A stretch of DNA of 64,000 nucleotides from Pristiophorus japonicus (lineage: Eukaryota), in assembly GCF_044704955.1 (NCBI RefSeq), contig NC_091977.1, forward strand, positions 505,610,001-505,674,000, written 5' to 3'. The position numbers and the translations under genes are program-made. Numbering within the stretch: position 1 is the first letter of the stretch; each line of letters opens with the position of its first letter. Positions 1 through 64,000 of this stretch are shown here, one piece after another. The notes under the pieces are model-generated. The model made no database searches. It was given only the letters and a program-made list of their open reading frames with translations, and was not told the origin of the DNA.

Positions 1-530
1 GCGAGGCACAGAGGTTTAGGCATGGAATTCCAGAGCTTAGGCAACAGAAGGCACGGATTATAAGCCATTATAATCAGGGATGCTCAAGAGGGAAGAATTA
101 GAGGAATGCAGACATCTCGGGGGGTTGTGGGGCTGGAAGAGATTGGGAAGGGGCGAGTCCATGGAGGGATTTGAAAACAAGGATGAGAATTTTGAAATTG
201 AGGCATTGCTAAACGGGAGCCGAAGTAGGTCAGCGAGCACAGGGTGATGGGTGAGCGGTGTGAGTTAGGATACGGGCAACCAAGTTTTATGTTTGTGTAG
301 GGTAGAATGTGGGAGGCCAGCCAGGAGTGCGTTGGAATAGTCAAGTCTAGAGGTATCAAAGACATGGATGAGGGCTTCAGCAGTAGATGAGCTGAGGCAA
401 GGGCGGAGACGAGCGATGTTACAGAGGTGGAAATAAGCGGACTTAGTTATGCTGCGGATTTATGGTCGAAAGATCATTTCAGGGTCAAATATGACACAAG
501 GTTCAGTCTGGTTCAGCCTCGGACAGAAGT
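1..530 (-). mobile_element. L2-clade LINE 3' fragment
   Basis: The minus strand gives degenerate [15 protein letters not shown]...VLADLLRLP...FKILILVFKSLHGLAP, the typical L2 ORF2 C-terminus. Confidence 0.8.
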
Positions 531-597
531 TGGATAAAGAAGCACAGTTGGGTCCAACATCTCCGTCGCAATCTTTTAATAATTTTGTCCACTGAAT

Positions 598-2013
598 GGC
601 CCCAAGTTTCCACACGCGGCGAAAAAGGCGCACCTCAGAGCTGGGCGCCTGTTTTTCGCGCCTAAAACGGCGCTGGAAAAAAAGTGCGGTATTCTCGAGC
701 TCCTTGGAGCTCGATGTCTGCTTGGCGCGGCGCACAGGGGGCAGAGCCTACCACTCGCGTCGATTTTCTAAGTAGGAGGGGGCGGGTACAATTGAAATGA
801 GGCTGCTTGGTGCCGGCAACCCTGCGCGTGCGCGTTGGAGCGTTCGCGCACGCGCAGTCTGAAGTAAACATTGGCACTCGGCCATTTTTAAAAGTGCTGC
901 AGAAAATGTGAAGATTTGTTTCTTGGACCCCTGCAAAGGCTTGTATTTTAATTTTCTTGATATTTCTGTGTGTGAGGGAGTGCTTTTAGCAGCACTGCTG
1001 AATAAATCACCTGCTGATCTTATAGCGTAAATGCTCTCACATTTTTTTGTATCTGATTTAATTTTGCACCTAAAAAGTGATCCTGAAGTTTAAGTGTTCT
1101 TCAGAGTGTAAGATTTTTCACAATGAAACTGTTTTGTAAGTGGTGTTGACAATGCAGCACCCATTCTGCAAATTTAAATATAAAACTGTCTATGTAGTTG
1201 CCTCTCCCTGTCCAAATGGCCTCAGTCCCCCTCACAGCTCGAAGGCTGCTGCTGTATCTTTGGCTGCTGGCCAGCCACTGACACCGCCCCTAAAGCGTGG
1301 CCGAATGGCCTCAAGAACCTTAATGAGCTGCGTGTGTCCTGTGTTCATTCTTCGGCTCCCGGCCAGCCACTGACGCCGCTGCAATCCCATGGTCGAATGA
1401 CCTCAAGTCCGTCCGGGTGCTCCATCTTTGCGGGGAATGAAGGCCTGCCTCAAGCACCGCAGCTCAGCTCGAAGGCTGCTTGCTGCCGCTGCCGTCGAAA
1501 CACTGACACTACACCGCTGCCTGAAAGGCCTGCCTGAAGCACTTTCACACAGGTAGGAACATGGTTTATTTAATCTTTTCTTTGCTTATAAATTTTTATT
1601 CAGGTTGGATTTATTTGTATAATATTTGTATAAGTATAACTAAGGATTGATTGTAGAGTTTAATGACTTCCCTTCCCCCCCCCCTCCCCCCCCCACCTCG
1701 TTCCCTACGCCTAATTTGTAACCTGCGCCTGATTTTTTAAAGTGTAGACAAGGTTTTTTCAAGTGTACAAAAATCTTCACTTGCTCCATTCTAAGTTAGT
1801 TTGGAGTACGTTTTCACTGTGGAAACTTTCAAATCAGGCGTCAGTGGCCGGACACGCCCCCTTTTGAAAAGAAAATTCTGTTCCAAAGTGAAACTGTTCT
1901 GCCTGACTAGAACTGCAGAAAACTAAATGTGGAGAATTCCGATTTCTAAGATACTCCGTTCTACACCAGTTGCTCCTAAAAATCAGGAGCAAATCATGTG
2001 GAAACTTGGGGCC
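598..2013. mobile_element. Non-autonomous PIF/Harbinger-type DNA transposon (1.4 kb)
   Basis: Perfect 17-bp TIR GGCCCCAAGTTTCCACA / TGTGGAAACTTGGGGCC, 3-bp TSD AAT on both sides, no coding capacity, internal short direct repeats at 1235-1485. Confidence 0.9.
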
Positions 2014-2895
2014 AATAAGTGTGGTGGAGGATAAATATGTAACTGTATTATATGACTGTTATTAATTTGCATGTTCACTTTTTGTAGAATAAATTGGCTT
2101 GATATTTCAAACTTAAATTATGGTCTGATTTGATTCTCTACCAATTTTCAAGACAGAAGCGAGGCATAAGATAAGTTAAGTAGCGAAAAGCAATTGCCAG
2201 ATCGGGTTTGCTGCTTGTTTCGTGTGCACGTTACTGAAAACTTACCTAAATCTGAAGGCAAGGACAGATACTTTTGAAGGTATGGGGAGGTAGGACTCAC
2301 CCACAAGAGTGATCTAAGATATGAGAGTCAGAACAATCCAAGGTAAGAAGGCTGGAAAAGAACCCCAAAGTATAACAAGTACCACAGGCAGATCCATTAA
2401 AAATTTATTGATTTGCACTACTCCGTCAAAGGCTGTTGACTTATCTCAGAGCCAACCAAAGCCAAGAAATGACAAGCAAAACTTTGCATGGGGCAACCTA
2501 CAAATCATATCTTTATGTAAATCTAATCACATTACCGTAATTAGCTTTGAGTAGAGTGGAGTGTAATTAAGAACTGAAGTTTGACTGAAGGACAGACCGG
2601 AGATCTCTTCAAACTTCAAACAAGCCTCTTGTCCTTAATTACTCCTTGCTCCTCTCACACAGTTCTGTTCAGATAAACATAGGGACATAGGAATTGCGAG
2701 AGGAAAAAAGACCACAGTCCATATGGTTCACCTTCTACCATCCTGGTAGTCACAAAAACAATTGTGCAACTGTAGTAATGTCTGTTTTCTCAAGAACAAC
2801 AACAACAATTGGATTTATGTAGCACCTTTAACATAGAAAGCACTTCACAGATTTATAGTCAGACAATAGTGTACAGGATCAGGATCCTGCATTAG

Positions 2896-3599
2896 GACCC
2901 GAAGTTCCATAGTGCCCCATTTGGGGGTGGTAACCTCAGCGAGGTGGATCTTCCTGCGGCAGGCACGGAAGTCCCGCCCCAATCATGAAATTGGGGTTAC
3001 TGTCCCCGAGAGGAAGTGGTGCGCAAAATAATGCACCACACTTCCTGTCTGGGGCGCTAATGGGGCGGGAGCAACGTAAGTGGGGCACAGCGCTATGCAC
3101 TGGGCTGCGTAGCGCTGCCGCCTAGGAGGGGCCCTCCCCTTCATTAAAGGGGAGGGCCAAGTTTCAGACTCTGTGTGGCCCTATCTGGCCCACCAGGGAG
3201 CGGGGTGGTATGCCATCAGCCCAGCACTCAAGCAGAGTGCCGGGCTGCCAGATTGCGGCACATGTCCCGAATTCAAGGTGGCAACGAGCCGGTACAACTA
3301 AGTTGACTGGTTCTTTTATTCACGCACACGCCACCTCCCCTTTAACTAGCGCCGACGAGTGGCCGGCAGCCATGTACGCATCGCCCGCACAGCTTCAGGG
3401 GATGATACCAAATTTTTGTTCCAGGGCGAAAGCGGGTTGCTGTGCATGGTGCAGCAGAGCGGGTCGCTACCAGATACCGCCACCGCTCCCAAGTAATTTA
3501 GCGGGAGTCGTTAGTGATGCTGCTCCCGGGAGAAAAGTCGTTTGCACCCTGATAGCGCCCCCACTAATGGGAGGCGCAAATGACCCAAATTTCTCCCCC
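2896..3599. mobile_element. Harbinger-type MITE
   Basis: GC-rich island ending GGGAGGCGCAAATGACCCAAATTTCTCCCCC; a near-identical terminus recurs at 54668-54698. Left TIR is imperfect; possible TAG TSD. Confidence 0.6.
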
Positions 3600-3836
3600 T
3601 AGGTCTTTTAGATTCCTCTGAAAACATGTCTGCAAAGCATGACTCTCCCTGCTCACTTTTTTGAATCCACCATATATTTTCAGAAATTAAGATCGATGAA
3701 GAATATTAAAGGGCTATTTAGCCTTAACTAAACCCATTGTTTAACAGCAAGACCATTTACAGTATGTGTGTACAGCTATTCAACAGGTTGATTCCAGAAA
3801 CTACAATGTACATTGTTCAGTTTGTTGAAAACTACT

Positions 3837-4493
3837 GGTAAGACTATCATCTTCATTTTCGGTGGTTTTCTTGGCAGTACAGCTGTTTTTTTGGTGAAAA
3901 ACCGCCTGGTGAAAATTTCCTCTTTTTTTTAATGAGTTCCGCCAACATTTTGAAAATACCGCTGTGGAGCAAACCGCCCATGTGCAGTTGCGTGCAGCGC
4001 CGAGAAAACAGCCACAATCTAAGATTTGCCTCAACGGGGTCCCACCGAGGAAACCGCCCACGAAAAGCTGCCGGAAACAGGGCAGTAGGTGAGTACCCAG
4101 CAAAGAAAGGTAAGTTAAAGGTTTCTTATAATTATTTAAAAAATTTTATAATGGCGATTACATTAAAAAGTGTCTTGAGAATGTTTTATAACTTTTTATT
4201 TTCTGTTTAACTGAAAAATTATTTTTTTGAGTTTTCCCCCTGCCCAACTGCAGCCTCGGACTAAATTTTAAGTACATAACATCCATTCTGGTAAGAACTG
4301 TCCATTTTATCGAGTTTCGCCTTTAACTGCCAAGAAACCTGCTGAGAATCTTAGTGTAAGATCCATTTTCTCGCCGGGCAGTAATTTTTAACAATTGTTT
4401 TCATGGAAATTTTCACCAGCGTTATTTGCAGAACCTTAGCAGTCTTTCTGGACGGCAATCGGGCACTGGGGGTCTTTAGGGAAAGTCTAGCCC
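3837..4493. mobile_element. Harbinger-type MITE, inverted relative of 30206-30827
   Basis: Right TIR GAAAGTCTAGCCC, degenerate left TIR, ACT on both sides. The internal sequence is reverse-complement similar to 30206-30827. Confidence 0.75.
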
Positions 4494-5567
4494 ACTAGCT
4501 TCTGCTTTAGATGTGCATAGGCTCTATTGCGTTGTGTAAAGTTTTATTGGTCACTTTTAGTATCTTTTGTGCTCCGCAGGGTCCTTTCTACAAGTGGTAT
4601 AAAATTGCCCATGGTCCTTCAGTTCATTTGAAGAGACCAAGGTGCCAAATTTTAATTCTCCAAATATTCACTGTTATTTTTGCAATCACGGTTTAAAAAA
4701 AATAGAAATAATGTGGTATTTCTAAAAAAAATGTGCAGCTTCACATAGATGACTGTGTAGCACACTTTAATCTTTAGGGTAAATTCAGTGATTCTGCACT
4801 CCCAGTGGAAGCAACACACAAACAGAGCTGGGGTTAGAGATAGGGTCCAACATTGTAGCACCAATTCTCTCACTGACACTTCCATCAAGCACAGCTCATT
4901 GTTGGGAATGCAGAAATGTTGAATTCATTCGTCTTGAAATTAAATTATGCCTATCTTGAGGATGAAAAATTGTGCTTAAAAATCTTTAATCTCAGTAACT
5001 GTGGCTGCGCATTACATGACTACAATCTCCTAATCTTTAAAATCCAGAATGGTTTGATAAAACATGACAATGTTTCTTCAGATCATAGTTAATTGACCAG
5101 TTTACTGTTAAGTTTAAATCCCCTTTCAGGCCACTTGACACTCTGCTGTGCAGTTTACTGAAACTAACCCTTTATGGCAACCTCTTGGCATTAGTAGTGA
5201 CCTGAAACATTGATATTATTAAACACTAGTCCATCTTGCTTAAATATCTATCTAAGTGCAAATGAATGGCAGCAGAATTTTCAAGTAATAATTAAGATGC
5301 TGAATACAGAAAACAGACATTATCATTGGCTTTTTCAGTTCCGAGTCTGTGGTATAATTATAATGGTTATATCTGCCTGATTCACGTGTGTAAGTGCTAA
5401 CCTTTTAAGAGCAAATGTAATAGTTAACCGAGTTTTTCATTTTTTCCACTTAGAAAAGTCTCTTCCAAGTGGCATATCTAAGAAATCTGCTAAGTAGAAA
5501 ATTCTTGGATGGGTAGCAGTGCATTGCAGGAAAGCAATCCAATCAATGGGTTTCAACAGTGTTCAAC

Positions 5568-6075
5568 AGGCAGTTCAGAGAAGGTTCACTAGGTTGATTC
5601 CGGAGATGAGGGGGTTGACTTATGAGGAAAGGTTGAGTAGGTTGGGCCTCTACTCAGTGGAATTCAGAAGAATGAGAGGTGATCTTATTGAAACGTATAA
5701 GATTATGAGCGGGCTTGACAAGGTGGCTGCAGAGAGGATGTTTCCACTGATAGGGGAGACTAGAACTAGGGGGCATAATCTTAGAATAAAGGGCCACCCA
5801 TTTAAAACTGAGATGAGGAGGAATTTCTTCTCTCAGAGGGTTGTAAATCTGTGGAATTCGCTGCCTCAGAGAGCTGTGGAAGCTGGGTCATTGAATAAAT
5901 TTAAGACAGAGATAGACAGTTTGTTAACCGATAAGGGAATAAGGGGTTATGGGGAGCGGGCAGGGAAGTGGACCTGAGTCCATGATCGGATCAGCCATGA
6001 TTGTATTAAATGGCGGAGCAGTCTCGAGGTGCCATGTGGTCTACTCTTGCTCCTATTTCTTATGTTCTTATGTAA
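5568..6075 (+). mobile_element. CR1-clade LINE 3' end
   Basis: VQRRFTRLIPEMRGLTYEERLSRLGLYS...TRGH..RIKG...RRNFFSQRVVNLWNSLP, followed by 3' UTR and a short tandem tail. Confidence 0.93.
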
Positions 6076-6232
6076 ACCACAAGGATGAGGCTTGAATAAT
6101 TTGTTAGTGATCTGAATCATAAGACTGAAACACTGTGTTACCTTGCTGTCCATTGATGTCGTTATATTATATGGCTTTTTTCAAAATCAAACTGCAGCTA
6201 TCCTGTCAGCAGTGCTGTTCATTTGAAACTCA

Positions 6233-7191
6233 GGGGCTAAATCGGATAGAACCCGAAAATGAACACGGGAATTCTCTTTGAATAAAGAACCTCAGTGACC
6301 TCCCTTATGCAACAGTGCACTGCACACTGCTGCTAATATCTCCAGCACCAGCCTGGAAGGAGCCAGATGCATAAAAGTTCACCGCTGTGGTCACCTTCAC
6401 AGCCACAGGCAATGCGGTCCTAGACATGCTCTGAGGTTGGAGTTGTGGCTGCAGCAGTTGGCAGATTTTGGTGACAGCCTCCTCACTGAAATGCAAACAT
6501 CTCAAACCTTGGTTGTCGCTGAAGTTCAGGTAGGAGAATTTTGATCCGAGGTGGATATGGCCTCCTGCTGAGAGCCCTTCTTCCCACCTCACCACCCCCC
6601 ACTCCCCGTCCTCCTAGCAGCTTGTCCTGCTCTGCCTGGTCTCTGCTTATTCTCTCAGTCATGCTTGATTCCAAGAGCAAAACCCCAATAGTGCATCCAT
6701 GTTTGGGAGCAACTGGTATGTGCAGAAGCTTTGAAGTCAGCAAAAAATACTGCAGTACCGGCCACACCACTCCCTGTACACTTTTGAAACTTTAGATAAC
6801 TGTGGAAAACAATAAAAACTTATAGTATTGTAGCAACAGTCAGAAGAAATCATCCAGCAACTAACCTGTAAGTAGTTGATGATCCCTTTAAACAGAGCTG
6901 GTGGCGGGTCCTTCATGTTGCTTAACACGTGTTCAGCTGTGCAAAGTTAAGAGACGGCGTCGGCTGGAACGTGGTGCTCATAAATAGCTACACTGATGTC
7001 AAATTAGCATTGCACGCTGATGGACATCATGATCTGCCTGTTCTGCATACTTCTGGCAAACATTAAGTGCGTGGTAACCCTTTTACCAAGATGGCGTCTA
7101 GCGCGCTTCACATCCTGTGGATACCAATTTGGAACCCTAAGGACACTCTTAGCACCCAAAAATAGGTGGTACTGAGCCAATTTCGCCCCCC
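6233..7191 (-). mobile_element. Internally deleted Harbinger transposon with HARBI1-like N-terminal remnant
   Basis: TIRs GGGGCTAAAT / ATTTCGCCCC, TSD TCA. Minus-strand ALPVAVKVTTAVNFYASGSFQAGAGD is the Harbinger transposase N-terminal motif. Confidence 0.85.
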
Positions 7192-7204
7192 TCATATTCT
7201 TGAT

Positions 7205-7790
7205 CAGCATCTTGCATTTATATAGTGCATTTAAAGACGCAAATGTCCCAAGCCACTTAATAGGAATATTATTAAGAAAAAATCTTGACACCAAGTCACA
7301 GATGGAGATATTAGGACAGATGACCAAAAGCTTGGTCAAAGATGTAGGGTTTTAGGAGCATCTTAAAGTAGGAAATAGAGGCAGAGAAACTGAGAGGTTT
7401 AGGAAGGGAATCCAAGAACTTGGGGCCAAGACAGCTGAAAACATGGCCGCCAATTGTGCAATGATTAAAATCGGTGATTGCAAGCTGCCAGAATTGGAGG
7501 AGCGTAGAGACCTCAAAGGCTTATAGGGCTGGAGGAGGTTACAGAGATAAGGACAGGAGAGGCCATGGAGGGATTTGAAAACAAGGATGAGATTTTTTTT
7601 TAAATAGAGGCGTTGTCGGACCGGGAGCCAGTGCAAGTCAGCAAGCACAGAGGCGATGGGTGACGGGACTTGGTGCGAGTTAAGTAAAAGTTATGGATGA
7701 GCACTAGTTTGTGTAGGATGGAAGATGGGAGGTCGGCCAGGAGAGCATTGGAATAGTCAAGTCTAGAGGTAACAAAGGCATGAATGTAGC
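7205..7790 (-). mobile_element. L2-clade LINE 3' fragment
   Basis: [20 protein letters not shown]...LADLHWLPVRQR...LVFKSLHGL, plus an L2-type tail. Confidence 0.85.
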
Positions 7791-8819
7791 GCAAAACCAA
7801 ATATCAGATTCATATATGTACGTCAATGAGCCAAGAGCAACTCAAAGGAGGTGTAAAGAATTACAGTTTTGTGCAGTTCCCTGCTCAAAAGGTAAAATTG
7901 AATGCTGTGAGATTCGCAGCTTGTGAGGCTCTTCATCACACAGCAGCACAACTCTCTCAGTTCAGGATCTCATTCAAACCCTTGATTAGATCATTATCTT
8001 ATAATTTATCAGGAGCTATGCTGTGCCCTCTGCATTATAAGGTGTAACTTATGTAACTCCCAAGCTCACAGATAATGCCCAAAAGTAACCCCATTTTAGA
8101 TTGAGACTGAAAATATATTTCTGCCTATAGTAATTGGAAATATGTTACCATTTCTTTTTGCAAGGATTCTGGTGTAATGACACCTAAATCAACGGTACTC
8201 ATTCTATTCTGCTTGCGTACATTAAACATTCTGTTAATGTTCACTGTGTCTGTCTGTGTCTGATCTTCCATTCTGTTTCAAGTATAACATCTAGAAGGTC
8301 TCCATGAAAATCACTTTGAAAGCCATGCTCAAATGCTCATGTCAAAAAATGGACAGAAACAAAATTCCACAACCCAAAACTTCACATAAATTCTGGATAA
8401 ACAACACAAATAGTACTCTGTATTTATGCTGCTCTCAGCTCAAATATCACCAGTGTTATATTTATCTCAAAAAGTAACAAAGCCATAATTGTGCCAGCAC
8501 AGGCACGATGGGCGAAATGGCCTCGTCCATTGTACTGTATCATTCTATGATTCTAATGGATAGGAACTGAAAACAACTTTGGCATGTATTTGCAATCCAG
8601 TCATATCAGAAGAGCAGGACTGAGATTCAACACTCTCATTGAAACAACGAATTATATTTATATAGCGCCTTTAATGTAATAATATGCCATGAGATGGATT
8701 AAATTGGAAATAGAAATATAACTTGTTAAATGTAATAATTTATGAATATAAATTGTACTGATATTAGGGTTAGTCAGTTTGGCAGCGCAACATGAGCAGA
8801 GCTTTTTGTGCCCGTGGTC

Positions 8820-9780
8820 CTTACTGCATTGTCACAGTATTGGATGAGCAGAAATTTCCTTCAATTAAATAATATGAAGACCAAAGCCATTATCTTCAGC
8901 CCCTGCCACAAACTCCAATCCTTTCGCCTGCCTGCTCAGAGGCTGAACCAGACAGCCTCGGTGTCCCATCAGACCCTGACCGATCCTCTTCATCACCAAG
9001 CTTGTCTAATTCCACCACCGTATTTTCACCCATCTCCATCCCTGCCTCAGCCCATCTGCTGCTTTAATTACCTCCAGACTCGCCTATCTCAATGCACTCC
9101 TGGCCCCCCATCTTCCACACTCAGTAAACTTCAGATCATCAAAAACTCTGTTGCCTGTATCCTAACTCAAACCAAGTACCAATCGCCCATCACCAATGTT
9201 CCCTTTAATTTTGTGGGGGGTGCATGACCTTTTAAGGGGCTGCGCAGGCCCAATCAAAATACTGCACATGTGCGTTTATTTCCATGTAAAAGCCGGTGAG
9301 CCAGCTGCACGGGAGCTCTAGAGCACTGTGCGACTGCTCAGCTTAAAGGAGACATTGCCCTTAATCCCTGTGCTCGCTGACCTACATTAGCTCTCGGTCC
9401 AGCAATGCCTCAAATTTAAAATGATCATCCTTGTATTCAAATTGCTCCATGGCCTCTCCCTTCCCTATTTTTGTTTCCTTCAGAGCTATAATCCTCCGAG
9501 AACGCTGCAATTCTCATCTTGTGTGCATTCCCAATTTCCTTCGTTTCACTATTGGCAGCTGTGCCTTCAGTTATCTAAGCCCAAAACTCTGGAATTCCTC
9601 CCTAAACCTCCTCCTCTCTGTCTCGTGTTTTAAGATGCTCCTTAAAACCTACCTCTTTGACCAAGCTTTTGGATACCTCCTTATGTGGCTCGTTATTAAA
9701 TTATTTCTGTTAACAGTGCTGTGAAGCACCTTGATAGATTTTGGAATGTTAAATGTGCGTCTATAAATCCAAGATGTTGT
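8820..9780 (+). mobile_element. L2-clade LINE 3' fragment interrupted by a MITE
   Basis: WMSRNFLQLN...KTKAI, LVFKLLHGL and LLKTYLFDQAF motifs. Confidence 0.8.
9194..9357. mobile_element. Small hAT-like MITE nested in L2
   Basis: TIR CAATGTTCCCTTTAA / TTAAAGGAGACATTG; degenerate 8-bp TSD CCCATCAC/CCCTTAAT. Confidence 0.65.
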
Positions 9781-10554
9781 GTTTATACCTTGCACCATCC
9801 TTGCTTGGCTATGGAGAACTTTCTTTTTAAAATCAAAAGAAAATAGCAGTATCATTTTTGAATGTATTAGCAAACCATAGCTTCCTATGGCAATTTGCTA
9901 CAGACTGTTAGCAGTGCAAAATATTTCTCCAAATTCAATACTCTGGTTAATGGACTAAAGGATTAGTAATATGGTAATTGAAAGGAATGGAGGAATGTTT
10001 CAAAGTAGAAGGGTTGGCTGACATGGACTGCCTTGAGATTTCAGTATTCATGCACAATCCTCATGTCACAATGAACTTCCACAGAAAAGAATAAGCGAGA
10101 CAGAACTGTGTCAGCTATAAACAATATGGATAGCATAATGACCGGCCAGGAGAATATAATCAGCTGTTATAATTCAGAATTGGCAATATTGTTGAAAGCT
10201 ACCAAGGCTACTTAATACAAGCGAGATTACAAAGGCTCAACAGTTGGTTGTCAGGTGAGCATAGAATCTCAAGGACTTTTATTTCCTAGAATAATTTGCA
10301 GTTCATCTGTGATAATTAAATTCACTTTAACGTGTAAATAATTATGTTGCTTTTCAATGATGTTTAAACCTACAGCTTTTCAATTTTGCAGCAGGTGTCA
10401 AATAACAAGTTCCAACAATAATATTTTTAGCACACTCATTTTAACATCCCACATTTTTTTTAAAGCAACAGTGAATAATACTTAAATTCAACAAATTAGA
10501 AAGGTAATTTGTTACAAACATTTGCCTCTGACCTTTAGCTCAGTAACGGGTTAG

Positions 10555-10930
10555 ATAGGGCAGTGATTATGTTACTGGACTAGTAATCCAGAGGCCGAAC
10601 TGATAACCAAGGGAACGCAAATTCAAATCCCACCACGACAATTTGAGAATTTGAATTTGGTTTAAAAAAATATATAACAAAAAGCTGGTATATTAGTAAA
10701 TATGACCATGAAGCTGTCACATTCTCATAAAAACCCAACTGATTCACTAATGTCCGTCAGGGAAGGAAATCTGCTGTCTTTCCCCGGTCTGGCCTATATG
10801 TGACTCCAGTCCCACACTAACGTGGATGACTCTGCCCTCTGAAGTATCATAGCAATTCACTCAGTTGTATCCAGGACAACTCAGTTTGGGCAAAAAATAT
10901 CGGTCTTGCCAGCCATGCCCACATCCCAAA
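10555..10930 (+). mobile_element. tRNA-derived SINE (shark-type)
   Basis: B-box-like TTCAAATCCC in the head; a related copy lies in reverse orientation at 17110-17445. Confidence 0.7.
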
Positions 10931-11749
10931 TTTTAAAAAAACGAATTAACAAAAGAATGAATTGTCAGGAGGCCTGATAGACCTGGCTGCACTACAAAAG
11001 CATTATGGGCCCTTGTGGCACAAACCAATGTTTGAACTAAAGAAGACCGATGTTCGATTCATGGCAATCCTACATTGAACAGTTGGCTGGGAGGTGCATG
11101 ATAACTGAATGGGTTGACTCAACTTTTGACTCTCCTGCTCCTTTTTCCAAACTCATGGTTCAGAAATTGGTAGAGAAGAAGCCACCTTCTACTGCGCCAT
11201 GAAAGTGCATCAGTGCAATATTATGATGCAGCACCAGATCACTCTCACATAAAACTTTTGTTTAAGAGAAGGCTCGATAATAGTAAGTAGTAAAAGACCA
11301 TTTTAACTCCCTTGACCAGGCTGAAATGGGTCAGTAGCAGAGTTAAAATCGAGGTGGTCGACTCACTGGCCTGTTTCTGCCCTGCTGGAACTCAAGCCCA
11401 GGCCTCCGCCTGAATCAAGTGGCAGCCTCGTTAATTTATACAAATCAGAGTTCTCTAATGTACTGCAGACCCCAATACAATTTAGAGGGCCAAATGGAGA
11501 GAACATGCATCATGCACGCTCCGCTCAGTAAAACCTGATGGGCAAGAGAAAGTGACCCCAGAAGGGCAAGTCTAAAATTATTTGTGGGGCTGTAAGGAGC
11601 AGAAATGCTCCTCTGGGTTCCACAAGAATAATGCGTGCCACCGCTGCCCCAGGCATCCACCCTCCATGCCACCCTCCCAAGCATGATCATTCCCCCGCCC
11701 CCCGAGACCTAATTGTTTGTTGACCGGATCAGTGTCTGGGCCACCTGAT

Positions 11750-12380
11750 ACTCTGCTGACTCTTTAAAATTATGAACTGGTCCGATGGAGCAGACGTAGA
11801 GATGTTTCCACCTGTGGGGAAAGTCCAAAATTAGGGGCCATAAATAGAAGATTGTAACTAATAAATCCAATAAGGAATTCAGGAGAAGCTTCTTTACCCA
11901 GAGAGTGATTAGAACGTGGAACTTGCTACCCCATGGAATAATTGAGGCGAACATAGATGGATTTAAGGGCAAGCTGGATAAGCACACAAGGGAGAAAGGA
12001 ATGGAAGGATATGGTGATAGGCTTAGATGAAGCAGGGAGGGAGGAGGCTTGTGTGGAGGATAAACAATGGCATAGACCATGGATCGAATGGAAAGCTTCG
12101 ATGCTGTAAATACTTTGTAATTCTATTCCATGAGCCTGAGACTAGCATACAATCTACAGCAACCAAAAATACAGAATCCTACAGCTGGGATGCCCAAATT
12201 GTGAAAATCCACTTGATTAACATAAACGTAATACTATATAAAACCTCAGCAAGAGCACAGAGTGCGCAGTTTTGGGCTCCACATTATAGAAAGTATGTTG
12301 AGGCAAGGCACATTAAAGCACAGTTTCAATAAGCTGCCTGGTATGAGGGAATACAAATATGAAGAAAGACTCAAAATAAT
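11750..12380 (+). mobile_element. Degenerate CR1 LINE fragments
   Basis: RGHK...FRRSFFTQRVIRTWNLLP and QFWAPHYRK remnants. Confidence 0.75.
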
Positions 12381-13789
12381 GAGGCACTCGCCTGACATCG
12401 CCTCCCAACAGGTCACTCGAAGGCATTCAGGAGTTGGAACCCTGGCCAATTCTCCCCACCCTTTAGCCCAGTGGTGTTCTAAACTATCACTATCAATTCA
12501 ACTGAGAGCAGAGCAAATAGCTCTGCACTGGGACAAGACTCCAACTATTTATTTGATTCATCTATTTGGAGTAGCAGCTGCAGCACCACTCTCTGGGGTG
12601 CAATGGTGTTAAGAGGGTGAGAGCAGAATCAGCAGCCCGTTTTACATCTCTCCTGGTTTTTATGTCCATTGAAGTCAGAAAATATAATTAATAATTAACT
12701 GTGGAAATTAAAAAGTAAGCATTGATGGTCACACAACAAGTGCAGCTCTGAGAGCACCTGCTGAATCTTTGCTTGTTTCTATCATTCAGATAAGCCCTTC
12801 ATGCAGAGACAATTCAATAAACATCCCAACGAAATTGTAAAATCATTACCAGCATAATTAAAAAAAGCAGAAATCAAATAAAACTTTACAACCGAGATGT
12901 AATATTAAACAAGTGTCACCAATGGGGTGCAGTTTATGCCTTTTACAATTGGCTCTGCCAATTTTAAGTCAGTTTCAGAAATTCAATATCAAAGTGTCTG
13001 CTAATCACTGCATTGTTGGTGGGGACAGGAGAACTATGAATTTAACACAGTAAATACAAAGAACATTGGAACTACAGAAGCCACAGTTAATAACAGGTTT
13101 TGGCAAGAGTACATCAATGCATAGACCATATAACTGAACCAGACCAGAGCTAGATATTATCTTTGAGGCCTCAAAACGCTTAAAGATGGAAAATAAAATC
13201 GGATTCCTCTTGTTTTTTTAAATTCAGAATGAGTTGGTTTATTCGCAAAGGTTTAACAATCACACTACACATTACCAGTTCAACTATTTTAGTTGTGCAC
13301 TTTAAAGAAATGCCACCTGCAAGGGAGTTCACACTCCAAAATAATTTATTTTCCAGTGCCCTTTTTTTTGGGTGGGGGGCGGGGGACGGTTTTAGGGCAC
13401 TAAAAACAGAAATTATACACGTTCCTCCTGGCTAAAAGGGAGGGGGGTCATTAAAACTGGCAAATTAAACAAATTAAACTTTAAACTTAAATGATCAAAT
13501 TAAAATTTGGTTGGATTTCTCTTGTTTTATTGAATTTAAAATGTGGCTGCATCTTTGATTGAGATGCTGCTGCATCCCATTAGAAAGTAATGGTGATTGC
13601 CAAGTTTAGTAGGGTGATTTGAGTGATTTCAGGAGGTGAGGTCAACAGGTCGGAGATATGATCAGCAAAAGGAGGAGGGATGGACTCATTACATTGTTAA
13701 CAAAGCTGTTGGAAGTGGAAGAGACATTTTATTGGTTTGATACATGATATATAGCCGATGGTAAAGATTAAGTGATACTTTGTTGTAGT

Positions 13790-14350
13790 AGGCACCTTAT
13801 ATGCTATATGCTACTGTTCTCCCAGGCCGCCTGCATTTTCTGCTGCCTGCAGGAGTCCATGTTTCATGTTTTTATGGTGCATGAGGTTGCAGCCCCTCTT
13901 CCATTATTTGAAGGGGCTGCTCCTCGATTTCTGGCTGCACTTCAGTCCCACGCACCTGATCTTTGGGCACCCGGTGCGGGGGTTGGGGGGGCGGGGCGGT
14001 GTGGGCAGGTCAGAGGGCCTCCTCGTAGGACTGCTCCCGGGCTTGACCAAGTTGGCCATTAACAGGTCCAGGCAGTGGGCGGTCGAGGGGATCGTTCGGC
14101 CCGACTGACTGCCTCTCTTCTGCGGCTACGTTCGCGCCCGAGTGTCCTTGGAGACAGAGCACGCGGTGTCTACTGGTACGCTCGAGGCTTCCGCAACCAA
14201 TGGGCATGGGAGGGACTGGAGTGCATCATTACAATAGGGAACAACATTTTTATGTGATTTGTTAAGGTTCCCTTTAAGGGTTTTTTTTGTTAATTTGTGG
14301 GTTCTGGTGATTGTGTCCCCTTTAGCAAGGTCAATTGTATATATTTTTTT
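13790..14350 (+). mobile_element. Tx1-clade LINE 3' fragment
   Basis: Zinc-knuckle-like ACIFC..QESMFHVF followed by LQPLFHYLKGLLLDFWLHFSPT..IFGHPV, then a T-rich 3' UTR. Confidence 0.75.
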
Positions 14351-15064
14351 AAGAGTTGTATGCTACTGTCCCTCATCTATTTATACTGGAGGCAGTTTCA
14401 TAAGTCAGCGGGTAGGGTAAGAATGGTAATGACTGCCTCTTGTTGCTCCTAACATCTCTTCTTCCTTCACAACAGTTTACCTCTTAAATAGCGTTGCAGC
14501 TGTTTAGGACCAGCTGACGTCATCTAGAATAAAATGCAGTTTGCTGATTTCTCTTGTGAACAGTGCATTTGGATTTTGGGTCAGTACAGAACTGTACCTT
14601 TCAGGGTCAAATAACACACTAACAGCTCATACATGAAGAATGACCACTACAGTGAGGTACCACAGGGCTGCTGGCACCTCATCGAACCAAACCTCAACAT
14701 GTCGTGTCTTCAGCAGAAGAAAAGAGAAAAATTAGAAAGAATAAAATAAATGTGAGGAAAAATAATCAGGAAAAAATTGCTCAAGTATAATGTGTACAGT
14801 GGTCAAGAAAGCAGTGGCCTTTCTGCTTCATTATATGCATTGGATTTGAGTGTGAATTAAATATTTACTGATAGGACTTCAGAGTTCATTAAACCAGACA
14901 CGTTAGCGTAATCTAGATGTAATCTAGTCTTTCATTTTTCGCAATGTATTAGGCAAGGCAAAGTCAGTTAAGGTTCAAGTCATTCTCCTGAACGTGATAG
15001 ACTTGTCACTTTGATCTCAACTTTATGGCTTTATCTCCCTATATTCACACTTTCAGAGAATAAT

Positions 15065-15645
15065 GGCCCAGAATCTGCGGTCGGAGGATTCCCGTGGGCG
15101 GATGCCTCTGACCTGAAAGATTTCAACAAATCTAGCTGGTGGTCCAGGAGGTTTGGAGGCTTCTGGTCCTGGGTCTCTACACGAAGGTCTCCCAAGGACT
15201 TAGGCGCTTCGTACATATCCCTGGGATCACATGGGCCGGCCCAACCAATCCAAGTAGGGGTATTCCCATTCATATTTATGGTGATCACCATAAGTATGAA
15301 TGGGAATAACCTCGAAGAACACACAAACACTTAAAATACTTTTTTAAAAAATCACATATTTAAAATTAATCAAAATGGAATTTAATTAGTTTAAAACAAA
15401 AATTCAATTTGTTTAAAAAGAAATTTACAGGCCTGACATATGCTTTTATCAGTCATACGAATTTCAAGGGCATTCACTGGGCAGAAGTTGGGCAAATAAT
15501 CCAACTCTCCACCCACAGAGGCCCTTTACTTCCGGATGCGTGAGATCTATCAAGAGGGGTCTTGACAGATCGTAAGTTCCGGATTTAGGCACATGTGCTT
15601 TGCATACACCTCGTACTCGCCCGTAGGGGTCACAAATTCAGGGTC
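15065..15645. mobile_element. Harbinger-type MITE
   Basis: TIR GGCCCAGAATCTG / CAAATTCAGGGTC, flanked by AAT/TAT; same family as 23444-24180. Confidence 0.75.
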
Positions 15646-16654
15646 TATGTATTTGAATCCCTCGGGTAGATAAAGCCATCAACTGAGTCAAACTGCTGAA
15701 CTCAGGCCACTTCACCCATTAACAGAAAAGATGACAGAGGCTGCATTGAGCGAGCAATAGAGGTTGATGAGCCTTGACATGAGTCCCATGGCATCTGTGC
15801 TTCTTCATCCAAATATTATGTATAAGTAATGGAATCCACAACTGATGTTGATAATATTGACTGGTAAACCATCAGTACACATGCCAAATGAGCAACCACT
15901 TCAGTGAAAACTCACGATGCACATTTAGGACTCAAAATTTCCATCAAGGTTAATTCTCTTTGCTTTGAGAATGACTTGCAGTCATATAAAATAACACCCA
16001 TCAAGATGCAATACGACAAAAGAGAAGAATTGTTCATTAACAAAAAGCACCAGTTGGAGTGAGCAAAGTGTCCCGATGGACTTGTGAACAAATGCACTAC
16101 CCTACCATATGGTACTGAGCCATCCAGACCAGAAGTGACTCAAGTTCGATTGCTGATCTGTGCTGACGGCACGGATCTCACTAGGAAGCAGCTCGGGCTG
16201 GATCTGGCCACAACATTCGAGGCTTGCAAAGGGAAGAAATCAGCTCACGTTCCCACTGGAAAATGCATATATCTCCACTAATTGAAGATTGGATTGAGTT
16301 TGGCTTTGTTGCCCCTCCTGATGAATTGCCACCTGACTGTCTAGACTCACACGGGAAGAATGGCTACTTGGATGAGATACCAGAGGAGTGCGGGAACAGT
16401 CCCAACACATCAATCAGTGCCTGAAGACAAGGAGGGCAGCAAATGACAAGAAACAAAGGAAAATCTGGCTGAATAAAACAAAATGAATGTATTTAATAAA
16501 ACTGTCAATAAAATCTCGCCGACACTGAATCAAAACGACTCTTTTTGCAATATGAGTGAACTTCCTACTTAAACTTCCAACTGGACATAATGCAGTGTTC
16601 TTTGAGGCCATTTTTAGTTCATAGACTGAATTTTACATTTTTTTTTAAACTTAC

Positions 16655-16698
16655 GTGTCTGTTTCATCCCATGCGATGCACGACTGGTTTGTAGTGCC
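16655..16698 (-). CDS. ADGRB1: ADGRB1 internal exon, start of GPS motif, 44 bp
   Basis: Acceptor ttttctttaacag, donor CAC|gtaagt. Translates GTTNQSCIAWDETDT (recalled BAI1 GTTNQTCILWDETDV). No further exon was found below 16655. Confidence 0.93.
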
Positions 16699-17109
16699 CT
16701 GTTAAAGAAAATGCACACTTTTTAAAAATACAAATGATTCTATCCAATAAATCTCACACATGCCTAAAATCCTACTAATCCTTTGTGAGTTACTAATTCA
16801 GTCCCTTCTCAATGCAGACTATATGTATCATCAGGGTAAATTTTGCGAGGTGGAAATGCTTTGCTTGACAGGAATACAAATGGGAGAATTGGAGGCAGAG
16901 GTCAGTCAGCATGATGAGATATTCCCATCATTCACATTAATCACCAAGAAATGAGGAGCTCCCAGATCAGGTGCATTGACCTCAGTGGATCTCCTGCCAA
17001 CAAAGACGCTCTCAAAACGCTGAAGGATCTGAAAGACAGAGGGATGAAAAGATGCCATTCCCTGAAAGTGTGACTGTAAGGGGATAAAGCCATAAACTAT
17101 TTCCAGACG

Positions 17110-17445
17110 TGGTTTTTGAGCAGTTTGATACAATTGAGTGGCTTGCTTGGCCATTTCAGAGGCCAGTTAAGAGTTAACCATGTTCGTGTGAGACTGGAGT
17201 CACGTGCAAGCCAGACCAGGTAAGGATAGCAGGTTTCCATTCCGTGAAGGACATTGGTGAACCAGTTGAATTTTTACGACAACCTGAAAGCTTCATGGTC
17301 ACTTGTATTGATACCTGCTTTTTATTCCACATTTATTTTTAGTCATTTTTTTAAAAACAGAATTAAAATTCACAAACTAAAATGTTGGGATCTCAGGCTC
17401 CGGAACTACTAGTTCAATAACATAAGTACTACACTACCGTACCCG
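17110..17445 (-). mobile_element. tRNA-derived SINE, relative of 10555-10930
   Basis: Reverse-complement similarity to 10555-10930, including gcttcatggtc and tggagtcac blocks. Confidence 0.65.
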
Positions 17446-18160
17446 CTTGCCTTTACAGAAACACTCGCTACATGTTTTAATGTCAATAACAATACGACCC
17501 TGAGCTCCCGGGGCTAAAGAAACAGAACAAAATAGTAACAAGGCACTGAAAAATGGAAATTAAAAAATGAGTCAACAAGCTCTTTAAGAGCTCTTCATAC
17601 ATGATGTTAGCATTAAATACTCACTCTAGAATTCACGAGATCACAAGCTAAACTAATGGGGGCATCGCATTGAGATAGTTACATGATTTAGAGTACAGTT
17701 AATATTTAAACAAAGTCTCGCATATTAAACGGATGTCCAGAAGGTTTCACTGTGCTGTAATAATCTAGTTAAAGGGATCACTATGTGACTTCTCAGTTCT
17801 CACATGCACATTCCACCCCAGTGAGATAGGGTGCAGGAAACAACACTGCACACGAATTAATGAAATGCATTGCGTTTTACTGCACTGGCTATTGCTGTTT
17901 CCAGAGTTTCCTTGGCAAGACCGAAATAACTTGTAACTATTTCTCCATAGAATACACGGTCGATACCTACTCAAGCTCTTCATAACCAAGGGCTGTTTTT
18001 CAAGAATTATTTCACTGACAAAATAATTTTCATATCGGCACAGCTTTCCAATTGTGAATAAAATGTGCAGGTAGGGAACAGTTCCAAATAAAACTAATTC
18101 AAAGTGTTGTGGATAAAACCATACTGTTTCACTGTAGATCATTTGAATACATTAACTTAC

Positions 18161-18263
18161 ATTATATAGATGAGAAAATTCAATTTCCAAAGGGCTGGAT
18201 AAAGATTTTGGAGAAGGCTTCACAATAACAGAGATTATCTTGGAATTCAGCACTGTGGCATTT
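18161..18263 (-). CDS. ADGRB1: ADGRB1 internal exon, GAIN domain, 103 bp
   Basis: Acceptor caatttcag, donor AAT|gtaagt. Translates [34 protein letters not shown] (recalled BAI1 NTTVLNSKVISVTVKP...PLEIEFAHMYN). Confidence 0.95.
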
Positions 18264-18509
18264 CTGAAATTGAATCAAAAGACAAGCAACATGTTAATGA
18301 TTTAAAATATATGCAGTACTAATTGTTTTATGTCACTGGGTCTTGCTACTATGACTGTGTTATTGCCAGCCTGTGTCAGTTGCTGACAAATTAATTAGGT
18401 TAGTGTTGCTGGTTACCCATCATGAGCAGGGCAGAGAATCTTACTGTAACATTGTGGCTTTGACGACTGTGTGCGACAATATAGATAGGTTATTTTCTTA
18501 ATATATAGC

Positions 18510-18868
18510 TGAGTCAGCTCTTCCTCAGTGGGTAGCATGCTCACCTCTGTGTCAGAAGGTTATGTATTCAAGTCCCACTCCATGGACTTGAGCACAAAAA
18601 AAATATAAGCTAACACTCCAGTGCAGTACTGAGCAAGTGTTGCACTGTTGGAGGTGCCATCTTTCAGACATTCAAACAAGGCCCCGTCTGCTCTTTCAGG
18701 TGGACGTAAAAGATCGCATGGCACTATTTCGAAGAAGATCAGGGGAGTTATCTCCCATGTCCTGACCAATATTTATCCCTCAATCAACATAACAAAAACA
18801 GATTATCTGGTCATTATCACATTGCTGTTTGTAGGAACTTGATGTGCGCAAATTGATGTGCGCAAATT
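18510..18868 (+). mobile_element. DeuSINE (SacSINE1-like)
   Basis: tRNA-like head plus the Deu-type core ggaggtgccatctttc...ggccccgtctgc...ggcactatttcgaagaag; related copies at 28694 and 58122. Confidence 0.75.
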
Positions 18869-19126
18869 AAGACTCAACCAGTCACAGTAGGACAACTGGT
18901 TGACGGAGCTGCTAATGCTGAACAGCAACCCAGCCATGTTATTTTCAATCACTAAGCTGAGCAGATAGAGTTAAAATTTGAATAGAACGATTTCACTACT
19001 ACTGTCCGAGCTGGGATTAATCCCACCTCTATAATAAAGATAGATATACATATGAGTTACAAAACAGAAGCAGCCTGTGTTGGCGTTTACCCACTCTGTT
19101 CCAATCGCTTAAAATACTTTTCCTTC

Positions 19127-22100
19127 TGTCGTGTATGTATGCTTGGGTTTACTAGCCACCAGGTGGCGCCACTGTCGGAGGTCACTGGGCTGTGCGCACG
19201 TGTGTGCGGCCTAGGTATAAAAGGCCAGCCATCTTGTAATGTAATCACTTTGAGCCCTAATAAAGTAGAGCCAGGTTTGTACCTGTTCAGAGTTTACAGT
19301 ATTCAGTCTATTGAGTTATTGCATACACAACATTTAGCGATGAGGTAACAAGAATCTTTGCATGCAAAAATGAGCACAATTGGAATTCTGGAGTGATTAG
19401 TGGAGGGAGAAGATTGGGCAGACTTTGTAGCCCGCTTGAATCAGTACTTCGTGGCCAACAAAATGGAGAAAGAGGCAGACACAGTTTGGCGCTGGGCGGT
19501 CCTCCTCACGGTTTGTGGTACGAAAATCTATGGACTCAAAGAATTTCCTCTCACTCTTAAGTCCAACAGACAAGGACTATGAAACATTGTGTGCTCTGGT
19601 ACGTGACCATCTCAAACCAGATGAAGGCATCATCATCTCAAGATATCGAAGTCCGTCCCCAGAACCGTCGTGTTCCAAGAAACTGGTCACCAGTCGTGAT
19701 TCTGCTGAACATCTGAACAACCTGGAAGAGTTTCTACATCGTCTGGACAAAGTGGGACTCAGACTGAAACGCTCAAAGTGCATCTTCATGGCACCTGAAG
19801 TCGAATTCCTGGGCAGTAAAATTGCTGCTAACGGTATCAGGCCGATGGACTCGAAAACCAAAGCTATCAAAAATGCACCCAAGCCTCAAAATATGACAGA
19901 GCTGCTTTCCTTCCTCGGTCTACTCAACTACTTCGGTAATTTCTTACCTAGATTGAGCACCTTATTAGAGCCACTGCACATGCTGTTAAGAAAAGGCGAC
20001 AACTGGGTTTGAGGTGCATCTCAAAATAGAGCTTTTGAGAAAGTTACTAATCTGCTTTGCTGCTGGTACATTATGATTCGTGTAAGCGTCTAGTATTGGC
20101 CTGTGATGCTTCATCATATGGAGTGCTCCAACAAGCTAATGATTCGGGCAAATTACAACCTGTTGCATATGCTTCAAAAAGTTTGTCAAAGGCAGAAAGA
20201 AGCTACAGCATGGTAGAGAAAGAAGCACTAGCCTGTGTGTATGGGGTTAAAAAGATGCATCAGTACCTGTTTGGTCTTCGGTTTGAACTGGAAACAGATC
20301 ACAAGCCACTCATTTCACTGTTTTCGGAAAACAAAGATATCAAAACCAATGCATCAACCCATATCCAGAGGTGCGCGCTGACAATATCACTCATCATATT
20401 ATGTCACTCATCATAGACATGGCACTGACAATTGTGCCAATGCATTGAGCCGTCTGCCGCTGCTCACACTGGAGGTGGAAATGCCATAACCGGCAGACCT
20501 ACTGTTAGTCATGGATGCTTTTGAAAGTGAAGGAACCCTAGTTATGGCCCAACAAGTTAAGACCTGGATCAGCCAGGACCCGATATTATTGGTTGTGAAA
20601 TGTTGTATCCTTAGTGGTGATTGGTCTGCCATACCCAAGCAAATGTGTGAGGAGACCAAACCTTACATCCGTTGCAAAGACGAACTATCCATTCAGTCAT
20701 TGTATACTGTGGGGTAATTGTGTTGTTATGTCTAAGAAAGACAGAGAGAAATTTGTGCATGATCTACATTGCACGCATCCTGGTATTGTCATGATGAAAG
20801 CTTTTGCCAGGTCTCATGTATGGTGGCTTGGAATTGACTCTGATCTGGAATCATGTGTGCATCAGTGCAACACTTGCATGCAGCTTAGTAATGCACCAGT
20901 GGAATCGCCACTGAGTCTGTGGTCATGGCATTCTAAACCATGGTCCAGGATCCACATTGACTTTGCAGGTCCCTTCCTGGGAAAGATGTTCTTTGTTGTG
21001 GTGGATGCTTATTCCAAGTGGCTAGAGTGTACAATCATGTCATCCAGCATATCCACAGCTACCAGTGAGAGCCTTCATGTCATGTTTGCTATGCATGGTC
21101 TGCCTGACATCATCGTAAGCGACAATGGATCTTGCTTCACCAGGATGGAGTTTCAAGAGTTCTTGAAACTCAATGGTATCAAACATGTGAGGTCAGCACC
21201 ATTCAAACCCGTATCCAATGGACATGCAGTGCAGTCCAAACCATCAAGCAGAGTATGAAACGTGTAACTCAAGGTTCACTGCAAACTCGCTTGTCATGCA
21301 TATTGCTTAGTTACAGGACAAGACCCCATACGCTTACCGGAGTCTCCCCTGCTGAACTATTGATGGAGAGGTCTCAAGACCAGGCTCTCTCTTGTCCACC
21401 CTGATTTGAATAATCATGTCGAATACAGACATCAAAGTCAGCAAGGGTATCATGATCGCGCTACTGTGTCACGCGATATTTCTATCAATGATCCTGTGTA
21501 TGTACTGAATTATGGTCAAGGTCCCAAATGGATCGCCGGCACTGTTATGGCCAAGGAAAGTAAAAGAGTGTTTATCGTTAAGCTCAAGAATGGGCAGACA
21601 TGCAAGAAACATGTCGATCAGATAAAGCTGCGGCACACGGATGAACCGGAACAGTCTGAGGAGGACACAGTGACCAACCAACCTACCCTCAGTCATCAGA
21701 GGACGCCACTGTCATCAATGAATCTGGACTTTCAATCACTGACATGGTCAATGAATCTGGACTTTCAATCCCTGATGTGGTCATTGCCACTCCCATCAGA
21801 TCGGCTACCCAGCCCCCAGTCATAACAGATTCAGAATGCTTGCCCAAGGCTGGAGTTGAACTGAGACATTCAACTCAGGAGCAGAAAGCCTCGGACCATC
21901 ACAATTTGTAAAAAGACTGTTACTAATATCTTAAAGGGGGATATTGTCATGTATGTATGCTTGGATTTACTAGCCACCAGGTGGCGCCACTGTCGGAGTT
22001 CATTGGGCTGTGCGCATGTGTGTGCGGCCCAGGTATAAAAGGTCAGCCATCTTGTAATGTAATCACTTTGGGTCCTAATAAAGTAGAGCCAGGTTTGTAC

Positions 22101-22150
22101 CTGTTCGGAGTTTACAGTATTCAGTCTATTGAGTTATTGCATACACAACA
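19127..22150 (+). mobile_element. Ty3/Gypsy (Mag-like) LTR retrotransposon, internally deleted
   Basis: 206-bp LTRs at 19127-19332 and 21945-22150 (TG...CA), perfect 5-bp TSD CCTTC, PPT aaaggggg. The gag N-terminus joins directly to mid-RT at ~19648; RNase H (ACDASSYG) and integrase (HHCC; IHIDFAGP, VSDNG) remnants carry frameshifts. Confidence 0.95.
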
Positions 22151-22154
22151 CCTT

Positions 22155-22500
22155 CATCCACCTATCCAATCTAATCTTGAATGTTAACATAGTTTCTGCA
22201 TCAATCACTAATCATAGGACTGAATTCCACAACCTCCCAACTCTGTATGAAGTGGCTTCTTCTGCCCTCAGTTCTAAATCTCGTAAATTTAATCTTCTAC
22301 CTTTGGCCCCTCATTCACTTTTGCTGCTGGAGACAGTCTGCTTCTTTCTACCCTGTCCCATCTTTTCATAATTTTAAACACTTCTATTTCATCACCCCAT
22401 AATCTGCATTGTTCTGATGAAAAAGACCCACTTTTCCAAGTCGTCCTTCGTATTTGTATTTCCTTGTATCAGACAGTATCCTAGTGAATCTGCATTGTAC
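22155..22500 (-). mobile_element. Highly degenerate CR1 fragment
   Basis: Reverse-complement resemblance to a CR1 ORF2 end (tggaattca, aggggccaaag, ttatgaaa). Confidence 0.45.
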
Positions 22501-23443
22501 TTTCTTCACACGCTTCCCTGAGATAAATGTTGAGAGGAGCCAAAACACAAGAACACAATCCGACGTGGGAGATCATGTGAGAGGTGTCTCCAGAGAAGAT
22601 TCTGAACGGCTTCTCTCTTCCAAAGAGGGAGGGAGATACTCAGCACACTCAAGGAATGTGGTCCAATGCTAGTGGTGCTTTGCAAAGATACTGTAGATCT
22701 CACAAGATGCAGGTTCAGAGTTACTAGGGAATCAGTTTCATTGTTCAAAGAGAAAATGACTGGAATCTTTGAATATTACAGCACAAAAAACCTCTGGCCC
22801 ACCAAGTCTCTGCTGCTGGTTTTCTCCTCGTAAGCCACCTAGTCTAATCACATTCTCCTTATTGTCCTCCATGCTCTTAAAATGTCTCTTTTTCAAATAC
22901 CTATATAATTCTCATTTAAAATAATGTATGCTTCATTGGCTTCAATAATGGTTCATGGCAGAGATTTCAACATTCAAACCATTTTCTGTGTAAGATTATT
23001 TTCAAGCTTCCACTTCAACTCTTTTGTGATAATGTTAAAGTTTTGCAATCTTAATACAGAAATCAATCTGTCATCATGCCATGAAATGTTAAGGATGGCA
23101 CTCAAAGATTCCCACTGATTCCTAATTAACATTCCCAATTACCATGGCAACCATCTGATTTTCATTTCAGTCGGCTTTGGGAGTTAACGCTTTATAAACA
23201 AATCCTAATTATTATATTATAATACAGGTTTTTTTAAATACCATACAGACAAAATACCAGCAATTCTGTGTCATGTGCAAGGACAAAGAGGTGTTTATAT
23301 CATTGTGAAGATATACAGGTAAAATTGGATCAGCTGACAGGAAAGATGTGTTTTACTGAGAAATAATTTTGCAGTGCACAGAAAACAATGTCTTATATTC
23401 CTGCATATTATGTAGAACACATTTTTGCACTCGTAAAAAAATT

Positions 23444-24180
23444 GGCCCTGAATTTGCGGTCGGAGGCGTCCTGCAAGAAAATGCCTCCAATCCGCAAATA
23501 AAATGCCTGCCTACCTGGTGGTCCGGGAGGTACGGAGAGTCGCGGTCCTGGGCCTCTCCACGTACCTGCAGGTAGAGGCCCACGTACTCCACAGGCGCAG
23601 GCAGTTAGTGAGCGCCTCTGGGATCACGTGGGCCGGCCCAACCAATAGAAGAAGGGAGATCCCCATTCATGCTTATGGGAATTCCGCACGCATGGAATCC
23701 CCAGGGGTATGAATGGAAATACCCCCAAAAATACATCTACACCTCAAATAAATAAAAAAACATTACATATTTCAAATTAATTAAAATGGCATTTAATTAA
23801 ATATTTAAAACAAAAATTTAATTTTTTGAAAAATAAATTTACATGCTTTAAAGGGGCCAAAAATAACCTTACCTTATTGCATATTGTTTTTAATGTATAA
23901 ATGATTGATAATATTTTATTTTTCTGTTGTTTTTTTAACTCTTACACTGATAAAAGCAGGCCTTATGACTGCTTTTACCAGGCGTAAGAATTTCACGGGT
24001 ATTCGCTGGGCAGAAGTTGGGCAAATAGCTCAACTCTCTGCCAGCAAGATGTCCTTTTCCCAGCGATGCGTTGCATCTGCCCAGGAGATTCTCAGAAAGT
24101 AAGTTCTGGGTTCTCGTGCAATCGCATTGTGCGCAAAAACCCGGAACTTGCGCTGCCCTGACGACTTCGTACGCCCATTA
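23444..24180. mobile_element. Harbinger-type MITE, right end truncated
   Basis: Starts GGCCCTGAATTTGCGGTCGGAGG and is collinear with 15065-15645. Confidence 0.75.
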
Positions 24181-24232
24181 TTGTTTCATAATCCTTTATA
24201 TATTTTTGTGCTTTTTTATTATACATCTCTAA

Positions 24233-24849
24233 TAGGGTGACCATATTTTTAAAATTGAATCTGAGGACAAACAAAGTATTCACGATGGAAAATGTAGCTT
24301 AGGCAGCGAAACGAGGCAACAATTTTTGTTATTTTGATACAAATGGAATCGTTAAAAAGCAGCTATGATCTGGCTCCCGGGACATGCACATGGCCTGGCT
24401 CCAGCCGCCGCACATTAGTCTGGTGACCAGCGTCCCCCGTTACTTGGACATTTTGGCTCTTGGGCCAATTTCACTTCTACCGAATTTCACAGGACTATCT
24501 GGGGAGTCGGTGAGGGGATGGGGAGGGTGTGGTGTTGAAGGGAGGGGGCGCATCAGAACATATTGCGGCCACAGAGTGCGATCTCGGCATAAATTAAATT
24601 CCCTCAGGAGTCCATCCCTTCTACTGGTTGAAAACAGAAGATTGACATCCCTGCCGCCAATCGGAACCCGCACTGCCGCACAGCCCCGCCCACTTTATTG
24701 ACCGACCGCAGGGCAGTTCGGGGTCACGTGGTTCCTGATTTGAATCTCCGCGTATTAGGGAACAAGTCTCCTGAACTGGGGACTCTTCTGGGGACTCAGT
24801 CCCTCATCCGAGAACTGTCCCCGGAAAACAGATATATATGGTCACCCTA
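24233..24849. mobile_element. Non-autonomous hAT-type transposon
   Basis: TIR TAGGGTGACCATAT / ATATGGTCACCCTA; degenerate 8-bp TSD ATCTCTAA/GATTCTAA. Confidence 0.8.
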
Positions 24850-27800
24850 GATTCTAAAATAGCTTGTAAGTATTTATTTGGCACAAATAATGGCCTATCA
24901 TTAGTTTGGCAAGAACATGCACAAAAAAATCCATTATTCCTATTCAATTCTTCCTGAAAGCTTATTTATTTTCCACCCAATCCCTGTGTTTCTACATCTC
25001 TCCCCTGGCTGTTTGTGGATAAATGCAGTGCAGTATCACATCACCATTATATTATCGGCAAGGCATCATCAATCAAAAGTAGCAATCCACACTTTGCAAC
25101 CAAGGGCAACCTTTCTGCAAATCAGTATTTCTGAAATTGAGTAAAGATGACCAACTGCTGGGAGCTATTGGCAGCTGCTGCAGGGAATTGTGGGAAGACT
25201 GCTGTTGGCCTTTCAAATGTTAACAATTTCAGTGCTGACTTATGTGGCTGTATCATTGTTCTCTCCCAAGGAAATGGTTTGCCATGACAGAAGTTAAACA
25301 TTAAGAAGTAGGAAGTAAGAGGGAAGTCAGATGGAACTTGTTTTTATTGCAAGAGTAATTGTGGAATTAACTGCCTGTCAAGATCATTGAACCAGACATT
25401 ATAAATAGACCCAACAGGCAATTATGCACTTCTGGAGAGTGAAGCAATTGAGGAGCAATCGTTGCACTCTGGTGGCCTTGCTGGATGAATGGTACTGTAG
25501 ATAGAACACTGCTGCCTCAATCTTCCAATCTGTCCTTCCATCTTGCGAGGCTCTGTTGAGGAAAGGTAACCTCACTAAACTTACTCTATGTAGAGAAGTT
25601 GGATGGATGGAGTTGATCTATCAAATGGGGTATTTGTCCAGCATAATGGCTTTTTCCTGTTCCTCAAATTTCTTGTGTCATGATGATGCTCAGTGATGTG
25701 CTATTGAACATGGAATGCATCAGCAAGGGAGGGAGAAATCATGCAGTTGTGATTTGAGTTGTGTAATTCAGCAACTTACTAATGAGTAGTCTGTTTACAC
25801 TATTAGTGCTGTACAATGTAGAAGCTGAAGAAAATGTGGATATTTTATTTATAACCGTACCAAAACTGCATTTTAATTATATGGGCTATAGGTTATAATG
25901 TACCATTCTTTTATGTAAAGATGTTTTTTCACCTGTCTTTTGAAGAGTTTGTCCATTTTGAGAACCTATTCACAGGGATTAAAGCGGTGCGACAGAAATA
26001 GTTTTGCAGCAATGGGCCATCTGGTTACCTCAAGGGTTTCAACATATAGTATCCCCTCATCCTGGTGCATGACTTTGTCTCATACAATCAGTAATGGTGC
26101 ATTCAACAAACATAACAGATCTCAGTAGTCAATGGCATGCTTTGTGGCTTTTTAACCTTGACAGCATGGCAACCATATATAATTATTGAAAATAACCCAG
26201 CCACCGTACACCGTGCAAACTACCAAAAGTAAAATAATCTTGCTCTCAGAGTGCATGATATCAGTATTCTTGAATTGTCCCATTGTCCTTTAATGCACTC
26301 GAGTCTACTAATTCCCGATATAAATCCTTCCAACCTGCCATTTGATCAATAAATGTATGCTTGAACTCAAACTGAACAACCATTTCACTGCAACAAAGAA
26401 AGCTCTGCATACAAATGATTCAACAGAAATTACTAGATTAATGAAAAACCTAAAACTAGGTGACCTTTGAGGATAGATTACTTCAGGGTCTGAAAATCAG
26501 TGTATAAAGAAAATACCCTACGGCTACAGATCCAAAGTGAGCTCTTTAAATCAATTGCTTTATTTCACTAATTGTCCTTTTGTCACCTTAAAATCCATTG
26601 CTTCTAAGTTGTTTTGTTTGCTGACGGTAGAATACTGCAATAAGGCTGCTTCTCCATGGCGACGGCCACATAATAGAGCAGGTACAATGTTCATGCATCT
26701 CAGTTAACAGCAGTAGTGACAGCCAGGCTTCCTTTTCTACTGTTACCGCTTTGCTGAATATACGCATTATAGCCAACCATACAAGTGACAGCCTTTGAAA
26801 GGTTTAGAAGAGAAGGTCACTTCAGGGGTAGCTATGCGGAACAGGAACTTAACGGAACAAAGGGTAATTATCCCTAAATTTCTCCATGTAATTTGTTTTA
26901 TTTAAAAATAATTGTTGTCCTAATGTTTTAATAAATGATTGCATGATGTGGTGTGGTACTGACCAACTGGGAAGCTCTCAGATCCCCCCAATCTGTGCTG
27001 AGTTGCCTGATCTCAATTGGCCTCAGCACCCATGAACAAGAGAAAAGGGTTAAAAAGTCAGCCATGGTGCCTGCTCAGGATCACCACCCGGTGACACCCG
27101 GCTGGAATGTGCTCACATGTGAGTGTCAGGCGAGGGGAGGATCAGGCACAGCTGCGATGAATAGGCTCCCATATGAAGAATGGCAACTCTGGCACGGTAC
27201 TGGAACCCCGCAGATTCCTGTGGTGCTGTACCTCACTAAGAGGTCAGTGCTTTAGGAGAAGAGGTGAATAAGTGGATGGGGAACGTACGATCTAAAATAA
27301 AATCTCTCTCAGCAGGATTTTCCTTGGGGTTCTCCCGATCGGCTGCCTCAATTTCTGTAGAAACCCGGATAAACTGCATAAATAGGATTCGCGTCAAAGT
27401 TAAGGCGGCCAATTGAGACAATCTCTGAGGAAATTCTCAGTGTCTGTTGCACTTTGTTATTAGTTATTGCTATAATTCAAAGTGACCATTTTGGATATAA
27501 TATTTACACACAAATTATATACCGATTCTTAATTTTAAATCTGACTTTTTTAAAACTTTAGTCTCAACTGATTTTTTTTCCGGGTAAAAACGGTAAAAAA
27601 TAAAAAAGATCCTGGATAGGATCTCCTGATCATTCCAAAAACAAGGAACATTAATCAATGGTGGATAACATTTGCAGTCTGAGGGGACTCTCTTAATGTG
27701 GATGTCACCCAAATATTTGTGCAATGAGCAAATTATAGATTTCCACAAACAAAGTTTTTCAATATGTAAACTGCTCATCATAATTTCAAGAAAAAAATAT

Positions 27801-27960
27801 ACAGGGTAAATAAGGGACAAATACTTAACATTCGCAAAACTTGACCCCAAGAGTTTCCATGTTCTACATCAGAACTTTTTGACTCTCTTGAGCATCACGA
27901 TAGAAGATGTGAGTTTTATCTTTTTAAACTAAGCTCAGCCATGAACTGAATCAAACGTAC

Positions 27961-28036
27961 CTTTGAAGATCCAGAAATGCCCCCAGGTTTCTATAGAGGA
28001 CAGTTCCTATCACGTAAACTGAAGTATCATCTGGAT
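27961..28036 (-). CDS. ADGRB1: ADGRB1 internal exon, GAIN domain, 76 bp
   Basis: Acceptor tgtatttccag, donor AAG|gtacgt. Translates [26 protein letters not shown] (recalled BAI1 [20 protein letters not shown]). In frame with both flanking exons. Not in the ORF track. Confidence 0.93.
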
Positions 28037-28693
28037 CTGGAAATACAAGTAAGTACAGATTTATCACTCACTTATGTAGAATCATTGGAAAGTGTTGACA
28101 AGTTCTAAACAAAGAGCTTATAAAGCGATTATCAAGTGATTAAACACATACTTCCCCCCCCCCCCAAAAAAAAAAAATTGAAGGCTTACTGTGGCTATAG
28201 TAGAATACATTTAGCAGGTAAATTATGAAGCAGACTGCTGCAGCATCTCCCCCTCATCTGTGACCCTCAACAGTCACCTAATCAGCACTTTTTGATTCAC
28301 CTTGTCTTCTCTGACAATTTTCAGCTTTAGTCAAGCTTTTTCATTATGATTTTGGATAGCTTAATGAAGCTTGGAGACTGTTCATTTCCCAGGTTACCCC
28401 CCCTCGCCACCTCATAACTGTCCAATGATGTGGCTAGTCCAAGCAAAGTGTCTTAATGATTGCAAAATATTTGACTGGAATGAAACACTTGGATTGGAAG
28501 AAATGTAACCACCTCCTTCTATACGCCATTTCTTTTGCATCACTGCCCATAGCATATGATGTCAATTTTATTTGTATTTGTTGCATGAGAAAATATAAAA
28601 GCCCTCATTAGAGGGCAGTAGAATTGAACAACAGCAATAACTTCTGATTTAGAGTTTTTAACATATCATAGGTAGCTTAAAAAAAACAAGATG

Positions 28694-29285
28694 TCAGCTA
28701 TGGCTCAGTAATAGCACCCTTGTCTCTGAGTCAGTAGTTTGGGAGTTCAAATCCCACTCCAGACACTTGAGCACATAATAATACTAAGCACTGCACTGTC
28801 AGACCTTTTGGATGAGACTTTTAAACAAGGCCCCGTCTTCCCTCAGATGGATGTAAAAAATTCCTTGACACTATTCGAGGAAGAGCAGGTGAGTTCTCCT
28901 GGTCACCTGGCCAATAGTTATCCCTGAACTAACAGCATTAAATCAGATTATCTGGCAATTGATGCTAGATCAATTGTTAATCTTAAATCGGCGATTCATA
29001 GATTTTTGTTAACCAAAAGGTATTAAGGGATATGGGGCAAAGGCAGATATAGGGAGTTAGGTCGCAGAACAGCTATGATCTCATTAAATGGCTGAACAGG
29101 CTCGAGGGGCTAAATGGCCTACTCCTGGTCCTATGTTCCCATGTTGCTGTGGGACCTTACTGTGCGCAACTTGGCTGCCACATTTCCTACATTATAACAG
29201 TTTTTATAGTTCAAAAGCACTTCATTGGCTGTAAGGCACTTTGGGATGTCCTGATGTTGGGAAAGGCACTGTATAAATGAGAGTT
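28694..29285 (+). mobile_element. DeuSINE interrupted by a short CR1 3' end (~28975-29140)
   Basis: SINE head and core, then a CR1 3' UTR (ggctcgaggggctaaatggcctactcc), then the SINE tail (cacttcattggctgtaaggcactttggg). Confidence 0.75.
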
Positions 29286-29871
29286 ATTTCTTGAATTCAA
29301 GACCCAGAATATAGGAACTGAGATCCTTTGATAAGATCTATGAATCATTCCTGCCAACAATTTTATGAATGGGTTTTTCTCAGGCTAGGTAAGCATAAAG
29401 CAGGCCAAATGATCCACTTGACCTAATTCCTCCAGTAAGACCTTACAGTTTCCACCACTTTGTTACAGTTCACAGCTGTTTATGAAATGATTCCAGGATT
29501 TTTGCCTCCTCTGCTCCATTCAGAAGACAATGGGCTGGAGATTCGTAAAATACCGCGATCACCGGTTTTTCAGCGATATTTGAGGATATCGTTTTGGTTT
29601 ACTGCCGAAATACCTCTATGACGGAAGGCCGTTAAATTGGTGAAACGGTGACCGGTGGTCGTGGTAAAATCGACCTTGCACGAAGGGTTTATCGGTGATG
29701 AAAAAAACCGGACCTTCTGCACGTACGCAAATTCTTTTTGATCGACTTTCTTTTTTCCTGATTTTTTTTTTCTCCCCCCCGTGATTCTGGTCAGGTGTCA
29801 GGGTCAGGGTGCGCCCGCGCATGCACAATACACCCAACTCTCAGTCATCGATTTTTCAAAGAAAGGAGAAG

Positions 29872-30128
29872 ATGCAGCACCTTGATCTAACCAGGCAGAG
29901 ATCCAGGAAATTTAGTCTTGATGCTAATGAGGCACTTGTAGTTGCCATTGAGAGTAGGGGGGGGGAGTTTATCAGGAGGAATCGATTAACCCCCACCCCC
30001 GCCCTCCCTCAGCCGTTGTAAAGAGATTATGGACTGCTGTTGCTGAGGAGATGTCCTCAGCAGATGATATCCCCAGGGACCTCCAACAATGGAGGAAGAG
30101 GTGGAATGACCATTATGGGTTCGTGAGA
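29872..30128 (+). pseudogene. Harbinger Myb/SANT-like DNA-binding protein, exon 1
   Basis: RSRKFSLDANEALVVAIESR...LWTAVAEEMS...RDLQQWRKRWND (trihelix/Myb-like Trp pattern), one frameshift, donor AGA|gtaagt. Confidence 0.8.
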
Positions 30129-30205
30129 GTAAGTAATATTTTTATTCATGCACTCCTTGATTACTTATACTGCAAATCTGACACATGTTGCTGTAGGTAG
30201 GCTTA

Positions 30206-30827
30206 GAGCTAGACTTTCCCATGAGCCCCTCAAACGCCCGTTTGCCCACTCAGAAAAACCGCTAATGTTTGGTAAGTAACGCTGGCGAGAATTTCCATTT
30301 TTATGTTCAAACTAATTAAAACTAATCGCCTGGTGAGAAAATGGGCATTGCACCTTTATTTTTGGTAGTTAAGGGGAAACTAAGTAAAACGGGCGGTTCT
30401 TACCAGAATAGACAGTAAGTATTTAAAATTTAGTCCAAGGCTGCGGTTGGGCATGGGAAGAAGGAAACTTAAAAAAAAACATAAAATGCATTCCCAAGAC
30501 ACTTTTACACCTAATCGCCATTTTAAAATTTAAGAAAAAAAGAACCTTTAACTTACCTTTCTTTGCAGAGTACTTACCTACCGCTCTGTTTAAGCGGCTT
30601 TTGCAGGGTGGTTCCCTCGGCAATCTGGACGGGCTTCCGTTGTAGACAAACTTACGCCCTGGCGATTTTCTCGGCGTTGCACGTCGGCGGTTTGGTCCCG
30701 GCGGGCGTGTTCAGATTTGGGCGATACTACTAAAAATCTAAGGAGGAAACTTTCGCTGGGCGGAAAACAGCTGTACTGCCGAGAAAATCGCCGAGAACCC
30801 ACTGAAAAGGATAAGAAAGTCTAGCCC
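30206..30827. mobile_element. Harbinger-type MITE nested in the Harbinger Myb intron
   Basis: TIR GAGCTAGACTTTC / GAAAGTCTAGCCC, perfect TSD TTA. Confidence 0.88.
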
Positions 30828-31031
30828 TTAGAGTTGCACCTTATTTTTCATGAATAATCTTTACACATTATTAAGATGGCTTTCTGAGATGTTTCTGCAC
30901 TTCGATGTCTGCATCATAAACACGTATAGCTTCCAGGGCCATTTTACAGAGGACTGTATTAAATGCACACAGTATGGTATAAGTGCTTTGATGGCTATCT
31001 GTGTGCCACAAGAGCAGAAGGGGGCTCTGGT

Positions 31032-34000
31032 TGTTTTGTATGTAAACTTTATAATAGTGTAAGACTTGCCACCAAGGGGCACACCTGTTGGAGACCCAAG
31101 GGTCATCTGCACACCTTGTGCAAGCAAGTATAAAAGGTTGTCTGCCATGCTGCTTCTTCACTTTGGAGTTTGATTAAAGAGACTAAGGTCACATCAGTTT
31201 GAGCGTACAACATATAGTCTTGTGGAGTTATTCTGAACATAACAATTGGTGACGAGTAACAGATCACGAACTTTCACGCGGTTATGGCTGCGTTGGTATT
31301 CTTGAGAGATTTGTTGAGGGTGACAATTGGGAAGCCTTCATTGAGCATCTTGACCAGTACTTCGTGGCCAATGAGCTGGATACAGACAGTAACGCGGTCA
31401 AGCGCAGGACGATTCTCCTCACCGTTGTGGGTCTACGATATATGGCCTCATTAAAAATCTGCTAGCACCGACAAAACCAATGGATAAGACATATGCAGAG
31501 TTGTGTACGCTGGTTCGGGGACACCTCAAGCCAAAGGAGAGCATCTTAATGGCCAGGTATCGCTTTTATACGCACCATTGCTCCGAGGGCCAGGACGTAG
31601 CGAGTTATATTGCCGACCTAAGATGCCTTGCAGGACCATGCGAATTTGCTGGATTTTTGGGGGAAATGTTGCAGGACTTTATCGTGCTTGGAATCAGCCA
31701 CGAGGTCATTCTTCGCAAATTGCTGTCTGCCGTATCCCTAGATCTGAGCAAGGCCATCACAATAGCCCAGGCTTTCATGTCCTAAGCAGATATGTTCTCA
31801 GCGTCGAAGCTCATCGGCAAGTACTGTGCATAAAATAACACCTTTAGCAGGCAGAACTGTACATGGCAGGACCTAGACGCTTGCAGAGGCCAGACCTAGG
31901 ATGCCTGAGAGTCCGTCATGGGGCGTGAATGTGAATCCATTAATACCATGTTGCCGCTGCAGGGGTAATCATAGAGCCCATCAATGTCGATTCAAGCACT
32001 ACGTGTGCAAATGCTGCGGAACAATGGGGCACCTCCAGCGAATGTGTAAACGTGCTGCGACTCACCACGTGGCAGAGTCAGCAAAAGATGTCCGATCCGG
32101 CATGGATCACGCTGAACGAGTAAGAGAGGCAACTCAACCCAAGGTTGAAGAGGAAATGTATGGGGTACACACCTTCACCACCAAAAGCCCTCCGTTAATG
32201 TTGAAAGTTAAATTAAATGGCACTCCAGTTTCCATGGAATTGGACACAGGGGCAAGTCAGTCAATTATGAGTCAGAAGGCTTTTGAGAAACTGTGGGGCA
32301 ACAAGGCACAAAGGCCAAAACTAAGCCTGATTCAAACAAAGCTGCGCACTTACACCAAAGAGCTCATACCAGTCATTGGCAGTGCGGCAGTGAGGGTATC
32401 GTACGATGTAGCTGTGCATGATTTATAACTATGGATTGTGCCAGGCGATGGCCCAACGCTGTTCGGCAGAAGCTGGCTAGGAAAGATCCAATGGAACTGG
32501 GACGACATCAAAGCACTGTCTTCGGTGGATGACGCCTCGTGCGCTCAAGTGCTAAACAAATTTCCATTGCTATTTGAGCCAGGCATCGGCAACTTCACAG
32601 GCGCCAAAGTGCAGATTCATCAAGTCCCTGATGCACGGCCCAGTCATCACAAGGCCAGAGCGATTCCATATGTGATGTGGGAGAAAGTCGAGATCGAACT
32701 GGACAGACTTCAACGAGAGGGAATTATATCGCCAGTCGAGTTTGAGTGGGCCAATCCAATTGCTCCGGTGTTGAAAAGCGATGGCACGGTCAGAATCTGC
32801 GGAGACTACAAAGTAACGATCAACCGAGTCTCGTTACAGGACCAGTACCCGCTACCCAAAGCGGAGGACCTGTTTGCAACGTTAGCAGGAGTGAAGTCGT
32901 TCACCAAGCTGGATCTAACCTCGACTTACATGACACAGGAGCTGGCTGAATCTTCGAAAAGATTGGTGTGCATCAACACGCACAAAGGACTGTTCATATA
33001 CCACAGATGCCCTTTTGGGATTCGCTCGGCTGCTGCCATCTTCCGGAGGAACATAGAGAGTCTGCTGAAATCTGTTCCGTGCACCGTTGTGTTTCAAGAC
33101 GACATCCTGATCACTGGTCGTGACACCACCGAACACCTGCACAATCTGGAAGAGACTCTAAAGCGACTGGACAGAGTGGGACTCAGGCTGAAACACTCCA
33201 AGTGTGTTTTCCTGGCGCCAGTGGTCGAATTTTGGGGGAGAAAGATTGCGACAGATGGCATCAGACCCATGGACTCGAAGACGGAGGCCGTCAAGAATGC
33301 ACCCAGACCACAGAGTTCGTTCCTGGGACTCAACTATTTTGGTAACTTTCTACCCGGGTTGAGCACTTTGCTGGAACCTTTGCATTTATTGCTACATAAG
33401 GGTGACAACTGAGTTTGGGGTAAATCTCAAGGGACAGCCTTCGTTAAGGCCAGAAACCTGTTATGTTCTAACAAGTTACTTGTAGCTTGTGATGCATCTT
33501 CGTACGGGGTTGGTTATGTGTTACGGCAAGCCAATGTGTCAGGCAAACTGCAACCAGTTGCATATGCATCCAGAAGTTTATCTAAGGCTGAAAGAGCCTA
33601 TAGTATGGTTGAGAAAGAAGCATTGGCATGCGTATATGGGGTTAAGAAAATGAACCAATACCTATTTGGACTGCGGTTCGAGCTCGAAACCGACCACAAA
33701 CCGCTCTTTTCGCTGTTTTCAGAAAGCAAAGGTATTAACACCAATGCTTCGGCCCACATCCAAAGATGGGCACTAACATTATCTGCATATGACTATGTAA
33801 TCCACCACAGACCAGGCTCTGAAAACTGTGTTACCATTGCCCACCACCGGGGTGGAAATGGCGCAACCCGCAGACTTGCTTCTTGTAATGGATGTTTTTG
33901 AGAGTGAGGGGTCACCTGTCATGGCTTGCCAGATCAGGACCTGGACTAGCCAGGACCCTGTGCTATCACTAGTAAAAAACTGCATCCTTAATGGGAGCCG

Positions 34001-35507
34001 GTTGGCTGTTCCCGGGAAATGCAAGACGAAATTAAGCCGTTTCACCAACGCAAGGATGAAATGTCCATTCAATCGGATTGTCTCCTATGGGGGAGTCATG
34101 TGGTTTTGCCAAAAAAAGGTAGGGAAACGTTTATACGCGACCTACACAGTACCCACCCAGGCATAGCCATGATGAAGGCTATCGCCAGGTCACACGTTTG
34201 GTGGCCCAGCATTGACTCGGAATTGGAGTCATGCGTACACCAATGTAACATTTGCTCACAGTTGAGCAATGCACCAAGGGAGGCCCCACTGAGTCTGTGG
34301 TCATGGCCCTCCAAACCGTGGTCAAGGGTTCACCAAGATTTCACTGGCCCCTTTCTAGAAAAGATGTTCCTAGTAGCAGTGGATGCTTACTCTAAATGGA
34401 TTGAATGTGCAATAATGTCATCATGTAACTCCACTGCCCCACTGAAAGCCTCCGGGCCAAGTTCGCCACCCATGGTTTGCCCGACGTTCTTGTTACTGAC
34501 AATGGACTATGTTTCACCAGCTCGGAATTCAATGAGTTCATGACCCGCAATGGCATCAAACATATCAGGTCTGCTGTGTTTAAGACCGCATCCAATGGTC
34601 AAGCGGAACGGGCAGTCCAAACTATCAAGCAGAGCTTGAAACGGGTGACGGATGGTTCCCTGCAGACCCGGTTATCTCGGGTTCGGCTCAGCTACTGGAC
34701 GCGACACACTCGCTCACCGGGGTTCCCCCTGCAGAATTGCTAATGAAGAGAGCACTCAAAACCAGGCTCTCCTTAGTCCACCCGGATCTCAATGATCATG
34801 TAGAAACCCGGCGTTACCGGCATAACATGTATCACCGTCACGCAGCTGCATCGCGTGACATTGAGGTTAATGACCCTGTATTTGTTGTTAACTACGGTCA
34901 TGGTCCCAAATGGGTTGCTGGCACTGTTTTAGCCAATGAGAGGAAGAGAGTATTTGTTGTTAAACTTCTGAATGGACAAACGTGCAGAAAGCATTTGGAT
35001 CAGACCAAACTACGATTAACCGACAACCAAGAACAGTTTGAAGAGGACATTACCATCATTGATCCACCAACACACACCCAAGCAGCAATTGATCTCACTG
35101 TTAATCATGAGGATGAACCCACCATGCCCGACAGTCCAATCAGACCAGCCGGGCTGCAGTGCAGCAATGATCCGACCAACTCACCCATGCCAGGACTTCA
35201 ACTCAGGCAATCAACCCGGGAACAAAGAGCCCCTGATTGCCTCAACTTGTAAATAACTTGTATCTAAGACTTTGAGGGGGGGTGGAGGGGGAGTGATGTT
35301 TGTATGTAAACTTTTCATAGTGTAAGACATGCTACCAGGGGGCGCACCTATTGGAGATCCAAGGGTCACCTGCACACCTCGTGCAAGCAAGTATAAAAGG
35401 TTGTCTGCCATGCTGCTTCTTCACTCTGGAGTTTGATTAAAGAGACTAAGGTCACATCACTTTGAGCGTACAACATACAGTCTTGTGGAGTTATTCTGAG
35501 CATAACA
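31032..35507 (+). mobile_element. Full-length but decayed Ty3/Gypsy (Mag-like) LTR retrotransposon
   Basis: LTRs at 31032-31244 and 35297-35507, perfect TSD CTGGT, PBS tggtgacgag (tRNA-Ser-like), G-rich PPT. Confidence 0.96.
31284..35252 (+). pseudogene. gag-pol remnant (Gag with two CCHC knuckles, PR, RT, RNase H, IN)
   Basis: [27 protein letters not shown]; LDTGAS; RICGDYK, CPFGI, FQDD; ACDAS; H..H..C..C, VTDNG and SNGQAER. Multiple stops and frameshifts. Confidence 0.93.
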
Positions 35508-35537
35508 CTGGTGACCATTGCCATTGTCATTTTGCAG

Positions 35538-36573
35538 AAAAAGCTGGCACACAATCGGAGCGAACAGCGATGGACCACCCAATCGCTTGGTGGTCCACCC
35601 AATAATTATCCTCTGACTGATCTGGAGGAACGCCTTAATTGGTGCCCATGGCAGATCAACTACCCATGCGGGTGCTGATCTCATGGTTGGAACTGAGGGT
35701 AAGTCCTGCCAAATCCCCGGGCTGGGTTGGAGTCATGTGAGTCTGTGGACTCAGGTTCAGGTAATGTCATGCAGTGTCTCTCGACGACATATAATGCAGT
35801 AGTGGTGGTCCTTCAAATAAGCCTGCGCTATGTGACCGTACTCATGTCACCCTGCCCCCTCCCCTGCTGCCAACCACTCGTCCGTTGTTTTCTAATTTGC
35901 AGATGAAGAGTTGCATATGCCTCATCACCACATGCAAGGCTCCACCTCAGCCCAGTGTGTGTGGGTCCAAGAGGAAGAGGAAGGTGAGGGGTGTACTGAG
36001 GACCCATGGGAGGAACAACATCCTCAAGCTGTTGTTGGCGGGGGGGGGGGGGGGGGGAGGTGTTGGGGGAGGAGTCGGCACATGTTTTAGCTGCAGCCAC
36101 AACTTCCTCGGAGGAAGCCACATTTCCAGGTTTCATCGCTTCTGAGGCAGCCGCACCCCCATGGTTGAACCCCACATGCTGTCTCTGCGGAGGTTGAGTC
36201 GGCAAAGCCGGTCTGCTGAAAGACAGGCAGACGCTAACCTGGACATGGTGGGACTGTCAAGGGAGAGCATCGAACTGGATCGAGAACTCCTCCAGGCACT
36301 TTCGGCAACATCGCCGCACAATCTGCGACACAATCTGCGGACATGTCACAGATGGTTGCTGCAATCCGGGGGAACACCGAGGCTGTCAATGCCCTGCAGC
36401 AATTGATTGTCTCGACCTTTGGCACCGCAGTCCCCAGTGTCATACCACCCAGACCAACAGCACCTGTGAGTTGGGAGGCAGAACAAGAGCCTTCCGACTC
36501 AGAAGCCGGGCCTTCCATACCCCGAGATTCTCCAGGGAATCCACACATGGAGTCTCCATTGTCTTTGCCCTGA
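35538..36573 (+). pseudogene. Harbinger Myb/SANT gene exons 2 (35538-35698) and 3 (35903-~36573)
   Basis: Acceptor ttttgcag, then KKLAHNRSEQR...GGPP..PLTDLEER and donor GG|gtaagt. A second acceptor tttgcag precedes an acidic/coiled-coil-like region. Confidence 0.7.
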
Positions 36574-37010
36574 CAACAGCAGTGCTCGGCATGCCTTGCT
36601 GAACAACATCCTGGTCCCAACACGGGTAGGGGTAGCGGGAGGAAGCAAGTGGGGGGAGGGGTTAAGATCAGGCGGGGGGGGTGTGGGGAGAGGTGGCCGC
36701 AGTTAAATAGAGGTTTGGTGCGGGGGGCGGGGGGGGGGGTGGTTGTTGTTGTTTTGTTGCTGTTTGCTTTGGTTATTTCATAAAAGTGTTAAAAATTATT
36801 TGAAGTAGAAAATGTATTTAACTTTCAAAATTTACCAAGTTTTCAACAATGTACAAATGTTTCAAAAATTTACAATGTTTTATAAATTCTATTGTTCAAC
36901 TTAACCATTCTTGTGCAGTGTCTCATTTGTAGAATGAGAGGGGTAATAGTCAACATGGTGGGATAGAGTGGGCAGGCAATAGTGAAACGCAACTTTCACT
37001 GTTCAAACAG

Positions 37011-37912
37011 CTGACACTAAGCTGGGTGGCAGTGTGAGCTGTGAGGAGGACGCTAAGAGGCTGCAGGGTGACTTGGACAGATTAGGTGAGTGGGCAAATG
37101 CATGGCAGATGCAATATAATGTGGATAAATGTGAGGTTATCCACTTTGATGGCAAAAACACGAAGGCAGAATATTATCTGAATGGCGGCAGATTAGGAAA
37201 AGGGGAGGTGCAACAAGACCTGGGTGTCATGGTACATCAGTCATTGAAAGTTGGCATGGAGATGCAGCAGGCGGTGAAGAAGGCAAATGGTATATTGGCC
37301 TTCATAGCTAGGAGATTTGAGTATAGGAGCAGGGAGGTCTTACTGCAGTTGTACAGGGCCTTGGTGAAGCCTCACCTGGAATATTGTGTTCAGTTTTGGT
37401 CTCCTAATCTGAGGAAGGACGTTGTTGCTATTGAGGGAGTGCAGCGAAGGTTCACCAGACTGATTCCAGGAATGGCAGGACTGACATATGAGGAGAGACT
37501 GGGTCGACTGGGCCTGTATTCACTGGAGTTTAGAAGGATGAGAGGGGATCTCATAGAAACTTATAAAATTCTGACGAGACTGGACAGGTTAGATGCTGGA
37601 AGAATGTTCCCGATGTTGAGGAAGTTCAGAACCATGGGAACACAGTCTAAGGATAAGACGTAAGCCATTTAAGACTGAGAAGAGGTGTAACTTTTTCACT
37701 CAGAGTTGTTAACTTGTGGAATTCCCGAACGCAGAGAATTGTTGATGCCAGTTAGATATGGCCCTTACGGCTAAAGGGATCAAGGGGTATGGAGAGAATG
37801 CAGGAAAGGGGTACTGAGGTGAATGATCAGCCATGATCTTATTGAATGGTGGTGCAGGCTCGAAGGGCCAAATGGCCTACTCCTGCACCTATTTTCTATG
37901 TTTCTATGTTTC
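37011..37912 (+). mobile_element. CR1 LINE 3' part inserted between the convergent Harbinger genes
   Basis: LQGDLDRLGEWANAWQMQYNVDKCEVIH...LYRALVKPHLEYCVQFWSP, ending in a (ttctatgt)n tail. Confidence 0.93.
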
Positions 37913-38535
37913 TAAAGCGTTGATTTATGAGCTGCAGTGACGAAAGCTTCACGAGCTGTGGTGGTGGTGCGGATGATGGCATGGATTCATCGCCAGGCTC
38001 TCGTCCTCCTTCTCCTCCTCCCTCTCTCCTCTTGTGGTCCTGCAGTCCCCAGTGGCAATTCCTGTCCCCTCATGATGGTTAAGTTGTATAGCATGCAGCA
38101 CACCACAATGAACTTGGAGACCTGCTGCGGGGAGTATTGCAGGCTACCTCCAGAGTGGTCCAGGCACTGGAAGTGCTGCTTGAGCACTCCAATTGTCTTT
38201 TCGATGATATTGCGTGTGGCTTTATAGGCTGTTATTGTAGCGATGCTCGGTGTCTGTCTGAGGGTTCCAGAGGGGGGGTCATGAGCCAGGTGGCGAGGCC
38301 ATAAACTTTGTCCCCCAGCATCCGGCTGCGGCCTTGTGGCTGACGTTGAAACAGGTATGAGACAGTTCTCTCACGCAAGATGAAAGCATCATGGATGCTC
38401 CCTGGAAACTGGGCATTAACTGCCATGATCCGCTGCGTATAGTCGCAGACTATTTGTTCGTTCAAGGAGTGGAATCCCTTTCAGTTTCGGTAAACCTCTG
38501 GCTCCTGTAAAGGTGCTCACAGGGCGACGTGCGTC
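37913..38535 (-). pseudogene. Harbinger DDE transposase (HARBI1-like), C-terminal half
   Basis: KGFHSLN..IVCD...FPGSIHDAFIL...LGDKVY...WLMTP...RNIIEKTIGVLKQHFQCLD...CCMLYN. Confidence 0.9.
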
Positions 38536-39199
38536 TCTGCATCATTAGTCCAGGCCTCTAGATTACTAGCCCAGTGACATAACCTCTATGTTACCATGCC
38601 CCATTCCACAGGCACGTCACTCTTTCTCTGATGAACAATTTCCTGACATTGGTCCTAAGTTCATTTTTTACTACTTTGAACTCGGGGCCCTCTTTTCCTA
38701 ATGTCACAGTTGAATTTGAAATAGTCCTCTGGATCTATATTTCCTGTGACATTTACGGTTTTAGATGGTTCTGTGAAGATCCCTCTCAGTCACATTCTTC
38801 CAAGCTGAATAGCCTAAGTATTTCCAGTCTTTCCTCATAATTTAGTCCTCTGCAAATGCATTTCGGCTCCAGCTGCAGGATCTGAATATCCCTTGTTGTG
38901 TAAGTGGCCCAAACACTACTCAAGGTGCTGCCTGACCAGACGACAACCTCTGACTTGCGCTGCTGTTTATATTCCATTGCTTTGTTGATTGTTGCTCTGT
39001 AGTGTTTATGGTCACCAGTTTAAATCATCGCCCTCCCTTCTCTGCACCGAAAATTCAATGGAGAAATTAAAAACCAAAATAGGTTAACGGAAATCAGTAT
39101 ACCGAACTGCCTTTTATTCCCAGGGTTCAAATCTAAACCAAACTGATGGAATGAAAGTCTATTCATTACAATAGCTGGAAGGATTGTATAATACCTGTA

Positions 39200-39336
39200 C
39201 AAAAGCAAAATACTGCAAATTCTGGAAATCTGAAATAAAAACAGAAAATGCTGGAGATACTCAGCAGGTCAGGCAGCATCTGTGGAGAGAGAAACAGAGT
39301 TAATGTTTCAGGTCGATGACCTTTTGTCAGAACTGG
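39200..39336 (-). mobile_element. Penelope-like element terminal fragment with degenerate hammerhead core
   Basis: Minus strand reads CTGACAAAAGGTCATCGACCTGAAACATTAACTC, followed by acagatgctgcctgacctgctgagt. Confidence 0.65.
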
Positions 39337-39583
39337 GATACTCAGGATTCTATAATATATGTATTCATAAAATGTGAAGCTAGATTCCGTATAATATTAG
39401 TTTGCATCACAAACCCAACCTAATTTGGTATAATCTGGCCTTAAAATCTGGCTTTACAATCTCACAAAGATGAGGAATGGAATGGTTCACTGAGGTAGTG
39501 AAGACTACTCTTCCAAGATTAGGGCTAAGTAGAGGGAGTGTTGCTTGACAGATGACTGCCCTAATAGTGCTTGATACTGTTCA

Positions 39584-39776
39584 CTCGAGCCTCAATTTTA
39601 ACCTAACCTGCCCGATGGGAATGGGGTGGCTTTGGGTCGGTCGCCTGTTTTACACCACGCCCAGGTTTACGCTCCATTGACTTCAATGGCGAGTATAATC
39701 AGGCGGGGGGAATGGGTGTCTGACTTGAACCCGCCTGATTCTCGCCAGACGGCTTAGGTTAAAATTGGGGCTCGAG
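39584..39776. mobile_element. ~190-bp palindromic MITE
   Basis: CTCGAGCCTCAATTTTAACCTAA / TTAGGTTAAAATTGGGGCTCGAG inverted ends. Confidence 0.75.
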
Positions 39777-40496
39777 AGTCTGAAATGGAAAAGTGTTCAA
39801 TTCCCTTCGTGCGAGCTTCCGTCAAACTTAAGCAAAAAGACGTCAAGCTCACCCAATAATGAATTAAAATGAAAAAAGGCGGCCATTTTCACAGAAACCT
39901 CACTACAAAGGGATCTAGACCCTGACAGATCAGGGTACATGTGTAGATCTTAAATGTCTCCTCACAAAAGGGCCATATTGGCTGTAATTGAAAGTGTTTG
40001 CGACATCGCTCTATATTTCTGCTTCAGGAAATATTCAACTCAGGGCGGCATCAGATAAGAGCCTTTAAAGCAAATTTGATAAAAGAAACTGATACAGCTG
40101 CAGAAGGCTTTTGTCCCCAGATCATAAGATGTGAAATACATAAGATAAGGCAGCCAGGACTTGATAATAGGAGGCTTGACAAGCCCATATGTCGCTGCAC
40201 AGAGCCCCATTCCTGCAGGCGATGGGGTAAAAGGAAACAGGAAGATTTAATAAAAGAGTCCTGAGAAAAATGACAGCTTTCAATCATGGTCAGCTTTTTT
40301 GACAAGCAGTATTCAGTAATACCTAACCAACAAAGGAAATGCTGGAATACACAGCATGATTGCCACTTTACATTTGTTTCGCGTGCACTTTAATTTAAAA
40401 ACTAGCACAAGAACTCTCAACCATCAGCTACAGACATTTCCATTACAATAATACGGTGCTCCGTCTTCAGATTTTTGGAGAAATAAAAGGTTAACA

Positions 40497-41125
40497 TTTC
40501 AGACATTTTCGGGTCATTTGTGACCCGGGTTTTGACAGGTTTTGACCCTCCATGGCGAAAAATGGAGCGGTGAGCTCTTTTGCATCCGGGCACGATCCTC
40601 GGGTCAGGTTTTGTGGCGGCACTTAGGAGCAACACCGGGGAGAGCTGCGCCGGGTGTACAATGGCTCTCCTTGCGACGCCGACAGAAGTTTCAACTCACA
40701 CCCGACCCGTACGCCCCGAAACGTGCCCCGCGATGACTGCCAGGGAAAACACAGCGATCCAGCCCTGCCGGAGGCGGTGAGGTAGATAAACTGCAGAAAA
40801 GGTAAGTTCCAGTTTTTATTCTTTTATTTTTTTGCAGCAATCTTTGTTGTAAGGGTGTTGGCAATGTTTTTTTGAATGTTTTTGTGAATTTTGGGGGGAT
40901 GCGGGGGAAATTTCCCCTCCCAAGGCCTCTCTCGGAGCACTCCTGGCCCCGCAATAAAGTTGGTGAGGTTCCCGTTTTTGCGCCACGAAAGTCGTACAAC
41001 GTCTCCTGGCACAGGGCCCAAACGCCAAAAATTACTCCACAGAGCGCAAAGGTTAATCGGGCGGTAAATTTCCCACCCCCTCCTCCGCTTTCGCCACAAA
41101 AACGGCAAAGCTGAAAATCCAGCCC
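40497..41125. mobile_element. Harbinger-type MITE
   Basis: CpG-rich island ending GAAAATCCAGCCC; left end degenerate. Confidence 0.6.
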
Positions 41126-42459
41126 ATATATCCTTCACCAAAACTTGCTCCAGTGCGAGTCAGGCTTCACACAAGTGCCTGACTTCATCTTGACCGAACT
41201 GGTTGTATTTTTTTACAGCTGTGTTAAATATGTTGCTATTTATACAGGGTTGGAATTGGTGCGCCCGCCAAGTTGAGGCCAGGAAATTGTATGCTAGTCA
41301 GATCTTCAAAGGCATATTGCAGAGTAAACTCAGGGAGAAATTGAGGACTGTTGGCTACATTGAGGCATTAAACTACAAAAAGCTCTGGTACTTCTCATGA
41401 CTTGTTTTTTTTTAAATCACGTTGAAATTCATGCCATCCTAACCACGAGTGCTATGAATCTTAATCTAGAATAGAAAAACTCCAACGGCACATCTCGACT
41501 TCAAACTCTACTGAGCAATCCATTCCACAGGGAAACACCAGAGACTGATCAATGCATTACACAGAGAACCACCATGAAATTGTATTATATTTTTGGCAGT
41601 AGTGTTCCTTTTGGGGATAGTATTTTTATTCCTCCATTGTTTTCTGTTTTTCTGAAGTGCCTACCTGTGTCCTATATAATGGTGCAAGTTCTGTACTAGC
41701 GATCCGCAAGGGACAAATCATAACAACGTTACAGGTCTTAAAAAGCAGAACAGCTTTTTACAACAGGCTTATTTACTGTCAAAGCATGTGTGTAGAGATT
41801 TCAACCTTGGGAATCTCAGCAGTGTACACAGCAATTCTTGTGTTGATGGAGCTGGGGTTGACAATGGAAGGCAACAGGTCAGATTGAATTGTCCAAGTAT
41901 GGGAATGATTAAGTATCCTGGAGTTTCCTCTTGATTATGTCTGAAGATTAATCAAATTAGCGAGGTACAGCCCATAATATGGTATTTTGATAATACTCTG
42001 TGTAAGGCGCTGGTTTGCTGGACCAAATATTTTTTTCTTATTCCATTCTTTATATGTTTACATTGAAGAAAATGAGAAGGTATAGAAGCATACAGCCTGC
42101 CAAGTGTGTTTTTCCATGTTTGTATGTATTATGATGCACAAATATATGGGACAGGCTGGATTTTTTTTTTATTCGCTCATGGGATGCGGATGTGGAGCAG
42201 TATCTTTCCTGTCTGTCATTTTTGGTATATTCATATGTACAATCAACTATCATGGTCTGCACCCAATCTGTTTCATTTCCTGAGGAAAGAGTCTATATAA
42301 ATTTGTCTTTGCTGCATCTTTCCAAAAACTTCAGAATATCTAATTAATTTTACAACCCATATTCATCATTGACCTTGCTTGACAATGTCATCTCCATAGC
42401 CCAGGGACCGTCATTTCCCATAGAGGATCTTGACTGTACTTCTCCTGATAACTGATATT

Positions 42460-43292
42460 TATAGAATCATACAGTCACTTAAATTTAAGCACAGAAGGAG
42501 ACCATTTAGCTCATTTTGTTTGTGTTGACTCTTTGAAAGAGCGGTCGTACTTAGTCCCACATCCCTGCCTTTTGTCCGTAACTCTGTAACTTTCTCATCC
42601 TGGAGTACCTGTCCAACTCTGTTTTAAAATGATTTATGGAATCAGTTCCCGCTATCTTTTCCGGTAGAGCGATCCAGATCCCAAAAACGCTCGGTGTGAA
42701 AAAATTCTCATCTCTCCTCTCAATCTTTTTCCAATGATATTGAGTCTATAATTTATTTTTATTTATCATAGAATCATAGAATGGTTACAGCATGGAAGGA
42801 GGACATTCGGTCCATTGTGCCCGTGCCGGCTCTCTGCAAGAGCACTTCAGCTAGTCCCACTCCACCATCCTATCCCCGTAGCCCTGCAAATCTTTTTCTT
42901 CGTTTACTTATCCAACTCCCTTTTGAAAGCCATGTTTGAATCTGCCTCCACCACTCTTTCAGGCAGTACATTCCAGACCCTAACCACTCGTAAAAAATGT
43001 CGCCTTTGCTTCTTCTGCCAATCACTTTAAATCTGTGTCGTCTAGTTCGTGACCCTTCTGCCAATGGGAACAGTTTCTCTCTATCTATTCTATCCAGACC
43101 CCTCATGATTTTGAACACCTCTATCAAATCTCCTCCCAACCTTCTCTGCTCTAAGGAGAACAACCCCAGCCTCTCCAGTCTATCCACGTAACTGAAGTCC
43201 CTCATCCCTGGAATTATTCTTGTTAATCTTTTCTGCACACTCTCGAAGACCTTCATATTCTTCCTGAAATGCGGTGCCCAAAATTGAACACT
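42460..43292 (-). mobile_element. Two adjacent CR1 3' fragments
   Basis: VQFWAPHFRK...ESVQKRLTRIIPGMRDFSYVDRLERLGLFSLEQRRL; catagaat tails at ~42460 and ~42768. Confidence 0.85.
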
Positions 43293-43734
43293 TTGGCCGG
43301 GATTTTGCCGGTGTTCAGAGGGCAGGTTCGGAGGCAGATCCGCTGTCAAAATATAAATGATTGACAGCAAGTCGACAGCCCACTGTTAAACCGCCTCGAT
43401 GTCAGTTTCCCAAGTAGCGGATCTGTCTGCGCTTTACAGACCCGACTCCAAGCTGCGGGGCAGCCAATTGACATCGTTAAGAGCTTGTTAAAAGGTACTT
43501 CAACAGCATTTAACAATTACTTACCACTTTTCTAGCTTTTTCACAAGGTTCCCAGTCTCAGGGATCACGTCAGGTAAGTAGGCTGGGTTTTCAATGACTC
43601 TTCATTCCTCTGAACAGTTGACAGTTGCAAAAGTGGTATAAAAGCTACCATTTCACAGCTGTTCACTTTCCAATCTTAGAAGCTGGAGCCTTCAGGATTT
43701 GGCATACAGGTTTCAGCTTTATTCAGGTTGGAAG

Positions 43735-44830
43735 TGTTATGTATTGATGTGTGTATCGTCCTAGTACCTTAAATGTAATATAAGCACAATGGTACACCAC
43801 AGAGGGCGCTGTGGTGGGAAACCTGGAAGTACCTGCAACAGGCAATATAAAAGGCTGACCACCTCACCTGAGAGGCACTCTGGAGCTGAACAATAAAGGA
43901 CGAAGGTCACAGCAGTTAGATTAACATCAGACCGGCGGCAGCAGCTGGAGGTCGGCGGCCACGGCGGCCACGTGGGAGGTCGCTACGGAGGCCACGGGGG
44001 AGGCGGCAAGTGCGGCCGCTGGAGAGGCCACGACGGCCGCAGGGGAGGCGGCTACGTTAGCCGCCAGAGAAGCGACGACGACGGCCGCAGGAGAGGCGGC
44101 AAGTCAGGTGGCAGCGGAGGGGAGCGGAGGCTGTGGCAGCGGAGAGCATCATGGCGGCGGCCTCGGTCCAGAGCAGCAGAGCATCAAAGATGGTGGCGCC
44201 CAAGGAGAAGCCTCATGGAATCCTCCTGCATCAAAGATGGCGCCTTAAAAAGGAAATGCACCCAGGAGTCTTAAAAGGGCCTTACCATGTGGTGGTCCCC
44301 AGAAAGGACTTCTGTAAGGCAGAGCGAGTCTAAAATGAGCTATGTTAATGTGAGATGGCGAATTTATAATAAGAATTAATATTCTAATGCTGAATGGCCA
44401 CTGTATTTGTGTAAAATAATGGATATGAAGTACAATTAATGATAAGAGCTAACAAGGAAATCAGGAATCCGTTACCAGTCAATAACTAATTAATGTACCA
44501 GATAACATGTACCATACTAACGCATGTCTATGCCTACCTGCCTTCCGTTGGACAAGTGTGATGTTATGTATTGATGTGTATATCGTCGTCCTGCGTCCTG
44601 GTGGGGGGTGAAGTGTGATGTTATGTATTGATGTGTGTATCGTTCTGGTACCTTAAATGTAATATAAGCATAATGGTACAACCTGGAAGTACTCGCAACA
44701 GGCAATATAAAAGGCTGACCACCACACCTGAGAGGCACTCTGGAGCTGAACAATAAAGGACGAAGGTCACAGCAGTTAGATTAACATCAGACCGTGTGGA
44801 GTCAGTGATTTGTGTGCTACATACACCACA
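43735..44830 (+). mobile_element. Deleted, non-coding Gypsy-type LTR element
   Basis: 5' LTR 43735-~43932 (U5 end lost), GC-rich low-complexity core, 3' LTR 44619-44830, TSD GGAAG/GGAAC. Confidence 0.85.
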
Positions 44831-45352
44831 GGAACTCTCTTATCCAGTCACCTCCTTCAGGCAACCTCTCTCACTACTGACAGATCACTTCTGTCATCTC
44901 AACTTCAGCTGCCATCTATTCCAGCAGCGTTGCTGCCCTTAAAATGAATCTCAACTTGGTCCTCAGAATCCCACCACGATCAGCCCCAACACCAGCATCA
45001 CCAGGCACACCAGCATCACCACTAACAACACCAGCTTCCTCCGCAATCACCTGATGCTGCACAGGACATCAGCACCCGACAACATTGCTGCTCAGGAGGC
45101 CAGGGATGGTGTCGCCATGGCCACATTTACTTCACTTCACGCTGGACACCCTGGCTGCCACATGATGCGCCAGGTTGGCACCACCCCATACCAGCTCCAT
45201 AAAGCATCCCTGCAATACCCAAGGCATTCCTTTCATACCCATCACCATTGTGGAGTTACCGTTATGTCTCACCCTTCACTGCAACTCACTAAGCTACTTC
45301 CAAAGCACACAAATTTGTCCAAGGCAAAGTCTTGAAAATAAAGATTTTAATG

Positions 45353-45557
45353 TGTTATGTATGCAATAACTGTTCGACTGAGTACTGTCTAACTCCAAGA
45401 GGTATAACCTTGGTTCTGCTTTATTAAGGCCTAAATTGACTAATATACAAAATGGCTGGCCTTTTATACTTGGGCTGCACACACGTGCATGCAGCCCAAT
45501 GGCCTCCAACAGAGACACCATCTAGTGGCTCGTGATTCCAAAAGTACAGACATGACA
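45353..45557 (-). mobile_element. Solo LTR related to the 19127-22150 family
   Basis: The reverse complement has TGTCATGT...TATAAAAGGCCAGCCAT...AATAAAG...GTTATTGCATACATAACA; TSD TAATG/CAATG. Confidence 0.85.
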
Positions 45558-46054
45558 CAATGATTGACAACACATTAACAGAAACTGTACATGAACATTA
45601 GCTAAAAGAACCAAGTGCCTGCCCTTGTGTGTTGTTAGTTGGTATGATTGGACATGGATGAGGCCGAGTGTGAAGGATGGCTGGTGAGATGGGTATGTGA
45701 TAATGTAGATCGAGAGAGAGGGAGCGAGATGCCATGGCAGTAGCCCGGCACACAAGCAGAATGCTGGGCTGCAAGATCCAAGAGGATAAGTCGATAATTC
45801 GGCCAATGTTTTTTCCTTCCACGCCTCCCCTTTAATTATCAGCCCGCGAGCGGCCTACAACCCGGAACGCTCCCTGTGAAGTTGTCGTGGGCATCACCCG
45901 CAGCTGCTTCAGGGGACACTACTGAATTTTCGCTCCAAGGCAAAAACAAATCACTGCACACGGTGATGACATTGTCATCGTCAGCAGAAGCGCAGCGCTA
46001 CCGGTAGGAGTGGGGCACTACTGGTTATCATCGCTGCTAAACTCCCATATTAGT

Positions 46055-47238
46055 AGAAGATATTGCAAAGTCTCTGTTTAAAGAATGGACTCAGTCGAGA
46101 ATATTTCATGTACTTTATGGGATTTTTCTGAGGGTATTTTTCCCTGTGATGGCATCACCCTGTGCAGAGAGACCGCATGGCAGTTGGCTGTGACAAAAGA
46201 ACTGTCAGTCATCCAGAATGTATGGGTTCGCCCGCCAGTCCTAGCTAAAGGAAGGGGGCCATATGCAAAAGCATTTCTCACCTCCATCTCAGAAGAGAAG
46301 CAGAACAATGATCCCACTGGCCTGGCCAGCCAAAGAGGAGCCAGTTTTTTTTCCCCCAACACAAAGACCGAGATATGTCCCAGACTCAGGGCCATTAGTT
46401 CAATACACATGGGTCTAATGGCCCATCACTGACTAAGCATCGGAGTGCTTAGAAACAAAAGGGTTTTAATGATTGGCGGCAAAGATAGGGGTAGCAAGAC
46501 TCCTATAAAGATAGACTCTTTTCCACCATTTCGCTACACCCCGGCCCCACCTCCCCCCCACCCCACCCCCCACCCCCAGCCACCTTCTCCCTCTCGCTCT
46601 CGACGTAACAAGAGGTAACAGAGGAGGAAGCCGCAGTTGTGCAGAAGAAGCCGCTGAGATAGAGAACCGCATACCCCTCACAGGGTACGGCCTCCAGGCA
46701 GTGACTTCCCACAGCTGAGCTGAGCACTTGAGACCGACTGTTTGTGGTGGTGAGCATGGTCGCGAGTGTCCCAAGCCAGTAACCAGATATCCCAGGCGAG
46801 CTGGGTGAGGTGTAAGGGCTCAGGGTTTTCTCAGAAGTGAAGCTTTTCAGGGCTATTCGGGGGAGGAAGCTTTGTTTGGTTTAGCCAGGCGAAGGGGCTG
46901 CAACTGGGTAATTCGTTGGTAGGGGTGGAGTTAGAATCTACCATAGCAACAAGGGAATTACTGCATGTTACCGGTCCTCAGTTTTGTACTGTATGTCTGT
47001 TGTTTGTAACCTGGATCTTACTCTCCACAGAGACAGTGATTTTCGTTTAGTAGTGCATGTTTTAGCCAGTGTGTGTTCGACTAAATAAATACAAGTACGA
47101 TTTTTCACCGAAGCATTGCAGTCCGTGACTTATTCCATTTACACTCTGAATAATAATCCCCGGGTATAGAATTTTCGTAAGGCAGGGGCGATTGGAACTG
47201 TCCATCTAGCCATTGGGCTAGGATCAAAACCACTTGCA
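46055..47238 (+). repeat. ERV 5' LTR (1184 bp)
   Basis: Direct repeat of 53458-54634; ends CA; TATAAA at 46504 and AATAAA at 47084. Confidence 0.95.
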
Positions 47239-47243
47239 TCTCT

Positions 47244-47261
47244 TGGCGACCACAAAGGGAC
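47244..47261 (+). promoter_or_regulatory. Primer-binding site, tRNA-Arg
   Basis: TGGCGACCACAAAGGGAC, 17/18 complementary to the recalled 3' end of vertebrate tRNA-Arg(CCG/TCG) (GTCCCTTCGTGGTCGCCA), 5 nt after the LTR. Confidence 0.8.
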
Positions 47262-47287
47262 CTGGGTTAAAGGAGTGTGAATCAGTC

Positions 47288-47925
47288 ATGGACAACGCTG
47301 CTGGCGAAAGATCCCAAATGGAGGAAGGGATTTCTTCATATATATTTAAGAAGGTTAACATCACTAAGAAATGGGTGCTAGGCTTGTTGCGTGCTGAGCG
47401 TCCAGTGGACGCAGCGGCAGAATGGACGGAGGGCAAGGAGCATAGGCGCAGCACTGAAAAGGTGATATGGCTCGTCTGTCGACAAAGACAAGTCCAACTG
47501 CTCGATGAGCAGGTTGGTAAGTTAAGAGGCAGAGCTCAGGGAGTCCAAGGCACAGTCAGATGCAGAGGCAGTAGTAGGGAGCAGGTTATGCACGGAGCTA
47601 AGGGATGAGAAGCTGGGAAGAATAAGCCAGGAGAAAACATTCCATAACCATAAGGAGTTCCTTCAATTCCAGGTAACTGAGGGAGAACACTCACTTGTTG
47701 AGTGAGGTAAAGGTGCTGGAAGAGCAGTTGAAGTATATTCAAGTGGCATGCAGATTCGCCAGCACTAGAGGGTTTGATACGGTAATCATGGTCCTTGCCA
47801 GGAGCAGATCTGGAATTTGACCGATGGTCTATCTAAGGCCAAAGGGATGGTCTGCTTGGTAGCTCCGGGAATTGCCTGGGTAGATAAGGAGGACTGTGAG
47901 GCAGAGGGGGACACTCGACCACTGC
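47288..47925 (+). pseudogene. gag: ERV gag N-terminal remnant
   Basis: First ATG after the PBS; helical/coiled-coil-like text with frameshifts; ends at the deletion junction with pol. Assigned by position. Confidence 0.65.
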
Positions 47926-50546
47926 CAGAAGTACAGGAGCTACCCGCCCTGACCATGGTAACGGGGGTAAGATTCTTCCTGGGACTCACAATGTACTGCA
48001 GGGATTTCATCGAGGACTATGCTGCTACGGCAGCCCATCTACTCCGGCTCCTCCACAAGGGAGTGGGATGAGGACTGCATGGCATCTTTTAGTCGTCTGA
48101 AGAGAGGTCTGCAGACCGCACTGGCTTTCGGAGCGATTGATGGGGGAGAGGAGTTCTTTTTGGAGGTAGCTGCCACAGGGGACAGTTTGAGCACAGTTCT
48201 GCTCCAGAAGCGGCATGGTAAGCTGAAGCCTGTGGTATACTCATCAGGAATCCTCACAGATGTAGAGAGGGGGTACTCCAATTGTGAGAGGCACCTGCTT
48301 GCCACACATTGGGCCGTGAAGAGATCACAAATCTTCACGGGGGCGTCCCAATAACTCTCTTAACCCATCATACGCCGACTCAGATGCTTCTGGATGGGAG
48401 GATAAAGGATGGCACGGTGAGCAATGCACGCTTGACTTTATTGCTCTTTCAGACGAATGTGTGTGTGAAAGATCTCTGTGAGTCGAAGCTTGCCGCAAAT
48501 TTGATCTACCCAGGGGTGACTCACACACATGTTCTGTTGAAGAAGTATGGGATGTGGACATAGGGTTTCGGGCTGGAATCCATCCCATGGGCCGCGAGAT
48601 CTGTGGACGGGTCCAGTACAGTGGTGGCAGGGGAGCGACTCACTGGATGCGGGATTTTTGACCCAAAGGTCGGCATTGTCAAGGCCATTAAACTCCAGAG
48701 CACCATGAGCGCCCAGCATGCTGAACTGTCGGCGGTGGTGTTTGTGGTTACCCACCCCGAAGAGTTCCCTACACGATTTGCTCGGACAGCATGTTCACTT
48801 GCAATTCGTGTGCAGAATATTTAGCTATTTGGTCTCGCGGATTCAAATCTGCAGACGGGAAACCCCTAGCATTGTTGCGACAGATCATAACATCGATAGG
48901 AACCCAGAGGGATTTCTATATCGACAAAGTCAAGGCCCATTCTAAGACAGAACCCCGTGGGGAAGGCAATCAGCAGGCTGACGTACTGGGCAAAGAAGGT
49001 GCTCGAACTGGCAAGTTTTGGGATCCATATGGGTCGAGTCCAGCAGCAACGATCAGAGACAGAGGTGGGACACAAGGGAGTGCAGGGGTAGCATTGGCCC
49101 CAGACCTAAAGATGGTCCAGGCACAGGATCCCGTCCTAAAGACTGTTCTGGAGACGCTGGCTAAGGGAGTTAAGGTAGAGGGTCCATATGGAGTGGCAGG
49201 CATTACGGTAAAGGAAGGGATGGTTTTCAGAGGGGAACAGTGGGTAATTCCTCAGCAGCACCAGAGAGAATTCCTTCAGTTGGCCCACGAGGGTCCAGGA
49301 GCGGGGCACCCCGGGCCGGAGACCACCTGGCAACTGGTGGAACAGGCAGGGTGGTGGCTGCAACTGAGGGAGGACGTCCGCGACATCTACGCGGATTGCT
49401 TGGTGTGTGCTGCAAACAACCCTGACCCCCAGAAAAGAAAGGTATCCATGGGACACACTAGTAGAGTGGAGGGACCATGGCAGTCCATACAGGTCGATTT
49501 ATATCGGACTGCTGCCCACTGCGCAGGGGGGTTACAAGTACTGCCTGGTTCTGGTCGATGTATTCTCTAAATGGGTGGAAGCCTTCCCATGCTGCAAAGC
49601 CACAGCTTTGGGGACCGCAAGGATTCTAGTGAGAGAAGTGTTCTCTAGGTGGGGGCTACCACAGTATGTGGAGTTCGATCAGGGGAGTCACTTCACAGTG
49701 GCAGCCATGCAGGCAACTCTGAAGATGCTAGGTGTAGAGGGTAAATGACACGTCGCTCAAAACCCGCAGTCATTGGGGATTGTGGAGCGGATGAATAGGA
49801 CCATCAAGGAAAGATTACGGAAGGAGACGGAAGACTCGCCTAGAAAATGGGTGGAGGTCGTGCCGTTAGTTCTAATGGGGGTCCAAGCCAGCCCGTCTAG
49901 AAGCACAGGTTATTCCCCACATGAGCTCGTGACTGGCAGGGTCATGAGAACGCCCAGCCATGTACTGGCACCGGTTCTCACAGAAGGTCAGTTGAGAGAG
50001 GTGAACCGGGAAAGGTTCGTTAAGAATCTGTTTGAGCATCTCAAACAGATCCATTGGCAGGCTGCCAGTAACATGGGGAAGCAACATTGTAGAAATCATT
50101 TATTGCTTGAGCCTTAGAAGCACCACGAGTGGAAAGTTGGAGATCAAGTAATGGTCAGAAACTTCACTAGGGTAGGGACTTTTGAACCGCTATACATGGG
50201 ACCGTACAGTAGCGTGGATAAGGCAAGTCCGATGGTATATGCGGTCAAAATGCCCTGACGCACTAAGTGGTTCCATATCAATCAGTGCCAGCTTTTCAAC
50301 CCTGGGGAAAGAGCCGACACGAGGAGGAAACAGCCGGGAGTGGTGAGCTGCACTGCAGGTGTGGGTCTCCAGCCCATAATCTGGGACTGTGAGGAGCCCA
50401 CAGAGGGACCAGCCATTCCACCTGTGGGGGCAGGAGTGAGAAGGAGTGCCAGGATCCCACGGTCCAGGATGCTGTGGACGCCTCCTTACACACCGGTGAA
50501 CGAAGGAAACCGGGGTCATAAGAGGCCCAGGACTGAGGAGACCTAG
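47926..50546 (+). pseudogene. pol: ERV pol remnant: RT thumb, tether, RNase H, integrase
   Basis: VRFFLGLTMYCRDFI; tether FFLEVAATG...PVVYSS...CERHLLA; RNase H VDGSS, SAQHAEL, SDS, KVKAH, GNQQAD; IN HEGPGAGH..CLVC, WQSIQVD, FDQGSHF, GIVERMN, MGPY. Confidence 0.93.
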
Positions 50547-50747
50547 TGTGGCTGCCCGGAGACGGGTGGCGCTGTACATAACTTCTTTCTTTCCTATCTG
50601 TTGCCTTAGCTTGTCTATATAGTTTGTGATTTAAATATATTCCGGTTTCCAAAGGTAATCATGTGTAGTTGCGTCTGGAAAGGTGAGGCATCACCCCAAG
50701 GACAACGTTGCATTTTGTGTGTTTTTCAGGGAATGCCTAAGAACAGG

Positions 50748-53069
50748 ATGAAGTCAGCCATATGAATCCTGATCACCATGATTGAAGCCAGCACGAGTCG
50801 CAGGGGCGACACGGAGGAATCGGTTGTCTTCGGCTGTACCGGCGGAGATGGACCGACCGTGACCACCGGAGGTGGCTCGAAGGATGGGGCGAGCATCTCT
50901 CTCCATGAGGGAAGATGGCCGGGATGGCTGGGGTCGAATTCCACCCAGTATTCCAGCCATGATAAGTTCACCTATGGTGAAACGTCCATTTCATGCCCGA
51001 GAATAGGGGTTACCATCTCCCAGGTTAGGGTAACGGAGGGTAAACGGGTGTGCTTTAGCTGTAGGGACACATTCCACTGGGAAGGTGGTGGTGGCTCAGG
51101 AAACTGAGCACAGACACACGGGACCGGAGAGCTGACTGGGAAAGACTAAGTAACAACATGTACCGGACGACCACGGGTTCTCAGGGAGGAGTGAATGTGT
51201 GTTGGGATAAGTGGTGGGAATCCAAGGACGGGATTTTGTGTGTGTATGTGGGGGTCGGAAAAGATCTGCCCAATGGGTGTGTCGATCGCGTTTAGCAGGC
51301 GATGGCAGACGCCAGGGGTGGGATTGGTTGGGATCGGAATGTGGACTCCTGTGTGATCCCAAAACCCCTGAACACCATCAATGCCACAGAGGTCATCTCA
51401 TATACCAGGAAGCCCCCGCTCAGAGCCCTGACGGCACAGACGACTGTAAATAGGTGTCCCACCACCACCAGGGGTCCAAGGAATGGGTTGGTGTTAATGC
51501 CTACTGACAAAGTTTTGTTTTAGAATGTGCACTACTCTATGGCATCCATGATCCTGAACCTGACTGAAGTCCACCTGCCTGTGTGGTGCCCAAAGATAAA
51601 GAAGCTTTATGAAGCTCTGTTAAAAGTGATCTTTCAGGAATTTTATGAACTGGACTATGGAAATGTAGATAAAGACGGCTTTATGATCTGAATGTTGGGA
51701 ATAGTGTGGGGTCCGGCAGGCAGAGCAGAGGAACTTGGAACGATGTAGCCACAGCGTTCAGTACAGGAACGGGTATTGTTAATAGAATGGATGATTACAA
51801 CTCCAGATGCAGATCACTGGATTAAAGAACCAACTGCGTAAGATTCTAGGGGAAGAGAATACAGTGATGGGTTCAGAGCTTTATGAGGATCAGGCAATGA
51901 CCGTTCATTTAAAAGGAGGTCATTGCAGAGCTGGAGAGGCATGCTAAAACTGTTAATGATTTGATACGGGAGGACAGGAACGCCTCGGAGCAGGCTGCAC
52001 GGAATGAGGTGTGTGTGTTGTATGGAGCATGGTTGCTGGGCGAGGGCCACAGTAACCTGGAGGACCTGAGGCAAGGTCGCGTTCCTTCAGGGTTAAGCAA
52101 CAAGCATCTCGCCGCACTGCACCGGTATAGCAATTCGTTGAGCCCGTGCCAGCTTCATTTGGCCTCTGAAGCCTACCCTGTCCCTGTAGATTGCGGGCGG
52201 TCCAACCATACAGTGATGGGAATTGTAGTGAGGATTCCAGTATGAGCGGGTCATCCCAGCCAGCACCGGTATACAGGGTTTAGAATATTATGGTAATTCG
52301 TGGATGAGTGCACGTTCGTTTAAAAGCGGTCCCGCCGTATGTCATAAAGTGGGAGCATGCTATGACAGGCACTGACCTCTCCGGATGCCAGAGCCGGGGT
52401 GCACACGTAATACTGTGTCCCCAGCACTTGACTGCTTTTGCTCGATCAGAATATGGGTTTGCTTCTGCAGGTGCGGAACCTATCAATTTCACCATGGAAG
52501 TGATGGCACCAGATCACATACCTCCACAGGTAGCATGTGTTGGGAGTGGGACATACTGTTTCACCACAAGTGCACTCCACTACCAGTACAGCCAGGACAT
52601 GTGGTGTCCGGTGAGCGACAGAAGTTTTTGTTTCAAACCCAAGGCTGAGGTTCAAGTGGCACAAGAGCGAGTTACCCCCATCCCCGAACCCTCGACCATT
52701 CACCTCACTGTGAACAACAGCTTCACGCATCGCCAGGACTATGTGGAGCATTTCGGGTACCCGATTCCTTTTCTGCCGGAACACCTCACTGAGATAATAA
52801 AGACCGTGAAGCTCTCCCAGAAACATTTTTGCACTTTAGAGCAAAAGATAGTAGAAGTGGGGGACGAGATCAAGGGGATTATCTCGCCACCGTGGTGGGA
52901 CATCGATCTGAGTGTAGAGATTCCTCCCTGGATCTGCGTCTGTTCCCATGCATTGGTTATCATACAATTGTTGCTTGTAGCCTACTTGTTTTACATCAGC
53001 TGCAGGCGACGGAGCCAGATGCTCCGAGCGCGGTGGCAAGGGGTGTTAGATCGACCCAGAGAGGTGTAA
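50748..53069 (+). pseudogene. env: ERV env remnant (~770 codons; F-protein/foamy-TM-like fusogen)
   Basis: Splice acceptor gtttttcag at 50729; short signal-peptide-like start MKSAI*ILITMIEAS; RQSR cleavage site at 51718; heptad region; Cys-rich beta region; TM anchor ALVIIQLLLVAYLFYI followed by RRR. Confidence 0.85.
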
Positions 53070-53457
53070 TTGATTTATGTTGATGATGGTTTCTCCCTGC
53101 TAAAATTTGTAATGTACCAAAGTTCTGTAAGCAAGTGTATTATATTCTGGTTAGAGTTTTACACTCTATATTGCGCGATGTGCGCTATTGTGATTTTTGT
53201 AATGTGTTTCCACCTGTCAATGCTGTACTGTGTGATGTGCGCGGTGACCTATTTTTTGGTAACTTCTTGTGAAATGGAACCCAACCGTTTGAATGTTAAG
53301 AGGCCGTTTTCGCTGATGTCTTGACTCTGTCGAAGGGGGACAGTTCCAGGGTTTTAAAATGAAAAATCAGGGGAACAGCTTCACTTGTGGGAGACTTTGG
53401 CCTTTGCTCCCTCGTCAAGTGATCTTTTATTGAAAGAAAAAGCATCAAATTGGGGAC

Positions 53458-54634
53458 TGAAGAGATTGCAAAGTCTCTGTTTAAAGAATGGACTCAGTCG
53501 AGAATATTTCATGTACTTTATGGGATTTTTCTGAGGGTATTTTTCCCTGTGATGGGATCACCCTGTGCAGAGAGACCGCATGGCAGTTGGCTGTGACAAA
53601 AGAACTGTCAGTCATCCAGAATGTACGGGTTCGCCCGCCAGTCCTAGCTAAAGGAAGGGGGCCATATGCAAAAGCATTTCTCACCTCCATCTCAGAAGTG
53701 AAGCAGAACAATGATCCCACTAGCCTGGCCAGCCAAAGAGGAGCCAGCTTTTTTTTCCTAACACAAAGACCGAGATATGTCCCAGACTCAGGGCCATTAG
53801 TTCAATACACATGGGTCTAATGGCCCATCACTGACTAAGCACCGGAGTGCTTAGAGGCAAAAGGGTTTTAATGATTGACGGCAAAGATAGGGGTAGCAAG
53901 ACTCCTATAAAGATAGACTCTTTTCCACCATTTCATTACACCCCGGCGCCACCTCCTCCCCCCACCCCCCCACTCCCAGCCGCCTTCTCCCTCTCGCTCT
54001 CGACGTAACAAGAAGTACCAGAGGAGGAAGCCGCAGCTCTGCAGAAGAAGCCGCTGAGATAGAGAACCGCATACCCCTCACAGGGTACGGCCTCCAGGCA
54101 GTGACTTCCCACAGCTGAGCTGAGCGATCGAGACCGACTGTGTGTGGTGGTGAGCATGGTCGCGAGTGTCCCAAGCCGGTAACCAGATATCCCAGGCGAG
54201 CTGGGTGAGGTGTAAGGGCTCAGAGTTTTCTCATAAGTGAAGCTTTTCGGGGCTATTCTGGGGAGGAAGCTTTGTTTGGTTTAGCCAGGCAAAGGGGCTG
54301 CGATAGGGTAATTCATTGGTCGGGGTGGAGTTAGAATCCACCATAGCAACAAGGGAATTACTGCATGTTATCGGTCCTCAGTTTTGTACTGTATGTATGT
54401 TGTTTGTAACCTGGATCTTACTCTCCACAGAGACAGTGATTTTCGTTTAGTAGTGCATGTTTTAGCCAGTGTTCGACTAAATAAATATAAGTACGATTTT
54501 TCACCGAAGCATTGCAGTCCGTGACTTATTACATTTATACTCTGAATAATAATCCCCGGGTATAGAATTTTCGTAAGGCAGGGGCGATTGGAACTGTTCA
54601 TCTAGCAATTGGGCTAGGATCAAAACTGCTTACA
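53458..54634 (+). repeat. ERV 3' LTR (1177 bp)
   Basis: TG...CA termini, preceded by the purine-rich gaaagaaaaagcatcaaattggggac. Confidence 0.95.
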
Positions 54635-54699
54635 GAGTCAGTAGCAGCACCGTGCCCGGGCACGAACGGGAGGCGCAAATGCCCCAAATTTCTCCCCCT

Positions 54700-55135
54700 T
54701 AGTACCTCAGCCATGCCTTGTGCCTCCATGCGTAGGTCTCCTTTTTGGTCCCTAATCAGCCACACTTTTCCTCTTACTACCCGTTTACTATTTATATGCC
54801 TATAGAAAACTTTTGGATTCCCTTTTACGTTAGCTACCAATCTATTCTCATACTCTCTCTTTGCCCCTCTTATTTCCTTTTTCCCTCCCCTCTGAACATT
54901 CTATATTCAGCCTGGTTCTCACTTGTATTCTCAACCTGACATCCATCCTACGCCCCCCTTTTCTGCTTTATCTCACCCTCTATTTCTTTTGTCATCCAGG
55001 GGGCTCTGCTCTGGCTTTGGATGCCCTAGCTTTTCCCTCTTGGGAATATATTTCAACTGTACCTGAATCATTTCCTCTTTAAAGGCATCCCATTATTCAA
55101 TTACAGTTTTGCCTGCCAGTCTTTGATTACAATTT
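54700..55135 (-). mobile_element. CR1 ORF2 internal fragment
   Basis: ANVKGNPKVFYRHINSKRVVRGKV..IRDQKG...MAEVL. Confidence 0.85.
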
Positions 55136-55253
55136 ATATTTATATATATTTAATTTAACCAGCGCTTAAAAAAAAAAAGTGCTCCAACATTAACTACTTT
55201 AAATAGGAACTGTTTTTATATATCCCCTACATCATGGAAAAAAATATGCAGAA

Positions 55254-55956
55254 TGTCATTGAAGGTAGGCATGCAGGTACAGCAGGCAGTAAAGAAAGCA
55301 AATGGCATGCTGGCCTTCATAGCAAGAGGTTTTGAGTATAGGAGCAGGGAGGTCTTACTGCAGTTGTACAGGGCCTTGGTGAGACCACAACTTGAGTATT
55401 GTGTGCAGTTTTGGTCTCCTAATCTGAGGAAGGACATGCTTGCTATTGAGGGAGTGCAGCGAAGGTTCACCAGACTGATTCCCGAGATGGCAGGACTGAC
55501 ATATGAGGAAAGTTTGGATCGGCTGGGCTTACACTCACTGGAATTTAGAAGAATGAGAGAGGATCTCATAGAAACCTATAAAATTCTGACGGGACTGGAC
55601 AGGTTAGATGCAGGTAGAATGTTCCTGATATTGGGGAAGTCCAGAACCAGGGGTCACAGTCTGAAGATAAGGGGTAAGCCATATAGGACAGAGATGAGGA
55701 GAAACTTTTTCACCAGAGAGTTGTGAACCTGTGGAATTCTCTGCCACAGAAAGTTGTTGAGTCCAGTTCATTGGGCATATTCAAAAGGGAGTTAGATGTA
55801 GCCCTTACGGCTAAAGGGATCAGGGGGTATGGAGAAAAGGCAGGGGTGGGGTACCGAGGTTGCATGATCAGCCATGATCATATTGAATGATGGTGAAGGC
55901 TCAAAGGGCCGAATTGCCTGCTCCTGCACCTATTTTCTATGTTTCTATATTTCTAT
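55254..55956 (+). mobile_element. CR1 LINE 3' end
   Basis: SLKVGMQVQQAVKKANGMLAFIARG...LYRALVRPQLEYCVQFWSP; same family as 37011-37912. Confidence 0.93.
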
Positions 55957-56449
55957 GTCCCTGCCTGCTTTTACACTTATACTGGCCCTATGCCCTGGTG
56001 TCAATCTGAAATTCCCCAGGCTCCACTGTCAAACAGTACAAGTCAGCACCAGGCTCCAATAATTCCCCATTTACTTTTGGTGGGCATCTTTGGTTCCAAT
56101 CGCCCGTGAAACAGGTTGGAGTGTGCACAGCACAGGCTATAAAGAATTCCAACCTAAAAAAAAGATAATCTGGGTCCTATTTACATCATAGGATTTCCAT
56201 ATTAAAAGGGGCCTAAAGACTTGAGGCAGATGGACATTTAGACTCCAGGCAGTCGGGCCCTTTCAAAATGGAGCCAGACGCTTCACCGGTGTTAATGAGG
56301 CTAAAAGGCTACTGATCCCATTTTGAGGCTGTTACCGCCCCTTTGACTCCAGGCGAAGCCAGTGTTGTCAGCACCATGGCAGATTTACCAGTAAAGCTAT
56401 AATAATACATGCATTTATATAATGCATGCCTCTGTATCCTTTCCAGTGA

Positions 56450-56815
56450 TTGCACTGGAAAGGGTGCAGAGGAGATTTACACGAATGCTGGACTGGAGAA
56501 TTTTGGCTATGAGGAAAGATTGGAGATGCTGGGTCTGTTTTCTTTAGAACAGAGGAGACTGAGGGGAGACCTGATTGAGGTGTATAAAATTATGAGGGGC
56601 CTGGATAGAGTGGATAGGAAGGACCTGTTTCCCTTGGCAGAGGGGTCAACAACCAGGGGGCATAGAAATACTTGAACTTGAAGTGCTGTAACCTACAGGG
56701 CTAGGGACCTAGTGCTGGAAGGTGGGATTAGGCTGGATAGCTCTTGGTCAGCCGGCATGGACACGATGGGCTGAAATGGCCTCCTTCCATGCTGTAAATT
56801 TCTGAGATTCTATGA
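56450..56815 (+). mobile_element. CR1 LINE 3' fragment
   Basis: YEERLEMLGLFSLEQRRLRGDLIEVYKIMRGLDRVD...TRGH. Confidence 0.85.
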
Positions 56816-57079
56816 CAATGCCTTATATTATTGAAACGTCTCAATTTATTTAATGCAGTGAATTGCCTTTGAAGTGCGGTAGCTGTTGGTGTGTAGGCAA
56901 ATACAATAATTCAGCCCAGTAAATTATGTGTGGCTCTGCAAATATGAAGTCATTGCCTTTCAATAAAATTGTGATCAGCCCGAGATGCCAGTTGTTTTAT
57001 TTTCAAATATGAGCCGAAGTTTGCATTGCAATGACTGAAGCTCCAATGATGAAAGGTAATGAGCACACCACCATCTTAC

Positions 57080-57214
57080 CTGTTGAAAAGATGCTTTTTG
57101 AAACAGTAACTTTATCTTCGGAATTCCTTGCCCAGTCAACCATTCCTCTCCAGCCTTTCATTGGGAAGTTGATGTCTGTGGCCCCATTGGCTGGGCGTTT
57201 ATAAATACATATCA
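57080..57214 (-). CDS. ADGRB1: ADGRB1 (BAI1) internal exon, GAIN domain, 135 bp
   Basis: Acceptor tttttttcag, donor ACAG|gtaaga. Translates (V)[44 protein letters not shown], matching BAI-family GAIN sequence (recalled human BAI1 ATDISFPMKGWR...EDRVTVSKSVFSTG). Phase 1 at both ends. Confidence 0.93.
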
Positions 57215-58121
57215 CTGAAAAAAATCAAAAAATAAGGTTTTCAGTAGATGGAACCTCATACGTTGGTGAAACATTGACGATATGTTGTTAGGGATGCTGG
57301 TAAATTCTGACCATTTACTAACTCACCAGTAAATTGAGTCAGTCCAACATCATCTCACATTCTTTACAGGAGACAAGAAATAAAATATCAACACACCTCT
57401 GAACTTCGCTCTCCTGTTCCTCCAAACCTCCATTATGTCATCCAACATAATCTTTCTCCTTTCTGAATTTTCACTGTGATGAGATCATGAGTCAAACTAT
57501 CTTCGGTGCAAACTCTTTTTTTTGCCAAAACTGTGGAACGCCTCACCTCCCTCAGTCTATCCTTCTTCTGACAATCTACAGGCTTTTGGAACATAAGTCT
57601 GGCATCACCAAATCATCGCTTCTTGGATTTGCCCAATTTTCTTTAGTGTTATCCTGCATTATGGACCTTGGCCTTTCAGTTAGATTTCTCAATTTAAACA
57701 ATGTGACACTGTGAAGCTTGTGCTGGCTTCCAGCAATTAAGGAGATTAAAAGATTCTTAGTTCGGGACTGTTCATTAGTGCCAGTGCCACAGCTAGGATT
57801 AATGGAGTAGGGAAGGGAGAAGAACATTGTTCAGGACAGATAGATGGATGAATGGTACTTTGTAAAGTTTTTGTATGAATTGTTGATGGACAGTCTTTTC
57901 TTTTGCAATTATTTTTTCGATTCCCACCCATTTTCTTTCCTCATTGACCAACTTTTTATCTGCTTTCTCAACCTGCCCTGCCACCTTCAATGAGATCAAT
58001 CATGGGAGAAAGACTTGTTGATTAATGCTTCTCCTGGCCCCACAAAATCTCTGAATAATACCTACTTTCCTATTTTTGGAGCCACTTCTAGCTATCTTTT
58101 TAAGGACCGCAGGTTAGTTAG

Positions 58122-58470
58122 TGTCAGTTGTGGCTCAGTGGGGGCACACTTGCCTCGGAGTCAGAAGGTTGTGGGTTCAGATCCCATTCCAGGGACTTGA
58201 GCGCACAAATCTAGGCTGACACTCCAGTGCAGTACTGAGTGCCCCGTCTGCTCCCTCAGATCCCATGGCACTATTTCGAAGATGAGCAGGGGAGGTGTCC
58301 CCAGTGTCCTGGCCATCATTTATCCTTCAACCAATATAACAAAAACATAATCTGTTCATTATCACATTGCTGTTTGTGGGAGATTGCTGTGCGCAAATTG
58401 GCTTCATCGTTTCCCACATTACAACGGTTACTACACTCCAAAAGTACTTCATTGGCTGTAAAGCGCTTTG
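58122..58470 (+). mobile_element. DeuSINE, cut at its 3' end by the Gypsy insertion
   Basis: tRNA-like head and Deu core; ends cattggctgtaaagcgctttg immediately before the LTR. Confidence 0.8.
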
Positions 58471-61400
58471 TGTTATGTATGTAAACATTGTAACTATGTA
58501 AGACTTGCCACCAGAGGGCGCAACTGTTGGAGGCCCAAGGGTCACCTGCACACCTTGTGCAAGGGAGTATAAAAGGTTGTCTGCCATGCTGCTTAGGCAC
58601 TCTGCAGTTGTATTAAAGAGACTAAGGTCACATCCATTTTAACTCACAGTACTCAGTCTTGTGGAGTTCTTCCATACTTAACAATTGGCGATGAGTAACA
58701 GATTACTAACTTTCACGCGGTCATGGCTGCCATTGGTATTTTAGAGAGATTTGTAGAGGGTAATGTTTGGGAAGTCTTCGTTGAGCGTCTTGACTAGTAC
58801 TTCATGGCCAACGAGCTGGATGGGGATGATAAAGCGATCAAGCGCAGGGTGATTCTCCTCACCGTGTGTGGGTCCACAATATACGGCCACATCAAGAATC
58901 TGCTACCACCGGAGAAACAAGCGGAGACGATATATACAGAGTTGTGTATGCTGGTTTGGAACCATCTCAATCTGAAGGAGAGCGTCTTAATGGCCAGGTA
59001 TCGCTTCTATGTGCAACACCGCTCCGAGGGTCAGGACGTGGTGAGTTATGTCGCCGACCTGAGACGCCGTGCGGGAACGTGCGAATTTGCTGGATTTTTG
59101 GAGGAAATGCTGCGGGACTTTTTTGTGCTTGGCATTGGCCACGAGGTCATTCTTTGCAAGCTGCTGTCCGTCGAATCGCTAGACCTGAGCAAGGCCATCA
59201 CAATAGCCCAAGCATTCATATCCACGAGCGATAATCCCAGACAGGTATCTTCCCAGCATCGAAGCTCACCGGCAAGTACTGTGCATAAAATAACGTCACT
59301 AGCAGGCAGAACTGCATATGACAGGGCCTACACGTCTGCAGCTGCAAGACCTAGGATGACTCAGAGTCCGCCATCGGGTGTGAATGCAAATCCATTAGCA
59401 CCATGTTGGCACTGCGGGGGTAATCATAGAGCCCAAGAATGTTGATTCAAGCACTACATGTGCAAAGGCTGCGAGACAATGGGGCACCTCTAGCGAATGT
59501 GCAGGAGTGCTGCAACTCACCATGTGGCAGTCGGCAGAGAATGATCGATCTGGCGCAAATCACGCAGAACATACAAAAGAAGCAACTCAACCCAAGGAAG
59601 AAGTATATGGAGTACACATCTTCACCACCAAGAGCCTTCCTATCATGCTGAAAGTCAAATTGAATGGTATTCCGGTATCAATGGAGTTGGACATAGAGGC
59701 GAGTCAGTCAATTATGAGCCAGAAGGCTTTTGAGAAACTGCGGGACAACAATGCACAAAGGCCCAAACTGAGCCCAATTCAGACAAAGCTATGCACCTAT
59801 ACCAAAGAGCTCATACCAGTCATTGGCAGCGTATCGTATCATTAAGGTATCGTACGATGGAGCTGTGCATGATTTATCACTGTGGATTGTACCAGGTGAT
59901 GGCCCAACGCTATTCGGCAGAAGCTGGCTGGGAAAGATTCGATGGAACTGGGACGACATCAAAGCACTATCTTCAGTGGATGATGCCTCGTGCACCCAAG
60001 TGGTGAGCAAGTTTCCGGCGGTATTTGAACCAGGCATCAGTAACTTCACAGGTGCCAAGGTGCAGATCCATCTCGTCCCCGATGCAAGGCCCATTCATCA
60101 CAAGGCTCGAGCGGTTCCAAATATGATGAAGGAGAAAGTGGAGATCGAACTGGACAGACTTCAACGAGAGGGAATCATATCGCCAGTCGAGTTCAATGAG
60201 TGGGCCAGTCTGATTGTTCCGGTGTTGAAAAGCGATGGCACGGTCAGAATCTGCGGAGACTACAAGGTAACGATCAACCAAGTCTCGTTACAAGACCAGT
60301 ACCCGCTACCCAAGGTGGATGACCTGTTCGCAATGTTAGCGGGGGCAGAAAGTCGTTCACCAATTTGGACCTAACCTCCGCCTACATGACACAGTAGCTG
60401 GCTGAATCTTCGAAAAGATTGACGTGCATCAACACACACAAAGGACTGTTTATATACCACAGATGCTCTTTTGGGCTTCACTCGGCTGTTGCCATCTTCC
60501 AGATGAACATAGAGAGTCTGCTGAAATCAGTTCCGTGCACCATTGTGTTTCAAAACGACATCCTGATCACCGGTCGTGATACCACCAAACAGCTGCACAA
60601 TCTGGAAGAGGTTCTAAGTCGACTAGACAGAGTGGGACTCAGGCTGAAATGCTCCAAGTGTGTTTTCCTGGCGCCAGAGGTTGAATTTTGGGGGAGAAAG
60701 CTTGCGGCAAATGGCATCAGACCCATGGATTCAAAGACAGAGACCATCAAGAATGCACCCAGACCACAGAATGTGATGGAGCTGTGTTCGTTCCTGGGAC
60801 TCCTCAACTATTTTGATAACTTTCTACCCGGGTTAAGCACTTTGCTGGAACCATTGCACATGTTGCTGCATAAGGGTGACAACCGGGTTTGGGGTAAATC
60901 TCAAGAGACAGCCTTTGAGAAGGTCAGGAACCTACTTTGTTCTAATAAGTTACTTGTACCGTATGACCCGTGTAAACGATTAGTGCTAGTTTGTGATGCA
61001 TCTTCGTACAGGGTCGGCTGTGTGTTACAGCAAACCAATGTATCGGGCAGACTTCAACCGGTTGCATATGTGTCTAGAAGTCTGTCTAAGGCTGAAAGAG
61101 CCTACAGTATGATCGAGAAAGAGGCGTTAGCATGCGTATATGAGGTTAAGAAAATGCACCAATACCTATTTGGACTTGGGTTTGAGCTTGAAACCGACCA
61201 CAAAACGCTCATTTCGCTGTTTTCAAAAAGCAAAGGTATAAACACCAATGCTTCGTCCCGCATCCAAAGATGGGCACTAACATTGTCCGCTCATGACTAT
61301 GTTATCTGCCAAAGACCAGGCACGAAGAACTGTGCTGATGCCCTCAGTCGGCTACCATTGTCCACTACCGGGATGGAAATGGCGCAACCCGCAGACTTGC

Positions 61401-61609
61401 TTCTGGTCATGGATGCTTTTGAGAGCGAGGGGTCCCCCGTCACTGCTCGCCAGATCAGGACCTGGCCCAGCCAGGATCCTGTGCTATCACTTGTAAAAAG
61501 TTGCGTCCTCAATGGGAGCTGGTTAGCCGTTCCAAGGGAAATGCAAGATGAAATTAAGCTGTTTTACCGACACAAAGATGAAATGTCTATCCAGTCGGAT
61601 TGTCTCTTA

Positions 61610-62285
61610 GAAACATACAAATTTACAGCGCAGAAGGAGGCCATTTCGGCCCATCGTGTCCACGCCAGCCGACAAAAAGTCGCATGGACCTCGGTCAGCA
61701 GCCCTGAAGGTTACATATAAACCGATGAACAATGAACAATGACGGAAAGGTAAAGAGCACCCAACCCAACCAGTCCACCTCACACAACTGCGATACCCCT
61801 GACACTGAAACATTCTACACACCATCCCAACCAGAGCCATGTGATCTTCTGGGAGAGGCAAAAACCAGATAAAAACCCAGGCCAATTTAGGGGGAAAAGA
61901 TCTGGGAAAATTCTTCTTCGACCCATCCAGGTGATCGAAACTAGTCGAGGAGATCACCCTGACCGTATTCGATTCCCTGCAGTACTTACAATTATATCTG
62001 TGCCGGCCAACAAGAGGTTATCCAGTCTAACCCCAATTACCAGCTTTAGGTCCGTAACCCTGCAGGTTTCAGCACTCTAAGTGCCCATCCAACCATCTCT
62101 TAAAAGTGGTGAGGGTTTCTGCATCCACCAATCTTCCAGGCAGCGAGTTCCAGATCCCCAGAACCTTCTGCATGAAGAAGCCCCACCCTCAAATCCTCTC
62201 TGAACCTTCCCGATGACCATCCCAAAACTTGCTCCTCGCGGCCCTGACCCTGTATTCTCTTGTCCCACTGCCTTGGAGATACACC
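61610..62285 (-). mobile_element. CR1-type 3' end with long 3' UTR, inserted in Gypsy pol
   Basis: Minus-strand FFMQKVLGIWNSLPGRLVDAETLTTFKRWLD and the terminal gggccgaaatggcctccttctgcgctgtaaatttg. Confidence 0.75.
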
Positions 62286-63126
62286 AGCGACTGCCGGAAA
62301 TGGCAGTTTCCTGCCTTCCAACTGGTCCTCTCCACCCCCACCCTCCCCCTGTACGGAAATAGGGGAGGATTGGAGACAGCAAAACACCTTGCCGGGGGGG
62401 GTGGGGGGGGCAGCTTTGCGGACCATCAGTAAGGCTAGGGACGACGACTGTTGAGGGCAAACCTTAATGGGAAGTTGCTTGAACGTTGAATGCTGGCAGT
62501 CCCAGTGGAGATTCATGTCGCAAAACCTATATTTATAGAGAGTTATCCCCAGTGTCCTGGGACACTCAGTCCTGTTAGACACACACACACACACACACAG
62601 TCAGGGCTGGGACATTTATTATTAAAAAATTCAGTTTTCGTATTGCGAGGCTGCAACAAACTAATAAATCCACTCCCGCATCAGATCACCTTATTATATA
62701 TCCTCAACCATTAAAACAAATGTTTAAATTAATATGTCTACGTGCTCATCTTTCTTCCCTATTCCCTCCACTTCCCCCTTCTCTACTTCAATCCTATTTT
62801 AAAATCTAATCCCGTAACTAACGCACCCTTATTCTAAAGGTTCTATTTAACGCAATTTCCTTGACCCGAACTTTCTTTTGTTTCTTGGGTTCAAATCTCC
62901 AATTTGGAGGTGAGACGCACATCTTTGAAGCTCGCCTCCGATCGATTGAGCCGAGCTCTAAAGATTGACGGTCTCGCCGGTGACAACATGTCAAGGTGCG
63001 GAAGGCCGGTGGATGCCAATAACTGGGCCCAGGGGGATAACCAACACCTCACACCACAGGCTCACACGCTCTGGTCTTCCCTTAAAAAACAAAGAGAGTG
63101 CTTCAATCTCAGTATTGGCCGTCTTA

Positions 63127-63490
63127 GGGAGGGAGGGAGGGGAAATGGGAGGAGGAAGGGAGGAGAAATGGGGGGTAGGAAGGGAGGGGAAATGGGGGGA
63201 GGGAAGGAGGGCAAATGGGGGGGAGGAAGGGAGGGGAAATGGAGGGGGGAGGGGAAATGGAGGGGGAGGGGAAATGAGGGAGGGAGGGAGGGAAGGGAAA
63301 TTGGGGAAGGGAGGGAGGGGAAATGGGGGGAGAAAGGGAGGGGAATTGGAGGGAGGGAGGGAGGGGAAATGGGAGGAGGAAGGGAGGAGAACTGGGGGGC
63401 AAGAAGGGAGGGAGAGGAAATGGGGGGAGGGAGGGAGGGGAAATGGGGGAAGGGAAGGAGGGGAAATGGGGGAAGGGAGGGGAAATGGGG
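63127..63490 (+). repeat. Polypurine G-rich minisatellite (GGGAGGGAGGGGAAAT-like units)
   Basis: ~360 bp almost entirely G/A with dense G3+ runs. Confidence 0.95.
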
Positions 63491-64000
63491 TAATCGTGTG
63501 GTTTTGCCAAAAAAAGGCAGGGAAACATTTGTACGTGACCTACACAATACCCACCCAGGCATAGTCATGATGAAGGCTATAGCTAGGTCGCATGTTTGGT
63601 GGCCCGGCATTGACTCGTACTTAGAGTCATGCGTACACCAGTGCAACACATGCTCACAATTGAGCAATGCACCAAGGGAGGCTCCATTGAGTCTGTGGTC
63701 ATGGCCCTTCAAACCATGGTCCAGGATCCACGTAGATTTTGCTGGCCCCTTTCTTGGAAAGATGTTTTTAGTTGTAGTGGACGCTTACTCTAAATAGATT
63801 GAATGCATAATCATGTCATCCAGCACATCCAATGCCACCATTGAAAGCCCGGACCCATGGCTTGCCCGACGTCCTTGTCAGTGACAATGTACCGTGTTTC
63901 ACCAGCTCGAAATTCAACGAGTTTATGACCCGCAATGACATCAAGCATTTCAGGTCTGCCCAATTTAAGCCTGCATCCAACGGTCAAGCGGAACAGACAG

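What the first reader, a model, noticed from the sequence alone, without database searches (positions are those of the whole stretch)
46055..54634. Lokiretrovirus-like provirus in an apparent shark genome
Seen: long LTRs, a tRNA-Arg PBS, a 4-bp TSD, a Gypsy-looking but degenerate RNase H tether followed by a second RNase H with its catalytic motifs, a GPY-type integrase and an env with a very long TM subunit. Known: lokiretroviruses are a sister lineage of Retroviridae with dual RNase H and an Env related to Mononegavirales F proteins. As I recall, they were first reported from lampreys, bony fishes, amphibians and reptiles rather than chondrichthyans (please verify). Inference: this is a loki-like lineage in cartilaginous fish. 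The short signal peptide and lack of a long tas/bet-like ORF argue against a true foamy virus.
Basis: partly seen in the sequence, partly recalled or inferred. Interest (0 to 1): 0.85.

Follow-up and report, generated by a model that had tools for sequence, protein, structure and literature searches.

The report
Shark retrovirus fossil with loki-type envelope
This is a broken, internally deleted endogenous retrovirus in what is likely a shark genome; its family's reverse transcriptase groups with ordinary retroviruses rather than lokiretroviruses, but its envelope resembles the loki envelope and is predicted to fold like a paramyxovirus fusion protein, which would suggest that this envelope type is older and more widespread than thought.

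Summary
The provirus is real: LTRs of about 1.18 kb, 4% diverged, an Arg-type PBS, tether plus second RNase H, a GPY integrase and a long-TM env. It has lost about 2.2 kb (end of gag, protease, most of RT). The TSD matches only 3 of 4 bases here.

It is not a lokiretrovirus. Other natural copies in the genome keep RT. RT+tether trees put the family inside Retroviridae (99/98), and grouping with loki is rejected (AU p=0.0001 and 0.002; RT alone p=0.06). Nearest relatives are amphibian and coelacanth ERVs and a protein matching Han's 2015 'SnRV-like' CmiERV lineage I, already catalogued in chondrichthyans (moderate support).

The loki impression has a real basis. An Env profile scores loki Env 58-64 bits against 8-12 for foamy, WDSV-type and snakehead Env. 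The Env model matches paramyxovirus F, and the integrase cannot be separated from loki's.

Best reading: an early-branching class III retrovirus lineage of sharks and amphibians that carries a loki-type F-like envelope. I did not find this combination in print. New variant of a known kind.

The parts
46051..46054 (.). left target-site copy TAGT (3 of 4 match to the right copy)
46055..47238 (+). 5' LTR, 1184 bp; TATAAA at 46504, AATAAA at 47084
47244..47261 (+). primer binding site, Arg-type (tRNA identity recalled), 5 nt after the LTR end
47288..47931 (+). 5' remnant of gag, broken by stops and frameshifts
   Evidence: 56-79% to gag ORF P0002 of another copy
47931..47932 (+). deletion junction: about 2.1-2.3 kb missing (gag 3' part with zinc knuckle, protease, most of RT); unique to this copy
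   Evidence: 12 of 20 copies show both sides apart, 9 of them by 2.1-2.3 kb; 1 genome match, itself
47932..48430 (+). end of RT and tether (degenerate first RNase H)
   Evidence: PF17919 E 9.5e-17
48597..49003 (+). second RNase H with D-E-D-D motifs, frameshifted
49247..50546 (+). integrase: HHCC finger, D-D-E core, MGPY motif at 50196, broken by stops and a frameshift
50748..51729 (+). env N-terminal (SU) part, broken; ends at furin-like site RQSR (51718-51729; RQRR in other copies). An Ig-like domain is weakly hit in a young copy
   Evidence: Ig_3 E 0.0012, below cut-off
51730..53069 (+). env TM part, ectodomain about 400 codons, anchor from about 52932; F-like fold predicted on another copy's natural ORF
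53458..54634 (+). 3' LTR, 1177 bp, TG...CA
54635..54638 (.). right target-site copy GAGT

Best explanation
The element is a dead, internally deleted provirus of a multi-copy retrovirus family whose RT falls inside Retroviridae, likely in an early-branching class III ('SnRV-like'/clade Huo) lineage shared with amphibian and coelacanth ERVs, and whose Env resembles loki Env and is predicted to have a paramyxovirus-F-like fold. Inferred life cycle of the family: transcription from the LTR; Gag with a coiled-coil N-terminus and one CCHC knuckle; Pol made by read-through of the in-frame gag stop; priming by an Arg tRNA; tether plus second RNase H; integration with a 4-bp duplication; furin-cleaved Env fusing membranes as F proteins do. 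This copy inserted antisense into an intron of an ADGRB gene and lost gag-PR-RT by a deletion found in no other copy, so it codes for no working virus. Shown: anatomy, deletion, RT placement outside loki, Env profile scores. Inferred: exact sister group, read-through, fusion mechanism, host taxon.
For: RT tree, 44 rows: non-loki clade 99/91; family with amphibian and coelacanth proteins and P0029 at 93/92. RT+tether: 98/99 and 99/98 with three loki rows. AU for family+loki p=0.00012 and 0.0022. RT motif LPQGFHNSPSIF against loki [CT]PFGY.NSPAEF. CmiERV lineage I RT reads TPACAPVVSDMSQLLK like P0029 (by eye). Searching G000 with a loki protein gave best hits of only 36%, and the 7 top loci I translated were this lineage; the loki motif pattern found 0 matches. 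Env: the family+homologue profile scores loki Env 63.7 and 58.4 bits, foamy 11.7, WDSV-type 8.3, SnRV 7.9, reversed decoys under 0. The model (pLDDT 68, pTM 0.54) hits hPIV3 F at E 8e-10. The same Env type is joined to a clade-mate RT in a Xenopus gene model (P0010 vs P0220, E 1e-31). Gag stop and pol in frame. zf-CCHC 21.5 bits.
Against: On RT alone, family+loki was not rejected (p=0.062). The link to the CmiERV-I-like clade is 93/92 and 87/86 but unresolved. SnRV itself is not the sister: it groups towards class I (95/95, 98/96), family+SnRV p=0.073 on RT+tether and p=0.040 on IN. So 'SnRV-like' is a loose label. The narrow Env profile scores loki Env only 4-9 bits, so the strong score depends on homologues whose pol is mostly unknown. 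The Env tree is unresolved. CmiERV-I has a Ser-type PBS and a gamma-type env (by eye). Loki references are motif-matched stand-ins, not the published consensus sequences. Fish foamy-like ERVs, Odin and CGIN1 were not in my trees.
Confidence: 0.8

Rival explanations
1. It is a true, divergent lokiretrovirus, the first in cartilaginous fish.
For: Env closest to loki Env; TM ectodomain 400 residues in both; IN and RNase H do not reject family+loki (p=0.20; p=0.17); RT alone p=0.062.
Against: RT+tether rejects it twice. The diagnostic RT motif differs. The PBS differs from that of loki loci L117 and L118. Family Env pieces miss PF00523 while loki controls hit it weakly.
Confidence: 0.04
2. It is an old recombinant lineage: gag-PR-RT from a class III retrovirus, IN and env from a lokiretrovirus (or loki took its 3' half from this lineage).
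For: RT excludes loki while IN and Env do not. In one IN tree loki nested among the family's amphibian and coelacanth relatives at 93/89. Env swaps happen in this clade: CmiERV-I carries a gamma-type env.
Against: With two more loki INs the nesting vanished into an unresolved basal grade, which fits shared ancestral state equally well. Env identity to loki is low and the Env tree shows no nesting. This reading is compatible with the best explanation and differs only in how the Env got there.
Confidence: 0.3
3. It is a fish foamy-like (Spumaretrovirinae) ERV.
For: Long LTRs; foamy Env is F-like (PMC11468914 passages; 11.7 bits); foamy-clade ERVs are reported from sharks (PMC10699275 passages).
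Against: Foamy RT, RH and IN form separate long-branch clades. Gag has a CCHC knuckle and pol follows gag in frame. No accessory ORF after env. Only mammalian foamy viruses were in my trees.
Confidence: 0.05
4. It is an env-bearing Gypsy (errantivirus-like) element.
For: The tether hits Gypsy-type Pfam models; ESM Atlas neighbours of Env include Baculo_F/Gypsy env clusters at 0.91-0.92.
Against: A 100/99-100 branch separates it from all Gypsy rows in RT and RT+tether trees. The best PDB matches to Pol are MLV-type and foamy RTs, above Ty3.
Confidence: 0.01

Closest known systems
CmiERV lineage I of elephant shark (Han 2015, PMC4422223), filed as SnRV-like; clade Huo of Xu et al. 2018 (PMC6001957)
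   Same: RT of the same type (P0029 as stand-in, clade 93/92); chondrichthyan host; TG...CA LTRs; coiled-coil gag; GPY/F-type IN tail (by eye).
   Different: CmiERV-I has a Ser-type PBS and a gamma-type env with ISD and CX6CC (by eye). This family has an Arg-type PBS and an F-like Env. The clade link was unresolved.
Lokiretroviruses (Wang and Han 2021, PMC7947760)
   Same: Tether plus RNase H; Env homologous by profile, with a furin site and a 400-residue TM ectodomain; IN not separable; gag stop followed by pol in frame.
   Different: RT+tether outside the loki clade (AU p<=0.002); different RT motif and PBS; Gag has a CCHC knuckle (none found in L118 Gag); Env misses PF00523.
Snakehead retrovirus (L051; 10,688-nt contig matching the published length and RT)
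   Same: RT motifs close; Arg-type PBS of another isoacceptor (recalled); read-through arrangement; Env weakly homologous across the furin site (hhalign probability 84%).
   Different: Not sister in any tree; IN sisterhood rejected at p=0.04; SnRV has accessory ORFs and a 135-residue Env tail; Env scores only 7.9 bits.
Foamy viruses
   Same: F-like (class Ib) fusion protein, long LTRs.
   Different: Separate RT, RH and IN clades; no tas/bet; this family has a CCHC Gag and in-frame pol.
ERV4 of crocodilians and turtles (PMC4299795)
   Same: Neither class I nor class II; env present.
   Different: ERV4 has a 5-bp TSD, no zinc finger and no GPY motif; this family has a 4-bp TSD, CCHC and GPY.

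Membership tests
Lokiretrovirus | RT in the clade sister to all other retroviruses | tested here: not met
   AU p=0.00012, 0.0022; RT alone p=0.062
Lokiretrovirus | Tether plus second RNase H | tested here: met
   shared by all retroviruses (PMC7947760), so not diagnostic
Lokiretrovirus | Env related to Mononegavirales F | tested here: met
   fold matches F; profile matches loki Env; PF00523 itself not hit by any family piece while 2 of 2 loki controls hit below cut-off
Lokiretrovirus | IN closest to CGIN1 | tested here: inconclusive
   no CGIN1 in trees; unresolved grade with loki; family+loki p=0.20
Lokiretrovirus | RNase H in group I with foamy viruses | tested here: inconclusive
   falls on the SnRV/class I side at 85/90-91; family+loki p=0.17
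Lokiretrovirus | smc-like gene (some members only) | not tested
   gag N-terminus has only a weak coiled-coil hit (HOOK E 0.05)
SnRV-like / clade Huo ERVs | RT inside Retroviridae, outside class I, class II and foamy | tested here: met
SnRV-like / clade Huo ERVs | RT clusters with SnRV or with elements published as SnRV-like | tested here: inconclusive
   with CmiERV-I-like P0029 93/92, unresolved; with SnRV itself not favoured, p=0.073
Spumaretrovirinae | RT in the foamy clade | tested here: not met
   (mammalian foamy references only)
Spumaretrovirinae | Gag without CCHC; tas/bet after env (features recalled) | tested here: not met
   zf-CCHC 21.5 bits over cut-off; no long ORF after env
Epsilon/gamma (class I) | RT in class I | tested here: not met
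   class I is a starred clade without the family
Metaviridae/Gypsy | RT among Gypsy; single active RNase H | tested here: not met
ERV4 | 5-bp TSD, no zinc finger, no GPY | tested here: not met
   against Table 1 of PMC4299795
Odin retrotransposons | RT sister to loki | not tested
   no Odin sequence was obtained

The most novel reading that the evidence does not exclude
This family belongs to one of the earliest-branching lineages of Retroviridae after loki, spread across sharks, rays, amphibians and coelacanth, and still carries the ancestral loki-type F-like Env and loki-grade integrase. The common ancestor of loki and retroviruses then had an F-like envelope, and gamma-type Env replaced it later, even within this clade. 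That would settle the four open Env-origin scenarios of Wang and Han in favour of an F-like ancestor, with a recently amplified shark subfamily (LTRs 99.8% identical) as a living witness.
Probability: 0.4. Interest if true: 0.7.

Novelty: new variant of a known kind. Interest (0 to 1): 0.45.

Why it matters
As a loki record for cartilaginous fish it fails, and class III/SnRV-like ERVs in chondrichthyans are known. What remains is a non-loki retrovirus whose Env is closer to loki Env than to any other retroviral Env I could test. Wang and Han reported no significant similarity between loki Env and retroviral Env and left four origin scenarios open (PMC7947760). A bridging Env family in elasmobranchs and frogs makes those scenarios testable by ordinary phylogenetics. 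It also warns that Env-, IN- or dual-RNase-H-based calls of 'loki' are unsafe without RT, and that syncytin-style screens seeded with gamma-type Env would likely miss this family.

Tried and rejected
The search for related loci with the family RT in viral contigs: no match. Loki motif scan in viral contigs: 0; in G000: 0 (not proof of absence). PF00523 scans of family Env pieces: no hit; SnRV Env also misses it. Env profile against PDB sequences: nothing under E 0.08. Env tree: unresolved, long branches. RNase H trees: weak. First motif scan for ADGRB exons found nothing; a splice-site scan did. ARAGORN on 3 PBS-pattern hits: no tRNA gene, so the tRNA identity stays recalled. Earlier scan notes: none. 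Non-autonomous subfamily idea rejected: the deletion junction occurs once in the genome. Rows dropped before trees: 12 of 75; 44 rows kept for, 34 for, 30 for, 39 and 33 for the IN trees; class II rows were left out of the RT+tether trees. The LTR divergence (0.037) used a slightly short 5' LTR; (0.040) replaces it. Literature searches that found no report of loki in chondrichthyans or of a non-loki ERV with loki-type Env: (open-access library only; Repbase, Dfam and subscription papers not searched).
Full report
Observation. The window holds a provirus at 46055-54634 on the plus strand. The LTRs are 1184 and 1177 bp with K2P 0.040. That gives about 9 My at the mammalian rate or about 92 My at the tenfold slower rate Han assumed for sharks, so the age is poorly bounded. 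The flanks are TAGT and GAGT, a 3-of-4 TSD. Perfect 4-bp TSDs were seen in 2 of 2 older copies with both ends read and in 1 of 1 young copy. The PBS starts 5 nt after the LTR; its Arg identity is recalled. Pfam finds tether, RNase H, integrase zinc finger and core. All genes carry stops and frameshifts. Two minus-strand exons flank the element and an AGRB_N exon lies upstream on that strand, so it sits antisense in an intron of an ADGRB gene; the ADGRB1 name is recalled.

Family. Searches of the own genome (5.92 Gb) scored 40 of 5070 first-look candidates for pol and 40 of 4358 for env, at 88-100% identity; these are not copy numbers. Of 20 copies fetched, 12 show both sides of window position 47931/47932 separated by extra DNA, 9 of them by 2.1-2.3 kb, and 5 have a YxDD-bearing ORF of 250 aa or more. 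The window copy has thus lost the gag end, protease and most of RT, and its junction occurs once in the genome. Other copies give natural RT, tether, RNase H and CCHC-bearing Gag ORFs. A younger subfamily, 82% identical over the RT-RNase H region, has long open pol frames at many loci. In the one copy examined, gag is followed in frame by pol after a stop, the LTRs are 99.8% identical and env is in two open pieces.

Host. Named Env homologues come from elasmobranchs (Pristiophorus, Rhinoraja, Scyliorhinus, Mustelus, Chiloscyllium, Heterodontus, Rhincodon) and one frog. A Pristiophorus protein is 93% identical to part of the young env. A shark host is therefore likely; it was not confirmed from a host gene.

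RT placement. By eye against Dataset S3 of PMC7947760, the family RT has LPQGFHNSPSIF, like SnRV, not the loki [CT]PFGY.NSPAEF. References came from tools: SnRV (L051), foamy (57), gamma (63), beta (64), WDSV-type (126), and loki stand-ins carrying the loki motif (P0020, P0034, P0102; L117-L119). Loki came out sister to all other retroviruses, and the family fell inside the latter at 99/91 (RT), 98/99 and 99/98. Family+loki was rejected on RT+tether (p=0.00012; p=0.0022) but not on RT alone (p=0.062). The nearest rows are amphibian and coelacanth proteins and P0029 (93/92; 87/86 without P0029; unresolved). P0029 matches by eye the RT of CmiERV lineage I, which Han placed with SnRV in the elephant shark. 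SnRV itself is not the sister (p=0.073).

Loki-like parts. The integrase lies in an unresolved basal grade with loki and the amphibian/coelacanth relatives, outside the clade of SnRV, foamy, ERV-L and class I. Family+loki is not rejected (p=0.20) and family+SnRV is marginally rejected (p=0.040). RNase H is uninformative. For Env, no family piece hits PF00523, but a model of a natural 447-aa ORF matches paramyxo- and pneumovirus F in the PDB (best E 8e-10, TM 0.35-0.41). In BFVD it matches many F-like glycoproteins, including walleye retrovirus Envs. A 26-sequence profile scores loki Env 63.7 and 58.4 bits against 11.7 (foamy), 8.3 (WDSV-type) and 7.9 (SnRV). The reciprocal search from loki Env hits the frog homologue at E 2e-11 and the family ORF at 9e-5. 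The narrow 9-sequence profile gives only 4-9 bits, and the Env tree is unresolved. A Xenopus gene model joins a clade-mate RT to the same Env type, so the pairing is not confined to sharks.

Mechanism. The family most likely replicated as a simple retrovirus: read-through Gag-Pol, Arg-tRNA priming, tether plus active RNase H, 4-bp TSD, and a furin-cleaved F-like Env. The anatomy is shown; read-through and fusion are inferred. This copy is dead. Whether IN and Env are ancestral holdovers or came by recombination with loki cannot be decided here.

Literature seen. PMC7947760: main text parts 1-3 of 4, supplement parts 8, 71, 72 and search passages. PMC4422223: main text part 1 of 2, supplement 1 part 1. 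bioRxiv 10.64898/2026.05.06.723177: first quarter. Passages only: PMC12193657, PMC13709493, PMC4977317, PMC6001957, PMC4299795, PMC12440569, PMC13524379, PMC9447858, PMC10699275, PMC11468914, PMC8278194, bioRxiv 10.1101/2024.07.05.601823. Odin (PMC9040795): search listing only. Loki was absent from 6 of 6 chondrichthyan genomes in the original screen. Searches turned up no report of loki in chondrichthyans or of a non-loki ERV with loki-type Env. Repbase, Dfam, subscription papers and the unread supplements of Xu 2018 may list this family.

Verdict. A real provirus, not a lokiretrovirus by the defining RT test, in a lineage broadly known from chondrichthyans. Its loki-type, F-like envelope on a Retroviridae RT is the part worth following. 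New variant of a known kind; interest 0.45.

Noticed in passing
L101-L116 (G000): A young subfamily of the same lineage, with near-identical long pol frames at many loci and LTRs 99.8% identical in the copy examined, points to recent amplification in this host.
   Followed up: partly
window 47239-47243: The PBS is set 5 nt off the LTR end in this family (also L011, L019, L021, L022 and the young copy); short spacers also precede the PBS in CmiERV-I and Loki-Bsp.
   Followed up: partly
L115:622-2214; P0212, P0231: The Env SU part carries a weak Ig-like domain signal in the young copy and in homologues (below Pfam cut-offs).
   Followed up: no
L122:5962-9648: Walleye epsilonretrovirus Envs came up among F-like matches in the fold search and score weakly with the Env profile, suggesting that F-like Env is common in fish retroviruses.
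   Followed up: partly
window 57080-57214 and 18161-18263 (minus strand): Exons of an adhesion GPCR B gene (GAIN region, recalled as BAI1/ADGRB1-like); the provirus is intronic and antisense.
   Followed up: partly
window 19440-21258 and 31877-35252: Two decayed Gypsy-like elements, read by eye from ORFs with RT, integrase and zinc-knuckle motifs.
   Followed up: no
window 43735-44794: A direct repeat pair of about 200 bp, about 870 bp apart and 95-97% identical: possibly a small non-autonomous LTR element.
   Followed up: no
window 63077-63506: Degenerate tandem array with a 23-24 nt period.
   Followed up: no
L100: Other LTR families in G000 share the same Arg-type PBS (478 exact 15-nt matches, fewer than the 844 of the reversed control, so the count alone says little).
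   Followed up: no
P0212 (Chiloscyllium), P0220 (Pelodytes): Full-length Env-family ORFs annotated as host genes; they could be young proviruses or co-opted envelopes.
   Followed up: no

Follow-up and report, generated by a model that had tools for sequence, protein, structure and literature searches.

The env gene of a shark endogenous retrovirus (ERV) raised the question of whether its product carries an immunoglobulin (Ig)-like domain ahead of the fusion machinery and, if so, what such a domain might do. The window, that is, the whole stretch of DNA analyzed, is a 64,000-nt part of a 5.9 Gb genome, and the Ig-like stretch sits inside an LTR element with the following features.

46056..47238, + strand: 5' LTR, 1128/1175 bases identical to the 3' LTR (96.0%)
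47244..47261, + strand: primer-binding site of tRNA-Arg(TCG) type, 17/18 bases complementary to the 3' end (with CCA) of an own-genome tRNA-Arg(tcg) gene
47288..47930, + strand: gag 5' stub, then a large internal deletion (remaining gag, protease, and most of RT; the missing parts are carried by fuller copies L031-L033)
47930..50300, + strand: pol remainder in broken frames (RT end, tether/RNase H-like, RNase H, integrase), from Pfam
50748..53069, + strand: env gene, broken in the window copy (frameshifts, stops), from the sequence and family copies
50748..50993, + strand: signal peptide (by eye) and pre-Ig segment of ~65 residues carrying a single Cys and a single N-glycan site
50994..51299, + strand: likely Ig-fold (V/I-set-like) domain, with B-strand Cys at 51060, C-strand Trp at 51092, F-strand Cys at 51243, and an extra B/E-strand Cys pair
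51300..51454, + strand: short beta segment and Pro/Thr-rich stalk
51455..51729, + strand: F2-like subunit up to a furin-type site (RQSR in the window, RQRR/RQKR in open copies)
51730..52997, + strand: F1-like subunit with fusion peptide, heptad region, Cys-rich region, and transmembrane (TM) helix (~52947-52997)
53433..53458, + strand: purine-rich tract preceding the 3' LTR, from the sequence
53459..54634, + strand: 3' LTR, pairing with the 5' LTR

The pol remainder matched Pfam RT_RNaseH_2 (E 1e-16), RNase_H (2e-7), Integrase_H2C2 (2e-14), and rve (3e-12), and the fuller copies L031-L033 contain RT, a protease-like frame, and a gag that includes a zinc knuckle. Based on the LTR identity and the shark substitution rate of 2.2e-10 per site per year assumed in PMC4422223, the LTR divergence would correspond to roughly 90 million years, a figure that depends strongly on the assumed rate. 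The distance from gag to env was ~3450 bases in the window (47250-50700) and in another copy (G000:C10:93137007-93140461) versus 5.7-9.4 kb in three fuller copies, which suggests that the short form is a deletion derivative that spread with env retained. Directly before the env ATG, a pyrimidine-rich tract with CAG at its end (50710-50730) resembles an env splice acceptor. Elsewhere, the window contains several LINE-like repeat copies (19081-21665, 31032-35554, and 58471-64000) and a tandem array of a 23-24 base unit (63077-63506).

Reading frame and fold of the N-terminal domain

The window env is disrupted by frameshifts near 51064, 51234, and 51308, as well as by stop codons. The initial annotation had described a Cys, Trp, Cys pattern of Ig type at 51021-51260, with the reservation that the reading depended on its own frameshift repair; the pieces that it quoted were found there, scattered among different frames. 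We therefore examined the frame in 30 loci taken from 40 own-genome matches, 29 of which were copies other than the window. In 23 of these 29 sister copies, a single frame held the counterparts of the Cys codon at 51060, the Trp codon at 51092, and the Cys codon at 51243, and the Cys-to-Cys distance was 61 codons in all 23. Individually, the three codons were kept in 28, 29, and 26 of the 29, respectively. A stop-free stretch reading C, W, C was present in 12/29, and the frame was open as far as the F2-like segment in 7/29. The pattern is thus confirmed in one frame of natural copies, and no repair is needed to obtain it. The same C-W-C pattern is kept in a second subfamily, in skate (proteins labelled Rhinoraja longicauda), and in further relatives. 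By a hand count, ~35 of 150 scored subfamily B matches had open frames of at least 790 aa, indicating that the Ig head belongs to a complete Env.

The details of the domain required some adjustment. Its location was right, but it extends somewhat further than first described, to ~50994-51299. An F-strand Cys motif is also present, but the "DFVC" originally read as this motif comes from a frame unused by the open sister copies. These read EEGIYVC (subfamily A), and subfamily B and skate have DQGIYLC and DEGIYMC, respectively, all fitting the Ig motif D-x-G-x-Y-x-C better than DFVC. The G, Y, and C of this motif were invariant in 10/10 aligned rows, with D at the first position in subfamily B, skate, P0002, and P0009, and E in subfamily A and P0008. 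The two cysteines of V/I-set Ig domains are typically ~55-75 residues apart. With the Trp placed 11 residues after the B-strand Cys and the 61-codon spacing, a single chain carries the two strand cysteines and the C-strand Trp in the V/I-set layout.

In Pfam, a match was obtained, to Ig_3 (24.7 bits, E 3.4e-5), but this best score was below the curated cut-off of 30, and neither V-set nor I-set was among the matches listed for the domain. The best match among solved sequences was CRTAM, a weak one (21 bits). Structure models, of low to medium confidence, suggested a beta-sandwich, with a predicted canonical B-F disulfide (C105-C166 in the numbering of copy L019) and a B-E cross-strand disulfide (C102-C152). 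PDB profile searches that used the entire N-terminal alignments found no Ig chain, and Foldseek against viral structures returned nothing at E<=0.001. Matches to snake toxins and CD177 (E 0.017-0.25) were rejected because they were weak and covered only 35-50 residues. The possibility that the domain is domain II of the F core itself was also rejected, since the Cys-rich F1 region was found separately downstream. These results suggest that the domain near the Env N-terminus is likely an Ig fold, although each single test fell short of a decisive threshold. The proposal that this domain is an add-on ahead of the F2-like segment is supported by several tests, but with a Pfam score under threshold and models of low to medium confidence.

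Fusion core and sister env families

A furin site was computed in the core behind the Ig head, and the other class Ib (F-like) features, from the signal peptide and F2 segment through the fusion peptide, heptads, and Cys-rich region to the TM, were recognized by eye. A direct search of the core against Pfam Fusion_gly and solved F proteins gave no match. The best Fusion_gly match in the own genome was the env of another ERV family (L159; E 1.7e-6, below the cut-off), which also matched henipavirus F (E 0.007), and our core profile A6 matched the L159 env at 58 bits. Through this indirect link, the Env core appears to be distantly related to paramyxovirus F.

Two sister families were observed in the same genome. 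The first (L159:2840-3490, - strand, and L160:1053-2862, + strand), whose F2/fusion-peptide region gives the matches to Fusion_gly and henipavirus F, has a Thr-rich stalk and a head of another kind. The second, the high-copy family C (L055-L066, e.g., G000:C15:100270622-100271776; P0015 and P0017; 104 matches scored), has the same F core with a shorter Cys-rich head bearing a V-C-x-x-C motif, and also occurs in a protein labelled Mustelus. Neither head scored against the Ig profile. The family C head and the Ig head share a V-C-x-x-C look, but a profile comparison gave a probability of 2% and cross-scores were <2 bits, which does not support homology. As read from these families, Env is generally laid out as a signal peptide followed by a variable head, a Pro/Thr-rich stalk, and the F core. 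Two public gene models, P0008 and P0004, join env pieces of the window copy's own family to genes of the host (for a C2H2 zinc-finger protein and a Niban-like protein); they may reflect either chimeric annotation or exonised env. No confirmed relatives emerged from scans of viral and metagenome contigs.

Role of the domain and search for a host donor

Selection was evaluated in 16 pairs of natural copies (four of subfamily A by four of subfamily B). In the Ig-like domain, pN was 0.21-0.24 and pS was 0.86-0.90 (saturated), and 61-67/99 residues were identical between the subfamilies. Conservation was equal in the F2-like part (47-52/83), with 42-45/65 identical residues in the pre-Ig segment; the stalk region (51300..51454) was the least conserved (23-30/~51). 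Between skate and shark, 52/99 residues of the domain were identical. As judged from these comparisons, the Ig-like domain is under purifying selection, and conservation this strong would suit a constrained binding or structural role better than a fast-evolving immune decoy.

We consider that this conserved, likely Ig-fold domain of a high-copy shark ERV is probably a built-in attachment head on the F-like core. An attachment role is suggested by its position, by the exchange of heads on one core, and by the modular class Ib model (PMC11468914); by analogy, we infer that the head may bind a receptor. The Ig head would bind a conserved cell-surface protein, perhaps another adhesion molecule of the Ig superfamily, and furin cleavage would leave it on the F2-like subunit. 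Binding or endosomal uptake would then trigger the cleaved trimer and free the fusion peptide, after which the F1-like part would fuse the membranes, making Env a single-protein entry machine. In coronaviruses, binding by the S1 head or endosomal uptake releases the fusion peptide. For the foamy virus receptor-binding domain (RBD), a trigger by head binding or uptake has been proposed (PMC11468914).

Alternatively, the Ig fold could be real but act structurally, as a cap or spacer on the pre-fusion trimer that it would shield and stabilize, with attachment left to the pre-Ig segment, glycans, or the F core. Conservation on a par with the F2 core would fit a structural part, packing onto neighbours is suggested by the extra disulfides and the Trp-rich surface, and the Loki-Bsp Env, which has no head at all (PMC7947760), indicates that F-type cores can work without one. 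However, heads vary between families on one core, as is typical of receptor-binding modules on this scaffold (PMC11468914), and we regard a purely structural role as doubtful.

The fold had further been described as captured, but no cellular donor was found in protein or own-genome searches. A search of 1.84 billion representatives found no cellular protein at E<=0.001, and its 14 matches all looked like relatives of env or like chimeric gene models that include env. In a word search with the domain profile (8000 scored candidates), no cellular protein appeared at E<=10, and all six matches were family members; a donor search among longer proteins gave no match. In the own genome, 92 loci picked for their Ig content (32, 30, and 30 from 34, 150, and 150 C2-set, I-set, and V-set matches, respectively), a partial sample of host genes, scored at most 8.8 bits, against 9.8 bits for reversed controls. 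One of the host genes observed, CADM-like by reading, has a V domain split over two exons (L090:220-400 and ~3649 onward; G000:C11:205050600-205060599). Capture is therefore unproven, since no cellular donor stands out; as the host-gene sample was partial and V domains of CADM type are split over two exons, the domain may nevertheless have been captured long ago. We treat the CRTAM resemblance as a lead only.

This resemblance bears on a second alternative, in which the Ig domain, displayed by virions or infected cells, acts as an immune modulator or decoy by copying a host receptor for adhesion or regulation, for example CRTAM or CADM. CRTAM is indeed the best solved-sequence match, and a SIRP-derived IgV domain in a mammalian Env retains CD47-contact residues (bioRxiv 10.1101/2024.03.17.585361). 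A mimic would, however, be expected to remain close to its host model, whereas the CRTAM match is weak and the CADM-like shark gene scored only ~5 bits per exon, not above reversed controls, so that we consider a decoy quite unlikely. Finally, a Cys-rich viral beta domain that is Ig-like by convergence alone is very improbable: every score is below threshold, the models are weak, and no cellular relative was found among the representatives, but four methods indicate a common clan, the motifs come in the right order and spacing and include D-x-G-x-Y-x-C, and the alignment covers the whole domain.

Comparison with known retroviruses

The RT of the fuller copies (Pfam RVT_1, E 6e-28) had foamy virus RT as its best PDB relative (173 bits), followed by MLV (141 bits) and Ty3 (108 bits), and contains the motifs LDISNGFWS, QYTWT-x-L-x-QGFH, and QYVD. 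Snakehead retrovirus (SnRV) and SnRV-like ERVs use a tRNA-Arg primer. They share with the shark element the RT motifs, the tRNA-Arg primer site, and occurrence in Chondrichthyes; one of them is CmiERV lineage I of the elephant shark (PMC4422223). By eye, the Loki-type motifs TWxRCPFGY/TVTPFGY and IYVDD of the supplement alignment of PMC7947760 are absent from the shark RT, and on these motifs the element looks SnRV-like rather than Loki. The excerpts of PMC4422223, PMC4977317, and PMC12193657 describe neither an Env fold nor an Ig head for the SnRV-like clade.

The shark Env nevertheless resembles that of lokiretroviruses (PMC7947760) in its signal peptide, F2-like segment, R-X-K/R-R site, fusion peptide, coiled coil, and TM, with motifs that align by eye, and Pol is alike in its dual RNase H/tether. 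The combination of tether, RNase H, and F-like Env is present in the shark element and is not exclusive to Loki. Unlike the shark Env, the Loki-Bsp Env, the sole Loki Env compared, has no N-terminal head, and the Loki hosts in the excerpts of PMC7947760 include no cartilaginous fish. Foamy virus Env, a class Ib fusogen, likewise has an F-like core with its own receptor-binding module; its RBD is a novel fold inserted within SU (PMC11468914), whereas the shark head is N-terminal, Ig-like, and separate from the Ig-fold domain II of the F core. The class Ib scaffold accepts modules N-terminally or between subunits (PMC11468914).

An N-terminal V-type Ig domain, as is likely in the shark Env, is found in Env-Dbi and Env-Per (a SIRP-like IgV RBD) and in MLV, FeLV, and Env-Pb(1) (an IgV-like RBD-C) (Hotzel, bioRxiv 10.1101/2024.03.17.585361). 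There, Env-Dbi has the canonical B-F disulfide, the IgV domains are read as receptor-binding modules, an alpharetrovirus-like Env has taken up a SIRP-derived IgV, and the host-gene origin of the gammaretroviral IgV-like RBD is stated as open. Those Envs are gamma-type orthoretroviral and mammalian with a SIRP donor evident by BLAST, whereas the shark Env has an F-like core and its donor was not found. That an Env of unrelated type bears an Ig head with canonical motifs suggests that retroviruses may have recruited Ig folds more than once.

Our full-text literature search, which covered few subscription journals and lay outside preprint supplements, found no description of an F-like Env with an Ig head, and immunoglobulin goes unmentioned in the excerpts of the Loki paper (PMC7947760) and the errantivirus survey (10.1101/2023.10.26.564294). 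More speculatively, an ancient fish retrovirus might have taken an Ig domain of nectin/CADM/CRTAM type and joined it to a paramyxovirus-like fusogen, docking by adhesion mimicry while sister lineages swapped heads on the F core. If true, this would provide a natural series of class Ib fusogens acquiring receptor-binding modules. The sister families, whose heads differ within the same genome, make module gain and exchange traceable on a tree. Paramyxovirus F depends on a separate attachment protein, whereas in foamy virus Env and the coronavirus spike a core of this type comes with a built-in module (PMC11468914). A retroviral Env that joins an Ig-like head to an F-like core would add another solution to attachment. 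Ig-like receptor-binding heads are thus known on gamma-type Env, and what is new here is the same idea on an F-type fusogen.
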